This document shows, piece by piece, positions 1 to 43,179 of a DNA stretch of 43,179 nucleotides; within the stretch, counting starts at the first letter, position 1, and every line of letters starts with the position of its first letter. The stretch spans positions 1 to 43,179 of the forward strand of contig CAMTVK010000016.1 of the NCBI GenBank assembly GCA_947085185.1, in the 5' to 3' direction. A program made the position numbers and the translations under genes. The notes below the pieces were generated by a model. That model searched no databases. It worked only from the letters and a program-made list of their open reading frames with translations, and was not told the origin of the DNA. Source of the DNA: Candidatus Fraserbacteria bacterium. GTDB taxonomy: Bacteria > Bipolaricaulota > Bipolaricaulia > RBG-16-55-9 > DRXL01.

Positions 1-700
1 AGAAGAGCACTAGCCCGGCGAAACATAAAGCGTTGGTCAAATTGTTCTGATGGCTGAAGGCGAGAAACCGCAGGCGGGTGCGCCCCTCCAAGAAGGTCCA
101 CTGGTAGCGCGGGAGCCGGGCCTGCTGCAGATGATGAACTAAGCGCGGACCCAGGGTGGCCTCGTCACGGATGTCTTTGACATCCACTTGGGCCAGAGCA
201 AAAGGCTGCTGGGTCTCCCAGGCCCAGTGGGCGGGGTAGCAGAGCTGGCGCTGCTTGCGGAGCCGGATGAGCCCGTGGCGGCGCAGGATGTGACGGATGG
301 TGTTGGGGGACAGCAGCAGGCGTTCGCGGTGCCATAGCTCACGGCTGAGCCGAGCTCGGCCATAGCCGGTCTGCTTTCGCAGCTGCACCACCTTCTGCTC
401 CAGAGCGGGTTTGGTCTGGCGTGGACAGGAGTGCGGGCGGCGGCTGCGGTCGGCCAGCCCGGCCTGGCCCTGGGCTTGCCAGCGGCGCACCCAGGTGCGG
501 ACCACCTGGCGGCTGGTCTGCCAGAGCCGGGCGGTGCGGGCAATGGAGCCCGTCTTCAGATAGGTCTGCACGAGTTGGCGTCTTGCTTCGCTCTTGTTCA
601 TGGTGTAGACTTCCTGGTACGATACGTCCATAGCGCGCATCCTTTCTGGGCGTTCTTCCATAGTCGTGCCCCTGAGAGGATGCCCGCTTTCTTGAGCCAT
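1..700 (-). CDS. IS481-family transposase (HTH plus start of rve/DDE integrase domain), 3' end outside window
   Basis: Manual translation from ATG 700 (SD GGAGGT 6 nt upstream; alternative ATG 631): ...SIARTARLWQTSRQVVRTWVRRWQAQGQAGLADRSRRPHSCPRQT...GYGRARLSREL...LSPNTIRHILRRHGL...AQVDVKD...RYQWTFLEGRTRLRF; open to the window edge, so absent from the ORF track. Confidence 0.85.
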   Translation of the reverse strand, partial: MAQESGHPLRGTTMEERPERMRAMDVSYQEVYTMNKSEARRQLVQTYLKTGSIARTARLWQTSRQVVRTWVRRWQAQGQAGLADRSRRPHSCPRQTKPALEQKVVQLRKQTGYGRARLSRELWHRERLLLSPNTIRHILRRHGLIRLRKQRQLCYPAHWAWETQQPFALAQVDVKDIRDEATLGPRLVHHLQQARLPRYQWTFLEGRTRLRFLAFSHQNNLTNALCFAGLVLF

Positions 701-742
701 TGCCACACCTCCCCCTGGTAACGATCTCTTGGCGCAGGGACC
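1..742 (-). mobile_element. IS481-family-like insertion sequence, left part (runs off window start)
   Basis: Transposase ORF (next feature) plus a candidate terminal sequence GGTCCCTGCGCCAAGAGATCGTTACC (minus strand, 742-717); the other end lies outside the window, so the boundary is inferred. Confidence 0.65.
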
Positions 743-750
743 TCGCGCCC

Positions 751-779
751 TTGACAGCCGCGGCTGTATATCTTATAAT
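751..779 (+). promoter_or_regulatory. sigma70 promoter of the ribosomal superoperon
   Basis: TTGACA (751-756), 17 bp, TATAAT (774-779): perfect consensus, ~95 bp upstream of rpsL. Confidence 0.9.
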
Positions 780-873
780 AGCCGCCAGAGATCGGTTTTG
801 CCCAATTCAGAGTTTCTTTTGGTTAGACGATCTCTCAATCCCTAAACGGTGTTAAGAACTCAAAGGAGTTTGT

Positions 874-1266
874 ATGCCAACATTGAATCAATTGGTGCGC
901 TATGGGCGCACCCCGATCAAGAAGATCAATCGGCGCTCTCAAGCGCTGGAGCACTGTCCGCAGAAGCGCGGGGTCTGCGTGCGCGTCTTCACCAAGACGC
1001 CCAAAAAGCCCAACTCCGCCCTGCGGAAGGTGGCTCGCGTGCGCTTGAGCAATAAGCAGATGGTCACGGCGTATATCGGGGGCGAGGGGCATAACTTGCA
1101 AGAGCACTCGATGGTGTTGGTGCGAGGGGGCCGCGTCAAGGACCTCCCCGGGGTGAACTACCACATCATTCGTGGGGCGCTGGACGCCGCAGGCGTCGAG
1201 GGCCGCAAGCGCGGACGCTCCAAGTACGGCGTCAAGAAGGGCGCAGCGGCGCAAGCCGCAGCCTAA
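874..1266 (+). CDS. rpsL: 30S ribosomal protein S12
   Basis: [44 protein letters not shown]. Confidence 0.99.
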
Positions 1267-1279
1267 CGGAGGCATGTGT

Positions 1280-1759
1280 ATGGCTCACCATACTTTAGAT
1301 CGAGTGATCCCCGGACGGCCCACAGCGCCGGACGTGCGCTACCAAAGCCCTATGGTGGAGAAGCTCATCAACTATGTGATGCGGGAGGGCAAGAAGTCCG
1401 TAGCACGACGGATTGTCTATCGAGCCTTTGACATCGTTGCGGAGAAGACCGGCGAGAATGCCCTCGAAGTCTACTTTAAAGCGTTAGCCAACTGTATGCC
1501 GAAGTTGGAGACCCGTTCGCGCCGCGTAGGCGGCTCGGCGTATCAGGTGCCCTATGAAGTTGAAGAAGACCGTCAGCGGACGTTGGCACTGCGGTGGTTG
1601 GTCGGCGCGGCGCGCGAGCGCAGCGAACGAAATATGGCAGAGCGGCTCGCCGCGGAGATGCTCGACGCCCTGAAAAACCAGGGCAGAGCCGTCGAGAAGA
1701 AGAACGAAGCCCACCGCATGGCCGAAGCCAACCGCCCCTTCGCCCACTACCGCTGGTAA
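1280..1759 (+). CDS. rpsG: 30S ribosomal protein S7
   Basis: GKKSVARRIVY, RSRRVGGSAYQVP, HRMAEANRPFAHYRW; ATG 1280 follows GGAGG. Confidence 0.98.
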   Translation: MAHHTLDRVIPGRPTAPDVRYQSPMVEKLINYVMREGKKSVARRIVYRAFDIVAEKTGENALEVYFKALANCMPKLETRSRRVGGSAYQVPYEVEEDRQRTLALRWLVGAARERSERNMAERLAAEMLDALKNQGRAVEKKNEAHRMAEANRPFAHYRW

Positions 1760-1778
1760 TCCCTTCATGTGATCTTGT

Positions 1779-3872
1779 ATGAAATCGCTGGGATACGATA
1801 TTGGAAAGATTCGAAATATTGGGATCATTGCCCATATTGATGCGGGCAAGACCACGACCACCGAGCGCCTGCTCTTTTATACGGGGCGCATCCACGACAT
1901 CGGCGATGTGGACGAAGGCGACACCGAGATGGACTGGATGCCGCAAGAGCGCGAGCGCGGCATTACTATCACGTCGGCCGCGACCACGTGTTTTTGGAGA
2001 GACCATCAGATTAATATCATTGACACCCCAGGACACGTGGATTTTACCGCCGAGGTCGAGCGGTCGTTACGAGTCCTAGATGGCGCGATCACAGTCTTCT
2101 CCGCCGTAGACGGCGTCGAACCCCAGTCGGAGCAAGTCTGGCGCCAAGCCGATAAGTACGCGACTCCCCGGATCGCGTATATTAATAAGATGGACCGGAT
2201 CGGCGCGAACTTTCACGCGGCCGTCGAATCCATGATCCAAAAGTTGGCCGTCACGCCCTTGCTGCTGCAGATCCCCTATGGCGAGGGCGATCAATTTGCC
2301 GGGATCATTGACCTGATCAAACAGAAGCTGATCGTGTGGGACCCAGCCTCCAAAGGGGCACGGTATGAATATAAAGAAATCCCCTCAGACTACGTGGAGG
2401 CGGCGCACCGTGCCCGCGAGAAGCTTTTGGAAACCCTCGCCGAAACTGATGAAGAGATTTTGACAAAGTTCTTAGAGGGGCAGCCCCTCAGCGAAGACGA
2501 GATCAAAAGAGCGGTGCGCAAGGCCTGTATCTCTGAACATATGAAAGTGCCTGTGCTGTGCGGCTCTTCTCTGAATAATATAGGGATTCAGCCGTTGCTC
2601 GATGCCGTCGTTGACTATCTGCCCAGCCCTTTGGATCGTGGGGTCATCGAGGGTTTGAGCGTCAACGGCGCGAGCGCCAACGGCGCCAAGATCGAGCGTC
2701 GTCCCACTGCCGATGATCCGTTGACCGCCCTGGCGTTCAAGGTCCAGACCGACGAATACACAGGACGATTGGTCTATATCCGTGTCTATTCGGGAAAGCT
2801 CACCAAAGGGTCGTATGTTTTCAACAGCACCACCGGGAAGACTGAGAGGGTCGCCCGCATATTCCATATGCACGCGAACAAGCGCACAGAAGTGGACGAA
2901 GTATTAGCGGGCAATATTGCTGCTGTCGTCGGCCCGAAGGATCTGTCGACTGGGGATACGATTTGCGATCCCAATGCGCCTATTCTCTTAGAAAAGATTG
3001 ACTTCCCTGAGCCTGTAGTCATGGCGGCCGTCGAGCCCAAGACCGACGCCGAAGAGGATAAACTGAGCGAAGCCCTCTATAAGCTCGCCCAAGAAGACCC
3101 GACTTTTCGCTATAGAGTTGACCCCGACACCAATCAGATGATCATCGCGGGGATGGGCGAGCTGCATCTGGAGATTCTCTTTGACAGATTGAAGCGGGAA
3201 TTCAAGGTCGAAGCGAACATGGGGCGCCCGCAGGTCGCCTATCGCGAGACCTTGGCTGAGCCGGTCGAGGTCGAGGAGAAATTTATCAAGCAGACGGGCG
3301 GGCGCGGACAGTATGCGCACGTGTGTATTCGCTTTGAGCCGCTTCCTCGGGGGAGCGGGTTTGAGTTCGTGGACGAGGTGAAGGGTGGGGTCATCCCCAG
3401 GGAGTTTATCCCGGCAGTGCAGAAGGGCTTGGAAGAGTCTTTGGCTAGTGGGCCGCTGGGCGGATTCCCCATCGTTGATATCCGTGCGGTGCTCTTTTAT
3501 GGGTCGTCGCACCCGGTTGATTCGAGCGAGATCGCGTTTAAGACCGCGGCGGCACGCGCCCTCACCCAAGCGTTCGAGAAAGCTCAGGCGCACCTGCTCG
3601 AACCCATTATGATGTGTGAGATCGTCACTCCCGAGGAGTACGTGGGTGAGATTCTCACTGATGTGCAGTCGCGTCGTGCCCAGATTACCGCCATGGAAGT
3701 CCGGCATAATGCTCAGATCATTCACGCGCTTATTCCCTTGGCGGAGACGTTTGGCTATGCCACGCAGCTGCGCTCGATCTCGCAAGGGCGCGCGACATAT
3801 AGTTTGCGCTTCTCACACTATGACATTGTGCCAAGCACTCTCAAAGAAGAGATTCTGAAGGGGAGAAAGTAA
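1779..3872 (+). CDS. fusA: elongation factor G
   Basis: RNIGIIAHIDAGKTTTTER, ERGITITSAA, DTPGHVDF, NKMD, GMGELHLEI, KQTGGRGQYAHV. Confidence 0.99.
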   Translation: MKSLGYDIGKIRNIGIIAHIDAGKTTTTERLLFYTGRIHDIGDVDEGDTEMDWMPQERERGITITSAATTCFWRDHQINIIDTPGHVDFTAEVERSLRVLDGAITVFSAVDGVEPQSEQVWRQADKYATPRIAYINKMDRIGANFHAAVESMIQKLAVTPLLLQIPYGEGDQFAGIIDLIKQKLIVWDPASKGARYEYKEIPSDYVEAAHRAREKLLETLAETDEEILTKFLEGQPLSEDEIKRAVRKACISEHMKVPVLCGSSLNNIGIQPLLDAVVDYLPSPLDRGVIEGLSVNGASANGAKIERRPTADDPLTALAFKVQTDEYTGRLVYIRVYSGKLTKGSYVFNSTTGKTERVARIFHMHANKRTEVDEVLAGNIAAVVGPKDLSTGDTICDPNAPILLEKIDFPEPVVMAAVEPKTDAEEDKLSEALYKLAQEDPTFRYRVDPDTNQMIIAGMGELHLEILFDRLKREFKVEANMGRPQVAYRETLAEPVEVEEKFIKQTGGRGQYAHVCIRFEPLPRGSGFEFVDEVKGGVIPREFIPAVQKGLEESLASGPLGGFPIVDIRAVLFYGSSHPVDSSEIAFKTAAARALTQAFEKAQAHLLEPIMMCEIVTPEEYVGEILTDVQSRRAQITAMEVRHNAQIIHALIPLAETFGYATQLRSISQGRATYSLRFSHYDIVPSTLKEEILKGRK

Positions 3873-4181
3873 ATGGCTCGAGAGAAGATTCGCATTCGCT
3901 TAAAAGGCTACGATCACGAGTTGGTGGACGACGCCACCCGACGGATCGTCAAGACCGCGCAAGAGACGCGGGCGAAGATCATCGGGCCGGTGCCGTTGCC
4001 CACCGAAGTCCATCGGTACACGGTGTTGCGATCGCCGCATGTCAACAAGAAATCTATGGAGCATTTTGAGCGCCGTGTCCATAAGAGATTGATTGATATT
4101 AAAGAGCCGACTTCGGAGACGATCAACGCTCTGATGGACATCGAGTTGCCTGCGGGCATTGACATCGAGGTGAAGCTGTAA
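3873..4181 (+). CDS. rpsJ: 30S ribosomal protein S10
   Basis: [32 protein letters not shown]. Confidence 0.99.
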
Positions 4182-4182
4182 C

Positions 4183-4809
4183 ATGTCCCTGGGGATCTTA
4201 GGCGAAAAAGCCGGGATGATCACGTGGTTTGATGCCGAGGGCAGGGCCCTCGCGGCTACTGTTCTCTACGCTGAGCCCTCGGTTGTTACCCAGGTCAAAT
4301 CCGTGCAGAGCGATGGGTATAACGCCATTCAAGTCGGCTACGGCGCGGTGAAAGAGAAGCACGTGACCAAGCCCCTCAAGGGGCACTTTCATAAAGCGGG
4401 GCTCCCCGTCAAGCGCACCCTGCGGGAGTTCCGCATCGCTCATCCTGAAGAGTTCAAAGTAGGACAGGAGTTGAGCGTCGCGCTCTTTCAGGAGGGCGAG
4501 TTCGTTTCTGTGAGCGGGATCTCCAAGGGCAAGGGGTTTGCTGGGGTGATGAAGCGCCATGACTTTTTAGGCGGCCCGGACTCCCACGGCTCAAGCAAAT
4601 GGCACCGTCGTCCCGGGTCGATTGGGAGCATTCGTGCTACCGGACGGACGTTTAAAGGGTGGCGCATGGCTGGGCATATGGGGCACCAGCGCGTCACTGT
4701 GAAGAATCTCAAAGTGTTGAAAGTCTATCCCGAGAAAAATCTGATCGTCGTGCAGGGGGCTGTTCCTGGCCCACGGCGCGGCCTCGTGGAGATTCGCAAG
4801 GCATCATAG
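4183..4809 (+). CDS. rplC: 50S ribosomal protein L3
   Basis: GEKAGM, DGYNAIQVG, SKGKGFAGVMKRH, HRRPGSIG, GAVPGP. Confidence 0.99.
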   Translation: MSLGILGEKAGMITWFDAEGRALAATVLYAEPSVVTQVKSVQSDGYNAIQVGYGAVKEKHVTKPLKGHFHKAGLPVKRTLREFRIAHPEEFKVGQELSVALFQEGEFVSVSGISKGKGFAGVMKRHDFLGGPDSHGSSKWHRRPGSIGSIRATGRTFKGWRMAGHMGHQRVTVKNLKVLKVYPEKNLIVVQGAVPGPRRGLVEIRKAS

Positions 4810-4824
4810 AGGGAGAGAAAGCCT

Positions 4825-5520
4825 ATGGCTGAAGGAGAGAAAGCATTGGTGGTACCGCTCTATAGATTCGACGGCAGCCCCACAGGGCAGATCACGTTAA
4901 GCGAGAAGCTCTTTGGGTACAGAGTGCATCAAGATCTGCTCTACCGTGCGGTGCGGATCTATCTGTTGAACTTGAGGCAAGGGACGCACTCGACCAAGAC
5001 CCGCGGCGAGGTCGTAGGCTCGGGCAAGAAGCCCTGGCCCCAAAAGCACACAGGGCGGGCGCGCCACGGGATGCGGCGCTCTCCCCTGTGGCGCAAGGGC
5101 GGCGTCACGTTCGGTCCCAAGCCCAAAGAATATGATTATGACTTGCCCAAGAAGCAGCGCCGTCGCGCTTTGCAGTCGGCGCTGCTTGCGAAGGTGCGCG
5201 ACGCTCAGTTTGGGGTCTTGGATCGGATCATGTTCGAGAGGCCCAAAACGAAAGAGGGCGTCCAGATGCTCGAGCGCATCGGGTTAGTCAAAGATCCTCG
5301 AGAGCTTCACAAGACGCAGAATCAGTTTTTGCTCGTGGTCTCGCCGAAGGAGTACGGGCTGCCTGTGAAGAAGACGTTTGCGAATCTGCCGTGGGCCAAG
5401 TGTGTAGAATCGGGCAGCCTCACGGTCTATGACGTGCTCAAGTATGGGTATCTCTTAGTGACCCAGCAAGCGCTGAGCGAACTGGAGGCGCGGTGTGCTG
5501 TGGACGGGGCGGTGAACTGA
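4825..5520 (+). CDS. rplD: 50S ribosomal protein L4
   Basis: RQGTHSTKTRGEVVGSGKKPWPQKHTGRARHG, GGVTFGPKP. Confidence 0.99.
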   Translation: MAEGEKALVVPLYRFDGSPTGQITLSEKLFGYRVHQDLLYRAVRIYLLNLRQGTHSTKTRGEVVGSGKKPWPQKHTGRARHGMRRSPLWRKGGVTFGPKPKEYDYDLPKKQRRRALQSALLAKVRDAQFGVLDRIMFERPKTKEGVQMLERIGLVKDPRELHKTQNQFLLVVSPKEYGLPVKKTFANLPWAKCVESGSLTVYDVLKYGYLLVTQQALSELEARCAVDGAVN

Positions 5521-5521
5521 G

Positions 5522-5812
5522 ATGAGCTTTCTTGAAGATGTGTTGCGCGAGCCTGTGATCAGCGAGAAGGGCTGGCGCCTGCAAGAAGAGAACAAATACG
5601 TCTTTGATGTGCATCCCAAGGCTAATAAGAACCAGATCAAGCGCGCCGTGGAGAGCATCTTTAAAGTGAAGGTGCTTCAGGTCTGGTCGCTGCACATGCC
5701 CAGCAAGCCCCGAAGAAAGAAGTTCTATGAGCGGGGGCAACTGCCCGGGTGGAAGAAAGCGATCGTGCAGGTAGCCAAGGGACAGCGCATTGAAGTCTAT
5801 AACAAAGGGTGA
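5522..5812 (+). CDS. rplW: 50S ribosomal protein L23
   Basis: [33 protein letters not shown]. Confidence 0.98.
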
Positions 5813-5816
5813 AAAG

Positions 5817-6653
5817 ATGCCGACTCGAAAATTTAAGCCGATTACGCCCAGTCGCCGACATATGGAGCTCCCGGACTTCAGCGAGCTCACCAAAAGAGAG
5901 CCAGAGAAGAACTTGCTGGAGCCGCTCAAAAAGAGCGGGGGCCGGAATAATCAAGGCCGGATCACGGTGCGCCATCGCGGCGGTGGGCATAAACGTCTCT
6001 ATAGGATTATTGACTTTGCTCGTGATAAGTGGGGAGTGCCGGCGCGGGTTGTCTCCAAGGAGTACGATCCGAATCGCTCGGCGTGGATCACGCTGGTGCA
6101 CTACGCCGATGGCGAGAAACGCTATATTCTCTCCCCGGTGAATTTGGAGATCGGCTCGGTGATCGAGGCTGGGGAGAACGTTGAGGCGCGGGTGGGCAAT
6201 GCGCTCCCGCTCAAGAAGATCCCTGTAGGGGCGATGGTGCATTGTGTGGAGTTTTGGCCAGGCGCGGGAGGGAAGCTGGCCCGTGCTGCCGGAACGGCGT
6301 GTCACGTGATGGCCGTCGAGGGGGGCTATGCACGATTGCGATTGCCGTCGGGGGAGATCCGGCTCTTTCACGAAGATTGTATGGCGACCATAGGCCAAGT
6401 GGGGAATATTGATCACAAGAACGTGGTGCATGGGAAAGCTGGGCGTGTGCGTCACTTAGGGATTCGTCCTACGGTGCGCGGCACGGCCATGAACCCCGTA
6501 GACCATCCGCACGGCGGTGGTGAGGGGCGACACTATGTCGGTGGGCCGCCACGCACATTCTCGGGGAAGCCCGCCAAGGGCGTGCGCACTCGTAAGCCCC
6601 ATAAGCCCAGCGATCGTTGGATCGTCTCGCGGCGCAAAGGGGGGAAGGTCTAA
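5817..6653 (+). CDS. rplB: 50S ribosomal protein L2
   Basis: [50 protein letters not shown]; start set at ATG 5817. Confidence 0.99.
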
Positions 6654-6654
6654 C

Positions 6655-6939
6655 ATGGCGCGTTCGTTGAAGAAAGGCCCGTATGTGCACCCGAAGCTGC
6701 TCAAGAAAGTCGAGAAGATGAAGCGCGGGGAGATCTCCGAGATCAAGACGTGGTCCCGCGCGAGCATGATCACCCCGCAGATGGTTGGGCTGACTATTAA
6801 AGTGCACAATGGCAAGACGCACATCCCGGTCTCGATTGTCGAGACGATGGTCGGGCATCGCCTCGGGGAGTTTGCTCTGACGCGCACGTTTAAGGCGCAC
6901 GGTGGCATCAAGAAGAAGAAGGCCCCTGCGCTGAAGTAA
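6655..6939 (+). CDS. rpsS: 30S ribosomal protein S19
   Basis: [36 protein letters not shown]. Confidence 0.99.
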
Positions 6940-6957
6940 TCTGGAGGAGCGTTCTAT

Positions 6958-7320
6958 ATGGAAGCGCGAGCTTATGCGAGATGGGTTCGGATATCGCCTC
7001 TCAAGGCGCGGCTCTTGACAAAAGAGATCCAGGGCAAGCCGGTGGACGAGGCGCTGCGCTTGGTGCGCTTCGCCAAGGTGAAGGCGGCGCAGAGCGTGCG
7101 CAAGTGCTTAGAGTCGGCGGTCGCCAATGCTGAAGCAAACTTTGGCATGGACGTGGATGCCCTATGGGTCAAGGAGGCCCGCGTGGACAAAGGCCCGTTC
7201 TTGAAGCGATTGCGCCCAGGGTCGCGCGGGAAGATGTCCATCCGCAAGCGACGCATAAGTCATATCACGGTCGTCGTCTGCGATGAGCCGCTCCGGGCTT
7301 CTAAGCAGAAGGAAGGATAG
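6958..7320 (+). CDS. rplV: 50S ribosomal protein L22
   Basis: RISPLKARL, LESAVANAE, VDKGPFLKR, SHITVVV. Confidence 0.98.
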   Translation: MEARAYARWVRISPLKARLLTKEIQGKPVDEALRLVRFAKVKAAQSVRKCLESAVANAEANFGMDVDALWVKEARVDKGPFLKRLRPGSRGKMSIRKRRISHITVVVCDEPLRASKQKEG

Positions 7321-7322
7321 CT

Positions 7323-8003
7323 ATGGGACACAAGACGCATCCGTACGGGATTCGCCTGGGGATCAACAAGAAGTGGAAATCAAACTGGTTCTCCGAGAAG
7401 AACGCGCCCGACTATGTCAAAGAGGACCAGCGGATTCGCTCGATGATTAAAGAGCGCTATTATGGTGCGGGGATCGCCCAGGTCAGCATCGAGCGCCCTA
7501 CTGAAGAGCTGGTCTCGATCTTGATTTCCACGGCGCGGCCAGGGATCATCATCGGCAGGGGGGGACAGGAGATTGACCAGTTCCAAAGAGAGCTCGAAGA
7601 GGCCCTCAAGCGTAAAGTCAAGATTTATATCAAAGAAGTAGATCATCCGGATTTAGAGGCGGTGTTGGTCGCTGAGGATGTGGCGTCACGGATTCAGAAT
7701 CGTATTCCGGTTCCGCGCGCCATGAAAGAAGTCATCCAACGGGTCATGGAGCATGGGGCCAAGGGGATCAAGATTCGCTGTGGCGGCCGACTGGGTGGGG
7801 CGGAGATCGCTCGGTCTATTGAGAGCAAAGTTGGGCGGGTCCCGTTGCAGACGATTCGCGCTGATATTGACTACGGCTTTGCTCAAGCTCTGACCAAATA
7901 CGGCATGATCGGGATCAAAGTCTGGCTCTATCGTGGAGATATCTACCCCGCTCGAGGGGGTGAGTCCCGTGGCGTTACTAGCGCCCAAGCAACGCAAGTT
8001 TAG
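7323..8003 (+). CDS. rpsC: 30S ribosomal protein S3
   Basis: [50 protein letters not shown]. Confidence 0.99.
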
Positions 8004-8400
8004 AAAAGATCATCGCGGCAATCGCAAGGGCAAGGCCCTGCGCGGTTCTTCCGTGGCGTTTGGGGATTTTGGCATCCAAGCGCTGGAGCCCGCGTGGATC
8101 ACGGCCCAGCAGATCGAAGCCTGTCGCACGGTCATGGTGCGCGAGATGGAGAAGAACTCTAAAATCTGGGTGCGCATCTTCCCGGACAAGCCCATCACCA
8201 AGAAGCCCGCGGAGACGCGCATGGGCAAGGGGAAGGGCGATCCCGTGGGCTGGTGCGCCGTGGTGCTGCCTGGACGGATCCTCTTTGAGTTCAGCGGAGT
8301 CGATCGCGCTCAGGCACAACAGATTCACAGATTGGTTGATCATAAGCTGCCCATCAGGACGCGCCTGCGGGAGCGCCTGAAGTTGGGCGGGGAGAAGTGA
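7969..8400 (+). CDS. rplP: 50S ribosomal protein L16
   Basis: [46 protein letters not shown] start 7969 inferred from SD-like GAGGGGGTG. Confidence 0.97.
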
Positions 8401-8615
8401 AATATATGGAGAAACCGGAGCAGTTACGTGGGATGAGCGATGCTGAGCTTCGTCAGAAAGAGCGAGACCTGAAACGGCAGCTCTTCAATGTGCGCTTTGC
8501 CGTCTCCACCGGGCAACAAGATAACACGGCGTTGCTGGCGCAGATAAAACGCCAAATTGCTCGGGTCAAGACGATCTTGCGAGAGCGCCAGTTGAAGGGC
8601 ACACAGCGAGGATGA
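8397..8615 (+). CDS. rpmC: 50S ribosomal protein L29
   Basis: LFNVRF...TGQ...[15 protein letters not shown]; position in the S10 cluster. Confidence 0.96.
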
Positions 8616-8620
8616 CCCCC

Positions 8621-8875
8621 ATGCCCAAGAGAGAGAAGATTGGACGGGTTGTAAGCGACAAGATGGCCAAGACCATCACGGTATTGGTGGAGACGCGCGT
8701 TGCTCACCCGTTGTATAAGAAATATTATATGAAGCGCGCGAAGTTCTACGCGCACGACGAGCACGGCCAAGCGAAGCAGGGCGATCTGGTGAGGATCGTC
8801 GAGTGTCGGCCGCTCTCGCGGCTCAAGCGCTGGCGCTTGGTCGAGGTGTTAGAGCGCGCGCAGATACCGTCTTAG
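8621..8875 (+). CDS. rpsQ: 30S ribosomal protein S17
   Basis: [39 protein letters not shown] (alternative ATG 8612). Confidence 0.98.
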
Positions 8876-8887
8876 GAGGAGCGCGCC

Positions 8888-9256
8888 ATGATTCAGATTC
8901 GCAGTATTTTGAAAGTTGCGGACAACTCCGGGGTGAAGGAAGTCCGGGTGATCAGCGTGATGGGACAGCCGAGCGCGGCCTGGGGCCAGATCGGTGATAT
9001 CGTTGTGGCTTCGGTGCAGAAGCGCATTCCCACAAGCGAGATCGGCAAAGGAGCTGTCGTCAAGGGCGTGATCGTGCGCACGCGCCAACCCTATCGGCGT
9101 AAGGACGGCAGCTACATCCGCTTCGATGATAACGCTGTGGTCTTGATTAACGCGTCGAAGGAGCCTGTGGGGACGCGCATCTTTGGCCCGGTGCCCCGCG
9201 AGCTGCGGGAGAAGGGCATGGTGCGGATTCTCTCGCTTGCGCCGGAGGTGCTCTGA
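8888..9256 (+). CDS. rplN: 50S ribosomal protein L14
   Basis: MIQ...[39 protein letters not shown]. Confidence 0.99.
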
Positions 9257-9570
9257 TGCAGAAGATTCGCAAGGGCGACACCGTGAGAGTCATCGCGGGC
9301 AACGACAAAGGCAAGGAGGGCCAGGTCTTGCAGGTCCTGCCCAAGTCCCGTAGAATTATCGTGAAAGGCGTGCGCATGATCACACGCCACCTGCGGCCCT
9401 CCGCCAAACACCGCGAAGGCGGGATCGTCCAGCAGGAGGGCACGCTAGATATCAGCAATGTCTTATTAATCTGCCCTGAGTGTGACCGTCCCACGCGCGT
9501 CGGCTTCGTAGTTACGGAGTCGGGAGAGAAGCTGCGCCAGTGCAAGCAGTGTAAGAAGACATTTGATTAG
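9256..9570 (+). CDS. rplX: 50S ribosomal protein L24
   Basis: [36 protein letters not shown]...CKQC. Confidence 0.98.
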
Positions 9571-9581
9571 GGTGTGAAGCC

Positions 9582-10112
9582 ATGCTCTACGAACGCTATC
9601 GGAAAGAGATCGTGCCCAAGCTCATGAAAGAGTTGGGCTATAAGAATATTATGCAGGTCCCCAAGATAGAGAAGATCGTGATTAATATGGGGATCAAAGA
9701 GAAGGACGACCCTAAGAAGATCGAGGGATGTGTGAAGGATTTGATGATGATCACGGGGCAGCGTCCTGTCGTCACCAAAGCCAAGAAGAGCATTTCAGAT
9801 TTTGGGATTACCAAGGGGGACCCTGTGGGGTGTATGGTGACGTTGCGGGGGGCGCGGGCGTATGCGTTCTTCGAGAAGCTCGTCAATATCGTGCTCCCGG
9901 CGATCAGGGACTTTCGAGGGGTATCGGCGGATTCGTTCGATGGGCGTGGGAATTTTTCGCTGGGCTTGAGCGATCAATTGGTCTTCCCGGAGATTAAATA
10001 CGACCAGATTGCCAAGGTGCAGGGTATGGATATCTGTATTGTGACGACGGCGCAGACGGATCGTGAGGGGTATTATCTGCTCAAGGCGTTAGGGATGCCC
10101 TTCAAAGATTAG
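9582..10112 (+). CDS. rplE: 50S ribosomal protein L5
   Basis: [38 protein letters not shown]. Confidence 0.99.
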
Positions 10113-10127
10113 CAAGGAGGAAGATTC

Positions 10128-10313
10128 ATGGGCAAGACCGCATGGAGAGCGAAGCTCGCGAAGCCGCCCAAGTTTGCCGCGCGGCGGTATAATAGATGTA
10201 GTCTCTGTGGGCGCCGCCGTGGGTATATACGAGACTTTGGGCTGTGTCGTCTGTGCTTTCGCTCCCTGGCGCACCAGGGGGAGCTCCCTGGTGTCCGGAA
10301 AGCCAGTTGGTAA
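10128..10313 (+). CDS. rpsN: 30S ribosomal protein S14, zinc-binding (type Z) form
   Basis: 61 aa, RCSLCGR...[20 protein letters not shown]. Confidence 0.98.
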
Positions 10314-10337
10314 GATTTCTTGAGGAAAGGGAGACTT

Positions 10338-10730
10338 ATGGACACTATTGGGGATATGCTGACGAGCATTCGCAATGCTACGGAACGCCGCTTGAGTGAG
10401 GTACGGATCCCGCACTCGAACATCAAAGCGGAGATCGCCCGGATTCTCAAAGAAGAAGGGTTCATTGAGAGCTATCGTATTGAGGGGGAGAAGAAGCGTG
10501 ATCTTGTGATTACTCTAAAGTACAAGGGCAAGCGCGGCAAGGACCCGGTGATCGATGGTCTGGAGCGCGTTTCCAAGCCAGGACGACGCTTCTTCGTCAC
10601 AGTGAACGAGATCCCCAGAGTAAGAAGCGGTCTGGGAGTAGCGATCTTGAGCACTTCGCAAGGGATATTGACAGGCAAGCAAGCCCAAAAGAAGCGAGTC
10701 GGTGGAGAACTCCTGTGCAAGGTGTGGTAA
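10338..10730 (+). CDS. rpsH: 30S ribosomal protein S8
   Basis: DTIGDMLTSIRNA, ILKEEGFI, RVSKPGRR, GLGVAILSTSQG, GGELLCKVW. Confidence 0.99.
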   Translation: MDTIGDMLTSIRNATERRLSEVRIPHSNIKAEIARILKEEGFIESYRIEGEKKRDLVITLKYKGKRGKDPVIDGLERVSKPGRRFFVTVNEIPRVRSGLGVAILSTSQGILTGKQAQKKRVGGELLCKVW

Positions 10731-10733
10731 GCT

Positions 10734-11297
10734 ATGTCCAGAATTGGCAAGCAGCCCATTCCGGTCCCTAAGGACGTCAAGGTCGAGATTCTCGCGGATC
10801 GCGTCATTGTTGAGGGGAAAGCTGGCAAGCTCGTGCAGCGCTATGAGCCCCACTACGTGAGCGTGCAGATGGTAGATGGCACGTTGGTTGTGACGCGCAA
10901 GGGCGACGAGAAGGCATTCAAGGCGCGGCATGGGCTGTACAGGGCGTTGCTGGCCAATATGGTCCGAGGGGTGCAGCAGCCCTATACGAAGGTGTTACAG
11001 TTAGTAGGGTTGGGGTATCGTGCGAAGCTGGCGGGGAAGGATTTGATTTTGGAGATCGGGTTCCATAATCCCGTGACTTATACCTTGCCCGATCTGGTGA
11101 AAGCGGAAGTCAAAGACTCTACGGAGATCATCCTGACGAGCCCTGATAAGCAATTGGTGGGCGAGGTTGCTGCGGAGATTCGCAGCCTGCGCAAGCCGGA
11201 GCCCTATAAGGGCACGGGGATTCGCTACAAGGACGAGCAAATTCGGCGCAAGGAAGGCAAGCTCGCAGGTGGTGCCGGTGCGGCGAAGGCCGGGTGA
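10734..11297 (+). CDS. rplF: 50S ribosomal protein L6
   Basis: [40 protein letters not shown]. Confidence 0.99.
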
Positions 11298-11302
11298 GGA
11301 CT

Positions 11303-11659
11303 ATGAGCGTGAAAAGTCGGTATGAGCGACTCAAGCGACGGCATCGGCGGGTGCGCCAGAAGGTCTTTGGGACGCCGGAGCGCCCGCGCCTGTGCGTGTA
11401 TAAGAGTTTAAAGCACTTGCACGCCCAAGTGATCGATGACGTGGCGGGACGGACGCTCTGCGCAGCGAGCACGCTTGAGAAAGGGCTCGCATTGAAGGGT
11501 GGCACGATACAAGCCGCTGCGGTCTTAGGCAAGGTGATCGCCGAGCGTGCTCAAGAGAAGGGGATTCGCACGGTGGTCTTCGACCGAGGCGGATATGCGT
11601 ATCATGGGGTTGTGAAGAGCTTTGCAGAGGCCAGTCGTAAGGCCGGGCTGCACTTTTGA
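11303..11659 (+). CDS. rplR: 50S ribosomal protein L18
   Basis: [32 protein letters not shown] (alternative GTG 11294). Confidence 0.98.
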
Positions 11660-11671
11660 GGGAGGACACCT

Positions 11672-12184
11672 ATGGCACGGCAACGTGGCGAACGCAGGGT
11701 CACTGATGAGCTGAACAACGAGGTCATTGACCTGCGGCGCGTCGCAAAAGTTACGAAGGGTTCAAAGAACTTGAGCTTTCGCGCGACGGTCGTCGTCGGG
11801 GATGGGCATGGGCGCGTGGGATTGGGCAAGGGGAACACCCGCGAGGTGCCCTCGGCGATTCAGCAAGGCATTCGCGACGCCAAGCGCAATATGATCCAAG
11901 TCCCGCTCGTTGAAGACCGCACGATCCCCCATGAGATCTGGGGCGAGTTTAAGGCCTCGAGGGTCTTGCTCAAGCCGGCTTTCCCCGGCACGGGGATCAT
12001 CGCTGGGGGGACGGTGAGCACGATCTGTCGGCTCGCGGGGATTAAAGATATTTTGACGAAGGCCCAGGGGTCGACAAACCCCTTAACGTTAGCTAAGGCG
12101 ACCTTCAACGGGTTGAGCCGGCTGCGGACGCTCGAAGAAGTCGCCAGACGTCGGGATAAGAAGCCTGAGGAGGTCTTGCAGTGA
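11672..12184 (+). CDS. rpsE: 30S ribosomal protein S5
   Basis: RVAKVTKG, VVVGDGHGRVGLGKG, EVPSAI, LLKPAFPGTGIIAGG. Confidence 0.98.
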   Translation: MARQRGERRVTDELNNEVIDLRRVAKVTKGSKNLSFRATVVVGDGHGRVGLGKGNTREVPSAIQQGIRDAKRNMIQVPLVEDRTIPHEIWGEFKASRVLLKPAFPGTGIIAGGTVSTICRLAGIKDILTKAQGSTNPLTLAKATFNGLSRLRTLEEVARRRDKKPEEVLQ

Positions 12185-12663
12185 AGTTGAGCGATCTGCG
12201 TCCCGTGCCTGGGAGTGTGCGCAAGCCCAAACGCGTCGGTCGAGGCAACGCTTCGGGGCATGGGACTTATTCGACGCGTGGGGGCAAGGGCCAGACGGCC
12301 CGTTCAGGGTATCGGATGCCGCCGGCGTTCGAGGGCGGCCAGACGCCTCTGTGGAAGCGCGTGCCCAAGAGGGGATTCAAGAACCCCCAGAGAAAACGTT
12401 ACGCGTTCGTCAATGTCGGCCAATTGAATGAGCGTTTCGCCGACGGTGCGGAGATCACCCCAAAAATTCTTGAAGAGCGCGGGTTGGTTCAGAAATTCTT
12501 GAGCGGTGTGAAGATTTTAGGGGACGGCCCCCTCTCAAAGAGACTGATCGTCAAAGCGCATAAATTCAGCAAGAGCGCACGAGAGAAGATCCTTGCGGCA
12601 GGAGGACAGGCTATCGCTCTTCTCCAGACGCCAAAGAAATCCCAAGGCAAGCCAGGGAAGTGA
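12181..12663 (+). CDS. rplO: 50S ribosomal protein L15
   Basis: KRVGRG..SGHG...TRGGKGQTARSG, FEGGQTPL, PKRGF, VKILGDG. Confidence 0.99.
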   Translation: MKLSDLRPVPGSVRKPKRVGRGNASGHGTYSTRGGKGQTARSGYRMPPAFEGGQTPLWKRVPKRGFKNPQRKRYAFVNVGQLNERFADGAEITPKILEERGLVQKFLSGVKILGDGPLSKRLIVKAHKFSKSAREKILAAGGQAIALLQTPKKSQGKPGK

Positions 12664-12666
12664 GCT

Positions 12667-14349
12667 ATGACTGAGGGGTTGTTTGAGGCATTCCGAATTC
12701 CTGAGGTGCGGAAGCGTATTCTCTTTACGCTGTGGGTCATCATTGTCTTTCGCTTGGGGGCGTGGATTCCTGTGCCGGGGGTAGACCCCCAGCAGATCCA
12801 GGGGATATTTCAGCAATTGGGGCAGCTTGGGCAGTTCTTGAGCGCGTTCACCGGGGGAGCGCTGGAACGCTTCTCGATCTTCGCGTTGGGAGTTATCCCC
12901 TATATTAACGCTTCGATTATTTTGAGCTTATTAGTTGCGGTCATCCCCAAACTCAAAGAGCTCCAAGAGCAAGGGGAAGAGGGCCGCCGCGTCATCAATA
13001 AGATCACGCGCTACGCTACGGTGGGGCTCGCGCTCGTTCAAGCCGCAGGGACAAGCTATCTCATCTATTCTCAGGGGTTGGTGCAAGCGGGCCAGAGCTT
13101 TCTCGGGTTTATGTTTATCTCTATTGTGGCGCTCACGACCGGGACGATGTTTCTCATGTGGCTTGGGGAGCGCCTCACCGAGAACGGCATTGGGCGCGGC
13201 ATCTCGATGCTCATCATGGTCGGGATCTTAGCGGAATATCCGCGATTCTTTGGCACCCTGTGGGTCGAGATCACTAATAATCCCAATCCCATGAACGCCC
13301 TATGGTTGCCGCTGCTTGTGGGGATATACGTCTTAGTTACAGCAGGTATAGTGATGGTGCAGCTTGGGGCGCGACGCATTGATATTCAGTACGCCAAGCG
13401 CATGGTCAAGGGGCGCGTCTACGGCGGCCACAGCACGTTCTTGCCCTTGCAAGTCAATCAAGGGGGCGTGATCCCCATTATCTTCGCGGTAGCTCTGTTG
13501 GCTATCCCCCAGACGATCTTTCAGTTTGCCGAGCGCACCGATTGGTGGGTCAATATGACTGCCGAGCGGCGCATCGTGCTCGAAATATCTGGAGAGAGCC
13601 AAGAGGGGGATCTCTTCATGGACGTAGACGGGCAACTGGTGCAGATCTCGCTCTCTGGGAAGCAGACGAGCGAGCAAATCGCGAAAGCGATCGCTGATGC
13701 GCTCAACCGCCAGAAGCCCGACTCGGCTCAGACACACAGCAGCCATGTGATCATCCCCGTCGAACCCAATCGAGCCCCCGAGAATCCGAAGAGAATCTCA
13801 GTGGGAGAGACGGCTGACAAGCTGATAGCTCTCAATGGAGTAGGCCAAAGTGCTGTCGTGCGCGGCATCACGTTTGTCCGAGCTTCCGGCCGTGATTGGC
13901 TGAACGTCGCCGGCGATCTCTTAAACTGGATAGCCCTAGACTTATCTCGTGGGTACTCGCTGTATATGCTGTTGAGTGCGATCTTGATCTTCTTCTTCAC
14001 GTATTTTTACAGCGCGATTGTCTTCAATCCCCGCGATCTTGCGGAGAATTTGCGCAAGTGGGGCGGGTTTGTGCCGGGGATTCGTCCGGGCAAGCCCACG
14101 GCAGATTTCATCGAATCTGTTCAGAGCAGACTGCTGTTCCTTGGTGCGGTCTTCTTGATTATCATTGCGCTCTTGCCTATGATCATCACGAACATCAGCG
14201 GGTTGACGGCGTTCTTCTTGGGGGGCACCTCGCTGCTCATCGTCGTGGGCGTCGGTGTCGATACGATCAAGCAGATCGAGGCGCACATGGTGGAACGCCG
14301 CTACGAGAGCTTGATCTCCAAGGGCGCAACCCTGGGGCGGCGGATCTGA
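12667..14349 (+). CDS. secY: preprotein translocase subunit SecY with a large loop insertion
   Basis: SIFALGVIPYINASII, WLGERLTENGIGRGISMLI, GVIPIIFA, GFVPGIRPG, GGTSLLIVVGV; 560 aa. Confidence 0.98.
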   Translation: MTEGLFEAFRIPEVRKRILFTLWVIIVFRLGAWIPVPGVDPQQIQGIFQQLGQLGQFLSAFTGGALERFSIFALGVIPYINASIILSLLVAVIPKLKELQEQGEEGRRVINKITRYATVGLALVQAAGTSYLIYSQGLVQAGQSFLGFMFISIVALTTGTMFLMWLGERLTENGIGRGISMLIMVGILAEYPRFFGTLWVEITNNPNPMNALWLPLLVGIYVLVTAGIVMVQLGARRIDIQYAKRMVKGRVYGGHSTFLPLQVNQGGVIPIIFAVALLAIPQTIFQFAERTDWWVNMTAERRIVLEISGESQEGDLFMDVDGQLVQISLSGKQTSEQIAKAIADALNRQKPDSAQTHSSHVIIPVEPNRAPENPKRISVGETADKLIALNGVGQSAVVRGITFVRASGRDWLNVAGDLLNWIALDLSRGYSLYMLLSAILIFFFTYFYSAIVFNPRDLAENLRKWGGFVPGIRPGKPTADFIESVQSRLLFLGAVFLIIIALLPMIITNISGLTAFFLGGTSLLIVVGVGVDTIKQIEAHMVERRYESLISKGATLGRRI

Positions 14350-14353
14350 TACT

Positions 14354-14983
14354 ATGGGTGCGCGGCGGATCGTGCTCTTAGGCCCTCCGGGATCGGGCAA
14401 GGGAACCCAAGCGGTGCGTCTGGCGGAGTCGCTCGGCGTGCCCCATATCTCGACAGGCGATCTGTTGCGCAGCGAAGTGCAAGCGCGCACCCCCTTGGGA
14501 CTCCAAGCTCAACGCTTTATGGACAAGGGCGAGCTTGTGCCAGATCACGTGGTCGCAGAGATGATCAAGAATCGAGTGCAGGGAGCGACGGGCTTCGTGC
14601 TCGATGGTTTCCCAAGGACCCTCAAACAGGCACAGATCTTAGAGAGCGTCACGCCTGTAGATCGGGTCTTGCACTTTCGGTTGGACCGTGCTGAGGTCAT
14701 TCGGCGGTTGAGCGCAAGGCGCGTCTGTCCAAGCTGTGGGCGCGTCTATAATCTGATCTCCAGCCCGCCCCAGCAAGATACTCAGTGTGACGCATGTGGA
14801 GTCGCATTGGTGCAACGCTCTGACGATACCCCGGAAGTGATCCAAACGCGTATCGACGTGCAGTATGCTCGCGAGATCGAATCTATGCTCAAGTTCTATA
14901 GCGCACGCAGCGTGCTCCGCGAGATTGACGCTCACGGGGACATTGAGACGGTCTATCGTGCGGCCCGAAAGGCTCTGGAGTGA
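14354..14983 (+). CDS. adk: adenylate kinase (Zn-LID type)
   Basis: GPPGSGKGTQA, HISTGDLLR, LDGFPRT, CPSC...CDAC, RSDD. Confidence 0.98.
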   Translation: MGARRIVLLGPPGSGKGTQAVRLAESLGVPHISTGDLLRSEVQARTPLGLQAQRFMDKGELVPDHVVAEMIKNRVQGATGFVLDGFPRTLKQAQILESVTPVDRVLHFRLDRAEVIRRLSARRVCPSCGRVYNLISSPPQQDTQCDACGVALVQRSDDTPEVIQTRIDVQYAREIESMLKFYSARSVLREIDAHGDIETVYRAARKALE

Positions 14984-14985
14984 CT

Positions 14986-15804
14986 ATGGCAATCAAGATC
15001 AAGAGCGCAGCAGAAATCGCGATCTTGCGAGAGAACGCGAAGATCTTGCAAGAGATCTTAGGGCGATTGGTTGAAGAGGCCCGTGCAGGTGTTTCCACTC
15101 TGTATTTAGACAGACTCGCGGAGCGCTTGATCGTCGAGGTCGGCGGCCAGCCGGCTTTCAAGGGGTATCGCGTGGGCCCCTATATATATCCGGCGAATAT
15201 CTGCGCATCGCTCGACGCTGAGGTCGTGCATGGCATCCCGCGGGCTGAGAGAATTCTCAAGCCCGGCGATGTGCTCTCTCTCGATATTGGCATGATCCGT
15301 CGAGGATTTTGCGCAGATCTGGCTACAACTGTTATTATTGAAGATACCCCACGCTCGCCGCAGGACTCTCAGGTCGTGCGTGTCGCCGAAGCGGCCCTAT
15401 GGAAGGGCATAGAAGCGGCGCGCGGAGGGCAGCGCGTGGGCGATATCTCCCACGCGATTCAGCGCTATGTCAACGAGCATGGACTGTCGGTGGTCACGAA
15501 TTTCGTCGGGCATGGAATCGGCCGCCAGATGCACGAGGAGCCCCAAGTGCCCAATTACGGCTCTGCCGGGCAAGGGCCGTTGCTGCGAGAGGGCATGGTC
15601 ATCTGTATCGAGCCGATGGTAGCCAACAGCACCAAAGATTTGATCGAGATCGAAGTGCAAGAAGATAACTGGACGGCGGTCGCGCCGGGAGCGACGGTGG
15701 CCGCGCATTTTGAAGCGATGGTTGTCATACGCGAGAATGCCCCTCCCGACGTCCTCGGGATAGGGATATTCGAACGAGTCGGTGTCCCTGTTGTGCAGAG
15801 GTGA
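14986..15804 (+). CDS. map: methionine aminopeptidase type I
   Basis: VVHGIP, SLDIG, ADLATT, GHGIGRQMHEEP, CIEPM, AHFE. Confidence 0.97.
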   Translation: MAIKIKSAAEIAILRENAKILQEILGRLVEEARAGVSTLYLDRLAERLIVEVGGQPAFKGYRVGPYIYPANICASLDAEVVHGIPRAERILKPGDVLSLDIGMIRRGFCADLATTVIIEDTPRSPQDSQVVRVAEAALWKGIEAARGGQRVGDISHAIQRYVNEHGLSVVTNFVGHGIGRQMHEEPQVPNYGSAGQGPLLREGMVICIEPMVANSTKDLIEIEVQEDNWTAVAPGATVAAHFEAMVVIRENAPPDVLGIGIFERVGVPVVQR

Positions 15805-15811
15805 GCGACTT

Positions 15812-16027
15812 ATTGGCAAGGGTGAGTTCATTAAGCGCCGTGGCGAGGTGATTGAGGCGTACCCAGGTTCGATGTTCCGTGTGCGGTTTGAGGACGGCAC
15901 CGAGGCGTTTTGTCACATCTCCGGGCGGATTCGCAAGCACTATATAAAAATCCTCCCCGGAGACAAAGTGACCGTGGAATTCTCGCCGTATGATCTCAGT
16001 CATGGTCGGATTATCTATCGCGAGTAA
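15812..16027 (+). CDS. infA: translation initiation factor IF-1 (probable ATT start)
   Basis: GEVIEAYPGSMFRV, HISGRIRKHYIKILPGDKVTVEFSPYDLSHGRIIYR; SD GAGGTGA 7 nt before the in-frame ATT. Confidence 0.95.
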   Translation: MGKGEFIKRRGEVIEAYPGSMFRVRFEDGTEAFCHISGRIRKHYIKILPGDKVTVEFSPYDLSHGRIIYRE

Positions 16028-16050
16028 GGGGAGCGTGAGGTGACCCCACG

Positions 16051-16167
16051 ATGAAAGTGCGGAGTTCCGTGAGAAAGATCTGTGATTCGTGTAAGATTGT
16101 GCGCCGTCGTGGGCGCGTCATGGTTATTTGTAAGAACCCCAAGCATAAGCAGCGCCAGGGGTGCTAG
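16051..16167 (+). CDS. rpmJ: 50S ribosomal protein L36 (Zn-ribbon form)
   Basis: Manual translation [38 protein letters not shown]; too short for the ORF track; SD GAGGTGA. Confidence 0.98.
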
Positions 16168-16182
16168 AGAGGAGAGTGTTCT

Positions 16183-16551
16183 ATGGCAAGGATCGCCGGG
16201 GTAGATTTGCCCAGCAACAAGCGCGTTGATATCGCGCTCACGTATATCTATGGGATTGGGCAACCGTTGTCGCGACGCATCTTGCAGCAGACGAAGATCG
16301 CTCTGGACAAGAAGGTGCGCGACCTGACAGAACAAGAGATTACAGCTCTGCGCAAAGAGATCGAGACGAAATATCAAGTTGAGGGTGATTTGCGCAGGAA
16401 GGTCCAGAACGATATCGCTCGGTTGAAGATGATCAAATGTTATCGTGGAGTGCGTCATACGGTGGGGTTGCCGGTGCGTGGCCAGAAGACGCGCAGCAAC
16501 GCCCGAACATGGAAGGGCCCGCGTCCGGCCAAGGCCGGCAAGCGCAAGTGA
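16183..16551 (+). CDS. rpsM: 30S ribosomal protein S13
   Basis: [41 protein letters not shown]. Confidence 0.99.
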
Positions 16552-16566
16552 GAGCGAGGTGATCCT

Positions 16567-16911
16567 GTGGCTCGCAAAGTCGATCGCGCGCGACTCCATG
16601 TGCATTCGACGTTCAACAATACGATCCTGACGCTGACGGATTTAGATGGGCACGTCTTGGCGTGGGCCAGCCCTGGCACACGCGGCTTCAAGGGCAGCAA
16701 GAAGGGCACTCCCTACGCAGCCCAGCTGGCCTGTGAATCCTTGATCGCCAAGATGCGCGAATTTGGGGTTCGTTCGTTGATCGTCACGATCAACGGGACG
16801 GGCCAGGGGCGAAACGCTGTGGTGAACACGCTTAAGGGGTCTGGCATTCGCGTGGAAGATGTCAAGAACGTCACCCCGGTATCACATAGCACTGAACCTC
16901 ACATACACTGA
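16567..16911 (+). CDS. rpsK: 30S ribosomal protein S11 (shortened C-terminal tail)
   Basis: [36 protein letters not shown]. Confidence 0.97.
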
Positions 16912-16940
16912 GAGATCACAAAACTAAGAGCTGGAGGAAT

Positions 16941-17561
16941 ATGGGACGCTATACAGAAGCCAAATGCAGACTGTGCCGACGTGAGGGCGAAAAGCTCTTT
17001 CTCAAGGGCGACAAGTGCTATAGCGAAAAATGCCCTGTAGAGCGCCGGCCCTACGCGCCGGGGATGCACCAGCGCAAGTTCGGCAAGATGAGCCAGTACG
17101 GGATTCACTTGCGGGAGAAGCAGAAGGTGAAGCGCATCTACGGGCTGCGCGAGGAGCAGTTCCGGCGCTATGTCGAGCGGGCCAAGCGCGTCAAGGGTGT
17201 CACCGGTGATTTTTTGCTGGAGCTGTTAGAGCGTCGGCTGGACAATATCGTCTATCGTGCGGGCTTGGCGGTATCGCGAGATCAGGCTCGCCAACTGGTG
17301 ACACACGGACACTTTTCGGTGAACGACCGGAGCGTCAACATGCCGTCGTTCTTGGTGCGCCCCGGGGACGTGATCACGCTCAAGCCCAACTCGGCCCAGA
17401 AACCCGGTATCAAAGCCCTGGTCGAGGCGAAAGGTCGAGCGTCTCTGCCCACGTGGTTAGAGCGCACCGATGGGCAGGTTCGGATCTTGGATCACCCCAA
17501 GGTCGATGAGCTGGAGCACAAGTTGCAGATGCACTTGATCGTCGAGTTCTACTCACGGTAA
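16941..17561 (+). CDS. rpsD: 30S ribosomal protein S4 (Zn-binding N-terminus)
   Basis: [55 protein letters not shown]. Confidence 0.99.
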
Positions 17562-17573
17562 GCGAGGGGGAAT

Positions 17574-18500
17574 ATGCGAGCAGAGCTAGTGAAGCCGAAG
17601 ATCCGAGTGGACGAGCTGACGCCCACCCGAGGCGTCTTCGTGGTCGAGCCACTGGAGCGCGGCTATGGTACGACGCTGGGGAATGCGATGCGGCGAGTTC
17701 TGCTCTCTTCTATTCCGGGAGCAGCGGTTACCCGGGTCCGCTTCGATGGAAAGTACCACGAGTACGATACGATCGAGGGCGTCAAAGAGAGCGTGCTCGA
17801 GATCATTCTCAATCTCAAGGAGATCGCGTTCCGGTTGACCGACGGTGAGCCGAAGCACGTGTATATTCAGTACGAGGGCGAAGGGGTACTCACCGCTGGG
17901 GATATGGAGCTGCCCCAGGGCCTGGAAGTGATGAACCCCGACCATGTGATCGCCACGGTAGCTCAGAACGGCAAGCTGGTGCTGGATATGGAGGTCGAGC
18001 CAGGGGTGGGCTATCGTCCTGCGGAACGCAACAAGAAGGGCGATATGCCCCTGGGGATTATCGCCGTAGATTCAGATTTTTCGCCAGTGAAGCGCGTGAA
18101 TTTCACGGTGGAGCCGACGCGCGTGGGCGAGCGCACCGATTACGACCGCCTCACTCTTGTGGTGGAGACGAACGGCGGTGTCCGCCCCGATGAGGCGCTC
18201 CAACAGGCCTCGCAGATATTGATCGAACACTTTGAGCTGTTTACCCTGCCGGTCGGCGCGGCGGAATCGGCGGTCGTCGAGCCTGAAGAGCTCTCCAAGC
18301 GCTTGGAAGAGCTCGACTTTGACAAGCGCGCGTGCAATCTCTTAGAGAACAAAGGCGTCATTACGCTCAAAGATCTGCTGCAGAAGTCTCATGAGGAACT
18401 GAAGGATATTCACGGCTTTGGCGACAAGACTTTACAGAAAGTGATCGAGCGTGTGGAAGAGCTTGGATATCAGCTCAAAAGCTCAGTCAAACGGAGTTGA
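17574..18500 (+). CDS. rpoA: RNA polymerase alpha subunit
   Basis: EPLERGYGTTLGNAMRRVLLSSIPGAA, HEYDTIEGVKE, DSDFSPV, RTDYDRL. Confidence 0.99.
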   Translation: MRAELVKPKIRVDELTPTRGVFVVEPLERGYGTTLGNAMRRVLLSSIPGAAVTRVRFDGKYHEYDTIEGVKESVLEIILNLKEIAFRLTDGEPKHVYIQYEGEGVLTAGDMELPQGLEVMNPDHVIATVAQNGKLVLDMEVEPGVGYRPAERNKKGDMPLGIIAVDSDFSPVKRVNFTVEPTRVGERTDYDRLTLVVETNGGVRPDEALQQASQILIEHFELFTLPVGAAESAVVEPEELSKRLEELDFDKRACNLLENKGVITLKDLLQKSHEELKDIHGFGDKTLQKVIERVEELGYQLKSSVKRS

Positions 18501-18506
18501 AGACCT

Positions 18507-18860
18507 ATGTGGCACCGGAAGAAATTTCGCAAGCTCAATCGAGATCCGCAGCATCGGAAGGCGCTCTTGGCCAATCTCGTCAAAGAGCTGATTGACCATG
18601 GCAAGGTGGACACAACGGTAGCGCGAGCCAAGGAGAGTGCGCGGCTCGCGGAACGCTTAGTGACGTGGGCCAAGCGCAACGACCTGCGCGCGCGACGCTT
18701 GGCGTTTGCCGTGCTGCAGGACCCGGCGTTGACCGACAAGCTCTTCACTGAGCTGGGGCCGAAATTTCAAGGGCGTGCCGGCGGCTACACGCGCGTGGTG
18801 AAGCTGCCGCCGCGCCAGGGCGATGGGGCAGACCTCGCACGGTTGATGTGGGTGAGCTGA
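18507..18860 (+). CDS. rplQ: 50S ribosomal protein L17
   Basis: RKLNR...HRKALLANL, TTVARAKE, GGYTRVVKL..RQGDGA. Confidence 0.98.
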   Translation: MWHRKKFRKLNRDPQHRKALLANLVKELIDHGKVDTTVARAKESARLAERLVTWAKRNDLRARRLAFAVLQDPALTDKLFTELGPKFQGRAGGYTRVVKLPPRQGDGADLARLMWVS

Positions 18861-19441
18861 GACTCTCGGCCATCGTCTTAGCAGGAGGAGCTTCTCACCG
18901 CATGGGGCGCGACAAAGCGCTCTTGCCTTGGCACGGCCGTACCCTCATCGAACATATCGTTGCTTCTCTTAAAGAAGTGAGCGACGATGTCCTCGTCACC
19001 ACAGGCGCAGAGAAGCGCTATGGCGATCTCTTGGATGTGTCCATCTTTGCTGACGAGATCCCCCACAAGGGGCCGATGGGGGGGCTGTACACGGGCCTCA
19101 GGCACGCGCGGTATGAATACAGTTTCGCCGTGGCGTGCGATATGCCCCTTCTCGAAAAGACTATTTTAGATCTGCTCAAGAGAGAGTTAGACGATTCGGT
19201 CAAGCTCGTCGTTCCCCAGGTGCGCGCGCGTCGCGTGCCGACGCTCGCGATCTATCACAGGGAGTGTCTGTCGGTGATAGAGCTTCTGCTCGCGCAAGGG
19301 CGCTCTTCTTTACAGGCGCTCATTGACTCTGTCCCTGCCAAGACAATTCCAGAAGCGCAGCTGCGCGAGATCGATCCCGAGCTCCGCTCGTTCATCAATG
19401 TGAATACTCTGAGAGATTGGGGAAAGCTTGTCAGTTCTTAG
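18848..19441 (+). CDS. mobA: molybdenum cofactor guanylyltransferase
   Basis: IVLAGGASHRMGRDKALL, GPMGGLYTGL, VACDMP, SFINVNT. Confidence 0.9.
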   Translation: MGELRLSAIVLAGGASHRMGRDKALLPWHGRTLIEHIVASLKEVSDDVLVTTGAEKRYGDLLDVSIFADEIPHKGPMGGLYTGLRHARYEYSFAVACDMPLLEKTILDLLKRELDDSVKLVVPQVRARRVPTLAIYHRECLSVIELLLAQGRSSLQALIDSVPAKTIPEAQLREIDPELRSFINVNTLRDWGKLVSS

Positions 19442-19470
19442 TTGTCGGCCCTCCGATGCTGTGCTATCAT
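19442..19470 (+). promoter_or_regulatory. probable mutS promoter
   Basis: TTGTCG-17-TATCAT with an extended -10 TG, ending 11 nt before ATG 19482. Confidence 0.6.
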
Positions 19471-19481
19471 CAAAGGGCGCT

Positions 19482-22037
19482 ATGGCCAAAGCGAAGCTGA
19501 CCCCGATGATGCAGCAGTATTTGCGCATCAAGGCCCAACACCGCGACGTCATCCTGTTCTTTCAGCTTGGGGATTTCTATGAGACGTTCTTTGAAGACGC
19601 AGAGCTGACCGCGCGCGAGCTCGACATCGCTTTGACCAAACGCGAAGACGCCCCTATGGCCGGCGTCCCCGTCAAGCGCGCCACGTTCTATGTCAACCAA
19701 CTTCTGAAGAAGGGCTATAAAGTCGCGATCTGCGAACAGCTCCAAGACCCACAAGAAGCCAAGGGGCTGGTGGAGCGTGATGTCGTGCGCATTCTCACCC
19801 CTGGGACAATCTTAGAAGAAGAGCTTCTGGAGCGCGGACTGAATAATTATATCGCGGCGATCTATCCCGAAGAAGAACGCTGTGGGCTGGCCTATGCCGA
19901 CATCTCCACAGGGGAGTTCCAAGCTACGGAGCTCAGCGTCAGTGCCCTGAAGAACGAACTGTTCCGGATACGTCCCGCAGAGCTGGTCGTCCCCACAGGA
20001 TGCGCGCTCGAAGCGTTGTGCGGAGAAGACCTGCGGGTCACCCTCAGTCGGCGCGATCCCTTCAGCTTTCACACGAAGACATTGCTCGATCACTTCGGGA
20101 TTATTTCGCTGGACGGGCTGGGCTTACCAGAGCGAGCTGGGCAGAGCGCCGCTGGGTTGCTCAGCTATATCAAAGAGACCCAGAGGGAGTCGCTCGCGCA
20201 TCTGCGGCCACCTAAGTTCTATGAGCTCTCGCGCCAGATGGGGCTGGACCCGTTCACCCAGCGCAATCTCGAGATTTTCGAAGAACTCCGAGGGTCTGGG
20301 ACTCGCGCGACGCTCTTTCACGTGCTCAATCATACGGTGACTGGGATGGGGGAACGGCTTTTAAGACAATGGCTGCTGGCGCCTCTGGTGGATCGCGCTG
20401 AGATCGAGCGACGCTTGGACGTTGTGGAGTTCTTTGTCACCCACGAGCGTGAACGTCAGGCGGTGCGAGCTGCTCTGGAGCGCATCTCCGACGTAGAGCG
20501 TCTGGCAGGGCGATTGGGTGCTGGGCGTGCGACCCCGCGCGATTTGGTGGCGCTGCGCCACTCGTTGGAGCGGTTGCCGCAACTGCGAGAGATCTTTGCA
20601 GCAAGCCCAAGGCTCCCAGAGAAATTGCAAAAATTCGCGCAAGAGTTACGCTCCTTGGCCCTCGATGAGCTGTGCGAGTTGCTCCGCCGTGCCCTCCGCG
20701 ATGAGGCCCCGCTCGAACTCAAAGAGGGCCATATCATTCGAGAGGGTTTTTCGCAAGAACTCGATGAGCTCAAAGCCCACCAGAGAATCTACACGCACAA
20801 AGTTTTGGAACTTGAAGCTCGCGAGCGCGAGCGGACGGGTATCCAGACGCTGAAAGTCGGGTTCAATACAGTTTTTGGATACTATCTTGAGGTCAGCAAA
20901 GCTGCGGCCAAACGCGTTCCCCCAGAATATCATCGTAAGCAGACCCTCGCGAATGCCGAGCGCTTCATCACCCCGGAACTCAAAGAGTACGAAGAGAAGA
21001 TTCTGTCGGCGGAGGAGCGTTCCAAGCGTTTAGAGTATGAGCTGTTCTGCGGGGTGCGCGACCAGGCTGCTCAGAAGATTTTGGAGATTCAGCAGGTGGG
21101 CCGGATCGTCGCGGAGCTCGATATCTTCTCGGCGCTGGCCGAGGTCGCCCATCTCTCGCACTATACGCGCCCACGCTTCACCGATCGGCACGAGATCTCT
21201 ATCACCGAAGGCCGACATCCCATCGTAGAAAAACTCCTCCCCGCCGGAGAGTTCGTGCCCAATGATCTTGTGCTCCGAGAAGGCGAATATCTTGTCGTAT
21301 TGACCGGGCCGAACATGAGCGGCAAGAGCGTCTATTTAAGACAGGTCGCGCTCATCTGTCTGTTGGCCCAGATCGGTTCGTTTGTGCCAGCCAGGGAAGC
21401 AACCCTTCCCATTGTAGACAGAATCTTTGCTCGCGTGGGAGCGAGCGATATGCTTGCGGCAGGGTACAGTACGTTCATGGTTGAGATGCTGGAGACCGCG
21501 AATATTCTCAATACCGCGACCGCGCGCAGCTTGATCATCTTGGACGAGATGGGGCGAGGGACGAGCACGTTTGATGGGGTGAGTATTGCGTGGGCTGTCG
21601 CAGAGCATCTGGCGAGGAAGATTTGTGCCAAGACGCTCTTTGCCACGCACTATCATGAGCTCACGAAGCTGGCCGAGCGCGTCCCTGGTATTAAAAACTC
21701 TCATGTCCAAGTGAAAGAGTACGGCAATCGCGTGATCTTTTTGCACAAGGTGGCCGACGGCGCAACCGAGGGGAGCTACGGGGTGCACGTCGCGCGCATG
21801 GCCGGGCTTCCCGAGGAGATCACGCGCAAGGCCGACGAAATTTTGCAGAAGATCTTGGAGAACAACCCGCTCGATGCCATGGGGGAGCTTCGCAAGCCGC
21901 GCTTTGTCAAGCAGTTGGCGATCTTCCAAGCAGAAGAGCATCCCGTCATAAGAGAGCTCAAAAAGAGAGATATCAACAAGCTCACCCCCTTGGAGGCCTT
22001 GGAGCTTTTGGCGCAGCTCAAGCGACAATTAGAGTAG
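19482..22037 (+). CDS. mutS: DNA mismatch repair protein MutS
   Basis: TPMMQQY, FQLGDFYETFFEDA, TGPNMSGKS, STFMVEM, DEMGRGTST, FATHYHEL. Confidence 0.98.
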   Translation: MAKAKLTPMMQQYLRIKAQHRDVILFFQLGDFYETFFEDAELTARELDIALTKREDAPMAGVPVKRATFYVNQLLKKGYKVAICEQLQDPQEAKGLVERDVVRILTPGTILEEELLERGLNNYIAAIYPEEERCGLAYADISTGEFQATELSVSALKNELFRIRPAELVVPTGCALEALCGEDLRVTLSRRDPFSFHTKTLLDHFGIISLDGLGLPERAGQSAAGLLSYIKETQRESLAHLRPPKFYELSRQMGLDPFTQRNLEIFEELRGSGTRATLFHVLNHTVTGMGERLLRQWLLAPLVDRAEIERRLDVVEFFVTHERERQAVRAALERISDVERLAGRLGAGRATPRDLVALRHSLERLPQLREIFAASPRLPEKLQKFAQELRSLALDELCELLRRALRDEAPLELKEGHIIREGFSQELDELKAHQRIYTHKVLELEARERERTGIQTLKVGFNTVFGYYLEVSKAAAKRVPPEYHRKQTLANAERFITPELKEYEEKILSAEERSKRLEYELFCGVRDQAAQKILEIQQVGRIVAELDIFSALAEVAHLSHYTRPRFTDRHEISITEGRHPIVEKLLPAGEFVPNDLVLREGEYLVVLTGPNMSGKSVYLRQVALICLLAQIGSFVPAREATLPIVDRIFARVGASDMLAAGYSTFMVEMLETANILNTATARSLIILDEMGRGTSTFDGVSIAWAVAEHLARKICAKTLFATHYHELTKLAERVPGIKNSHVQVKEYGNRVIFLHKVADGATEGSYGVHVARMAGLPEEITRKADEILQKILENNPLDAMGELRKPRFVKQLAIFQAEEHPVIRELKKRDINKLTPLEALELLAQLKRQLE

Positions 22038-22688
22038 AAGCGCGGCAAGCTGTAAGTCTGCTTCTGTGGTGATCTTGATGTTGTGCGCCTCTCCGGGGAC
22101 GATCTTCGCGTGCACGCCGCTCATGGCTAAGAGAGCACTCGCTTCGTCTAAGAAGTACTGCCCTTGGGCGCACGCACGCTCGAGCGCGTCGAGCAAGAGC
22201 GTGCGCTGAGCTCCCTGGGGGGTCTGCGCACAGAAGAGCCCTGAACGATCTACGTCGGCGATGATCAGATCTGCGCAGACACGCTTGACGCTATCACGAA
22301 TAGGGAGCGCAGGCACAGCAGCCCCGTGCGTCTTTATAGCTGCGATCACGCGCTCAATGAGCGCACGCGAGACCAAAGGGCGTGCGGCATCGTGCACCAG
22401 CACGAAATCACCAGAAGCCGCCCGCACCCCGGCAAGTGCAGAGTCTTGGCGTTGGGCTCCTCCGTAGACGATCGTGAGGGGTCTTTCTAAGGCCGCCAAG
22501 GCCTGACGAGCTCTTTCGGTATCGTCAGGGTGAATGACCACGATCAGCTCTGCAATGAGATCGCAGTGGGAGAACGTCTCGAGGGAGTAGACTATGAGGG
22601 GCTTGTTCCGAAGGAGCACGTATGCTTTGGGAATAGATGCGCCCAGGCGCCTTCCGCGCCCGGCAGCCAGCACGATCGCCGTAGTCAT
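22029..22688 (-). CDS. ispD: 2-C-methyl-D-erythritol 4-phosphate cytidylyltransferase
   Basis: LAAGRGRRLG...PKAY, GGAQRQDS, VLVHDAARP, AQTPQ, NIKITT. Confidence 0.95.
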   Translation of the reverse strand: MTTAIVLAAGRGRRLGASIPKAYVLLRNKPLIVYSLETFSHCDLIAELIVVIHPDDTERARQALAALERPLTIVYGGAQRQDSALAGVRAASGDFVLVHDAARPLVSRALIERVIAAIKTHGAAVPALPIRDSVKRVCADLIIADVDRSGLFCAQTPQGAQRTLLLDALERACAQGQYFLDEASALLAMSGVHAKIVPGEAHNIKITTEADLQLAALLL

Positions 22689-23746
22689 TGGTCACGGGTC
22701 TCCTGCTCCCATTTTTGTGGCTCGAGCTTGGGCCGCACAAAGAGCATCTTGCCCGCTTCAGTCTGCAGGCTGGAATTCACGATCGTGCGAATCTTCTTCC
22801 CGATAAATCGTCGCCCGTTCTCTACGACGACCATCGTGCCGTCGTCTAGGTATCCGATCCCTTGGCCAATTTCTTCGCCTTTGTCAATCACTTCGACCTC
22901 GATCTCTTCACCGGGGATGAACCTGGGCTTGATCGCGTTGGCGAGCTCATTGATGTTGAGCACGGGCACGCCCTCGACCTTGGCGACCTTGTTGAGATTG
23001 TAATCCGTCGTGATGATTTTGGCGTTCAGTTCTTTGGCCAATTGGATGAGCTTGCGGTCCACATCGGGCACGCCCGGGTAATCTTTGTTCAAAGTTTCTA
23101 CGGCGATCTCAGGGCTGCGGCGCAACTCCCCGAGAATATCTAAGCCGCGTCGGCCCTTGCGGCGTCGCAAGTTATCTGGCGAGTCCGCGATGGCGTGCAG
23201 CTCGCTCAGCACAAACTCCGCGATGACGATCTTGCCCTCGATGAAGCCCGTCTTGATGAGATCGCCGATGCGCCCGTCAATGATCGCGCTGGTGTCGAGC
23301 AATTTCGGGCCGGTGCCCGCAGCGGGAGATCGGGCTCCAAAGAGTTCGTCCCACAGATGCTCATGGCGCTGACCCACGATGAATCCCACGACGGCGAGCG
23401 AGAGCACTATCACCCCCTGCACGGCGCGCACGAGGGGGCTTTGGGCAAAGAGCACCTCTGCTATCCAGGCGACGACAAAGCCACACAAAGCTCCCCCTAC
23501 GCTCGCAAACACGCTCTGCACCAGCTGACGTGCTCCGCCCTCTTTGGCGAGCTGGCGCTCGACCAGCTGGATGAGATTCGTCAGGAGCAGCGCTACTAAT
23601 CCCCCTCCCAAAGCCCCGACGATAGTCTGGGCTTCCCAGTCATGGAGCCCGCTCAACGGCGGGGGAAGCGCCGGAACCCACCGCTCCATGAGACTCACCG
23701 CGATCCCGAGTGCTATGAGCGCAATATACGCCAAGACCTTCAGCAC
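22685..23746 (-). CDS. membrane PIN/TRAM domain protein (YacL-like)
   Basis: N-terminal TM helices, LLDTSAIIDGRI, KGRRGLDIL, TTDYNLNKVA, GIGYLDDGTMVVVE; GTG 23746 after a purine-rich SD; yacL-ispD adjacency as in Firmicutes. Confidence 0.92.
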   Translation of the reverse strand: MLKVLAYIALIALGIAVSLMERWVPALPPPLSGLHDWEAQTIVGALGGGLVALLLTNLIQLVERQLAKEGGARQLVQSVFASVGGALCGFVVAWIAEVLFAQSPLVRAVQGVIVLSLAVVGFIVGQRHEHLWDELFGARSPAAGTGPKLLDTSAIIDGRIGDLIKTGFIEGKIVIAEFVLSELHAIADSPDNLRRRKGRRGLDILGELRRSPEIAVETLNKDYPGVPDVDRKLIQLAKELNAKIITTDYNLNKVAKVEGVPVLNINELANAIKPRFIPGEEIEVEVIDKGEEIGQGIGYLDDGTMVVVENGRRFIGKKIRTIVNSSLQTEAGKMLFVRPKLEPQKWEQETRDQ

Positions 23747-23794
23747 GATCCTTCCCCCTTGTTCGCGTTCTCGGCTCCTGCACCCCAGAATTGT

Positions 23795-23823
23795 ATTGTA
23801 GCAAAAGCTTGACTTTGGGACAA
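23795..23823 (-). promoter_or_regulatory. probable promoter for yacL-ispD
   Basis: Minus strand TTGTCC-17-TACAAT with an extended -10 TG. Confidence 0.55.
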
Positions 23824-23860
23824 TCTTTGCGTTATGGTTGAGAGCAAGGAGCTGGTGCGG

Positions 23861-24739
23861 ATGACCATTAGAGATGGGGTGCGCTGGGCCACGGAACGAC
23901 TGCGGCGCAGCGCTATCGAAGCGGCACGTTGGGAAGCTGAACTGATCGTCGCTGACACCCTCCATATGGAACGTGTCGCTCTGTACGCCAGCCCGGAGCG
24001 ACACCTCTCGCCAGCAGAACAAAAGCGCCTGACAGAGCTTCTCGAGCGCCGCTGTGCCGGGGAGCCGTTGCCCTATCTTGTGGGGTATACGGAGTTTTAT
24101 CGGTGTCGTCTCGAAGTCACGCCGCAGGTGTTGATCCCTCGACCGGAGACCGAAGAACTTGTAGAGCGCCTTGTGAGAGACTACCCCAGCCCACCTGCGC
24201 GGATTTTAGATCTTGGCACGGGCTCTGGGGCCATCGCGATCGCCCTCGCTGCGGCTTGGCCTGCAAGCTCTTTTGTAGCGGCGGATCTCTCTGCAGAGGC
24301 GCTGGCTGTGGCGCGGAGGAACGCGATGCTCAACGGGGTGGCCGAGCGCATTCGCTTCGTCCAGTCCGATTGGTTTTCTCATATCGAAGGGGAGTTTGAT
24401 CTCATTGTCTCTAACCCGCCGTATGTGCCAACAGCGCGTGTAGTCAATGCTCAAGATGAACTACGGTACGAGCCTCGCCTGGCTCTCGATGGCGGCGAGC
24501 GAGGGCTCGATGCCTTGGCCCACATCATTGGGGAGAGCCCGTCTCATCTTCGCTGGCGTGGTGCTCTGTATCTTGAGATCGGCTCTGATCAGGGCGCGTG
24601 CGTCCGCAAGTTGTTCCAGGAGGTCGGGGTGTTTGAGCAGATCGAGATCTGGCAAGACTTAGCAGGGCATGATCGTTTCGCGCGGGGGATCTATGGCCGC
24701 GTTGGTGCACGTCTCAGAACTTCGCTTCGTCACTCGTGA
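23861..24739 (+). CDS. prmC: release factor glutamine methyltransferase
   Basis: GEPLPYLVG, LIPRPETEELV, LDLGTGSGAIA, SNPPY, EPRLALDGG, DLAGHDR; SD AAGGAG before ATG 23861. Confidence 0.96.
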   Translation: MTIRDGVRWATERLRRSAIEAARWEAELIVADTLHMERVALYASPERHLSPAEQKRLTELLERRCAGEPLPYLVGYTEFYRCRLEVTPQVLIPRPETEELVERLVRDYPSPPARILDLGTGSGAIAIALAAAWPASSFVAADLSAEALAVARRNAMLNGVAERIRFVQSDWFSHIEGEFDLIVSNPPYVPTARVVNAQDELRYEPRLALDGGERGLDALAHIIGESPSHLRWRGALYLEIGSDQGACVRKLFQEVGVFEQIEIWQDLAGHDRFARGIYGRVGARLRTSLRHS

Positions 24740-25385
24740 AGGGAAGACGATCTTAGAAGACGTTACCCTTCGGGTAGATCATGGCGAGTTTGTCTGTCTT
24801 GTGGGCCCGCCTGCGTCGGGGAAGAGCTTGATTTTAAAATTGCTCTGCCATGAGGTGCAGCCGCAGCGCGGCCAGATTCTCGTGGACGATCGGAACGTGA
24901 CGCGCCTTCACACAAGCAAGCTGCCCGCCTTCCGACGACGCTTGGGAATCGTTCCCCAACAGCTCATACTTCCCAAGCGCACGGTGCTCGACGCTCTCTT
25001 GTTTAAGCTCAGAAGCTTAGGGATGGAGCGCGAAGAGAGCCACACCCGTGCAGAAGAGATCCTCGATATTCTCGGAGTCCCTGCAGATGCGCAGGTGACC
25101 GAGCTGGATCAAGCGCAGCACAAGCTCTTTGCGCTGGCGCTGGCTGCAAGCCATAATCCCGTGTTATTATTGATGGACGAGCCGTTCGATGGCTTAGCAT
25201 ATCAAGACGCCCAGCGTGTTCTTGATGGTATCAAGGCTGTGCATGAGCGCAAGCATATGGCGGTGCTGGCTGTGACGCGGCAGCGCCCATGGGCACTGCG
25301 CAGCGGGGCGCGCGTGATCTATCTTTGGCAGGGGCGCACGTACCACGAAGAGATTCAAAGCTCGGAGCTGAAAACCCAGACATGA
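24693..25385 (+). CDS. FtsE-like ABC ATP-binding protein with degenerate motifs
   Basis: GEFVCLVGPPASGKS, RRRLGIVPQ, LLLMDEP; lies directly upstream of an FtsX-like gene. Confidence 0.75.
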   Translation: MAALVHVSELRFVTREGKTILEDVTLRVDHGEFVCLVGPPASGKSLILKLLCHEVQPQRGQILVDDRNVTRLHTSKLPAFRRRLGIVPQQLILPKRTVLDALLFKLRSLGMEREESHTRAEEILDILGVPADAQVTELDQAQHKLFALALAASHNPVLLLMDEPFDGLAYQDAQRVLDGIKAVHERKHMAVLAVTRQRPWALRSGARVIYLWQGRTYHEEIQSSELKTQT

Positions 25386-26194
25386 ATACGTTTCTTGTGA
25401 AGGAACTGCTGCGCACGCTGGTGACCCAGTGGCGGTTGCTCGTGGGGGGCATAGGAGCGATTCTGTTTGATGCTCTTGTAGTGAGTCTGTTTGTGGTCGT
25501 GAGGATCGCTTCGGGGGAGTGGGGGGAGAATCGGCTCATTGTGCTCTTTGATCCTGGGGTCTCAAGTGAGCAGATCCGGCAGATCTACCGTCAGGTGCGG
25601 GAATGGGAAGCGATCTCCGAGGTGTTCTACATTCCCAAGGATGATCCAAGATCTATTCAAGACGGGGTGGAGCCGGGGCGTGCCCCGGCGGGATATTTGC
25701 GCGTCACGGTGCGCCGGGACCTCAGTGAAGCTGAAGCGGTGCTGCGCGATCTTCCCGGCGTCGCCTCCGTGCAGAGCTATCAAAAAGGGGCGCTGCGCGC
25801 GCTCCTCGCATCTGAGGCGTATGCGAGAGCTCTCGCGACCGGGCTTCAGATAGGAAGTGTCCTCGCAGCAGGGCTTGTGCTGGTGATAGTAGTTCGTCTC
25901 TTGGCGGCGACGTGGCGTGGGGAGTTGGAGATCCTCTATCTTTCCGGGCTGCCTCCTCGAACGATCCGGTGGGCGTTCTTCAGTATCGCTGTGCTCCTCT
26001 CTCTGAGTGCTGGGGTGACGGCGCTCTTTGTCAGTATTTTTTTGAGGGGTGCGTCGAGTGTCCAGTATTGGGTGCCGGAGCTGCTGCAGCCTGGGGGCTT
26101 AGGATATGCGGGCCTGTGGAGTGTTGGGATGGCGCTCTGTATAGGGGTTGGGGCTGGCCTTGTGGGGGCGTGGACCATTCGGATCAGATTTTAG
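25382..26194 (+). CDS. FtsX-like membrane protein
   Basis: TM1, extracellular domain (...AISEVFYIPK...LPGVASV), three more TMs with ELEILYLSG resembling FtsX EIEIMRLVG; 4-nt overlap with the ATPase gene. Confidence 0.7.
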   Translation: MNTFLVKELLRTLVTQWRLLVGGIGAILFDALVVSLFVVVRIASGEWGENRLIVLFDPGVSSEQIRQIYRQVREWEAISEVFYIPKDDPRSIQDGVEPGRAPAGYLRVTVRRDLSEAEAVLRDLPGVASVQSYQKGALRALLASEAYARALATGLQIGSVLAAGLVLVIVVRLLAATWRGELEILYLSGLPPRTIRWAFFSIAVLLSLSAGVTALFVSIFLRGASSVQYWVPELLQPGGLGYAGLWSVGMALCIGVGAGLVGAWTIRIRF

Positions 26195-26979
26195 AGAATC
26201 TTCATGAGAACTCCTAACACCATGAGGCTGATCAACGCTACGGCGTCGCGCCACGTCCAGTGGGGTTGATAGAGCCGGGTGCGTGGCCGATCGGGATCGT
26301 AACAGCGGGCGGCCATGGCTTCCGCGAGCGCCTCCGCGCGCAGCAGGGTATTTCTCAGCAGGGGCACGAGAACTCTGACAATCTTGCGCGCCCGCTCGGC
26401 CAGAGAGCCCTCCGCGGGGTCGAGGCCACGGGCGCGCATCGCTTTGATGATTGCATCGGCTTCATCGAGAATTAACGGGACAAAGCGCAGCGAGACGCTG
26501 AACATCAGGGCGAGTCCACGCACCGGCACGCGGAGTTTCGCAAGGGGCAGCAAGATGCCCTCCAGGCCATCGGCGAGCTGGAGCGCTGAGGTCGTCACTC
26601 CTAGCAGCGCGCTGATCAACCCGAAGTAGATCAATCGGGCCGACAGCATTGTGCCGGCTCGGAGACCTTCGTCAGATATCTTCAATGGCCCCCATTGCCA
26701 GATGGGGTTCCCCGGTGCGCCAAAGAGCTGGAGCACCGCGCTCAGCGCGATTAAGACGGTCAGGGCTTGGACGGCGCGCACCACTGGCCAGAACCCGATC
26801 CGGCCGGAGGCGACCGCGAGCAAGAGAAACCCAGCAAAGACCAGATAGTCCCATACAGACTGGAGAAAGAAGACCGCGACCGCGAGCGCCAGAGCTGAGA
26901 AGATTTTGGTGCGCGGGTCGAGCTTATGCAAGAAGGAGTCTTTGGGCTGGTAGCGGCCGACGAGCTTGTGCAGGGTCAT
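26191..26979 (-). CDS. ecfT: ECF transporter transmembrane component T
   Basis: DSFLHKLDPRTKI, LRFVPLI, AMRARG, LVPLL, LAEAMAARCY. Confidence 0.95.
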   Translation of the reverse strand: MTLHKLVGRYQPKDSFLHKLDPRTKIFSALALAVAVFFLQSVWDYLVFAGFLLLAVASGRIGFWPVVRAVQALTVLIALSAVLQLFGAPGNPIWQWGPLKISDEGLRAGTMLSARLIYFGLISALLGVTTSALQLADGLEGILLPLAKLRVPVRGLALMFSVSLRFVPLILDEADAIIKAMRARGLDPAEGSLAERARKIVRVLVPLLRNTLLRAEALAEAMAARCYDPDRPRTRLYQPHWTWRDAVALISLMVLGVLMKIL

Positions 26980-27048
26980 AGAACTTTGCTATAGTACACC
27001 CGGGAAACTGCTCTTTGCAAGCCTAAGCCCCTCACTCATCGTCCGGTT

Positions 27049-27077
27049 TTGCTTGAGCCGCCCGAAATGATTAGAAT
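27049..27077 (+). promoter_or_regulatory. probable leaderless promoter for yidD
   Basis: TTGCTT-17-TAGAAT ending 6 nt before ATG 27084; no SD. Confidence 0.65.
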
Positions 27078-27083
27078 AAAAAT

Positions 27084-27293
27084 ATGCGCTCTCTCACGCT
27101 GGTGCTCATCGCATTCTATCAGAAGCTGCTCTCACCCCTGATGCCGAGGGCCTGTCGGTTTTATCCCTCATGCTCAGAGTATGCCAAACAAGCCATTCAG
27201 AAACATGGGCTTCTCCGAGGGGGCTGGCTCGCCCTCAAGAGAATCAGTCGCTGTCATCCGGGTCATCCTGGGGGACTTGATCCCGTGCCGTAA
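27084..27293 (+). CDS. yidD: membrane protein insertion efficiency factor YidD
   Basis: YQKLLSPL...[15 protein letters not shown]...RISRCHP...GG.DPVP. Confidence 0.96.
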
Positions 27294-27300
27294 AATCGCA

Positions 27301-27351
27301 GTTCCAAGTTACAAGTTCAGAACTTGAAACTTCGAACTTTTTACTTGGAAC
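27301..27351. repeat. heptamer-periodic imperfect palindrome between convergent genes (possible bidirectional terminator)
   Basis: GTTCCAA GTTACAA GTTCAGA ACTTGAA ACTTCGA ACTTTTT ACTTGGA AC; GTTCCAAGT (27301-27309) pairs with ACTTGGAAC (27343-27351), inner AAGTTC pairs with GAACTT. Confidence 0.7.
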
Positions 27352-27884
27352 TGTATAAAGCGCGTCGTATTGTTGGGGTCGGTCTCGATCCCTTCGCGCA
27401 AGATCACTAAATGATAGCGCGTCGCTGCATGACGACTGGCAATAGCAGCACACGTCGGATCGCGCCGCTGCGCAATAAAGCGAGCCGCCCCCGCCGTATC
27501 ATAGAAACCCGCTCTCGTTACTTGAAGACCCTCAAGAAATCTTCGACACTGCGCCAGAGCTTGAGGATGGGAGTAGACCGTGCGAATTTTTTCTAGAGAA
27601 CTCTCTGGGATGCCCACAAGACAATGGCGCACCCGTATGGATATCTCTGCGCAGATCGAGATCTCTTCTGCAAACCCGCGCAAGAGCTCCTGGACTTCGC
27701 TGATGATCCCCGTCGTGGAGTTCTCCACGGGCAAGACCCCATAGTGAGCTTGGCCGGTGCGCACCCTCTCGAAAACTTCACGAAAAGTGCGACAGGGGAT
27801 CGGCTCATACTGCGAGAATTGCTGAGCGATCGCATCCTCGCTGTAAGCACCAAGCTCGCCCTGAAAGGCCACGCGCACGCTCAT
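27309..27884 (-). CDS. pheA: prephenate dehydratase, catalytic domain only (no ACT domain)
   Basis: VAFQGELGAYSE, GVLPVENSTTG, YSHPQALAQC, NNTTRF. Confidence 0.9.
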   Translation of the reverse strand: MSVRVAFQGELGAYSEDAIAQQFSQYEPIPCRTFREVFERVRTGQAHYGVLPVENSTTGIISEVQELLRGFAEEISICAEISIRVRHCLVGIPESSLEKIRTVYSHPQALAQCRRFLEGLQVTRAGFYDTAGAARFIAQRRDPTCAAIASRHAATRYHLVILREGIETDPNNTTRFIQFQVKSSKFQVLNL

Positions 27885-28144
27885 GAGAGCCCTTCCTGGA
27901 GACGTCGCAGCTCTCTAAAGATTTGCGAAAAGATCCGGCGGATCGCACGCTCGTCCAAAGGGCCACGATTGAGGGCACATAATCTTTGAAGGATCTGGGC
28001 TTCACGCTCAGGAGCATAGAGGGGCAGCCCACGGGTACGCTTCTCTCGCCCGATCTGAAGAGCAAGCCTCGCGCGCTCGCTCAACAGCTCTAACAGCCGA
28101 TCGTCTATCTGATCTATTTGGTGGCGCCACACGTTCAGGCTCAT
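27881..28144 (-). CDS. chorismate mutase (AroQ class, CM_2)
   Basis: LNVWRHQIDQIDDRLLELLSERARLALQIGREK, PEREAQIL, IFSQIFRELRRLQ; 4-nt overlap with the dehydratase gene. Confidence 0.92.
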   Translation of the reverse strand: MSLNVWRHQIDQIDDRLLELLSERARLALQIGREKRTRGLPLYAPEREAQILQRLCALNRGPLDERAIRRIFSQIFRELRRLQEGLS

Positions 28145-28154
28145 ACGTATCTTG

Positions 28155-28205
28155 ATTGAATCATGGCGCGCTGCCCTTGTCAAGAGGGAGCCGACCATTT
28201 ATGAT
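28155..28205. promoter_or_regulatory. overlapping divergent promoters (chorismate mutase / ABC-F)
   Basis: Minus: TTGACA (28183-28178)-17-TTCAAT (28160-28155); plus: TTGTCA (28177-28182)-17-TATGAT (28200-28205). Confidence 0.65.
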
Positions 28206-28213
28206 GAGATAGT

Positions 28214-30127
28214 ATGTCCCTGCTGAGTACTGAAGACCTGACCCATCGCTATGGTGCCGAAACAGTCTTTGAAAGAGTCTCGGTGCAGGTGCACCGAGGG
28301 GATCGCATTGGGGTGGTCGGCCTCAATGGCAGCGGAAAATCCACGTTATTGCGCATTCTCGCGGGCTTGCACGAGCCTTCCCGCGGGCGCGTCGTGCGCG
28401 CTCGTTCTGTGCGGATTGGGTATCTTGCACAAGAGCCTCACTTTGAGAGCAACGCACCACTCTTCGATGAGATGCTTAAAGTCTTCGCCACGCTGCGCGA
28501 GCACGAGCATGAGCTCCAACGCATCGAACACGAGCTCGCACAAAACGCTGCTTCTCACAGTCTCCTGCAGCGCTATGATGAGCTTTTGGAGAGCTTTCGC
28601 CACCGTGGAGGCTACGAGTACCAGAGCCGCATCCATCAGGTGCTCGCCGGTTTGGGGTTCACTGCGCACGATGAGACAAAGCCCATCGCGCACTTGAGCG
28701 GAGGGCAGCGCGCACGAGCGGCCCTGGCTCGGCTGCTCCTCGAAGAGCCCGATATACTCTTGCTCGACGAGCCGACCAATCACTTGGACATAGATGCTCT
28801 GGAGTGGCTCGAAGACTATCTTTCGCGATGGAAAGGCGCTTTTATTATAGCCTCGCACGATCGCTACTTTCTGGACAAGCTGGTGCAAAGGATTTGGGAG
28901 CTGGAGTTTGGTCGTCTCTATGAGTATCCCGGCACATATTCTGTCTATAGAAAGCTGCGCCAGGAGCGTCTGGAGCGCCAGTGGAAGCTCTACGAAGAGC
29001 AGCAAGAGTTTATCCAAAAATCTGAAGAATTTATACGGCGCAACATCGCCGGTGGGGACTTTCGCGCCAGTCAAGCTCAAGCGCGCCAAAAGATGTTAGA
29101 ACGACTCGAGCGCATCCCCAAGCCTCTCGTCCCCAAAAAGATTCACGTATGGATGGACGTGAAAAGACCCAGTGGCGAGCGGGTGCTGCGCGCTCGAGAC
29201 TTAGTCATTGGCTATCCTGGGGTGCCGCTGGTGCGCTGTAAAAGTCTTGCGCTGCAGCGGGGGGAGCGCGCTGCACTCATCGGCCCTAACGGCTCAGGCA
29301 AGACGACTCTTCTGAAAACGATCATGGGAGAGATCCCCCCTCTCGAAGGCGCTCTCGAGGTGGGACATGGCGTGGAGATCGCGTACTTCCGCCAAAGCCA
29401 AACCGAGCTCGAGAGCCCTGACAAAACCGTGCTCGAAGCTGTACTGGAGAACAAAGAGCAAACGATCTCAGAAGCGCGTACTTTCTTGGGGCAGTTTCTC
29501 TTCTCCGGCGATGACGTCTTCAAGAAGATCTCCGAGCTATCGGGTGGGGAGCGGAGTCGGTTAGCTTTGGCGAGGCTGGCGCAGCTGGGGGGAAATCTCT
29601 TGCTCTTGGACGAGCCGACCAATCACTTGGACATGGACTCGCGCGAAGTCCTCCAAGAAGCCCTGAAAGAGTACAAGGGCACGATCGTGTTCGCTTCTCA
29701 TGATCGGTATCTCATCCACGCGGTCGCTACGCAGATCTGGGAGATCCGGGATGGTGAACTAAAAATCTTCCGCGGGGATTATGAATCTTATCGGGGAGAG
29801 CGAGAGTCGAGCTCCTCTGGTAAGATCACCACAGAGCAGCGGAGGCGTCTCTCTCCTGGGAAGGAGCAGCGGTTGCGCGAGCGTCAGAGGGCGAAACTTG
29901 CTGCTCGTGAAGCCGAGCTGATGGCCCTTGTTACGGCACTGGAGAACGAGATCGCCCAGCTCGAACGAGAGATGGAGACGGCCAGCTCCGCTGGGGATTA
30001 CCAGCGGGTACACGAGCTTGCAGAGCTCTACCGTCAAAAGCGCCAAGAGTTAGAGAGCGCCTCGGAAGACTGGGCTCAAGCGGCCCAAGAGCTCGCGAAC
30101 TTTTCGAGGCACTCTCAGGGAGTATAA
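28214..30127 (+). CDS. ABC-F family ATPase (ribosome-associated, Uup/YdiF-like)
   Basis: Two NBDs ([44 protein letters not shown]), SHDRY, inter-domain linker, C-terminal coiled coil, no TM segments. Confidence 0.95.
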
Positions 30128-30327
30128 AATTTCGCTTCGTCGGCTTTGAAGCCGGCCTTGCTGTGCGTTCCATCACAGAAGGGCTTGTTCTTGGAGCCCC
30201 CGCAGCGACAGAGTGCCACCCACGGCCGATCAATCATGCTCTCCTTGCCAGAAGCGTCTACAAACCTTACCGGGCCCTTGATGAGATTGGGGCCGTCTTT
30301 CTTCGATTCGACGATCAGCTCAGCCAT
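30115..30327 (-). CDS. CDGSH-type 2Fe-2S protein (70 aa), probably also translated independently
   Basis: ATG 30327 preceded by [15 protein letters not shown]...[18 protein letters not shown]. Confidence 0.85.
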
Positions 30328-30789
30328 GATCGCCCCTCCTTCGGTTGTGAGATTTATTCTATCTGTTTTGCACAGCAGCTTCAACCCCTCAATATAGCTG
30401 CGCCAACCCAACCCACAGATCTGCGCCACACAAACGTCCTTGATCACAGAGATCCTTCGAAACGCTTCACGCGCGGCGATGTCCGACAGATGGACTTCAA
30501 CTGCAGGCTTCCCCACAGCCGCGATCGCATCGCGAATCGCATAACTGTAATGCGTATACGCGCCGGGGTTGATCACGATCCCATCAGCCCAGTGACGCTC
30601 CTCGTGCAGCTTGTCTATGATCGCGCCTTCGTGATTGGATTGAAAGATCTTCAGTTCAAGCCCATGCGCAGCCGCGAACTCTTCCAATCTCTTGTTGAGC
30701 CCTTCAAGCGTCATCGTCCCATAGATATGGGGCTCACGCTCACCTAAGAGATTGAGGTTGGGACCGTGAATGACGACAATGCGCTTCAT
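30115..30789 (-). CDS. aroQ: type II 3-dehydroquinate dehydratase fused in frame to a CDGSH iron-sulfur domain
   Basis: [40 protein letters not shown]-terminal [16 protein letters not shown]. Confidence 0.92.
30356..30384 (-). promoter_or_regulatory. internal promoter for the CDGSH gene
   Basis: Minus strand TTGAAG-17-TAGAAT, 28 nt upstream of ATG 30327. Confidence 0.6.
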
Positions 30790-32378
30790 AGGTGTTCCAG
30801 AGCTTCTTGGAGTTCAGGCTCGGTGAGGAGACTGAGCGTGGGGTCTCCGATACGGCGCAGCAACACACACTGAATCTGCCCGTCACGGGATTTCTTGTCA
30901 CGACGTATGAACTCGAGCACTGTGCGAGAGGACACCTGAGCTAAAGACGGCTTAGGAAATCGCGCGAAGAGCTGTTCGATGCGCTCCAGCTCCGAGGCGC
31001 TTAACCCCGCCTTAACGTGAGAGAGCCGAGCCTCGATCAGCATCCCCCACGCCACGGCCTCTCCATGACGCAGCTCATAAGCGCTTGCGGCTTCGAGGGC
31101 GTGCCCTACCGTGTGCCCGAAATTTAAAAATTTTCTGAGATGGCGTTCTCGTTCGTCCGCGGAAACAATCTCAGATTTGATGGCGCAGCATCGCGCGATG
31201 ACCTCAGAAAGCGCGTGCGGGTCTTGCGCGAAGCTCTCAAGCTTTGTCTCAAGCTGCTCCAAGAGCGCGGGATCGCGAATCAGCGCGTATTTGATCACTT
31301 CGGCCAGGCCGGACCAGACCTCGCGTTTGGGCAGCGTCACCAGCACCGTTGGGTCTATGATCACACAGCGTGGCTGATAAAACGTCCCAATGAGATTCTT
31401 CCCCAAGGGATGATTGATCCCGGTCTTGCCCCCGACGCTGCTGTCAACTTGGGCGAGCAGCGTCGTGGGGATCTGCACATACGGGACCCCCCGCAAGAAC
31501 GTCGAAGCGACAAAGCCCGCAAGATCCCCGATCACTCCCCCCCCCACAGCGAGAATCGTCGTCTGGCGGTCGCAGCGGGCTTGGAGGAGCTGCGTGTAGA
31601 GCATCTCTGCGGTCTGTAAGCTCTTCTGCTCCTCGCCCGCAGGCACGCTCACAAGAAGCGCCTCCACCCCGTTCCTCCCCAAAGAGCTCAGAATGACCTC
31701 TCCATAGAGCTGAGCTACAGTCGTATCGGTGATGATCGCGGCTCGCGCCCCCAGATGATAGTGCGTATAGAGTGCGCCTATATGCTGGAGCAGTCCCGGC
31801 TTGACCCAGATAAAGTAGCTGCGCTCGCCCAGCGCCACACCAACGATATGTGTGCCCCACGCGCTTCCCAACATCTCGCAGAGTGCCGCTACCGCTTCGG
31901 CAGGGGTACGCTCGTTCTCGACCGTGAGATCGGCAAGCTCGTAGCGGGCCTCTCGAGCGCGTGCTACCTCGGCAATCGTCTGATGTGCCAAGAGCGGACG
32001 CTCAGACTTATGTGCGCTGAGGCGCTGGGCTAAGAGTTCTGGACGGACTTTGAGATAGACACTGATGCCCGTGCGTCGGATGAGCTCCCAGTTTTCGTCG
32101 CAGAGCACCGCGCCGCCCCCTAAGGCGACGACGGCGTTCTCTTGTGGCACAACTTCGCGCAGAGTTTGGCTCTCGCGCTCGCGAAAGCCCAGCTCGCCTT
32201 CACGCTCGAAGATCTCAGCGATAGAACAGCCAGCACGCGCGACAATCTGCTCGTCTAAGTCTATAAAATCTCGTGGGAGGATGCGTGCCAAGAGCTTGCC
32301 CACCGTGCTCTTACCCGCTCCCATGCACCCTATGAGATAGATATTAGCGCCGCGTGCTCGCTTTAAGTTCTCGGACAT
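30786..32378 (-). CDS. aroB: bifunctional shikimate kinase / 3-dehydroquinate synthase (AroK-AroB fusion)
   Basis: [76 protein letters not shown]. Confidence 0.95.
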
Positions 32379-33147
32379 AATCGGTCAGCGCTTGCGGGGA
32401 GATGCCCTCGGCGATCCGTGCAGCAAGAGCGCTCGCCACGATCACGCCGTCCGCGCCCGCTTGAGCTACTGTATGAATATGATCTGGCGTCGAAATCCCA
32501 GAACCAACAGCTACTTTGAGGTCCTCCGGCAGCAGTGGCCGCACGCGCTCAATCAACGGCACGACTGTAGGCGCGAGCGTCTCGCTCGGCCCGGTCGTGC
32601 CAGAGCGCAAGACCAGATAGACAAACCCCGAAGAGTATTCGCAGATCTTCTTTGCGCGCTCCTTATCGGTCTGGGGAGTGATGAAAAAAACCCGCGCGAG
32701 TCCGTACTTGCGCGCTTGATTGACCCACGACGTCGCTTCTTCGATGGAGATATCGGTGATGATGACCCCGTCAACGCCGGCTTCGCTACACCGCCGCGCA
32801 AACGACTCTTCGCCAAGCCGGCAGATCGGGTTATAGTAAGTCATGAGCAGAATGGGGAGCTCAGAACTTTTGCGCAGCTCCTGCACCATCTGGAGAGCTG
32901 TGAACACGGTCACTCCTTGGCGGAGCGCGCGGCTATGAGCAGCTTGTAAGATAGGACCATCTACAATGGGATCAGTAAAAGGCACGCCCAGCTCGAGTAT
33001 ATCGATCCCACCGGCCTCCAAGGCCCTTATATACTCAAGCGTGCGATCGAGCTGCGGGTCCCCTGTCATAATATACCCGATGAGCGCGGCCTCACCTCGA
33101 CTCTGGACTTCCTCAAAGCGCTTGCTCAGTCGTTGGCTGAGTATCAT
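32344..33147 (-). CDS. trpA: tryptophan synthase alpha subunit (divergent)
   Basis: [38 protein letters not shown]. Confidence 0.92.
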
Positions 33148-34333
33148 AGTGTGTCACCGTATCTATATCTTTGTCGCCTTGGCCAGAGAGCGTAATCACG
33201 ATGATCTGGTCGCGCTTCATGCGCTGAGCTCGCTGCAGCGCAGCGTAGACCGCGTGCGCGGCTTCCAGCGCCGGAAGAATTCCCTCCAGCTGGGCGAGCA
33301 CCCGAAACCCTTCGAGCGCGTGCTCGTCGCTCACTGCGATATACTCCCCGCGCCCCAGCTTCTTATAGAGCGCGTGCTCAGGGCCTACGGCCGCGTAATC
33401 CAGCCCTGCCGCGATGCTATGGGTCTCTCGAATATACCCGTGCTCGTCTTGCAAGACGAACGTCTTCGCCCCATGCAGCACGCCCACGGAGCCCTGCGAC
33501 AGCGAGGCGGCACCGGCAGCTTCGACCCCTAAGAACCGAACTCTCTCGTCGTTGACGAACGGAAAAAACGTGCCGATCGCGTTGCTGCCTCCCCCAACAC
33601 ACGCAACAAGCAGATCGGGCAGGCGCTGCTCGCGGCGCAAGAGTTGGCCCTTGATCTCGTCGCCGATCACGCGTTGAAAGTCGCGCACGATCATGGGATA
33701 GGGGTGCGGCCCCACAACCGAGCCGATCAAATAATATGTTGTGGGCACGTTGGTGACCCAATCGCGCAGGGCTTCATTGATCGCGTCTTTGAGCGTCTGG
33801 GAGCCGCCAGTGACGGGATGCACTGTGGCCCCCAAGAGCTTCATGCGCTGGACGTTCATCTGTTGGCGTGCGATGTCGCGCGCGCCCATATAGATCTCTG
33901 CATGTAAGCCGAGCACAGCGCAGGCCATCGCTGTGGCGACGCCGTGCTGTCCTGTGCCCGTCTCGGCGATCACGCGCTTTTTGCCCATGGCGCGCGCCAG
34001 CAATGCTTGCCCCAACGCGTTATTGAGAGTATGAGCACCCCCGTGCACCAAGTCTTCTCGTTTGAGAAAGATCTGTGCGCCTCCGGCGTACTCCGTGAGG
34101 CGTTTGGCAAAGTAGAGCGGGGTAGGGCGCCCGCCGTAGTCGGTGTGCAGGGCCTTCAGCTCGCTTTGGAAGTCAAACCGCGCAGAGATCTCTCGGTATG
34201 CGCGCTCCAGTTCTTCGAGCGCCGGGATTAAAATCTCTGGGACGAACTGGCCCCCAAATTCCCCAAAGTGTCCGTCCTGGGGGAGCTCGCTCAGCTTGGT
34301 TGTGCTTGACCTGATCGGAGCTTTCGCAACCAT
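33113..34333 (-). CDS. trpB: tryptophan synthase beta subunit homologue lacking the catalytic Lys
   Basis: [28 protein letters not shown](T), [45 protein letters not shown]. Confidence 0.93.
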
Positions 34334-34386
34334 AAGGTCTCACCCTCTGAAGCAGCGTCTGTCATTATACCCGATAGTATGGAAGT

Positions 34387-34415
34387 TTGTCTGGGCGGTT
34401 TCGCCGCTGTACAAT
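34387..34415 (+). promoter_or_regulatory. probable leaderless promoter for the sirtuin gene
   Basis: TTGTCT-17-TACAAT ending 6 nt before in-frame GTG 34422; a divergent TATAAT for trpB lies at 34369-34364. Confidence 0.65.
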
Positions 34416-34421
34416 CTGAGC

Positions 34422-35168
34422 GTGAGAGGGCAGATTGAAGAGCTCGTCCAGATGTTTCAGGAAGCCCGGTATGCCGTCGCCCTCACTGGGGCGGGGGTGA
34501 GTACCGATTCGGGCATCCCTGACTTTCGCAGCCCCAGCACGGGCCTATGGGCACAGTATAACCCTCTCGAAGTCGCTTCTCTTGAAGGCTTTCGTAGGGA
34601 TCCCCTGAGGTTCTATGAGTTCTGGCGCCAACGGTTTGCTAAGTTAACCAGCGCTCAGCCCAATATCACCCATCAGGTGCTCGCCAAGCTCGAAGCGCTC
34701 GGGTATCTCAAGTGTGTTATTACTCAGAATATTGACGATCTCCACAGGCGGGCCGGCTCCAAAAGAGTTCTCGAAGTCCACGGCAACTACACGCGCGGAA
34801 TCTGCCTGGGGTGCAGAAAGCCTTATGCGATCCAAGAGATCTTTGAGAAACTCGAACATCATTGCGTCCCATCATGCGATGCGTGCGGGGAACTGCTCAA
34901 GCCCGACGTCGTGCTCTTTGGGGAGCTGCTCACTCCGGACTTCGATCAAGCTGTGATGGAGATCGAGCGGTGTGATCTCGTGTTCGTTTTAGGGACTTCG
35001 TTAGAAGTCTATCCCGTAGCCGGGCTGGTACCACAAGCCAAGAGCTCCGGAGCGCGTATTATTATTATCAACCGTGACGAGACGCCCTTCGACCCCATCG
35101 CTGAGTTGGTCCTCCGCAGCGAGCTCCAGCCCGTTATGGCAGAACTGCAGCGCAGGCTCATCGGGTAA
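34422..35168 (+). CDS. cobB: NAD-dependent protein deacylase (Sir2/CobB family)
   Basis: LTGAGVSTDSGIPDFRS, TQNIDDLH, EVHG, CLGC...CDAC, KPDVVLFGE, GTSLEVYP. Confidence 0.95.
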   Translation: MRGQIEELVQMFQEARYAVALTGAGVSTDSGIPDFRSPSTGLWAQYNPLEVASLEGFRRDPLRFYEFWRQRFAKLTSAQPNITHQVLAKLEALGYLKCVITQNIDDLHRRAGSKRVLEVHGNYTRGICLGCRKPYAIQEIFEKLEHHCVPSCDACGELLKPDVVLFGELLTPDFDQAVMEIERCDLVFVLGTSLEVYPVAGLVPQAKSSGARIIIINRDETPFDPIAELVLRSELQPVMAELQRRLIG

Positions 35169-35179
35169 CTCACGGGCGT

Positions 35180-35209
35180 TTGCATGAGAACGGTCCTCTC
35201 TGCTAAACT
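35180..35209 (+). promoter_or_regulatory. possible guaA operon promoter
   Basis: TTGCAT-18-TAAACT with an extended -10 TG. Confidence 0.4.
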
Positions 35210-35224
35210 TACAGTACGCTCTTT

Positions 35225-36766
35225 ATGGACACCGTGCTCATTCTCGATTTTGGCTCACAGTACACCAAGCTCATCGCGAAGGCGGTGCGCGGGCTGGAAG
35301 TCTATGCCGAGATCGTCCCCTCGGATATCTCTGCTTCCGAGGTGCAGCGACGAGCCCCACGAGGGCTCATCTTCTCAGGAGGTCCAGCCAGCGTCTATGC
35401 CCCCCAAGCCCCACGCTGCGATCGGCGCATCTACGAACTTCAGATCCCCATATTGGGAATTTGCTACGGGATGCAACGGATGGCTCATGACTTGGGGGGG
35501 CGCGTCCTACGAAGTGACAGGCGTGAGTACGGGCCTACTACGATCGAGATCGTTCAGAGAGATACGCTGCTTGAGGGCCTGAACGACCACGAAGAAGTCT
35601 GGATGAGCCACGGCGATGAGATTCAAACTCTTCCCCCACATTTTGTTTGCCTTGCCAAGACGACTCATGGGGCTTATGCAGCTATAAGAAGCCGCGATGG
35701 GCTGCTCTATGGGATTCAATTCCACCCGGAGGTGGCTCATACCCCCAAGGGCACAGAACTTCTCAGGAATTTTCTGTTTGGGGTTTGTCGGATAGGGGAG
35801 CGCTGGCACCCCGAAGATCACGTGCACGAGATCATCGCACGACTCAAAGAAGATCTGTCTGACACGCACCATGCGCTCATGGGGGTCTCCGGAGGGGTCG
35901 ACAGCAGCACCGCAGCGGTGCTCGTCCATCGCGCCATCGGCGATAGGTTGATTCCCGTGTTCATTGATACGGGGCTGTTGCGTCTTGGGGAGGTCGAGCG
36001 CACACGGGTCGTCTTTGAGAGGCTCGGCTTGCGTCTGCGCGTTGTTGATGCCAGCGCGCGCTTTTTTGCTGCTCTTGAAGGGGTCACTGACCCCGAAGAA
36101 AAGCGCCGACGCATTGGAGCAGCGTTCATCCAAGTCTTTGAAGAAGAATCCCAAAAGCTTGCGCGCGAGGTCGGGGGCATTGACGTGCTCGTCCAAGGGA
36201 CGATCTATTCCGATGTCATAGAGAGTGCTGGCTCCCCAGGGGCAGACAAGATTAAAAGCCATCATAACGTAGGCGGGCTTCCGGAGCGTGTGCCGTTTCG
36301 GATTATCGAGCCCTTGAGGGATTTCTTCAAAGACGAGGTGCGCCAGATCGGTGTGCGCTTGGGGATCCCCGAAGAGATCATGTGGGAGCAGCCTTTTCCT
36401 GGGCCGGGGCTCGCTGTGAGGATCTTAGGGGAAGTGACCCCACAGCGAGTGCGCATATTACAGAGAGTGGACGCGATTGTGCGCGAAGAGATTCAGAGAG
36501 CTGGGCTGGCTCGAGCGGTCTGGCAGTATTTTGCCGTGTTGTTGCCCATACGCAGCGTGGCGGTCTTGGGGGATGGACGCGCCTACGGGCACGTGGTCGC
36601 GGTGCGCGCTGTAGACAGCCGCGATGGCATGACCGCTGACTGGTTCCAGCTTCCCTATGACGTATTGGGGAGGATTTCGAGTCGGATCACGAACGAAGTC
36701 GAAGGGGTCACCCGGGTAGTTTATGATATCACTTCCAAACCTCCAGCTACGATAGAATGGGAATAA
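35225..36766 (+). CDS. guaA: GMP synthase (glutamine-hydrolysing)
   Basis: ILDFGSQYT, LGICYGMQ, QFHPEV, SGGVDSS, IKSHHNVGGLP, PFPGPGLAVR, YDITSKPPATIEWE. Confidence 0.99.
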   Translation: MDTVLILDFGSQYTKLIAKAVRGLEVYAEIVPSDISASEVQRRAPRGLIFSGGPASVYAPQAPRCDRRIYELQIPILGICYGMQRMAHDLGGRVLRSDRREYGPTTIEIVQRDTLLEGLNDHEEVWMSHGDEIQTLPPHFVCLAKTTHGAYAAIRSRDGLLYGIQFHPEVAHTPKGTELLRNFLFGVCRIGERWHPEDHVHEIIARLKEDLSDTHHALMGVSGGVDSSTAAVLVHRAIGDRLIPVFIDTGLLRLGEVERTRVVFERLGLRLRVVDASARFFAALEGVTDPEEKRRRIGAAFIQVFEEESQKLAREVGGIDVLVQGTIYSDVIESAGSPGADKIKSHHNVGGLPERVPFRIIEPLRDFFKDEVRQIGVRLGIPEEIMWEQPFPGPGLAVRILGEVTPQRVRILQRVDAIVREEIQRAGLARAVWQYFAVLLPIRSVAVLGDGRAYGHVVAVRAVDSRDGMTADWFQLPYDVLGRISSRITNEVEGVTRVVYDITSKPPATIEWE

Positions 36767-36783
36767 ATCTGGCTCTCGCGGAG

Positions 36784-37809
36784 ATGAAAGTCTGTCTCTA
36801 TCTTGAGGCGGAGAACGTCGTGGCGCGCTCGGGGTTTCGCACCGCATTTGCTCAGCACGTGCGCGCCCTGGAGAGGGTGGGGGTGCCCGTGACCACCGAT
36901 CCGACAGAGTCTTCGTTTGATATTCTGCACGTGCATTGGTTTGGCCCGCGCTCGCTCTACTATCTCAAGAGAGCCAAACAACAGGGCAAGATCGTGATCG
37001 CGCACGCCCACAGCATCGGTACGTATGACTTCAAAGACAGCTTCACGCTCTCGAACACCTTCGCGCCGCTCTACGAAAAATATCTCACGTATTTCTATGA
37101 GCTGAGCGATGCGGTCGTCACCCCATCGGAGCATGCAAGGAGGCTCTTGCGCGCTCAGGGGATCTCTCGGCCGATCTACGTTATCAGCAATGGTGTGGAC
37201 TTGGACAGATTCAGGGGGAACCCCCAAGCGCGCGAGGAGTATCGTCGGCGTTTGGGGCTGAAACGCTTTACGGTATTCTCTGCGGGCAATATTATTCCCC
37301 GCAAGGGTGTCCTCGATTTTCTTGAAGTCGCGCGGCGGTTGCCACACTTCGATTTTGTCTGGTTCGGCCATATGTGGAGCCGTCTGCTCGCGTTTGACAG
37401 CGAGATGCACCAGGCGCTCGACGAGCGCCCTTCCAACGTGAAGCTTCCCGGGTTTATTGAAGACACTCCTGGGGCGTTCTCCGCGTGCGATCTACTGTTC
37501 TATCCGTCTTACGGAGAGACGCATGGACTGGTGCTCTTCGAGGCTGCTGCTCTGCAGCGCCCTATCTTGATGCGTGACCTGCCGGAGTACACGGCGGCTG
37601 GATGGCACGATGAAGAGAACTGCCTCAAGGGGAAGACTCTGGACGATTTCTGTGAGAAGATTCTGCGTCTTGCTCAAGATGAATCGCTGCGCGCGCGGCT
37701 TGTCCAAAGGGCTTATCGGTTGGCGGAGGCAAACTCCCTCGACCGTGTGGGACACCAGCTCTCCAAGCTCTATGAGGAGTTGCTTCGCGCGAAGGGGGGA
37801 AGAGCATGA
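36784..37809 (+). CDS. GT4 family glycosyltransferase (glycolipid synthase-like)
   Basis: ISNGVD, RKGVLDF, FVWFG, PSYGETHGLVLFEAAA; start set at ATG 36784 by alignment with the downstream paralogue. Confidence 0.9.
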   Translation: MKVCLYLEAENVVARSGFRTAFAQHVRALERVGVPVTTDPTESSFDILHVHWFGPRSLYYLKRAKQQGKIVIAHAHSIGTYDFKDSFTLSNTFAPLYEKYLTYFYELSDAVVTPSEHARRLLRAQGISRPIYVISNGVDLDRFRGNPQAREEYRRRLGLKRFTVFSAGNIIPRKGVLDFLEVARRLPHFDFVWFGHMWSRLLAFDSEMHQALDERPSNVKLPGFIEDTPGAFSACDLLFYPSYGETHGLVLFEAAALQRPILMRDLPEYTAAGWHDEENCLKGKTLDDFCEKILRLAQDESLRARLVQRAYRLAEANSLDRVGHQLSKLYEELLRAKGGRA

Positions 37810-38816
37810 AGATCTGTCTCTATTTGGAAGCCGCGGAATTTGTCGCCAAATCTGGGTTTAAGTCGGCCTATGAGCAGCATCGCAAGGCCTTGCAGCACGT
37901 TGGGGTGCCGGTCACCGACGACCCCGACTCAGACTATGACGTGCTCCATTTGCACTTTTTTGGGCCGAAGTCGCTCTTCTATTTAAAGCGCGCCAAGCGC
38001 CTCAAAATCCCCGTGGTCGTCCACGCCCACAGCATGGGGGCACACGACTTCGAAGATAGCTTCACGCTCTTCAATTCCATCGCGCCTCTGTACGAAAAAT
38101 ATCTCTATTATTTTTACGAATCGAGCGACGCGATCGTCACGTGTTCTCACTACGCCCGCATGCAGCTCCAAGCGCAGGGGATCACCAAGCCCATCTACGT
38201 TATCAGTAACGCTATAGATCGGGAGCGCTTTCGCTTCTTGGAAGAGGGGCGCCACTTCTATCGAGCTCGGTTGGGATTGAGAGACTTCACGGTCTTTTGT
38301 GCAGGCAACGTTATTCCGCGCAAGGGGATCTTAGATTTTCTCGAAGTGGCGCGGCGCCTTCCCCAGATAGATTTCGTCTGGTTTGGACACATCTGGCCCA
38401 AGCTCTTGACGTTCTACCCGGAGATGCATAAGGCTCTTGAGAACAGGCCGCCCAACGTCACGATGCCCGGGTTCATCGAGGACACCCCCGCGGCGTTCTC
38501 CGCCGGGGATTTGTTGTTCTTGCCGTCGTTTCGCGAGAACCAGCCTATGGTCTTGCTGGAGGCGGCGTCGCTGGGACGACCGTTGGTCGTGCGCGATATC
38601 CCCGAATATCGTGGGTGGTTAGCAGACGGCGTGAACGCCCGCACCGGCTCGTCCGTGGAAGAGTTTGTCCATATTATCTCAGAGATCGCGCACAATCCGC
38701 AGGAGTGGCAACGGCTCTCCCACGCTGCGCAAGAGCTGGCGCAAGCGAGTAGCCTCCCCGTCGTAGGCCAGCGCTTCAAAGAACTCTATCAGCAGCTCTT
38801 AGCGGTACCTGTATGA
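37806..38816 (+). CDS. GT4 family glycosyltransferase, tandem paralogue
   Basis: ISNAID, RKGILDF, FVWFG, PSFRENQPMVLLEAAS. Confidence 0.9.
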   Translation: MKICLYLEAAEFVAKSGFKSAYEQHRKALQHVGVPVTDDPDSDYDVLHLHFFGPKSLFYLKRAKRLKIPVVVHAHSMGAHDFEDSFTLFNSIAPLYEKYLYYFYESSDAIVTCSHYARMQLQAQGITKPIYVISNAIDRERFRFLEEGRHFYRARLGLRDFTVFCAGNVIPRKGILDFLEVARRLPQIDFVWFGHIWPKLLTFYPEMHKALENRPPNVTMPGFIEDTPAAFSAGDLLFLPSFRENQPMVLLEAASLGRPLVVRDIPEYRGWLADGVNARTGSSVEEFVHIISEIAHNPQEWQRLSHAAQELAQASSLPVVGQRFKELYQQLLAVPV

Positions 38817-39544
38817 AGCTCTCCGTGGCCATCCCCGCCCATAACGAAGAGGCCTATATCACCCAATGTCTCCAGTCTTTAGCACACCAAGATTTCCCCG
38901 ATGAGCTGGAGATCGTGGTCTGTCTGAATTTGTGCACGGACAGAACTGAAGAGATCGTGCGAGATTGTACCAAGACGTCTCCGTGGCCGATCAAGGTTGT
39001 CTTTGAGACTCAAAAGGGGGTGAGCTGGGCGCGCCAGACCGCGTGCGAGGCGACTTCCGGGGAGATCATCGCGAGTGCTGATGCCGATGCGATCTACCCG
39101 CCTGAGTGGGCAACACGCATCGCGCGCGCCTTCGCAGAAGACCCCCAGCTCGTGGTGCTCTACGGCCCGGTGCGATTGCACGACTTTGCCGGGTGGGCTT
39201 CCCAACTCTTCCACCCCATACTCAACGATACGATCACGCATCTGGGGCGCCTTGTCGGGTGGCACAACGCCATCGGCTCGAATTTCGCGATGCGCCGCGA
39301 GGCGTTCTTCGCCGTCGGTGGGTTCAACACATCTTTGAAAGCCCTCGAAGATCACGAGATCGTGCGAAGATTGCGCCGTTTTGGGCGCGTCCGCTATGAT
39401 CCTCGCTTAGTAGCGTACGCTTCGGCGCGTCGCTATAATCGTCTGGGAGTTTGGAAGACCATAGGCTTTTATGCACGAAATGCGGTGCGCGCTGTGATCC
39501 TCAAGCGCGACGTCGAGGATTTAGAAGACCTAAGCAACATCTAG
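38813..39544 (+). CDS. GT2 family glycosyltransferase
   Basis: SVAIPAHNEE, CTDRT, ADAD (DXD), GSNFAMRR, GGF, LEDHE, SARR. Confidence 0.92.
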   Translation: MKLSVAIPAHNEEAYITQCLQSLAHQDFPDELEIVVCLNLCTDRTEEIVRDCTKTSPWPIKVVFETQKGVSWARQTACEATSGEIIASADADAIYPPEWATRIARAFAEDPQLVVLYGPVRLHDFAGWASQLFHPILNDTITHLGRLVGWHNAIGSNFAMRREAFFAVGGFNTSLKALEDHEIVRRLRRFGRVRYDPRLVAYASARRYNRLGVWKTIGFYARNAVRAVILKRDVEDLEDLSNI

Positions 39545-39557
39545 AAAAGGGGGATCG

Positions 39558-41216
39558 TTGGGTACACAGCGTGTCGTCGTGATCGCCCTGGATGGGGCAA
39601 CGTTCGATCTCATTGAGCCGTGGGCTGCTGCGGGGTATCTGCCCCATCTGCGCACCCTCTTAGAGCACGGGGCTTGGGCGCGCTTAGAGAGCACCCAGCC
39701 GCCCATCACGGGTGCAGCCTGGACGAGCTTTCAGACAGGGGTCCAGCCGGGACGTCATGGACTCTTTGACTGGCTCGCGCGCAAAGACGGAAGCTACGCG
39801 CTCGCCCCGATCAGCTCTCAGGCTATCACACAAGAAGTCTTGTGGGAGTATCTCAGTCGGCACGGCAAGCGCGTCGGCGTGATGGGCGTGCCTGTCAGCT
39901 ATCCCGCTCGTCCCGTCAACGGCTTTCTCCTCACGGACTTGCTGACCCCCGATGGAGTCAATTACGCTTCTCCCCAGGACCTGAAAGACGAGATCGAGCG
40001 AGCGATCGGGCCCTATCCGGTCATGCCGGAGCACTGGCGCGGCCGCTATGCCGCGCACCAATGGCTCGCAAACTTAAAGAGATCTCTCACGCGGCGCGCC
40101 GAGATCGCCCTCTATCTCTTACGGAGAAAGCCGTGGGATTTCTTCATGGTGCACATCATGGAGACTGACTCTGTGCAGCACCAGATGTGGCATCTGTTAG
40201 ATAACGTCAAACGTCCGCGCTACCACGGGGGGAACTGCTCGGGAAACCCGATCTTGGAGATCTATCAGCTTGCTGACCGTGTCGTCGGACAGATCGCAGA
40301 AGAGCTCGATAGCACCACGACGCTCTTGGTTATCTCCGATCATGGCTTTGGCCCGCTGTATTATAATATCTATCTGAACTGTTGGCTCCACGAGCATGGC
40401 TATTTGACCCTCAAGAGCAATGCGACGACTCTCCTGAAGAAGCTGGCATGGCGTGCTGGGCTAACTCCCGAAAATCTCTATGTCTGGGCAGAGCGATTGA
40501 GAGTGCTCGATCTGGGGGCACGCGTGCGCCATGGCCATCTGCACGATCTGTTGGGGCGCGTCTTCCTCTCGACACAGAACATAGATTGGCCCAGGACGCG
40601 CGCGTATTCTTATGGCAACGTGGGGCAGATCTATCTCAATCTCCAAGGGCGCGAGCCGCAAGGGTGCGTCGAACCGCAAGAAGCCCCAGCGCTCATCGCC
40701 GAGATCATAGCCAAACTCAAAGATTTTACCAACCCCTACACCGGCCAGCCCGTCTTCGAGAAGATCTACCGCAAAGAGCAGATCTACTGGGGCGAAGCGC
40801 TCGCTCGCGCTCCAGAGATCCTCGTAGTTCCCAAAGACGGTATCATGGCTGTAGGCACTACAGAGTTTCTGTCCAATCGCACGATCTCGCCCACGTATGC
40901 GGGGTCAGGGTGGCACCGCATGGAGGGGGTCTTCATGGCTCACGGGCCGTTCATTTCCCCTGGCCGGAAGGGAAAGCTTCAGATCGTTGATCTTTTCCCG
41001 ATCATTGTGACGCTACTCGATCTCCCCATCCCCAAGGGGCTAGACGGTCGTCTTCCTGACGATCTTATGCAGAAAGACCTAATCCCTTGCCCCTCTTCAC
41101 CCTCATCTCCAGCCCCTCTTCCCTCAGAGGGAGAGGGAAGTCAAGGGATGAGGGGCTTAGGGGAGAGATGGGAGAAGGAGATCCGTGAGCGCCTGAAGGG
41201 CTTAGGGTACGTCTGA
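39558..41216 (+). CDS. alkaline phosphatase superfamily protein (nucleotide pyrophosphatase/phosphodiesterase type)
   Basis: IALDGA, STQPPITGAAWTSFQTG, TDSVQH, ISDHGFG, GWHRMEG, C-terminal IRERLKGLGY; TTG start. Confidence 0.9.
   Translation: MGTQRVVVIALDGATFDLIEPWAAAGYLPHLRTLLEHGAWARLESTQPPITGAAWTSFQTGVQPGRHGLFDWLARKDGSYALAPISSQAITQEVLWEYLSRHGKRVGVMGVPVSYPARPVNGFLLTDLLTPDGVNYASPQDLKDEIERAIGPYPVMPEHWRGRYAAHQWLANLKRSLTRRAEIALYLLRRKPWDFFMVHIMETDSVQHQMWHLLDNVKRPRYHGGNCSGNPILEIYQLADRVVGQIAEELDSTTTLLVISDHGFGPLYYNIYLNCWLHEHGYLTLKSNATTLLKKLAWRAGLTPENLYVWAERLRVLDLGARVRHGHLHDLLGRVFLSTQNIDWPRTRAYSYGNVGQIYLNLQGREPQGCVEPQEAPALIAEIIAKLKDFTNPYTGQPVFEKIYRKEQIYWGEALARAPEILVVPKDGIMAVGTTEFLSNRTISPTYAGSGWHRMEGVFMAHGPFISPGRKGKLQIVDLFPIIVTLLDLPIPKGLDGRLPDDLMQKDLIPCPSSPSSPAPLPSEGEGSQGMRGLGERWEKEIRERLKGLGYV
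41100..41154. repeat. REP-like GC-rich palindrome inside the coding sequence
   Basis: CCCTCATC (41100-41107) pairs with GATGAGGG (41147-41154); inner CCCTCTTCCCT-CAG-AGGGAGAGGG stem. Confidence 0.65.
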
Positions 41217-41218
41217 GT

Positions 41219-42328
41219 ATGGTGCGGCGACATTTGTTCGTTCTGGTCTCAGCGATCCTTGGGGCGGGGATCCTTTTGGGGGTTCTTATCTATCTGGGCT
41301 GGGGGAGCGTGCCGTCGCAGGGGCTGGCACTGTGGGCACGGTTCCTCGCCGGTGTCGGGATCGTCGTGAATCAGATTGGGATGTTGGGGCTGTGGGGCTT
41401 TTTATCGCTCACTGGGATCATTCTCGCGACGTTGATCTGCTGGTCCTTAAGTTGGTGGATCATCTTGCGGGCGTATGGGGTGCGTGTCAGTTGGTGGGCC
41501 ACGTGGCGGGCGCGGGTGTGCGGGTTCGCCATTACATACTTGACGCCTTCGATGTACTTAGGGGGAGAGCCAGCGAGCGTCTATCTCATAGCGCGGGAGC
41601 AGCAGGGGGCTTCCCCAGCGACGCGCATCGTCGCGACGATCTTGGTCGCAAAGCTCTTAGAAGGGCTCTGTCTGCTTGCGTTCATCTATCTGGGGGTCTA
41701 CTATGCGCTCGTGACCAAGCTCTTGCCTTTGGACGACACGGGAGCTATTGTGACGGGGATGGTGCTCTTTGGGGTCTTCTTAGCGCTCTTAATGGTTAAT
41801 CTTGCGGGGCATCGGTTGTGGGGGACGCGGGTGTTGGGCTGGCTGAAGGAGCGGTTGCCGTGGAAGCGCGCGCTCGAGATCGCCCAAGTGAAGGTGCGCG
41901 AGGTCGAAGAGGATGTCTTTATTGCGTTTCGCGAGCATGGGCGGGCGACGCTGTTGGCGTTCTTCCTCAATCTTTTGGCGACATTCTTTGTATACTTGCG
42001 CCCACAGGTCTTCTTTCTCTTTGCGCTGCGCGCGTTCTTCCCCTGGTCGTATCTGTCGGTGATCTACACGCTCTTCATATTTTTAGGGGCGTTCTTTTGG
42101 ATCACCCCTGGGGGCACAGGGATCTTCGAGGTGGGCAGCTGGGGCATTTTCAGTTTGTTTCCATTGATCTCGCTGGTCACGCACGCCCCCATTGCTGTCC
42201 CTCAGGAGAGCGCCATCGCGTTTGCGTTGACGCTGAAGACCATTGAGTTTCCGTTGGTGGGGTTAGGGCTGTTCTATTTAATTCGCGTGGGCTTTCTGAA
42301 GATTCCCAAGCCGCCATTGCATCATTAG
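41219..42328 (+). CDS. LPG-synthase TM / UPF0104 flippase-like membrane protein
   Basis: Multi-TM; WWIILR, GFAITYLTPSMYLGGEP, ITPGGTGIFE. Confidence 0.85.
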   Translation: MVRRHLFVLVSAILGAGILLGVLIYLGWGSVPSQGLALWARFLAGVGIVVNQIGMLGLWGFLSLTGIILATLICWSLSWWIILRAYGVRVSWWATWRARVCGFAITYLTPSMYLGGEPASVYLIAREQQGASPATRIVATILVAKLLEGLCLLAFIYLGVYYALVTKLLPLDDTGAIVTGMVLFGVFLALLMVNLAGHRLWGTRVLGWLKERLPWKRALEIAQVKVREVEEDVFIAFREHGRATLLAFFLNLLATFFVYLRPQVFFLFALRAFFPWSYLSVIYTLFIFLGAFFWITPGGTGIFEVGSWGIFSLFPLISLVTHAPIAVPQESAIAFALTLKTIEFPLVGLGLFYLIRVGFLKIPKPPLHH

Positions 42329-42355
42329 ATCATCATAGGTCGTAATGAAGGGAAG

Positions 42356-43012
42356 TCACGGCACGCCCCAGCGCCAGGGCGGCCAGATGCGCAGTAAATA
42401 CCTGCCATTGACACTTTCGTGCTTAACAAATCCAAATACTTCAAAGCGGGAGTCAAAACTGTGCATCGAATTGTCCCCCAGCACGAAATAATGCCCTTTT
42501 GGCACAAGGACATGTACACCAGGGTGAGCCATCCATCCTCCTATGTTATGGTAGCATTGCCTTTGAGGGTCAGGATGCTCAGGATGGTTAAATTTTTCAG
42601 ACCTCACCGGTTGATCATCGACGTAGACGTAGCAGTCTTTGATACTCACGCGCTGCCCGCCCACGGCGATAAGACGTTTAGCAACGCGCCCATCTTTAAA
42701 TTCAAACGAGATAATGTCTCCCGGCTGCAAAGGGCGCAGGCCGAGCTTCCAAGAAACCTTCTCAACAAGAAAGATATCTCCATATTGGATTGTGGGATCC
42801 ATGGAGGACCCGGTGCCAGCAGGTCTTAGCACAACAGGGCTGAGAGGACTGAGCCACTTGCCTATAACCACTATTGAAGTCGCTATGATTACGATTTGTG
42901 CCCAAGAGATCATACGATCCACTTTAGGTGTTGTATGAACACCTTGATGTTCCAGCCAGCGTGCTACAAATGGCTTTCTGCGGCTAACGTCTGCAGGCTC
43001 AACTTTTCTCAT
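42356..43012 (-). CDS. lepB: signal peptidase I
   Basis: Single TM, GSSMDPT (catalytic Ser), AKRLIAVGG (catalytic Lys), YFVLGDN, SFDSRF, RIWP. Confidence 0.92.
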   Translation of the reverse strand: MRKVEPADVSRRKPFVARWLEHQGVHTTPKVDRMISWAQIVIIATSIVVIGKWLSPLSPVVLRPAGTGSSMDPTIQYGDIFLVEKVSWKLGLRPLQPGDIISFEFKDGRVAKRLIAVGGQRVSIKDCYVYVDDQPVRSEKFNHPEHPDPQRQCYHNIGGWMAHPGVHVLVPKGHYFVLGDNSMHSFDSRFEVFGFVKHESVNGRYLLRIWPPWRWGVP

Positions 43013-43070
43013 ATCTTATACTGGTGCCCTTCCCCACTCCCCTATCCGTCAATTTTGAGATAACTTCTTG

Positions 43071-43178
43071 TCAACCTTTCACTTGCCCAAGACTGATCAA
43101 CAGCATCCAGAAAAAGCTAGTAACTAAAACAGGGAGCGATATTAACCCAATCGCCAGGAGCCTTCCTTGAGTCCCCTC
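43071..43178 (-). CDS. 3' end of a probable membrane protein (starts beyond the window)
   Basis: Manual translation EGTQGRLLAIGLISLPVLVTSFFWMLLISLGQVKG*: hydrophobic helix and stop upstream of lepB. Confidence 0.4.
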   Translation of the reverse strand, partial: EGTQGRLLAIGLISLPVLVTSFFWMLLISLGQVKG

Positions 43179-43179
43179 A

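Follow-up and report, generated by a model that had tools for sequence, protein, structure and literature searches.

A SecY with a folded domain in its TM7-TM8 loop, probably acquired from exosortase-associated surface proteins, in one genus of Bipolaricaulota

SecY has ten transmembrane (TM) segments and a cytoplasmic N-terminus, so that the loop between TM7 and TM8 faces outward. TM7 and TM8 bound the lateral gate on one side. Two published studies describe PpiD as docking there and holding its domain above the channel (PMC8082313, PMC9643414), and a third suggests that YidC may act at the back (PMC13434473). In Sec61, the equivalent loop, loop 7, was assigned a gating role for soluble substrates (PMC3897919). 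We analysed the secY gene of a Candidatus Fraserbacteria bacterium (assembly GCA_947085185.1) in a window of 43,179 nt, the whole of contig CAMTVK010000016.1, on which all unprefixed positions below are given. A sequence-only reading of this window had noticed a soluble domain of ~120 aa in the TM7-TM8 loop and had proposed that it acts as a built-in exit chaperone or docking site. Our literature search, which covered only a minority of subscription journals, found no description of a SecY with such a domain.

The secY gene and its enlarged outer loop

The 560-aa product scored 370.7 bits against the equivalog TIGR00967 (cut-off 253.6) and fell below both SecY2 cut-offs. Its nearest named relatives were a Candidatus Bipolaricaulota record (85%) and bacterium HR07. 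The gene lies on contig C16 of a 1.72-Mb genome that is 96.8% complete, and the order rplO-secY-adk-map is that of the ribosomal operon (Table 1); SecE and SecG are also encoded in the genome. Alignment with the solved SecY of Thermotoga maritima (3din, chain C) showed a collinear ten-TM core in two blocks, residues 5-287 matching chain residues 5-289 and residues 429-559 matching 302-431; a strict hydropathy scan called eight segments. As judged from its sequence, the protein is a canonical SecY with an extra domain. Since tblastn found no other full-length SecY in the genome, we infer that it is active in translocation.

The distance from the TM7 motif to the TM8 motif was 177 residues; it ranged over 49-70 residues in 18 Bipolaricaulota loci that lack the insert and over 52-60 residues in 78 other bacterial loci, confirming that the loop is oversized. 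The protein is 107 aa longer than its closest relative without the insert (G012 SecY, 453 aa), and the GC content of the insert was 0.58 versus 0.55 in the remaining secY. The insert sits at the loop tip, between two flanking segments that are already present in insert-free family members. No 19-residue window in residues 290-408 passed a KD value of 1.35 in the hydropathy scan, indicating that the insert is soluble; this result and the position between TM7 and TM8 in the 3din alignment agree with the proposed extracytoplasmic placement. The bounds first suggested for the domain, residues ~289-408, take in flanking helix as well; the folded domain proper is confined to residues 299-406.

Table 1. 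Features of the secY locus (positions in the window)
Feature	Coordinates	Strand	Description
rplO (L15)	12181..12663	+	Upstream neighbour of secY; PF00828; standard ribosomal-operon setting
secY	12667..14349	+	560 aa; TIGR00967 over cut-off; single tblastn locus in genome
TM7	13465..13521	+	Residues 267-285; one wall of lateral gate
N-terminal loop flank	13522..13560	+	Residues 286-298; helix by prediction; homology to the ancestral loop kept by relatives that lack the insert
Beta/alpha domain, probably captured	13561..13884	+	Residues 299-406, 108 aa; homology to IPTL-CTERM surface-protein ectodomains
C-terminal loop flank	13885..13950	+	Residues 407-428; predicted amphipathic helix; in insert-free family members too
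TM8	13957..14022	+	Residues about 431-452
adk	14354..14983	+	Downstream neighbour of secY; PF00406
map	14980-15804		After adk; PF00557

Every source is a metagenome assembly, and the insert could in principle be a chimeric assembly or a self-removing element, that is, an intein or an intron. It was found in-frame, however, in 11 further genomes, 12 with the source, and in 44 database SecY clusters. Contigs bridging both junctions were found in run X1 (13370-14335), which may be the source sample, and in run X3 of the same study (13469-14107), and one contig of run X5, from a second study, bridges the 3' junction. The contigs of run X4 neither cover 13524-13872 nor join across that stretch and were given no weight. 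No joint skipping the insert was listed in the four public runs compared. The in-frame copies in other genomes and the junction-bridging contigs indicate that the insert is not an assembly artefact, in answer to the doubts raised with the original reading over sister genomes and spanning reads. An intein would start with Cys or Ser, end in His-Asn before Cys, Ser or Thr and adopt a Hint fold. The insert shows none of these features: it is free of Cys and does not end in an Asn-Cys/Ser/Thr motif, its structural matches include no Hint fold, and it has no Pfam match. No Rfam match was found in 11000-16000. An artefact or a self-removing element is thus refuted for practical purposes.

Some family members contain a second, divergent SecY-like gene (L112:1303-2907 in G017, L113:4901-6772 in G006 and, in pieces, L114:5589-6145 in G004). 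Its SecY match is under the cut-off, its cytoplasmic loops are much shortened, and the SecY-like part is followed by a DUF2007-like domain and more hydrophobic segments; in G017 and G004 it adjoins ileS. No such gene was found in the source genome by tblastn.

Distribution and conservation of the insert

The insert was present in 12 of the 14 genomes of the genus, equal to 12 of the 13 with a visible SecY; in one genome (G011) the contig ends inside it. The SecY of G012 (95% complete) lacks the insert, and no canonical SecY was visible in G006 (61% complete). Comparison across the phylum, a check put forward with the original reading, recovered SecY in 175 of 184 genomes and the domain profile in 12, all within this one genus. 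Among the 150 SecY matches listed and read by eye, 149 spanned 1158-1275 nt, and the single longer one (G009) bears the insert. In a 25-row SecY tree built without the insert, with order and class members as outgroups on the non-carrier side, the 12 carriers formed one side of a 99/99 branch. G012 and three sister-genus genomes share a short loop, equal in length and similar to near-identical in sequence, indicating that the short loop is ancestral and that the insert was gained once. None of the 12 genomes of the carrier clade has lost it. On the evidence of this tree and these loops, the insert is a clade-wide feature derived from a single gain.

In a survey of long SecYs, whose query lacked sequences from Chloroflexota and spirochaetes, 392 proteins matched; 78 of the best 120 were new, and none of the 72 measurable ones had a TM7-TM8 stretch of >100 residues. 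SecYs of planctomycete type (P0142, P0153, P0166, P0171 and similar) have 70-150 extra N-terminal residues resembling added TM helices, and in P0143 and P0165 the stretch from TM1 to TM2 is longer by about 60 residues.

Over 11 genomes the insert had a mean identity of 69%; the SecY core reached 92%, and three other outer loops reached 78%. The median dN/dS of the insert was about 0.12 (range 0.05-0.43; 21 of 55 pairs under saturation) and that of the SecY core was 0.053 (53 pairs), these values being rough since synonymous sites are near saturation. Judging from these rates, the insert is under purifying selection. Most of its invariant positions are common to the surface-protein copies of the domain described below, i.e. 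they form the fold core, and eight residues (E300, R301, S311, Q326, A339, T356, S358 and R405) are invariant in 16 inserts, whereas another residue is commonest at these positions in the surface copies. Seven positions in the SecY core separate 23 carriers from all four nearest non-carriers. Position 275 in TM7 (codon 13489-13491) is V in the source SecY and V or I in 62/62 insert-bearing proteins and 13/13 insert-bearing loci; it is V or I in 0/18 insert-free Bipolaricaulota loci, which have S, A or T there. By alignment coordinates, V275 corresponds to E. coli S281.

A homologous domain in exosortase-associated surface proteins

Exosortases process C-terminal tails of the IPTL-CTERM type. 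The source SecY found a 166-codon frame in G011 through the insert alone (E 9.2e-9). This frame encodes P0003, a 160-aa stand-alone protein in which the domain lies between an N-terminus resembling a signal peptide and an IPTL-CTERM tail (21.8 bits, cut-off 20.5); its neighbour is an exosortase H gene (93.8 bits, cut-off 86). The SecY insert matches the mature part of P0003 end to end, with 34% identity over 105 columns, and the surface-protein copies of the domain have 31-35% identity to the source insert. The broader search profile included surface sequences; as an independent homology test, a profile of 11 SecY inserts only was used, and it recovered 9 of 11 surface proteins with E <= 1e-5 for a database size of 1.84 billion sequences. 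Of the other two, P0081 reached E 0.003 and P0082 was not significant. The likeness to surface-protein modules noticed in the sequence-only reading is therefore one of sequence homology.

A database search returned four similar small proteins, all with PF18203, and 46 longer proteins with the domain. Of these, 44 were SecYs, and the other two were a nested form and a multidomain surface protein of 844 aa. An unindexed search through 1.84 billion representatives found 16 matches, and all seven at E <= 1e-10 have IPTL-CTERM. Four of the nine weak matches have a C-terminal tail resembling a sorting signal, and the matched half-domain lies a short way before it, a hint that surface proteins may have had the module for longer. 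In a 26-row domain tree, 16 SecY inserts formed one side against ten surface copies (99/99 branch), and the minimum pairwise identity was 26% among surface copies versus 44% among SecY inserts. The tree is unrooted, and the direction of transfer therefore rests on parsimony, one late SecY gain set against many surface architectures, by which the domain very probably moved from a surface gene into secY.

The source genome contains no second or stand-alone copy of the domain, so that the SecY domain does not depend on one. It also has no IPTL-CTERM match, which 7 of 18 family genomes have, and its exosortase-like gene scores only under the XrtH cut-off (G000:C31:5796-6823); that gene is preceded by one for a secreted protein whose C-terminal tail is of another kind. 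Comparison of the source insert with six surface-gene loci gave no convincing DNA-level similarity, and repeats flanking the insert were chance-level pairs only. NCBIfam gave no match on the SecY insert, which has neither a signal peptide of its own nor a sorting tail; by these features it is a homologous domain and not itself an IPTL-CTERM exosortase-H target.

The module also occurs inside other domains. The same host domain is found with a circularly permuted module in one loop (P0078, L131) and without it (P0079, P0051), and in P0050 a permuted copy is nested inside an ordinary copy. These copies indicate that the termini of the module are adjacent and that loop insertion recurs, as expected of a mobile loop-inserting module. 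The permuted modules (L130:140-928, L131:4947-5246, L132 and P0078) have one common break point, which suggests that a permuted or circular DNA unit may have been reused.

Six exosortase H loci (L115, L131, L145, L148, L150 and L151) are gene arrays in which a near-identical signal peptide and IPTL-CTERM tail frame unrelated ectodomains, likely a variable surface-display cassette system; a Crp-like regulator lies upstream of the cassette array in L115 and L129. P0051, whose source is labelled Candidatus Caldarchaeum, closely resembles the Bipolaricaulota cassette protein P0079 and is possibly mis-binned.

The domain was modelled with AlphaFold from 20 sequences. The model (pLDDT 94.7) is beta sandwich-like, with nine short strands and one helix, which bears out the folded beta/alpha domain and speaks against predicted disorder. 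In the full-length SecY model (pLDDT 59, pTM 0.41) the insert was the most confident part, the rest being too poor to position the domain over the pore; the flanks are predicted to form a stalk of two amphipathic helices. When the domain model was compared with 48,161 chains by VIA-align, the Mu tail sheath (9khy, residues 101-208) ranked first (Z 10.5, rmsd 2.6, 96 of 108 residues aligned), and the A-1(L) sheath (8kee) ranked second (Z 10.0). A podophage tail protein (Z 9.6), Pseudomonas aeruginosa flagellin (4nx9, residues 171-275; Z 8.6), T4 gp11 (1el6; Z 8.3), the FliD head (Z 5-6) and the middle domains of CbpD/GbpA (Z 6.2-6.3) also matched the model. No chaperone fold was among the top structural matches. 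Foldseek ranked the same fold classes, none at E <= 0.001, and ESM Atlas gave, as leads only, unnamed clusters at 0.92-0.95, with a crAss auxiliary capsid protein and Flagellin_IN under 0.9. The flagellar and sheath likeness anticipated by the sequence-only reading thus holds for the predicted fold. At the sequence level, phrog_165 tail sheath matched 9 of 16 aligned members weakly (best E 4e-4; the source insert was not among them), PDB sequences gave no match, and Pfam at E <= 1 gave none on the insert, including SurA_N and parvulin domains. In sheath, flagellin, gp11 and FliD, this fold is an internal, exposed appendage domain, which fits loop insertion; a shared fold in itself implies no function.

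Possible roles at the channel exit and comparison with known systems

We compared export partners in three insert-bearing and two insert-free genomes. YidC, two SurA_N and rotamase proteins (PpiD/SurA-like, both membrane-anchored), BamA, SecG and SecE were each present in 5/5 genomes, with similar lengths in both groups, and in the source genome SecD (492-codon frame) and SecF (337) adjoin on contig C19. The proposed search for secDF, ppiD and yidC thus found SecD, SecF, YidC and PpiD-like proteins. Neither the presence nor the length of SecD, SecF, YidC, the PpiD-like proteins or BamA changed alongside the gain of the insert. A YfgM-type TPR_21 domain was found in 0/5 genomes; both insert-free genomes gave no match either, indicating that this gap is unconnected with the insert. 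The envelope of the phylum is described, in PMC6092417 and bioRxiv 10.1101/2025.11.21.689855, as simple diderm and toga-like, so that the SecY domain is likely periplasmic.

An apparent difference in YidC between carriers and non-carriers was a scoring split, and the alignment had no matching indel. Of the two PpiD-like proteins, one measures 647 aa. The other, a 1177-codon membrane-anchored SurA_N and rotamase protein (G000:C6:104605-108135), is conserved at a length of 1174-1221 in 5/5 genomes, and its homologue lies within about 6 kb of secY in G013 and G004.

We tentatively propose that the domain was copied once from a surface gene and serves as a docking or spacer knob that adds to SecDF, YidC and the PpiD-like chaperones. 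The module would have entered the permissive tip of the SecY loop when a surface-protein cassette recombined with secY, and the domain would now project beside the lateral-gate exit on its predicted two-helix stalk. It might then offer a non-catalytic contact surface to a periplasmic partner or to an envelope layer met by exported chains. We favour this added role, as a possibility somewhat short of probable, over a passenger, a shield or a replacement because the domain is kept in every clade member and has SecY-specific invariant residues. Against docking, the insert is less conserved (69%) than the core (92%) and the other outer loops (78%), most of its invariant positions are fold-core positions common to surface copies, no partner changed alongside the gain, and members of the same genus and family that lack the domain get by without it. 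The first rival is an entrenched passenger, a self-folding mobile module at a permissive tip that has no job of its own and is kept since an unfolded or partly deleted form would harm an essential SecY. Consistent with a passenger, the module enters loops of other proteins, the loop was already longer in this family (up to 70 versus 49 residues), the conservation of the insert is centred on the fold core and lower than that of the remaining SecY, and there is no partner change. Its retention in 12/12 genomes of the clade, whose synonymous distances are close to 1 or larger, the several SecY-specific invariant residues and the presumed need to export a 108-residue domain for each SecY made argue against a passenger, which we consider rather unlikely; if true, the domain would be an evolutionary curiosity.

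It is improbable that the domain acts as a shield, capping the outer vestibule and gate against proteases, toxins or phage proteins that enter via SecY. What recommends a shield is the V or I at position 275 in all insert carriers, since PMC7858069 reports that two CDI toxins enter E. coli via SecY and that S281F in TM7, the residue aligned by coordinates, blocks or reduces entry. The V or I at 275 represents one evolutionary event, however, and therefore carries no statistical weight. Moreover, V also occupies this position in a SecY that carries no insert, the Bacillota-type protein of PDB 5eul, diversifying selection was not seen (dN/dS at most 0.43), and we know of no CDI-type SecY-entering toxin for this phylum. 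The location at the channel exit and the missing TPR_21 would suit a built-in exit chaperone that replaces PpiD/YfgM/SecDF-type functions, as the sequence-only reading had suggested, but SecD, SecF, YidC and two SurA_N and rotamase proteins are retained, TPR_21 was not found in the insert-free genomes either, and the top structural matches include no chaperone fold. Replacement of these functions is accordingly not supported by the gene content and is very unlikely.

Few membrane proteins are as conserved as SecY, which is also essential, and here a whole domain has been gained while the probable donor family still exists in the same genus. Relatives that lack the insert, at about 85% identity, serve as natural controls, so that the capture of a domain by a core machine can be seen cleanly in this case. 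A folded domain of 108 residues is evidently tolerated in the loop next to the lateral gate and could offer structural or engineering work a natural handle. The case also makes it testable whether the bacterial TM7-TM8 loop can act as a regulatory or docking site, as loop 7 does in Sec61. It is doubtful, though conceivable, that the SecY TM7-TM8 loop is a recurrent landing site to which unrelated phyla independently added surface-type binding domains with a real job at the exit; such domains might tether the translocon to an envelope layer or guard it, like Sec61 loop 7.

Canonical bacterial SecY (TIGR00967/PF00344; PDB 3din, 5aww, 5eul) resembles this protein in sequence, in its hydrophobic segments and cytoplasmic loops, and in the position of its gene; 3din has 12 residues between TM7 and TM8, whereas the source SecY has 141, including a separately folding domain. 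IPTL-CTERM/exosortase H proteins (TIGR04174, PF18203; TIGR04177), some of which, in the same genus, have a mature part homologous to the insert, possess a signal peptide and a sorting tail, while the SecY insert has neither and is anchored in the channel at both ends. The protruding domains of phage sheath, flagellin, T4 gp11 and FliD have the predicted fold in common across the whole domain, but identity is low (15-24% for the top four structural matches), and flagellin and sheath genes were found in 0/5 genomes searched. Loop 7 of Sec61 is an ancestral part of that protein and not a captured globular domain. The lumenal loop 7 of eukaryotic Sec61 alpha is the same loop and likewise enlarged (PMC3897919). 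PpiD-YfgM and the Mycoplasma dome complex likewise place extracytoplasmic domains at the SecY exit, according to PMC9643414 and bioRxiv 10.1101/2025.04.25.650208, but those are separate and much larger foldases, whereas the insert is a small non-foldase domain fused into SecY itself.

Follow-up and report, generated by a model that had tools for sequence, protein, structure and literature searches.

Repeated natural loss of the catalytic lysine in TrpB proteins of Bipolaricaulota, with a candidate docking helix in the retained copies

The window analyzed here, a stretch of 43,179 nucleotides from a Candidatus Fraserbacteria genome of the Bipolaricaulota (contig CAMTVK010000016.1 of assembly GCA_947085185.1), encodes a tryptophan synthase beta subunit (TrpB) in which threonine takes the place of the catalytic lysine, Lys87. 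Natural TrpB proteins of this kind are real, recurrent and under purifying selection, and are apparently undescribed. A role independent of TrpA is probable. We lean, with limited confidence, towards the reading that the Lys-less TrpB is kept as a non-catalytic protein that docks onto a partner through one helix formed by codons 219-240.

A preliminary description of this DNA had reported Thr at the position of the catalytic Lys in an otherwise intact TrpB, and both parts of this statement hold. T102 coincides with the Lys of the GAHK motif when the protein is aligned with LBCA-TrpB and PfTrpB, and the equivalents of E109 (E124), GGGSN (G232-N236; residues 247-251), E350 (E357), and S377 (S383) are all present, as are those of S190 (S205) and D305 (D312). 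Among the further sequence shifts that had been pointed out, A112T and R379Q indeed go with Lys-less copies, but LDYAAVG and ALEAAHA are traits of the genus and also occur in the Lys-bearing genomes G003, G004, G011, and G012. In profile searches, the protein reached 567.7 bits against TIGR00263 trpB (cut-off 392.45) and remained below the TrpB2 cut-offs (TIGR01415, 187.4 versus 518.85 bits; PRK12391, 179.3 versus 366 bits). Its AF2 model (pLDDT 91.7) matched PfTrpB 5DVZ with a TM score of 0.90 and an rmsd of 1.3 A at 63% identity. The window TrpB resembles canonical TrpB1 proteins (TIGR00263; PfTrpB, 5DVZ; LBCA-TrpB, 5EY5) in its fold, its operon with trpA, and most pocket residues, but differs from them by the missing Schiff-base lysine and the lineage-specific helix 219-240. 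The coordinates of all features are compiled in Table 1.

Table 1. Features of the trpBA locus, in window coordinates
Feature	Position	Strand	Remarks
trpB (TrpB1 fold), 406 aa, Lys87 equivalent = Thr102	33113..34333	-	predicted pseudoenzyme
Thr102 codon ACT, PLP Schiff-base position	34028..34030	-	read from the sequence, matched by contigs
helix, codons 219-240 (K228, G229, R233)	33614..33679	-	DSSP on the model; lineage-specific; candidate partner-binding surface
sigma70-like promoter CAGACA-18-TATAAT	34364..34393	-	10/12 matches; 30 nt upstream of the trpB start
trpA	32344..33147	-	35-nt overlap with trpB; E49/D60/Y175/T183 equivalents retained; F212S, G234A changed
aroK-aroB fusion	30786..32378	-	downstream of trpBA, same strand; deleted in several trpBA-keeping relatives
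aroQ fused to a CDGSH iron-sulfur zinc-finger domain	30115..30789	-	profile search
sirtuin (CobB)	34422..35168	+	divergent from trpB; marker of the native trpBA locus across families

The ACT codon was spanned, with 0 differences and at a depth of 165-683, by Logan contigs from four of the six listed runs (X1-X4), which are contigs and not raw reads, stem from a single study, and include two runs from which the assembly itself may have been built. Contigs aligned from the two other runs (X5, X6) belong to divergent relatives only; they did not yield the codon and were left out of any statement on habitat or strain. In other genomes the Lys site is encoded by ACG, ACC, GCC, GCG, TCC, TCG, or AGC, a variety that a base-call error would not give. 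A sequencing error at codon 102, which had been called unlikely from the start, is ruled out by the exact contig matches and these varied codons.

Lys87 forms the aldimines and performs proton transfers, and betaK87T stabilizes closed Ser and Trp external aldimines (PMC9512447). Because these steps need Lys87, the window TrpB is not expected to produce tryptophan. The genes of its relatives carry the annotation 'tryptophan synthase beta chain', from which metabolic models would wrongly assign indole salvage to these genomes. An identical exchange at this position was reportedly engineered in Salmonella betaK87T (Rhee et al. 1997, as cited in PMC9512447; Banik et al. 1995). The Salmonella protein is a laboratory mutant, unlike the present case, in which the change is natural, recurrent, and maintained, and the pocket has eroded further after it.

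The genome of the window (G000; 1.72 Mb, 96.8% complete) contains trpBA without the upstream trp genes. Queries from relatives found DAHP synthase, aroA, aroE, and aroC in G000 but did not find trpE, trpG, trpD, trpC, trpF, or tyrA, and family searches confirmed the absence of trpC and trpD. A second trpB elsewhere in the genome had been suggested as a point to check; the assembly contains neither another trpB nor a TrpB2, the only other match being a stretch of 75 residues (37%) on C17. PLP synthase is present, and no Mtr/TnaB-type Trp permease was found in G000. Two TnaA-like genes are both under the TIGR02617 cut-off. In the gene on C2 the FSAKKD lysine is intact, and the product ends with LRHF, a motif of the tryptophanase type. 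The other, a TnaA/tyrosine phenol-lyase-like gene (L179:6704-8146, G000:C1), apparently lies inside a cluster of CO dehydrogenase/acetyl-CoA synthase and dehydrogenase genes, judged from ORF N-termini only. At the locus itself, trpB, trpA, aroKB, and aroQ form a chain of overlapping genes. All 12 trpB upstream regions that were aligned carry an unchanged TATAAT element, and the trpB leader is too short for an attenuator. AroQ measures 223-245 aa in several relatives and 145-150 aa in G004 and G012, and in G008 it is reduced to an 89-aa piece after trpA.

The loss of the lysine is not confined to this genome. The residue is absent in 34 of 120 homologues, where it is replaced by Thr (24), Ala (5), Ser (3), Pro (1), or Asn (1). 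Nine of the 13 trpB-bearing genomes of the window's genus and all three of the sister genus (g3) are Lys-less, and trpC and trpD are missing in all 12 Lys-less genomes of family f1 as well as in three Lys-bearing ones (G003, G011, G012). A true loss of trpBA in G001 is not supported, since guaA next to it was not found either and this region probably failed to assemble. In other families, six genomes carry two TrpB1 genes. In five of them the canonical copy is part of a trp operon and the extra copy lies at the native locus, close to aroK, the sirtuin gene or tuf, or following trpF. Where the canonical enzyme has Lys, this extra copy reads Thr in G019 and G027, Leu in G022, and Ser in G035. 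The copy in G028 is a C-terminal fragment 99% identical to P0290 (Ala at the site), its own site lying off the contig, and that in G025 retains Lys and is otherwise degenerate. All 10 copies with a required catalytic role carry Lys, versus 4 of 20 without one, a count that leaves out G028 and includes kin that are not independent. The lysine is shown to have been replaced repeatedly where catalysis had become dispensable, either with trpE/G/D/F/C lost or with a second, canonical trp operon present.

Trees calculated after removal of the motif columns require at least 11-12 changes at the Lys site, and a topology that unites all Lys-less copies in one clade is rejected (p-AU 4e-40). Within family f1 three changes suffice, the direction of which is not given by the tree, and some of them could be regains of Lys by recombination. 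At third codon positions, L078 (the one full-length close relative among the metagenome matches listed) and G002 agree with G006/G007 over the N-terminal half, in which the Lys site lies. The corresponding permutation test gave p values of 0.001-0.004 in four of nine triplets, and none of the three triplets with G000 as query was significant. Furthermore, Lys and Thr alleles coexist among proteins only a few residues apart. The trees, the shared third codon positions, and the coexisting alleles indicate that the Lys-less state arose several times and spread partly by recombination.

Despite the missing lysine, trpB is under strong purifying selection, judged by its substitution pattern. Pairwise dN/dS (NG86) was 0.041-0.096 in 11 Lys-less pairs, 0.047-0.069 in six Lys pairs, and 0.073-0.120 in the six of eight guaA pairs that were computable (two contained an ambiguous base). 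Tree-based values were 0.063 for the nine Lys-less genomes of the genus (dS 4.0) and 0.056 for the four Lys-bearing ones, and none of the 12 Lys-less family-f1 genomes has an interrupted ORF. Moreover, aroK and aroB have disappeared from the locus in G005-G009 and G013, where trpB and trpA remain between the sirtuin and an ABC-F gene. Nine Lys-less genomes without aroC retain trpBA, and aroB is absent in five of five Lys-less genomes tested, the genomes in these absence tests being 61-93% complete. Since trpBA stay where aroK, aroB, or aroC are absent, the selected function should be independent of aromatic biosynthesis, and we rejected regulation of the shikimate pathway as a common cause. 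The preliminary idea of a retained pseudoenzyme is thus borne out by the recurrent loss of the lysine in homologues, the low dN/dS, and the lack of a second trpB in the assembly, but its placement at the head of an aromatic-pathway operon fails as an account for the whole family.

TrpA is one candidate for the reason why a dead TrpB is kept. In the window's genus, the catalytic residues E49, D60, Y175, and T183 of TrpA are invariant over a dS of 4.6 in nine of nine Lys-less genomes, and the sequence motifs of the TrpA-TrpB interface are conserved in Lys-less copies. Elsewhere, E49 of TrpA is replaced in four loci (G015, G025a, G027a, G035a), and trpA is deleted beside a dead trpB in G022 and G028. 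The changes in TrpA run in parallel, with E49 to Q, V, or G and D60 to E in L047 (G025), L158 (G027), L160 (G035), and L046 (G015). In the loci with E49 or D60 changes both subunits are predicted to be dead yet are retained. For G019-G031, trpA shows a dN/dS of 0.28 versus 0.10 for the C-terminal part of trpB. Replacement of E49, deletion of trpA, and its relaxation where the dead TrpB stays argue that TrpA is not the common cause of TrpB retention.

We then compared sequence entropy between 35 Lys-less and 52 Lys-bearing native copies, dereplicated at 97%, with 60 TrpBs as outgroup. The active site is relaxed in Lys-less copies: entropy rises to 0.72 in the 109-115 loop (0.07 in Lys copies) and to 0.55 in GGGSN (0.06), and the D305 and S377-D383 regions are also relaxed. 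The segment 212-240, in contrast, tightens to 0.29 in Lys-less copies versus 0.61 in Lys copies and 1.02 in the outgroup. K228 and R233 are found in 100% of Lys-less copies (25% and 7% in the outgroup), and G229 in 32 of 32 (5 of 63 in the outgroup). Seven deep dead copies have 15 of 22 columns invariant in the helix versus 110 of 375 overall, whereas 200 random sets of seven active TrpBs had a mean of 8.6 (maximum 12) invariant helix columns and 168 overall, a comparison that is descriptive, as the helix window was picked after viewing the alignments and one family dominates the Lys-less set. Within the nine Lys-less genomes of the genus, the helix accumulated 22 codon changes and 0 amino-acid changes; therefore, the constraint acts on the protein. 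In the TrpB structure the helix presumably lies at the surface. Conservation at I227, L231, T255, and V260 could partly reflect a lineage-specific repacking of the core.

P0121-P0124 and P0290, the most degenerate copies, retain the helix with hardly a residue changed, although most of their pocket residues are gone. Two of them (P0123, P0124) carry C-terminal tails of 150-260 residues, rich in Gln, Ser, Arg, Glu, and Pro and with repeats. We considered these as a fused partner, but they are of low complexity only, with no Pfam domain. A search for the helix as a short motif in other proteins of G000 gave no significant match (best E 0.71). Erosion is also seen in sister genus g3, where E109 is replaced by Ala and GGGSN by GQGGS, and in P0126, P0127, and G025a, which are degenerate though they retain Lys.

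Our preferred explanation, docking through helix 219-240, would run as follows. TrpB of the Bipolaricaulota would already have had a second, non-catalytic role, binding a protein or RNA partner through this helix, for which the helix is an inferred binding surface. The second role would keep the gene once catalysis became dispensable, and the lysine would then be lost repeatedly. The oldest dead copies do show eroded active-site loops and a TrpA that is dead or deleted, with the helix nearly invariant. Loss of the lysine may itself be under selection. Tryptophan synthase without indole deaminates serine, which is harmful to Chlamydia (PMC11140210), and removal of the lysine would be favored if an active beta subunit did the same in a Trp auxotroph. 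An active TrpB beside a tryptophanase-like enzyme might, in addition, run a futile Trp cycle. Speaking against such selection are the degenerate copies that keep Lys and the fact that Thr is the commonest replacement also among scattered singletons outside the phylum (7 of 14). It is quite possible, though we would stop short of calling it probable, that the docking or scaffold role is older than the catalytic loss and needed across most of the order, so that TrpB became a pure pseudoenzyme many times. The end forms without active site or TrpA and with long tails (P0123, P0124) could organize an assembly containing RNA or protein.

Several observations count against this explanation. The PLP pocket and the TrpA site are constrained in the window's genus, and a pure scaffold would not need them. 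Over a dS of 4.0, 15 of 18 residues of the beta pocket are invariant in the nine Lys-less genomes, and the six amino-acid changes among 40 codon changes are all at A112, Q114, and D305; the invariant positions include the equivalents of H86, E109, T110, G111, G113, H115, S190, G232-N236, E350, S377, and K382. Given the invariance of the TrpA site and of these pocket residues, the window's own complex probably still holds PLP and an amino acid, either as a stabilizing ligand or as a sensing input. Moreover, Lys is retained in G003, G011, and G012 despite their lack of trpC and trpD, and P0126, P0127, and G025a have degenerated with Lys still in place. Finally, 11 Lys-less TrpB-like representatives lack the helix, and dead TrpBs can therefore persist without it.

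The constrained pocket could also mean that the protein is a ligand sensor, in which the Lys-less beta subunit, like the laboratory betaK87T, traps PLP-Ser or PLP-Trp in a stable external aldimine, closes the alpha2beta2 complex and passes on the amino-acid status, with the tryptophanase-like enzyme as one conceivable receiver. We regard this as unlikely, but not negligibly so, and it overlaps with docking through the helix if the helix is the output surface. The K87T exchange favors closed alphaR-betaR aldimine complexes (PMC9512447), and a TnaA-like gene is present in 29 of 29 genomes and in G035 versus one of four genomes of the trpB-less family f4, a co-occurrence that rests on four small genomes. 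However, no regulator gene adjoins trpBA, and the eroded pockets of the sister genus and of the most degenerate copies are retained all the same. Amino-acid sensing, one of the roles proposed in the preliminary description, is thus possible in the window's genus, whose PLP pocket remains under constraint, but does not apply to the oldest dead copies.

Alternatively, the dead beta subunit might only activate TrpA, so that indole is released from IGP in two-copy genomes, whereas in auxotrophs the alpha reaction would be reversed (indole + GAP to IGP) and serve as an indole sink. This has a direct plant precedent: in the TSB-like proteins of core eudicots, a dead TSB activates TSA to release indole (Florean et al. 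2025, PMC12727527). Like the plant protein, the window TrpB would be a dead TrpB/TSB kept for a non-catalytic role, and the motifs of its alpha-subunit interface are conserved. The intact TrpA of the genus, the E109A exchange of the sister genus, which is the same as in plant TSB-like, and the Lys-less TrpA-TrpB fusions found elsewhere (P0351, P0360) also fit. On the other hand, according to that paper, the plant lesions are the equivalents of E109A (Ala, Ser, or Pro) and D305E and not of Lys87, and plant TSB-like needs active TSA and IGP and coexists with an active TSB, whereas G000 has no IGP route and a sole trpB. The window TrpB retains E124, with Ala only in sister genus g3, and lacks the activating D305E change (D312 is retained), which among Lys-less homologues occurs in P0067 only. 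An active paralogue in an IGP-making cell does exist in the two-copy relatives, but relatives of the window, unlike the plants, include loci with TrpA dead (four) or deleted (two). As for the auxotrophs, neither trpC nor trpD occurs in any of the 12 Lys-less family-f1 genomes, which leaves them with no source of IGP, and the conserved helix would be left unexplained. We know of no IGP consumer for these auxotrophs. Taking these points together, we consider activation of TrpA rather unlikely, and the allosteric partner of TrpA that had been put forward earlier does not hold for the family as a whole.

A new chemistry, with another base or the substrate's own amine replacing Lys87 in a PLP enzyme, appears very improbable. 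It would agree with the intact pocket in the genus and with the parallel changes A112S, V191A, and D381E, which recur, but at least six residues occupy the site (T, S, A, L, P, N) and the erosion of the pocket differs among old lineages. The conserved lysines K91, K228, K324, and K388 also speak against it, since in the TrpB structure they are presumably not placed to reach C4' of PLP. Finally, a decaying remnant of the lost pathway under relaxed selection, or an assembly artefact, can be dismissed almost entirely: loss of Lys does follow pathway loss and active-site segments do relax, but decay is largely refuted by the dN/dS of 0.04-0.10 at a dS near 1 per pair, with uninterrupted frames, a conserved promoter and trpBA that stay where neighboring aro genes were deleted, and an artefact disagrees with contigs that match the codon exactly.

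A partial bacterial parallel is TrpAB of Chlamydia trachomatis, in which trpBA likewise outlive the upstream pathway and one dead subunit is kept; it is the mirror image of our case, with TrpA dead and TrpB salvaging indole (Michalska et al. 2021, PMC8376405). Here TrpB is dead, and salvage, which depends on an intact TrpB, is not predicted, since the Lys87 equivalent is absent. A full-text search of openly available papers found no natural Lys87-less bacterial TrpB. In the accessible part of a preprint describing the first Bipolaricaulota brought into culture, the only relevant mention is of a trpA within a gene cluster (10.1101/2025.11.21.689855). Tryptophan synthase is a textbook enzyme, and no non-catalytic role in bacteria has been described in the literature searched; within that literature, docking through helix 219-240 would, if true, be the first case of a bacterial TrpB with a function that is both non-catalytic and independent of TrpA. 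The proteins form a natural series from active enzyme through a single Lys-to-Thr exchange to the fully eroded pseudoenzyme, repeated across lineages. This series, with two alleles inside one population, would show moonlighting preserving a dead enzyme, and it singles out a specific helix of 22 residues as testable.

Outside the phylum, an exact-pattern search over 185,579 genomes, blind to Gln, Glu, Asn, His, Asp, or Tyr at the site and to divergent motifs, yielded 27 matches: 11 are of the Bipolaricaulota TrpB type, and the other 16 are scattered singletons. By this pattern, no clade outside the phylum shares the simple lesion. Fourteen of the 16 singletons align to TrpB; seven are full-length with the other key sites essentially intact, three are broken, and four are partial. 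With Thr so frequent among the singletons, isolated K-to-T proteins from metagenomes (P0011 and P0027, for example) may reflect errors. The trpB singletons L071, L052, and L075, with Ser, Pro, or Thr, come from a Methanoregulaceae archaeon, an acidobacterium, and Pseudonocardia. The reading frames of L071 and L075 are broken in two, possibly through faulty assembly.

Clustering at 50% gave 149 new representatives, of which 137 cover the site and 12 are Lys-less: one is of the Bipolaricaulota type, and the other 11 are degenerate TrpB-like proteins that lack the helix (P0329, P0344, P0349, P0351, P0360, P0370, P0383, P0395, P0401, P0402, P0411). Based on this helix-less set, which possibly represents independent TSB-like pseudoenzymes, dead TrpBs are more widespread than the Bipolaricaulota lineage. 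Querying the ESM Atlas with P0383 returned generic TrpB clusters only.

Besides the trpBA locus, the window encodes a free-standing chorismate mutase and, after it, a prephenate dehydratase of 191 aa without the ACT regulatory domain (27309-28198, minus strand). The first 19 kb are occupied by a ribosomal protein super-operon, which includes a SecY ORF (12667-14349, plus strand) that is longer than usual (560 aa) and matches the Pfam profile in two stretches.
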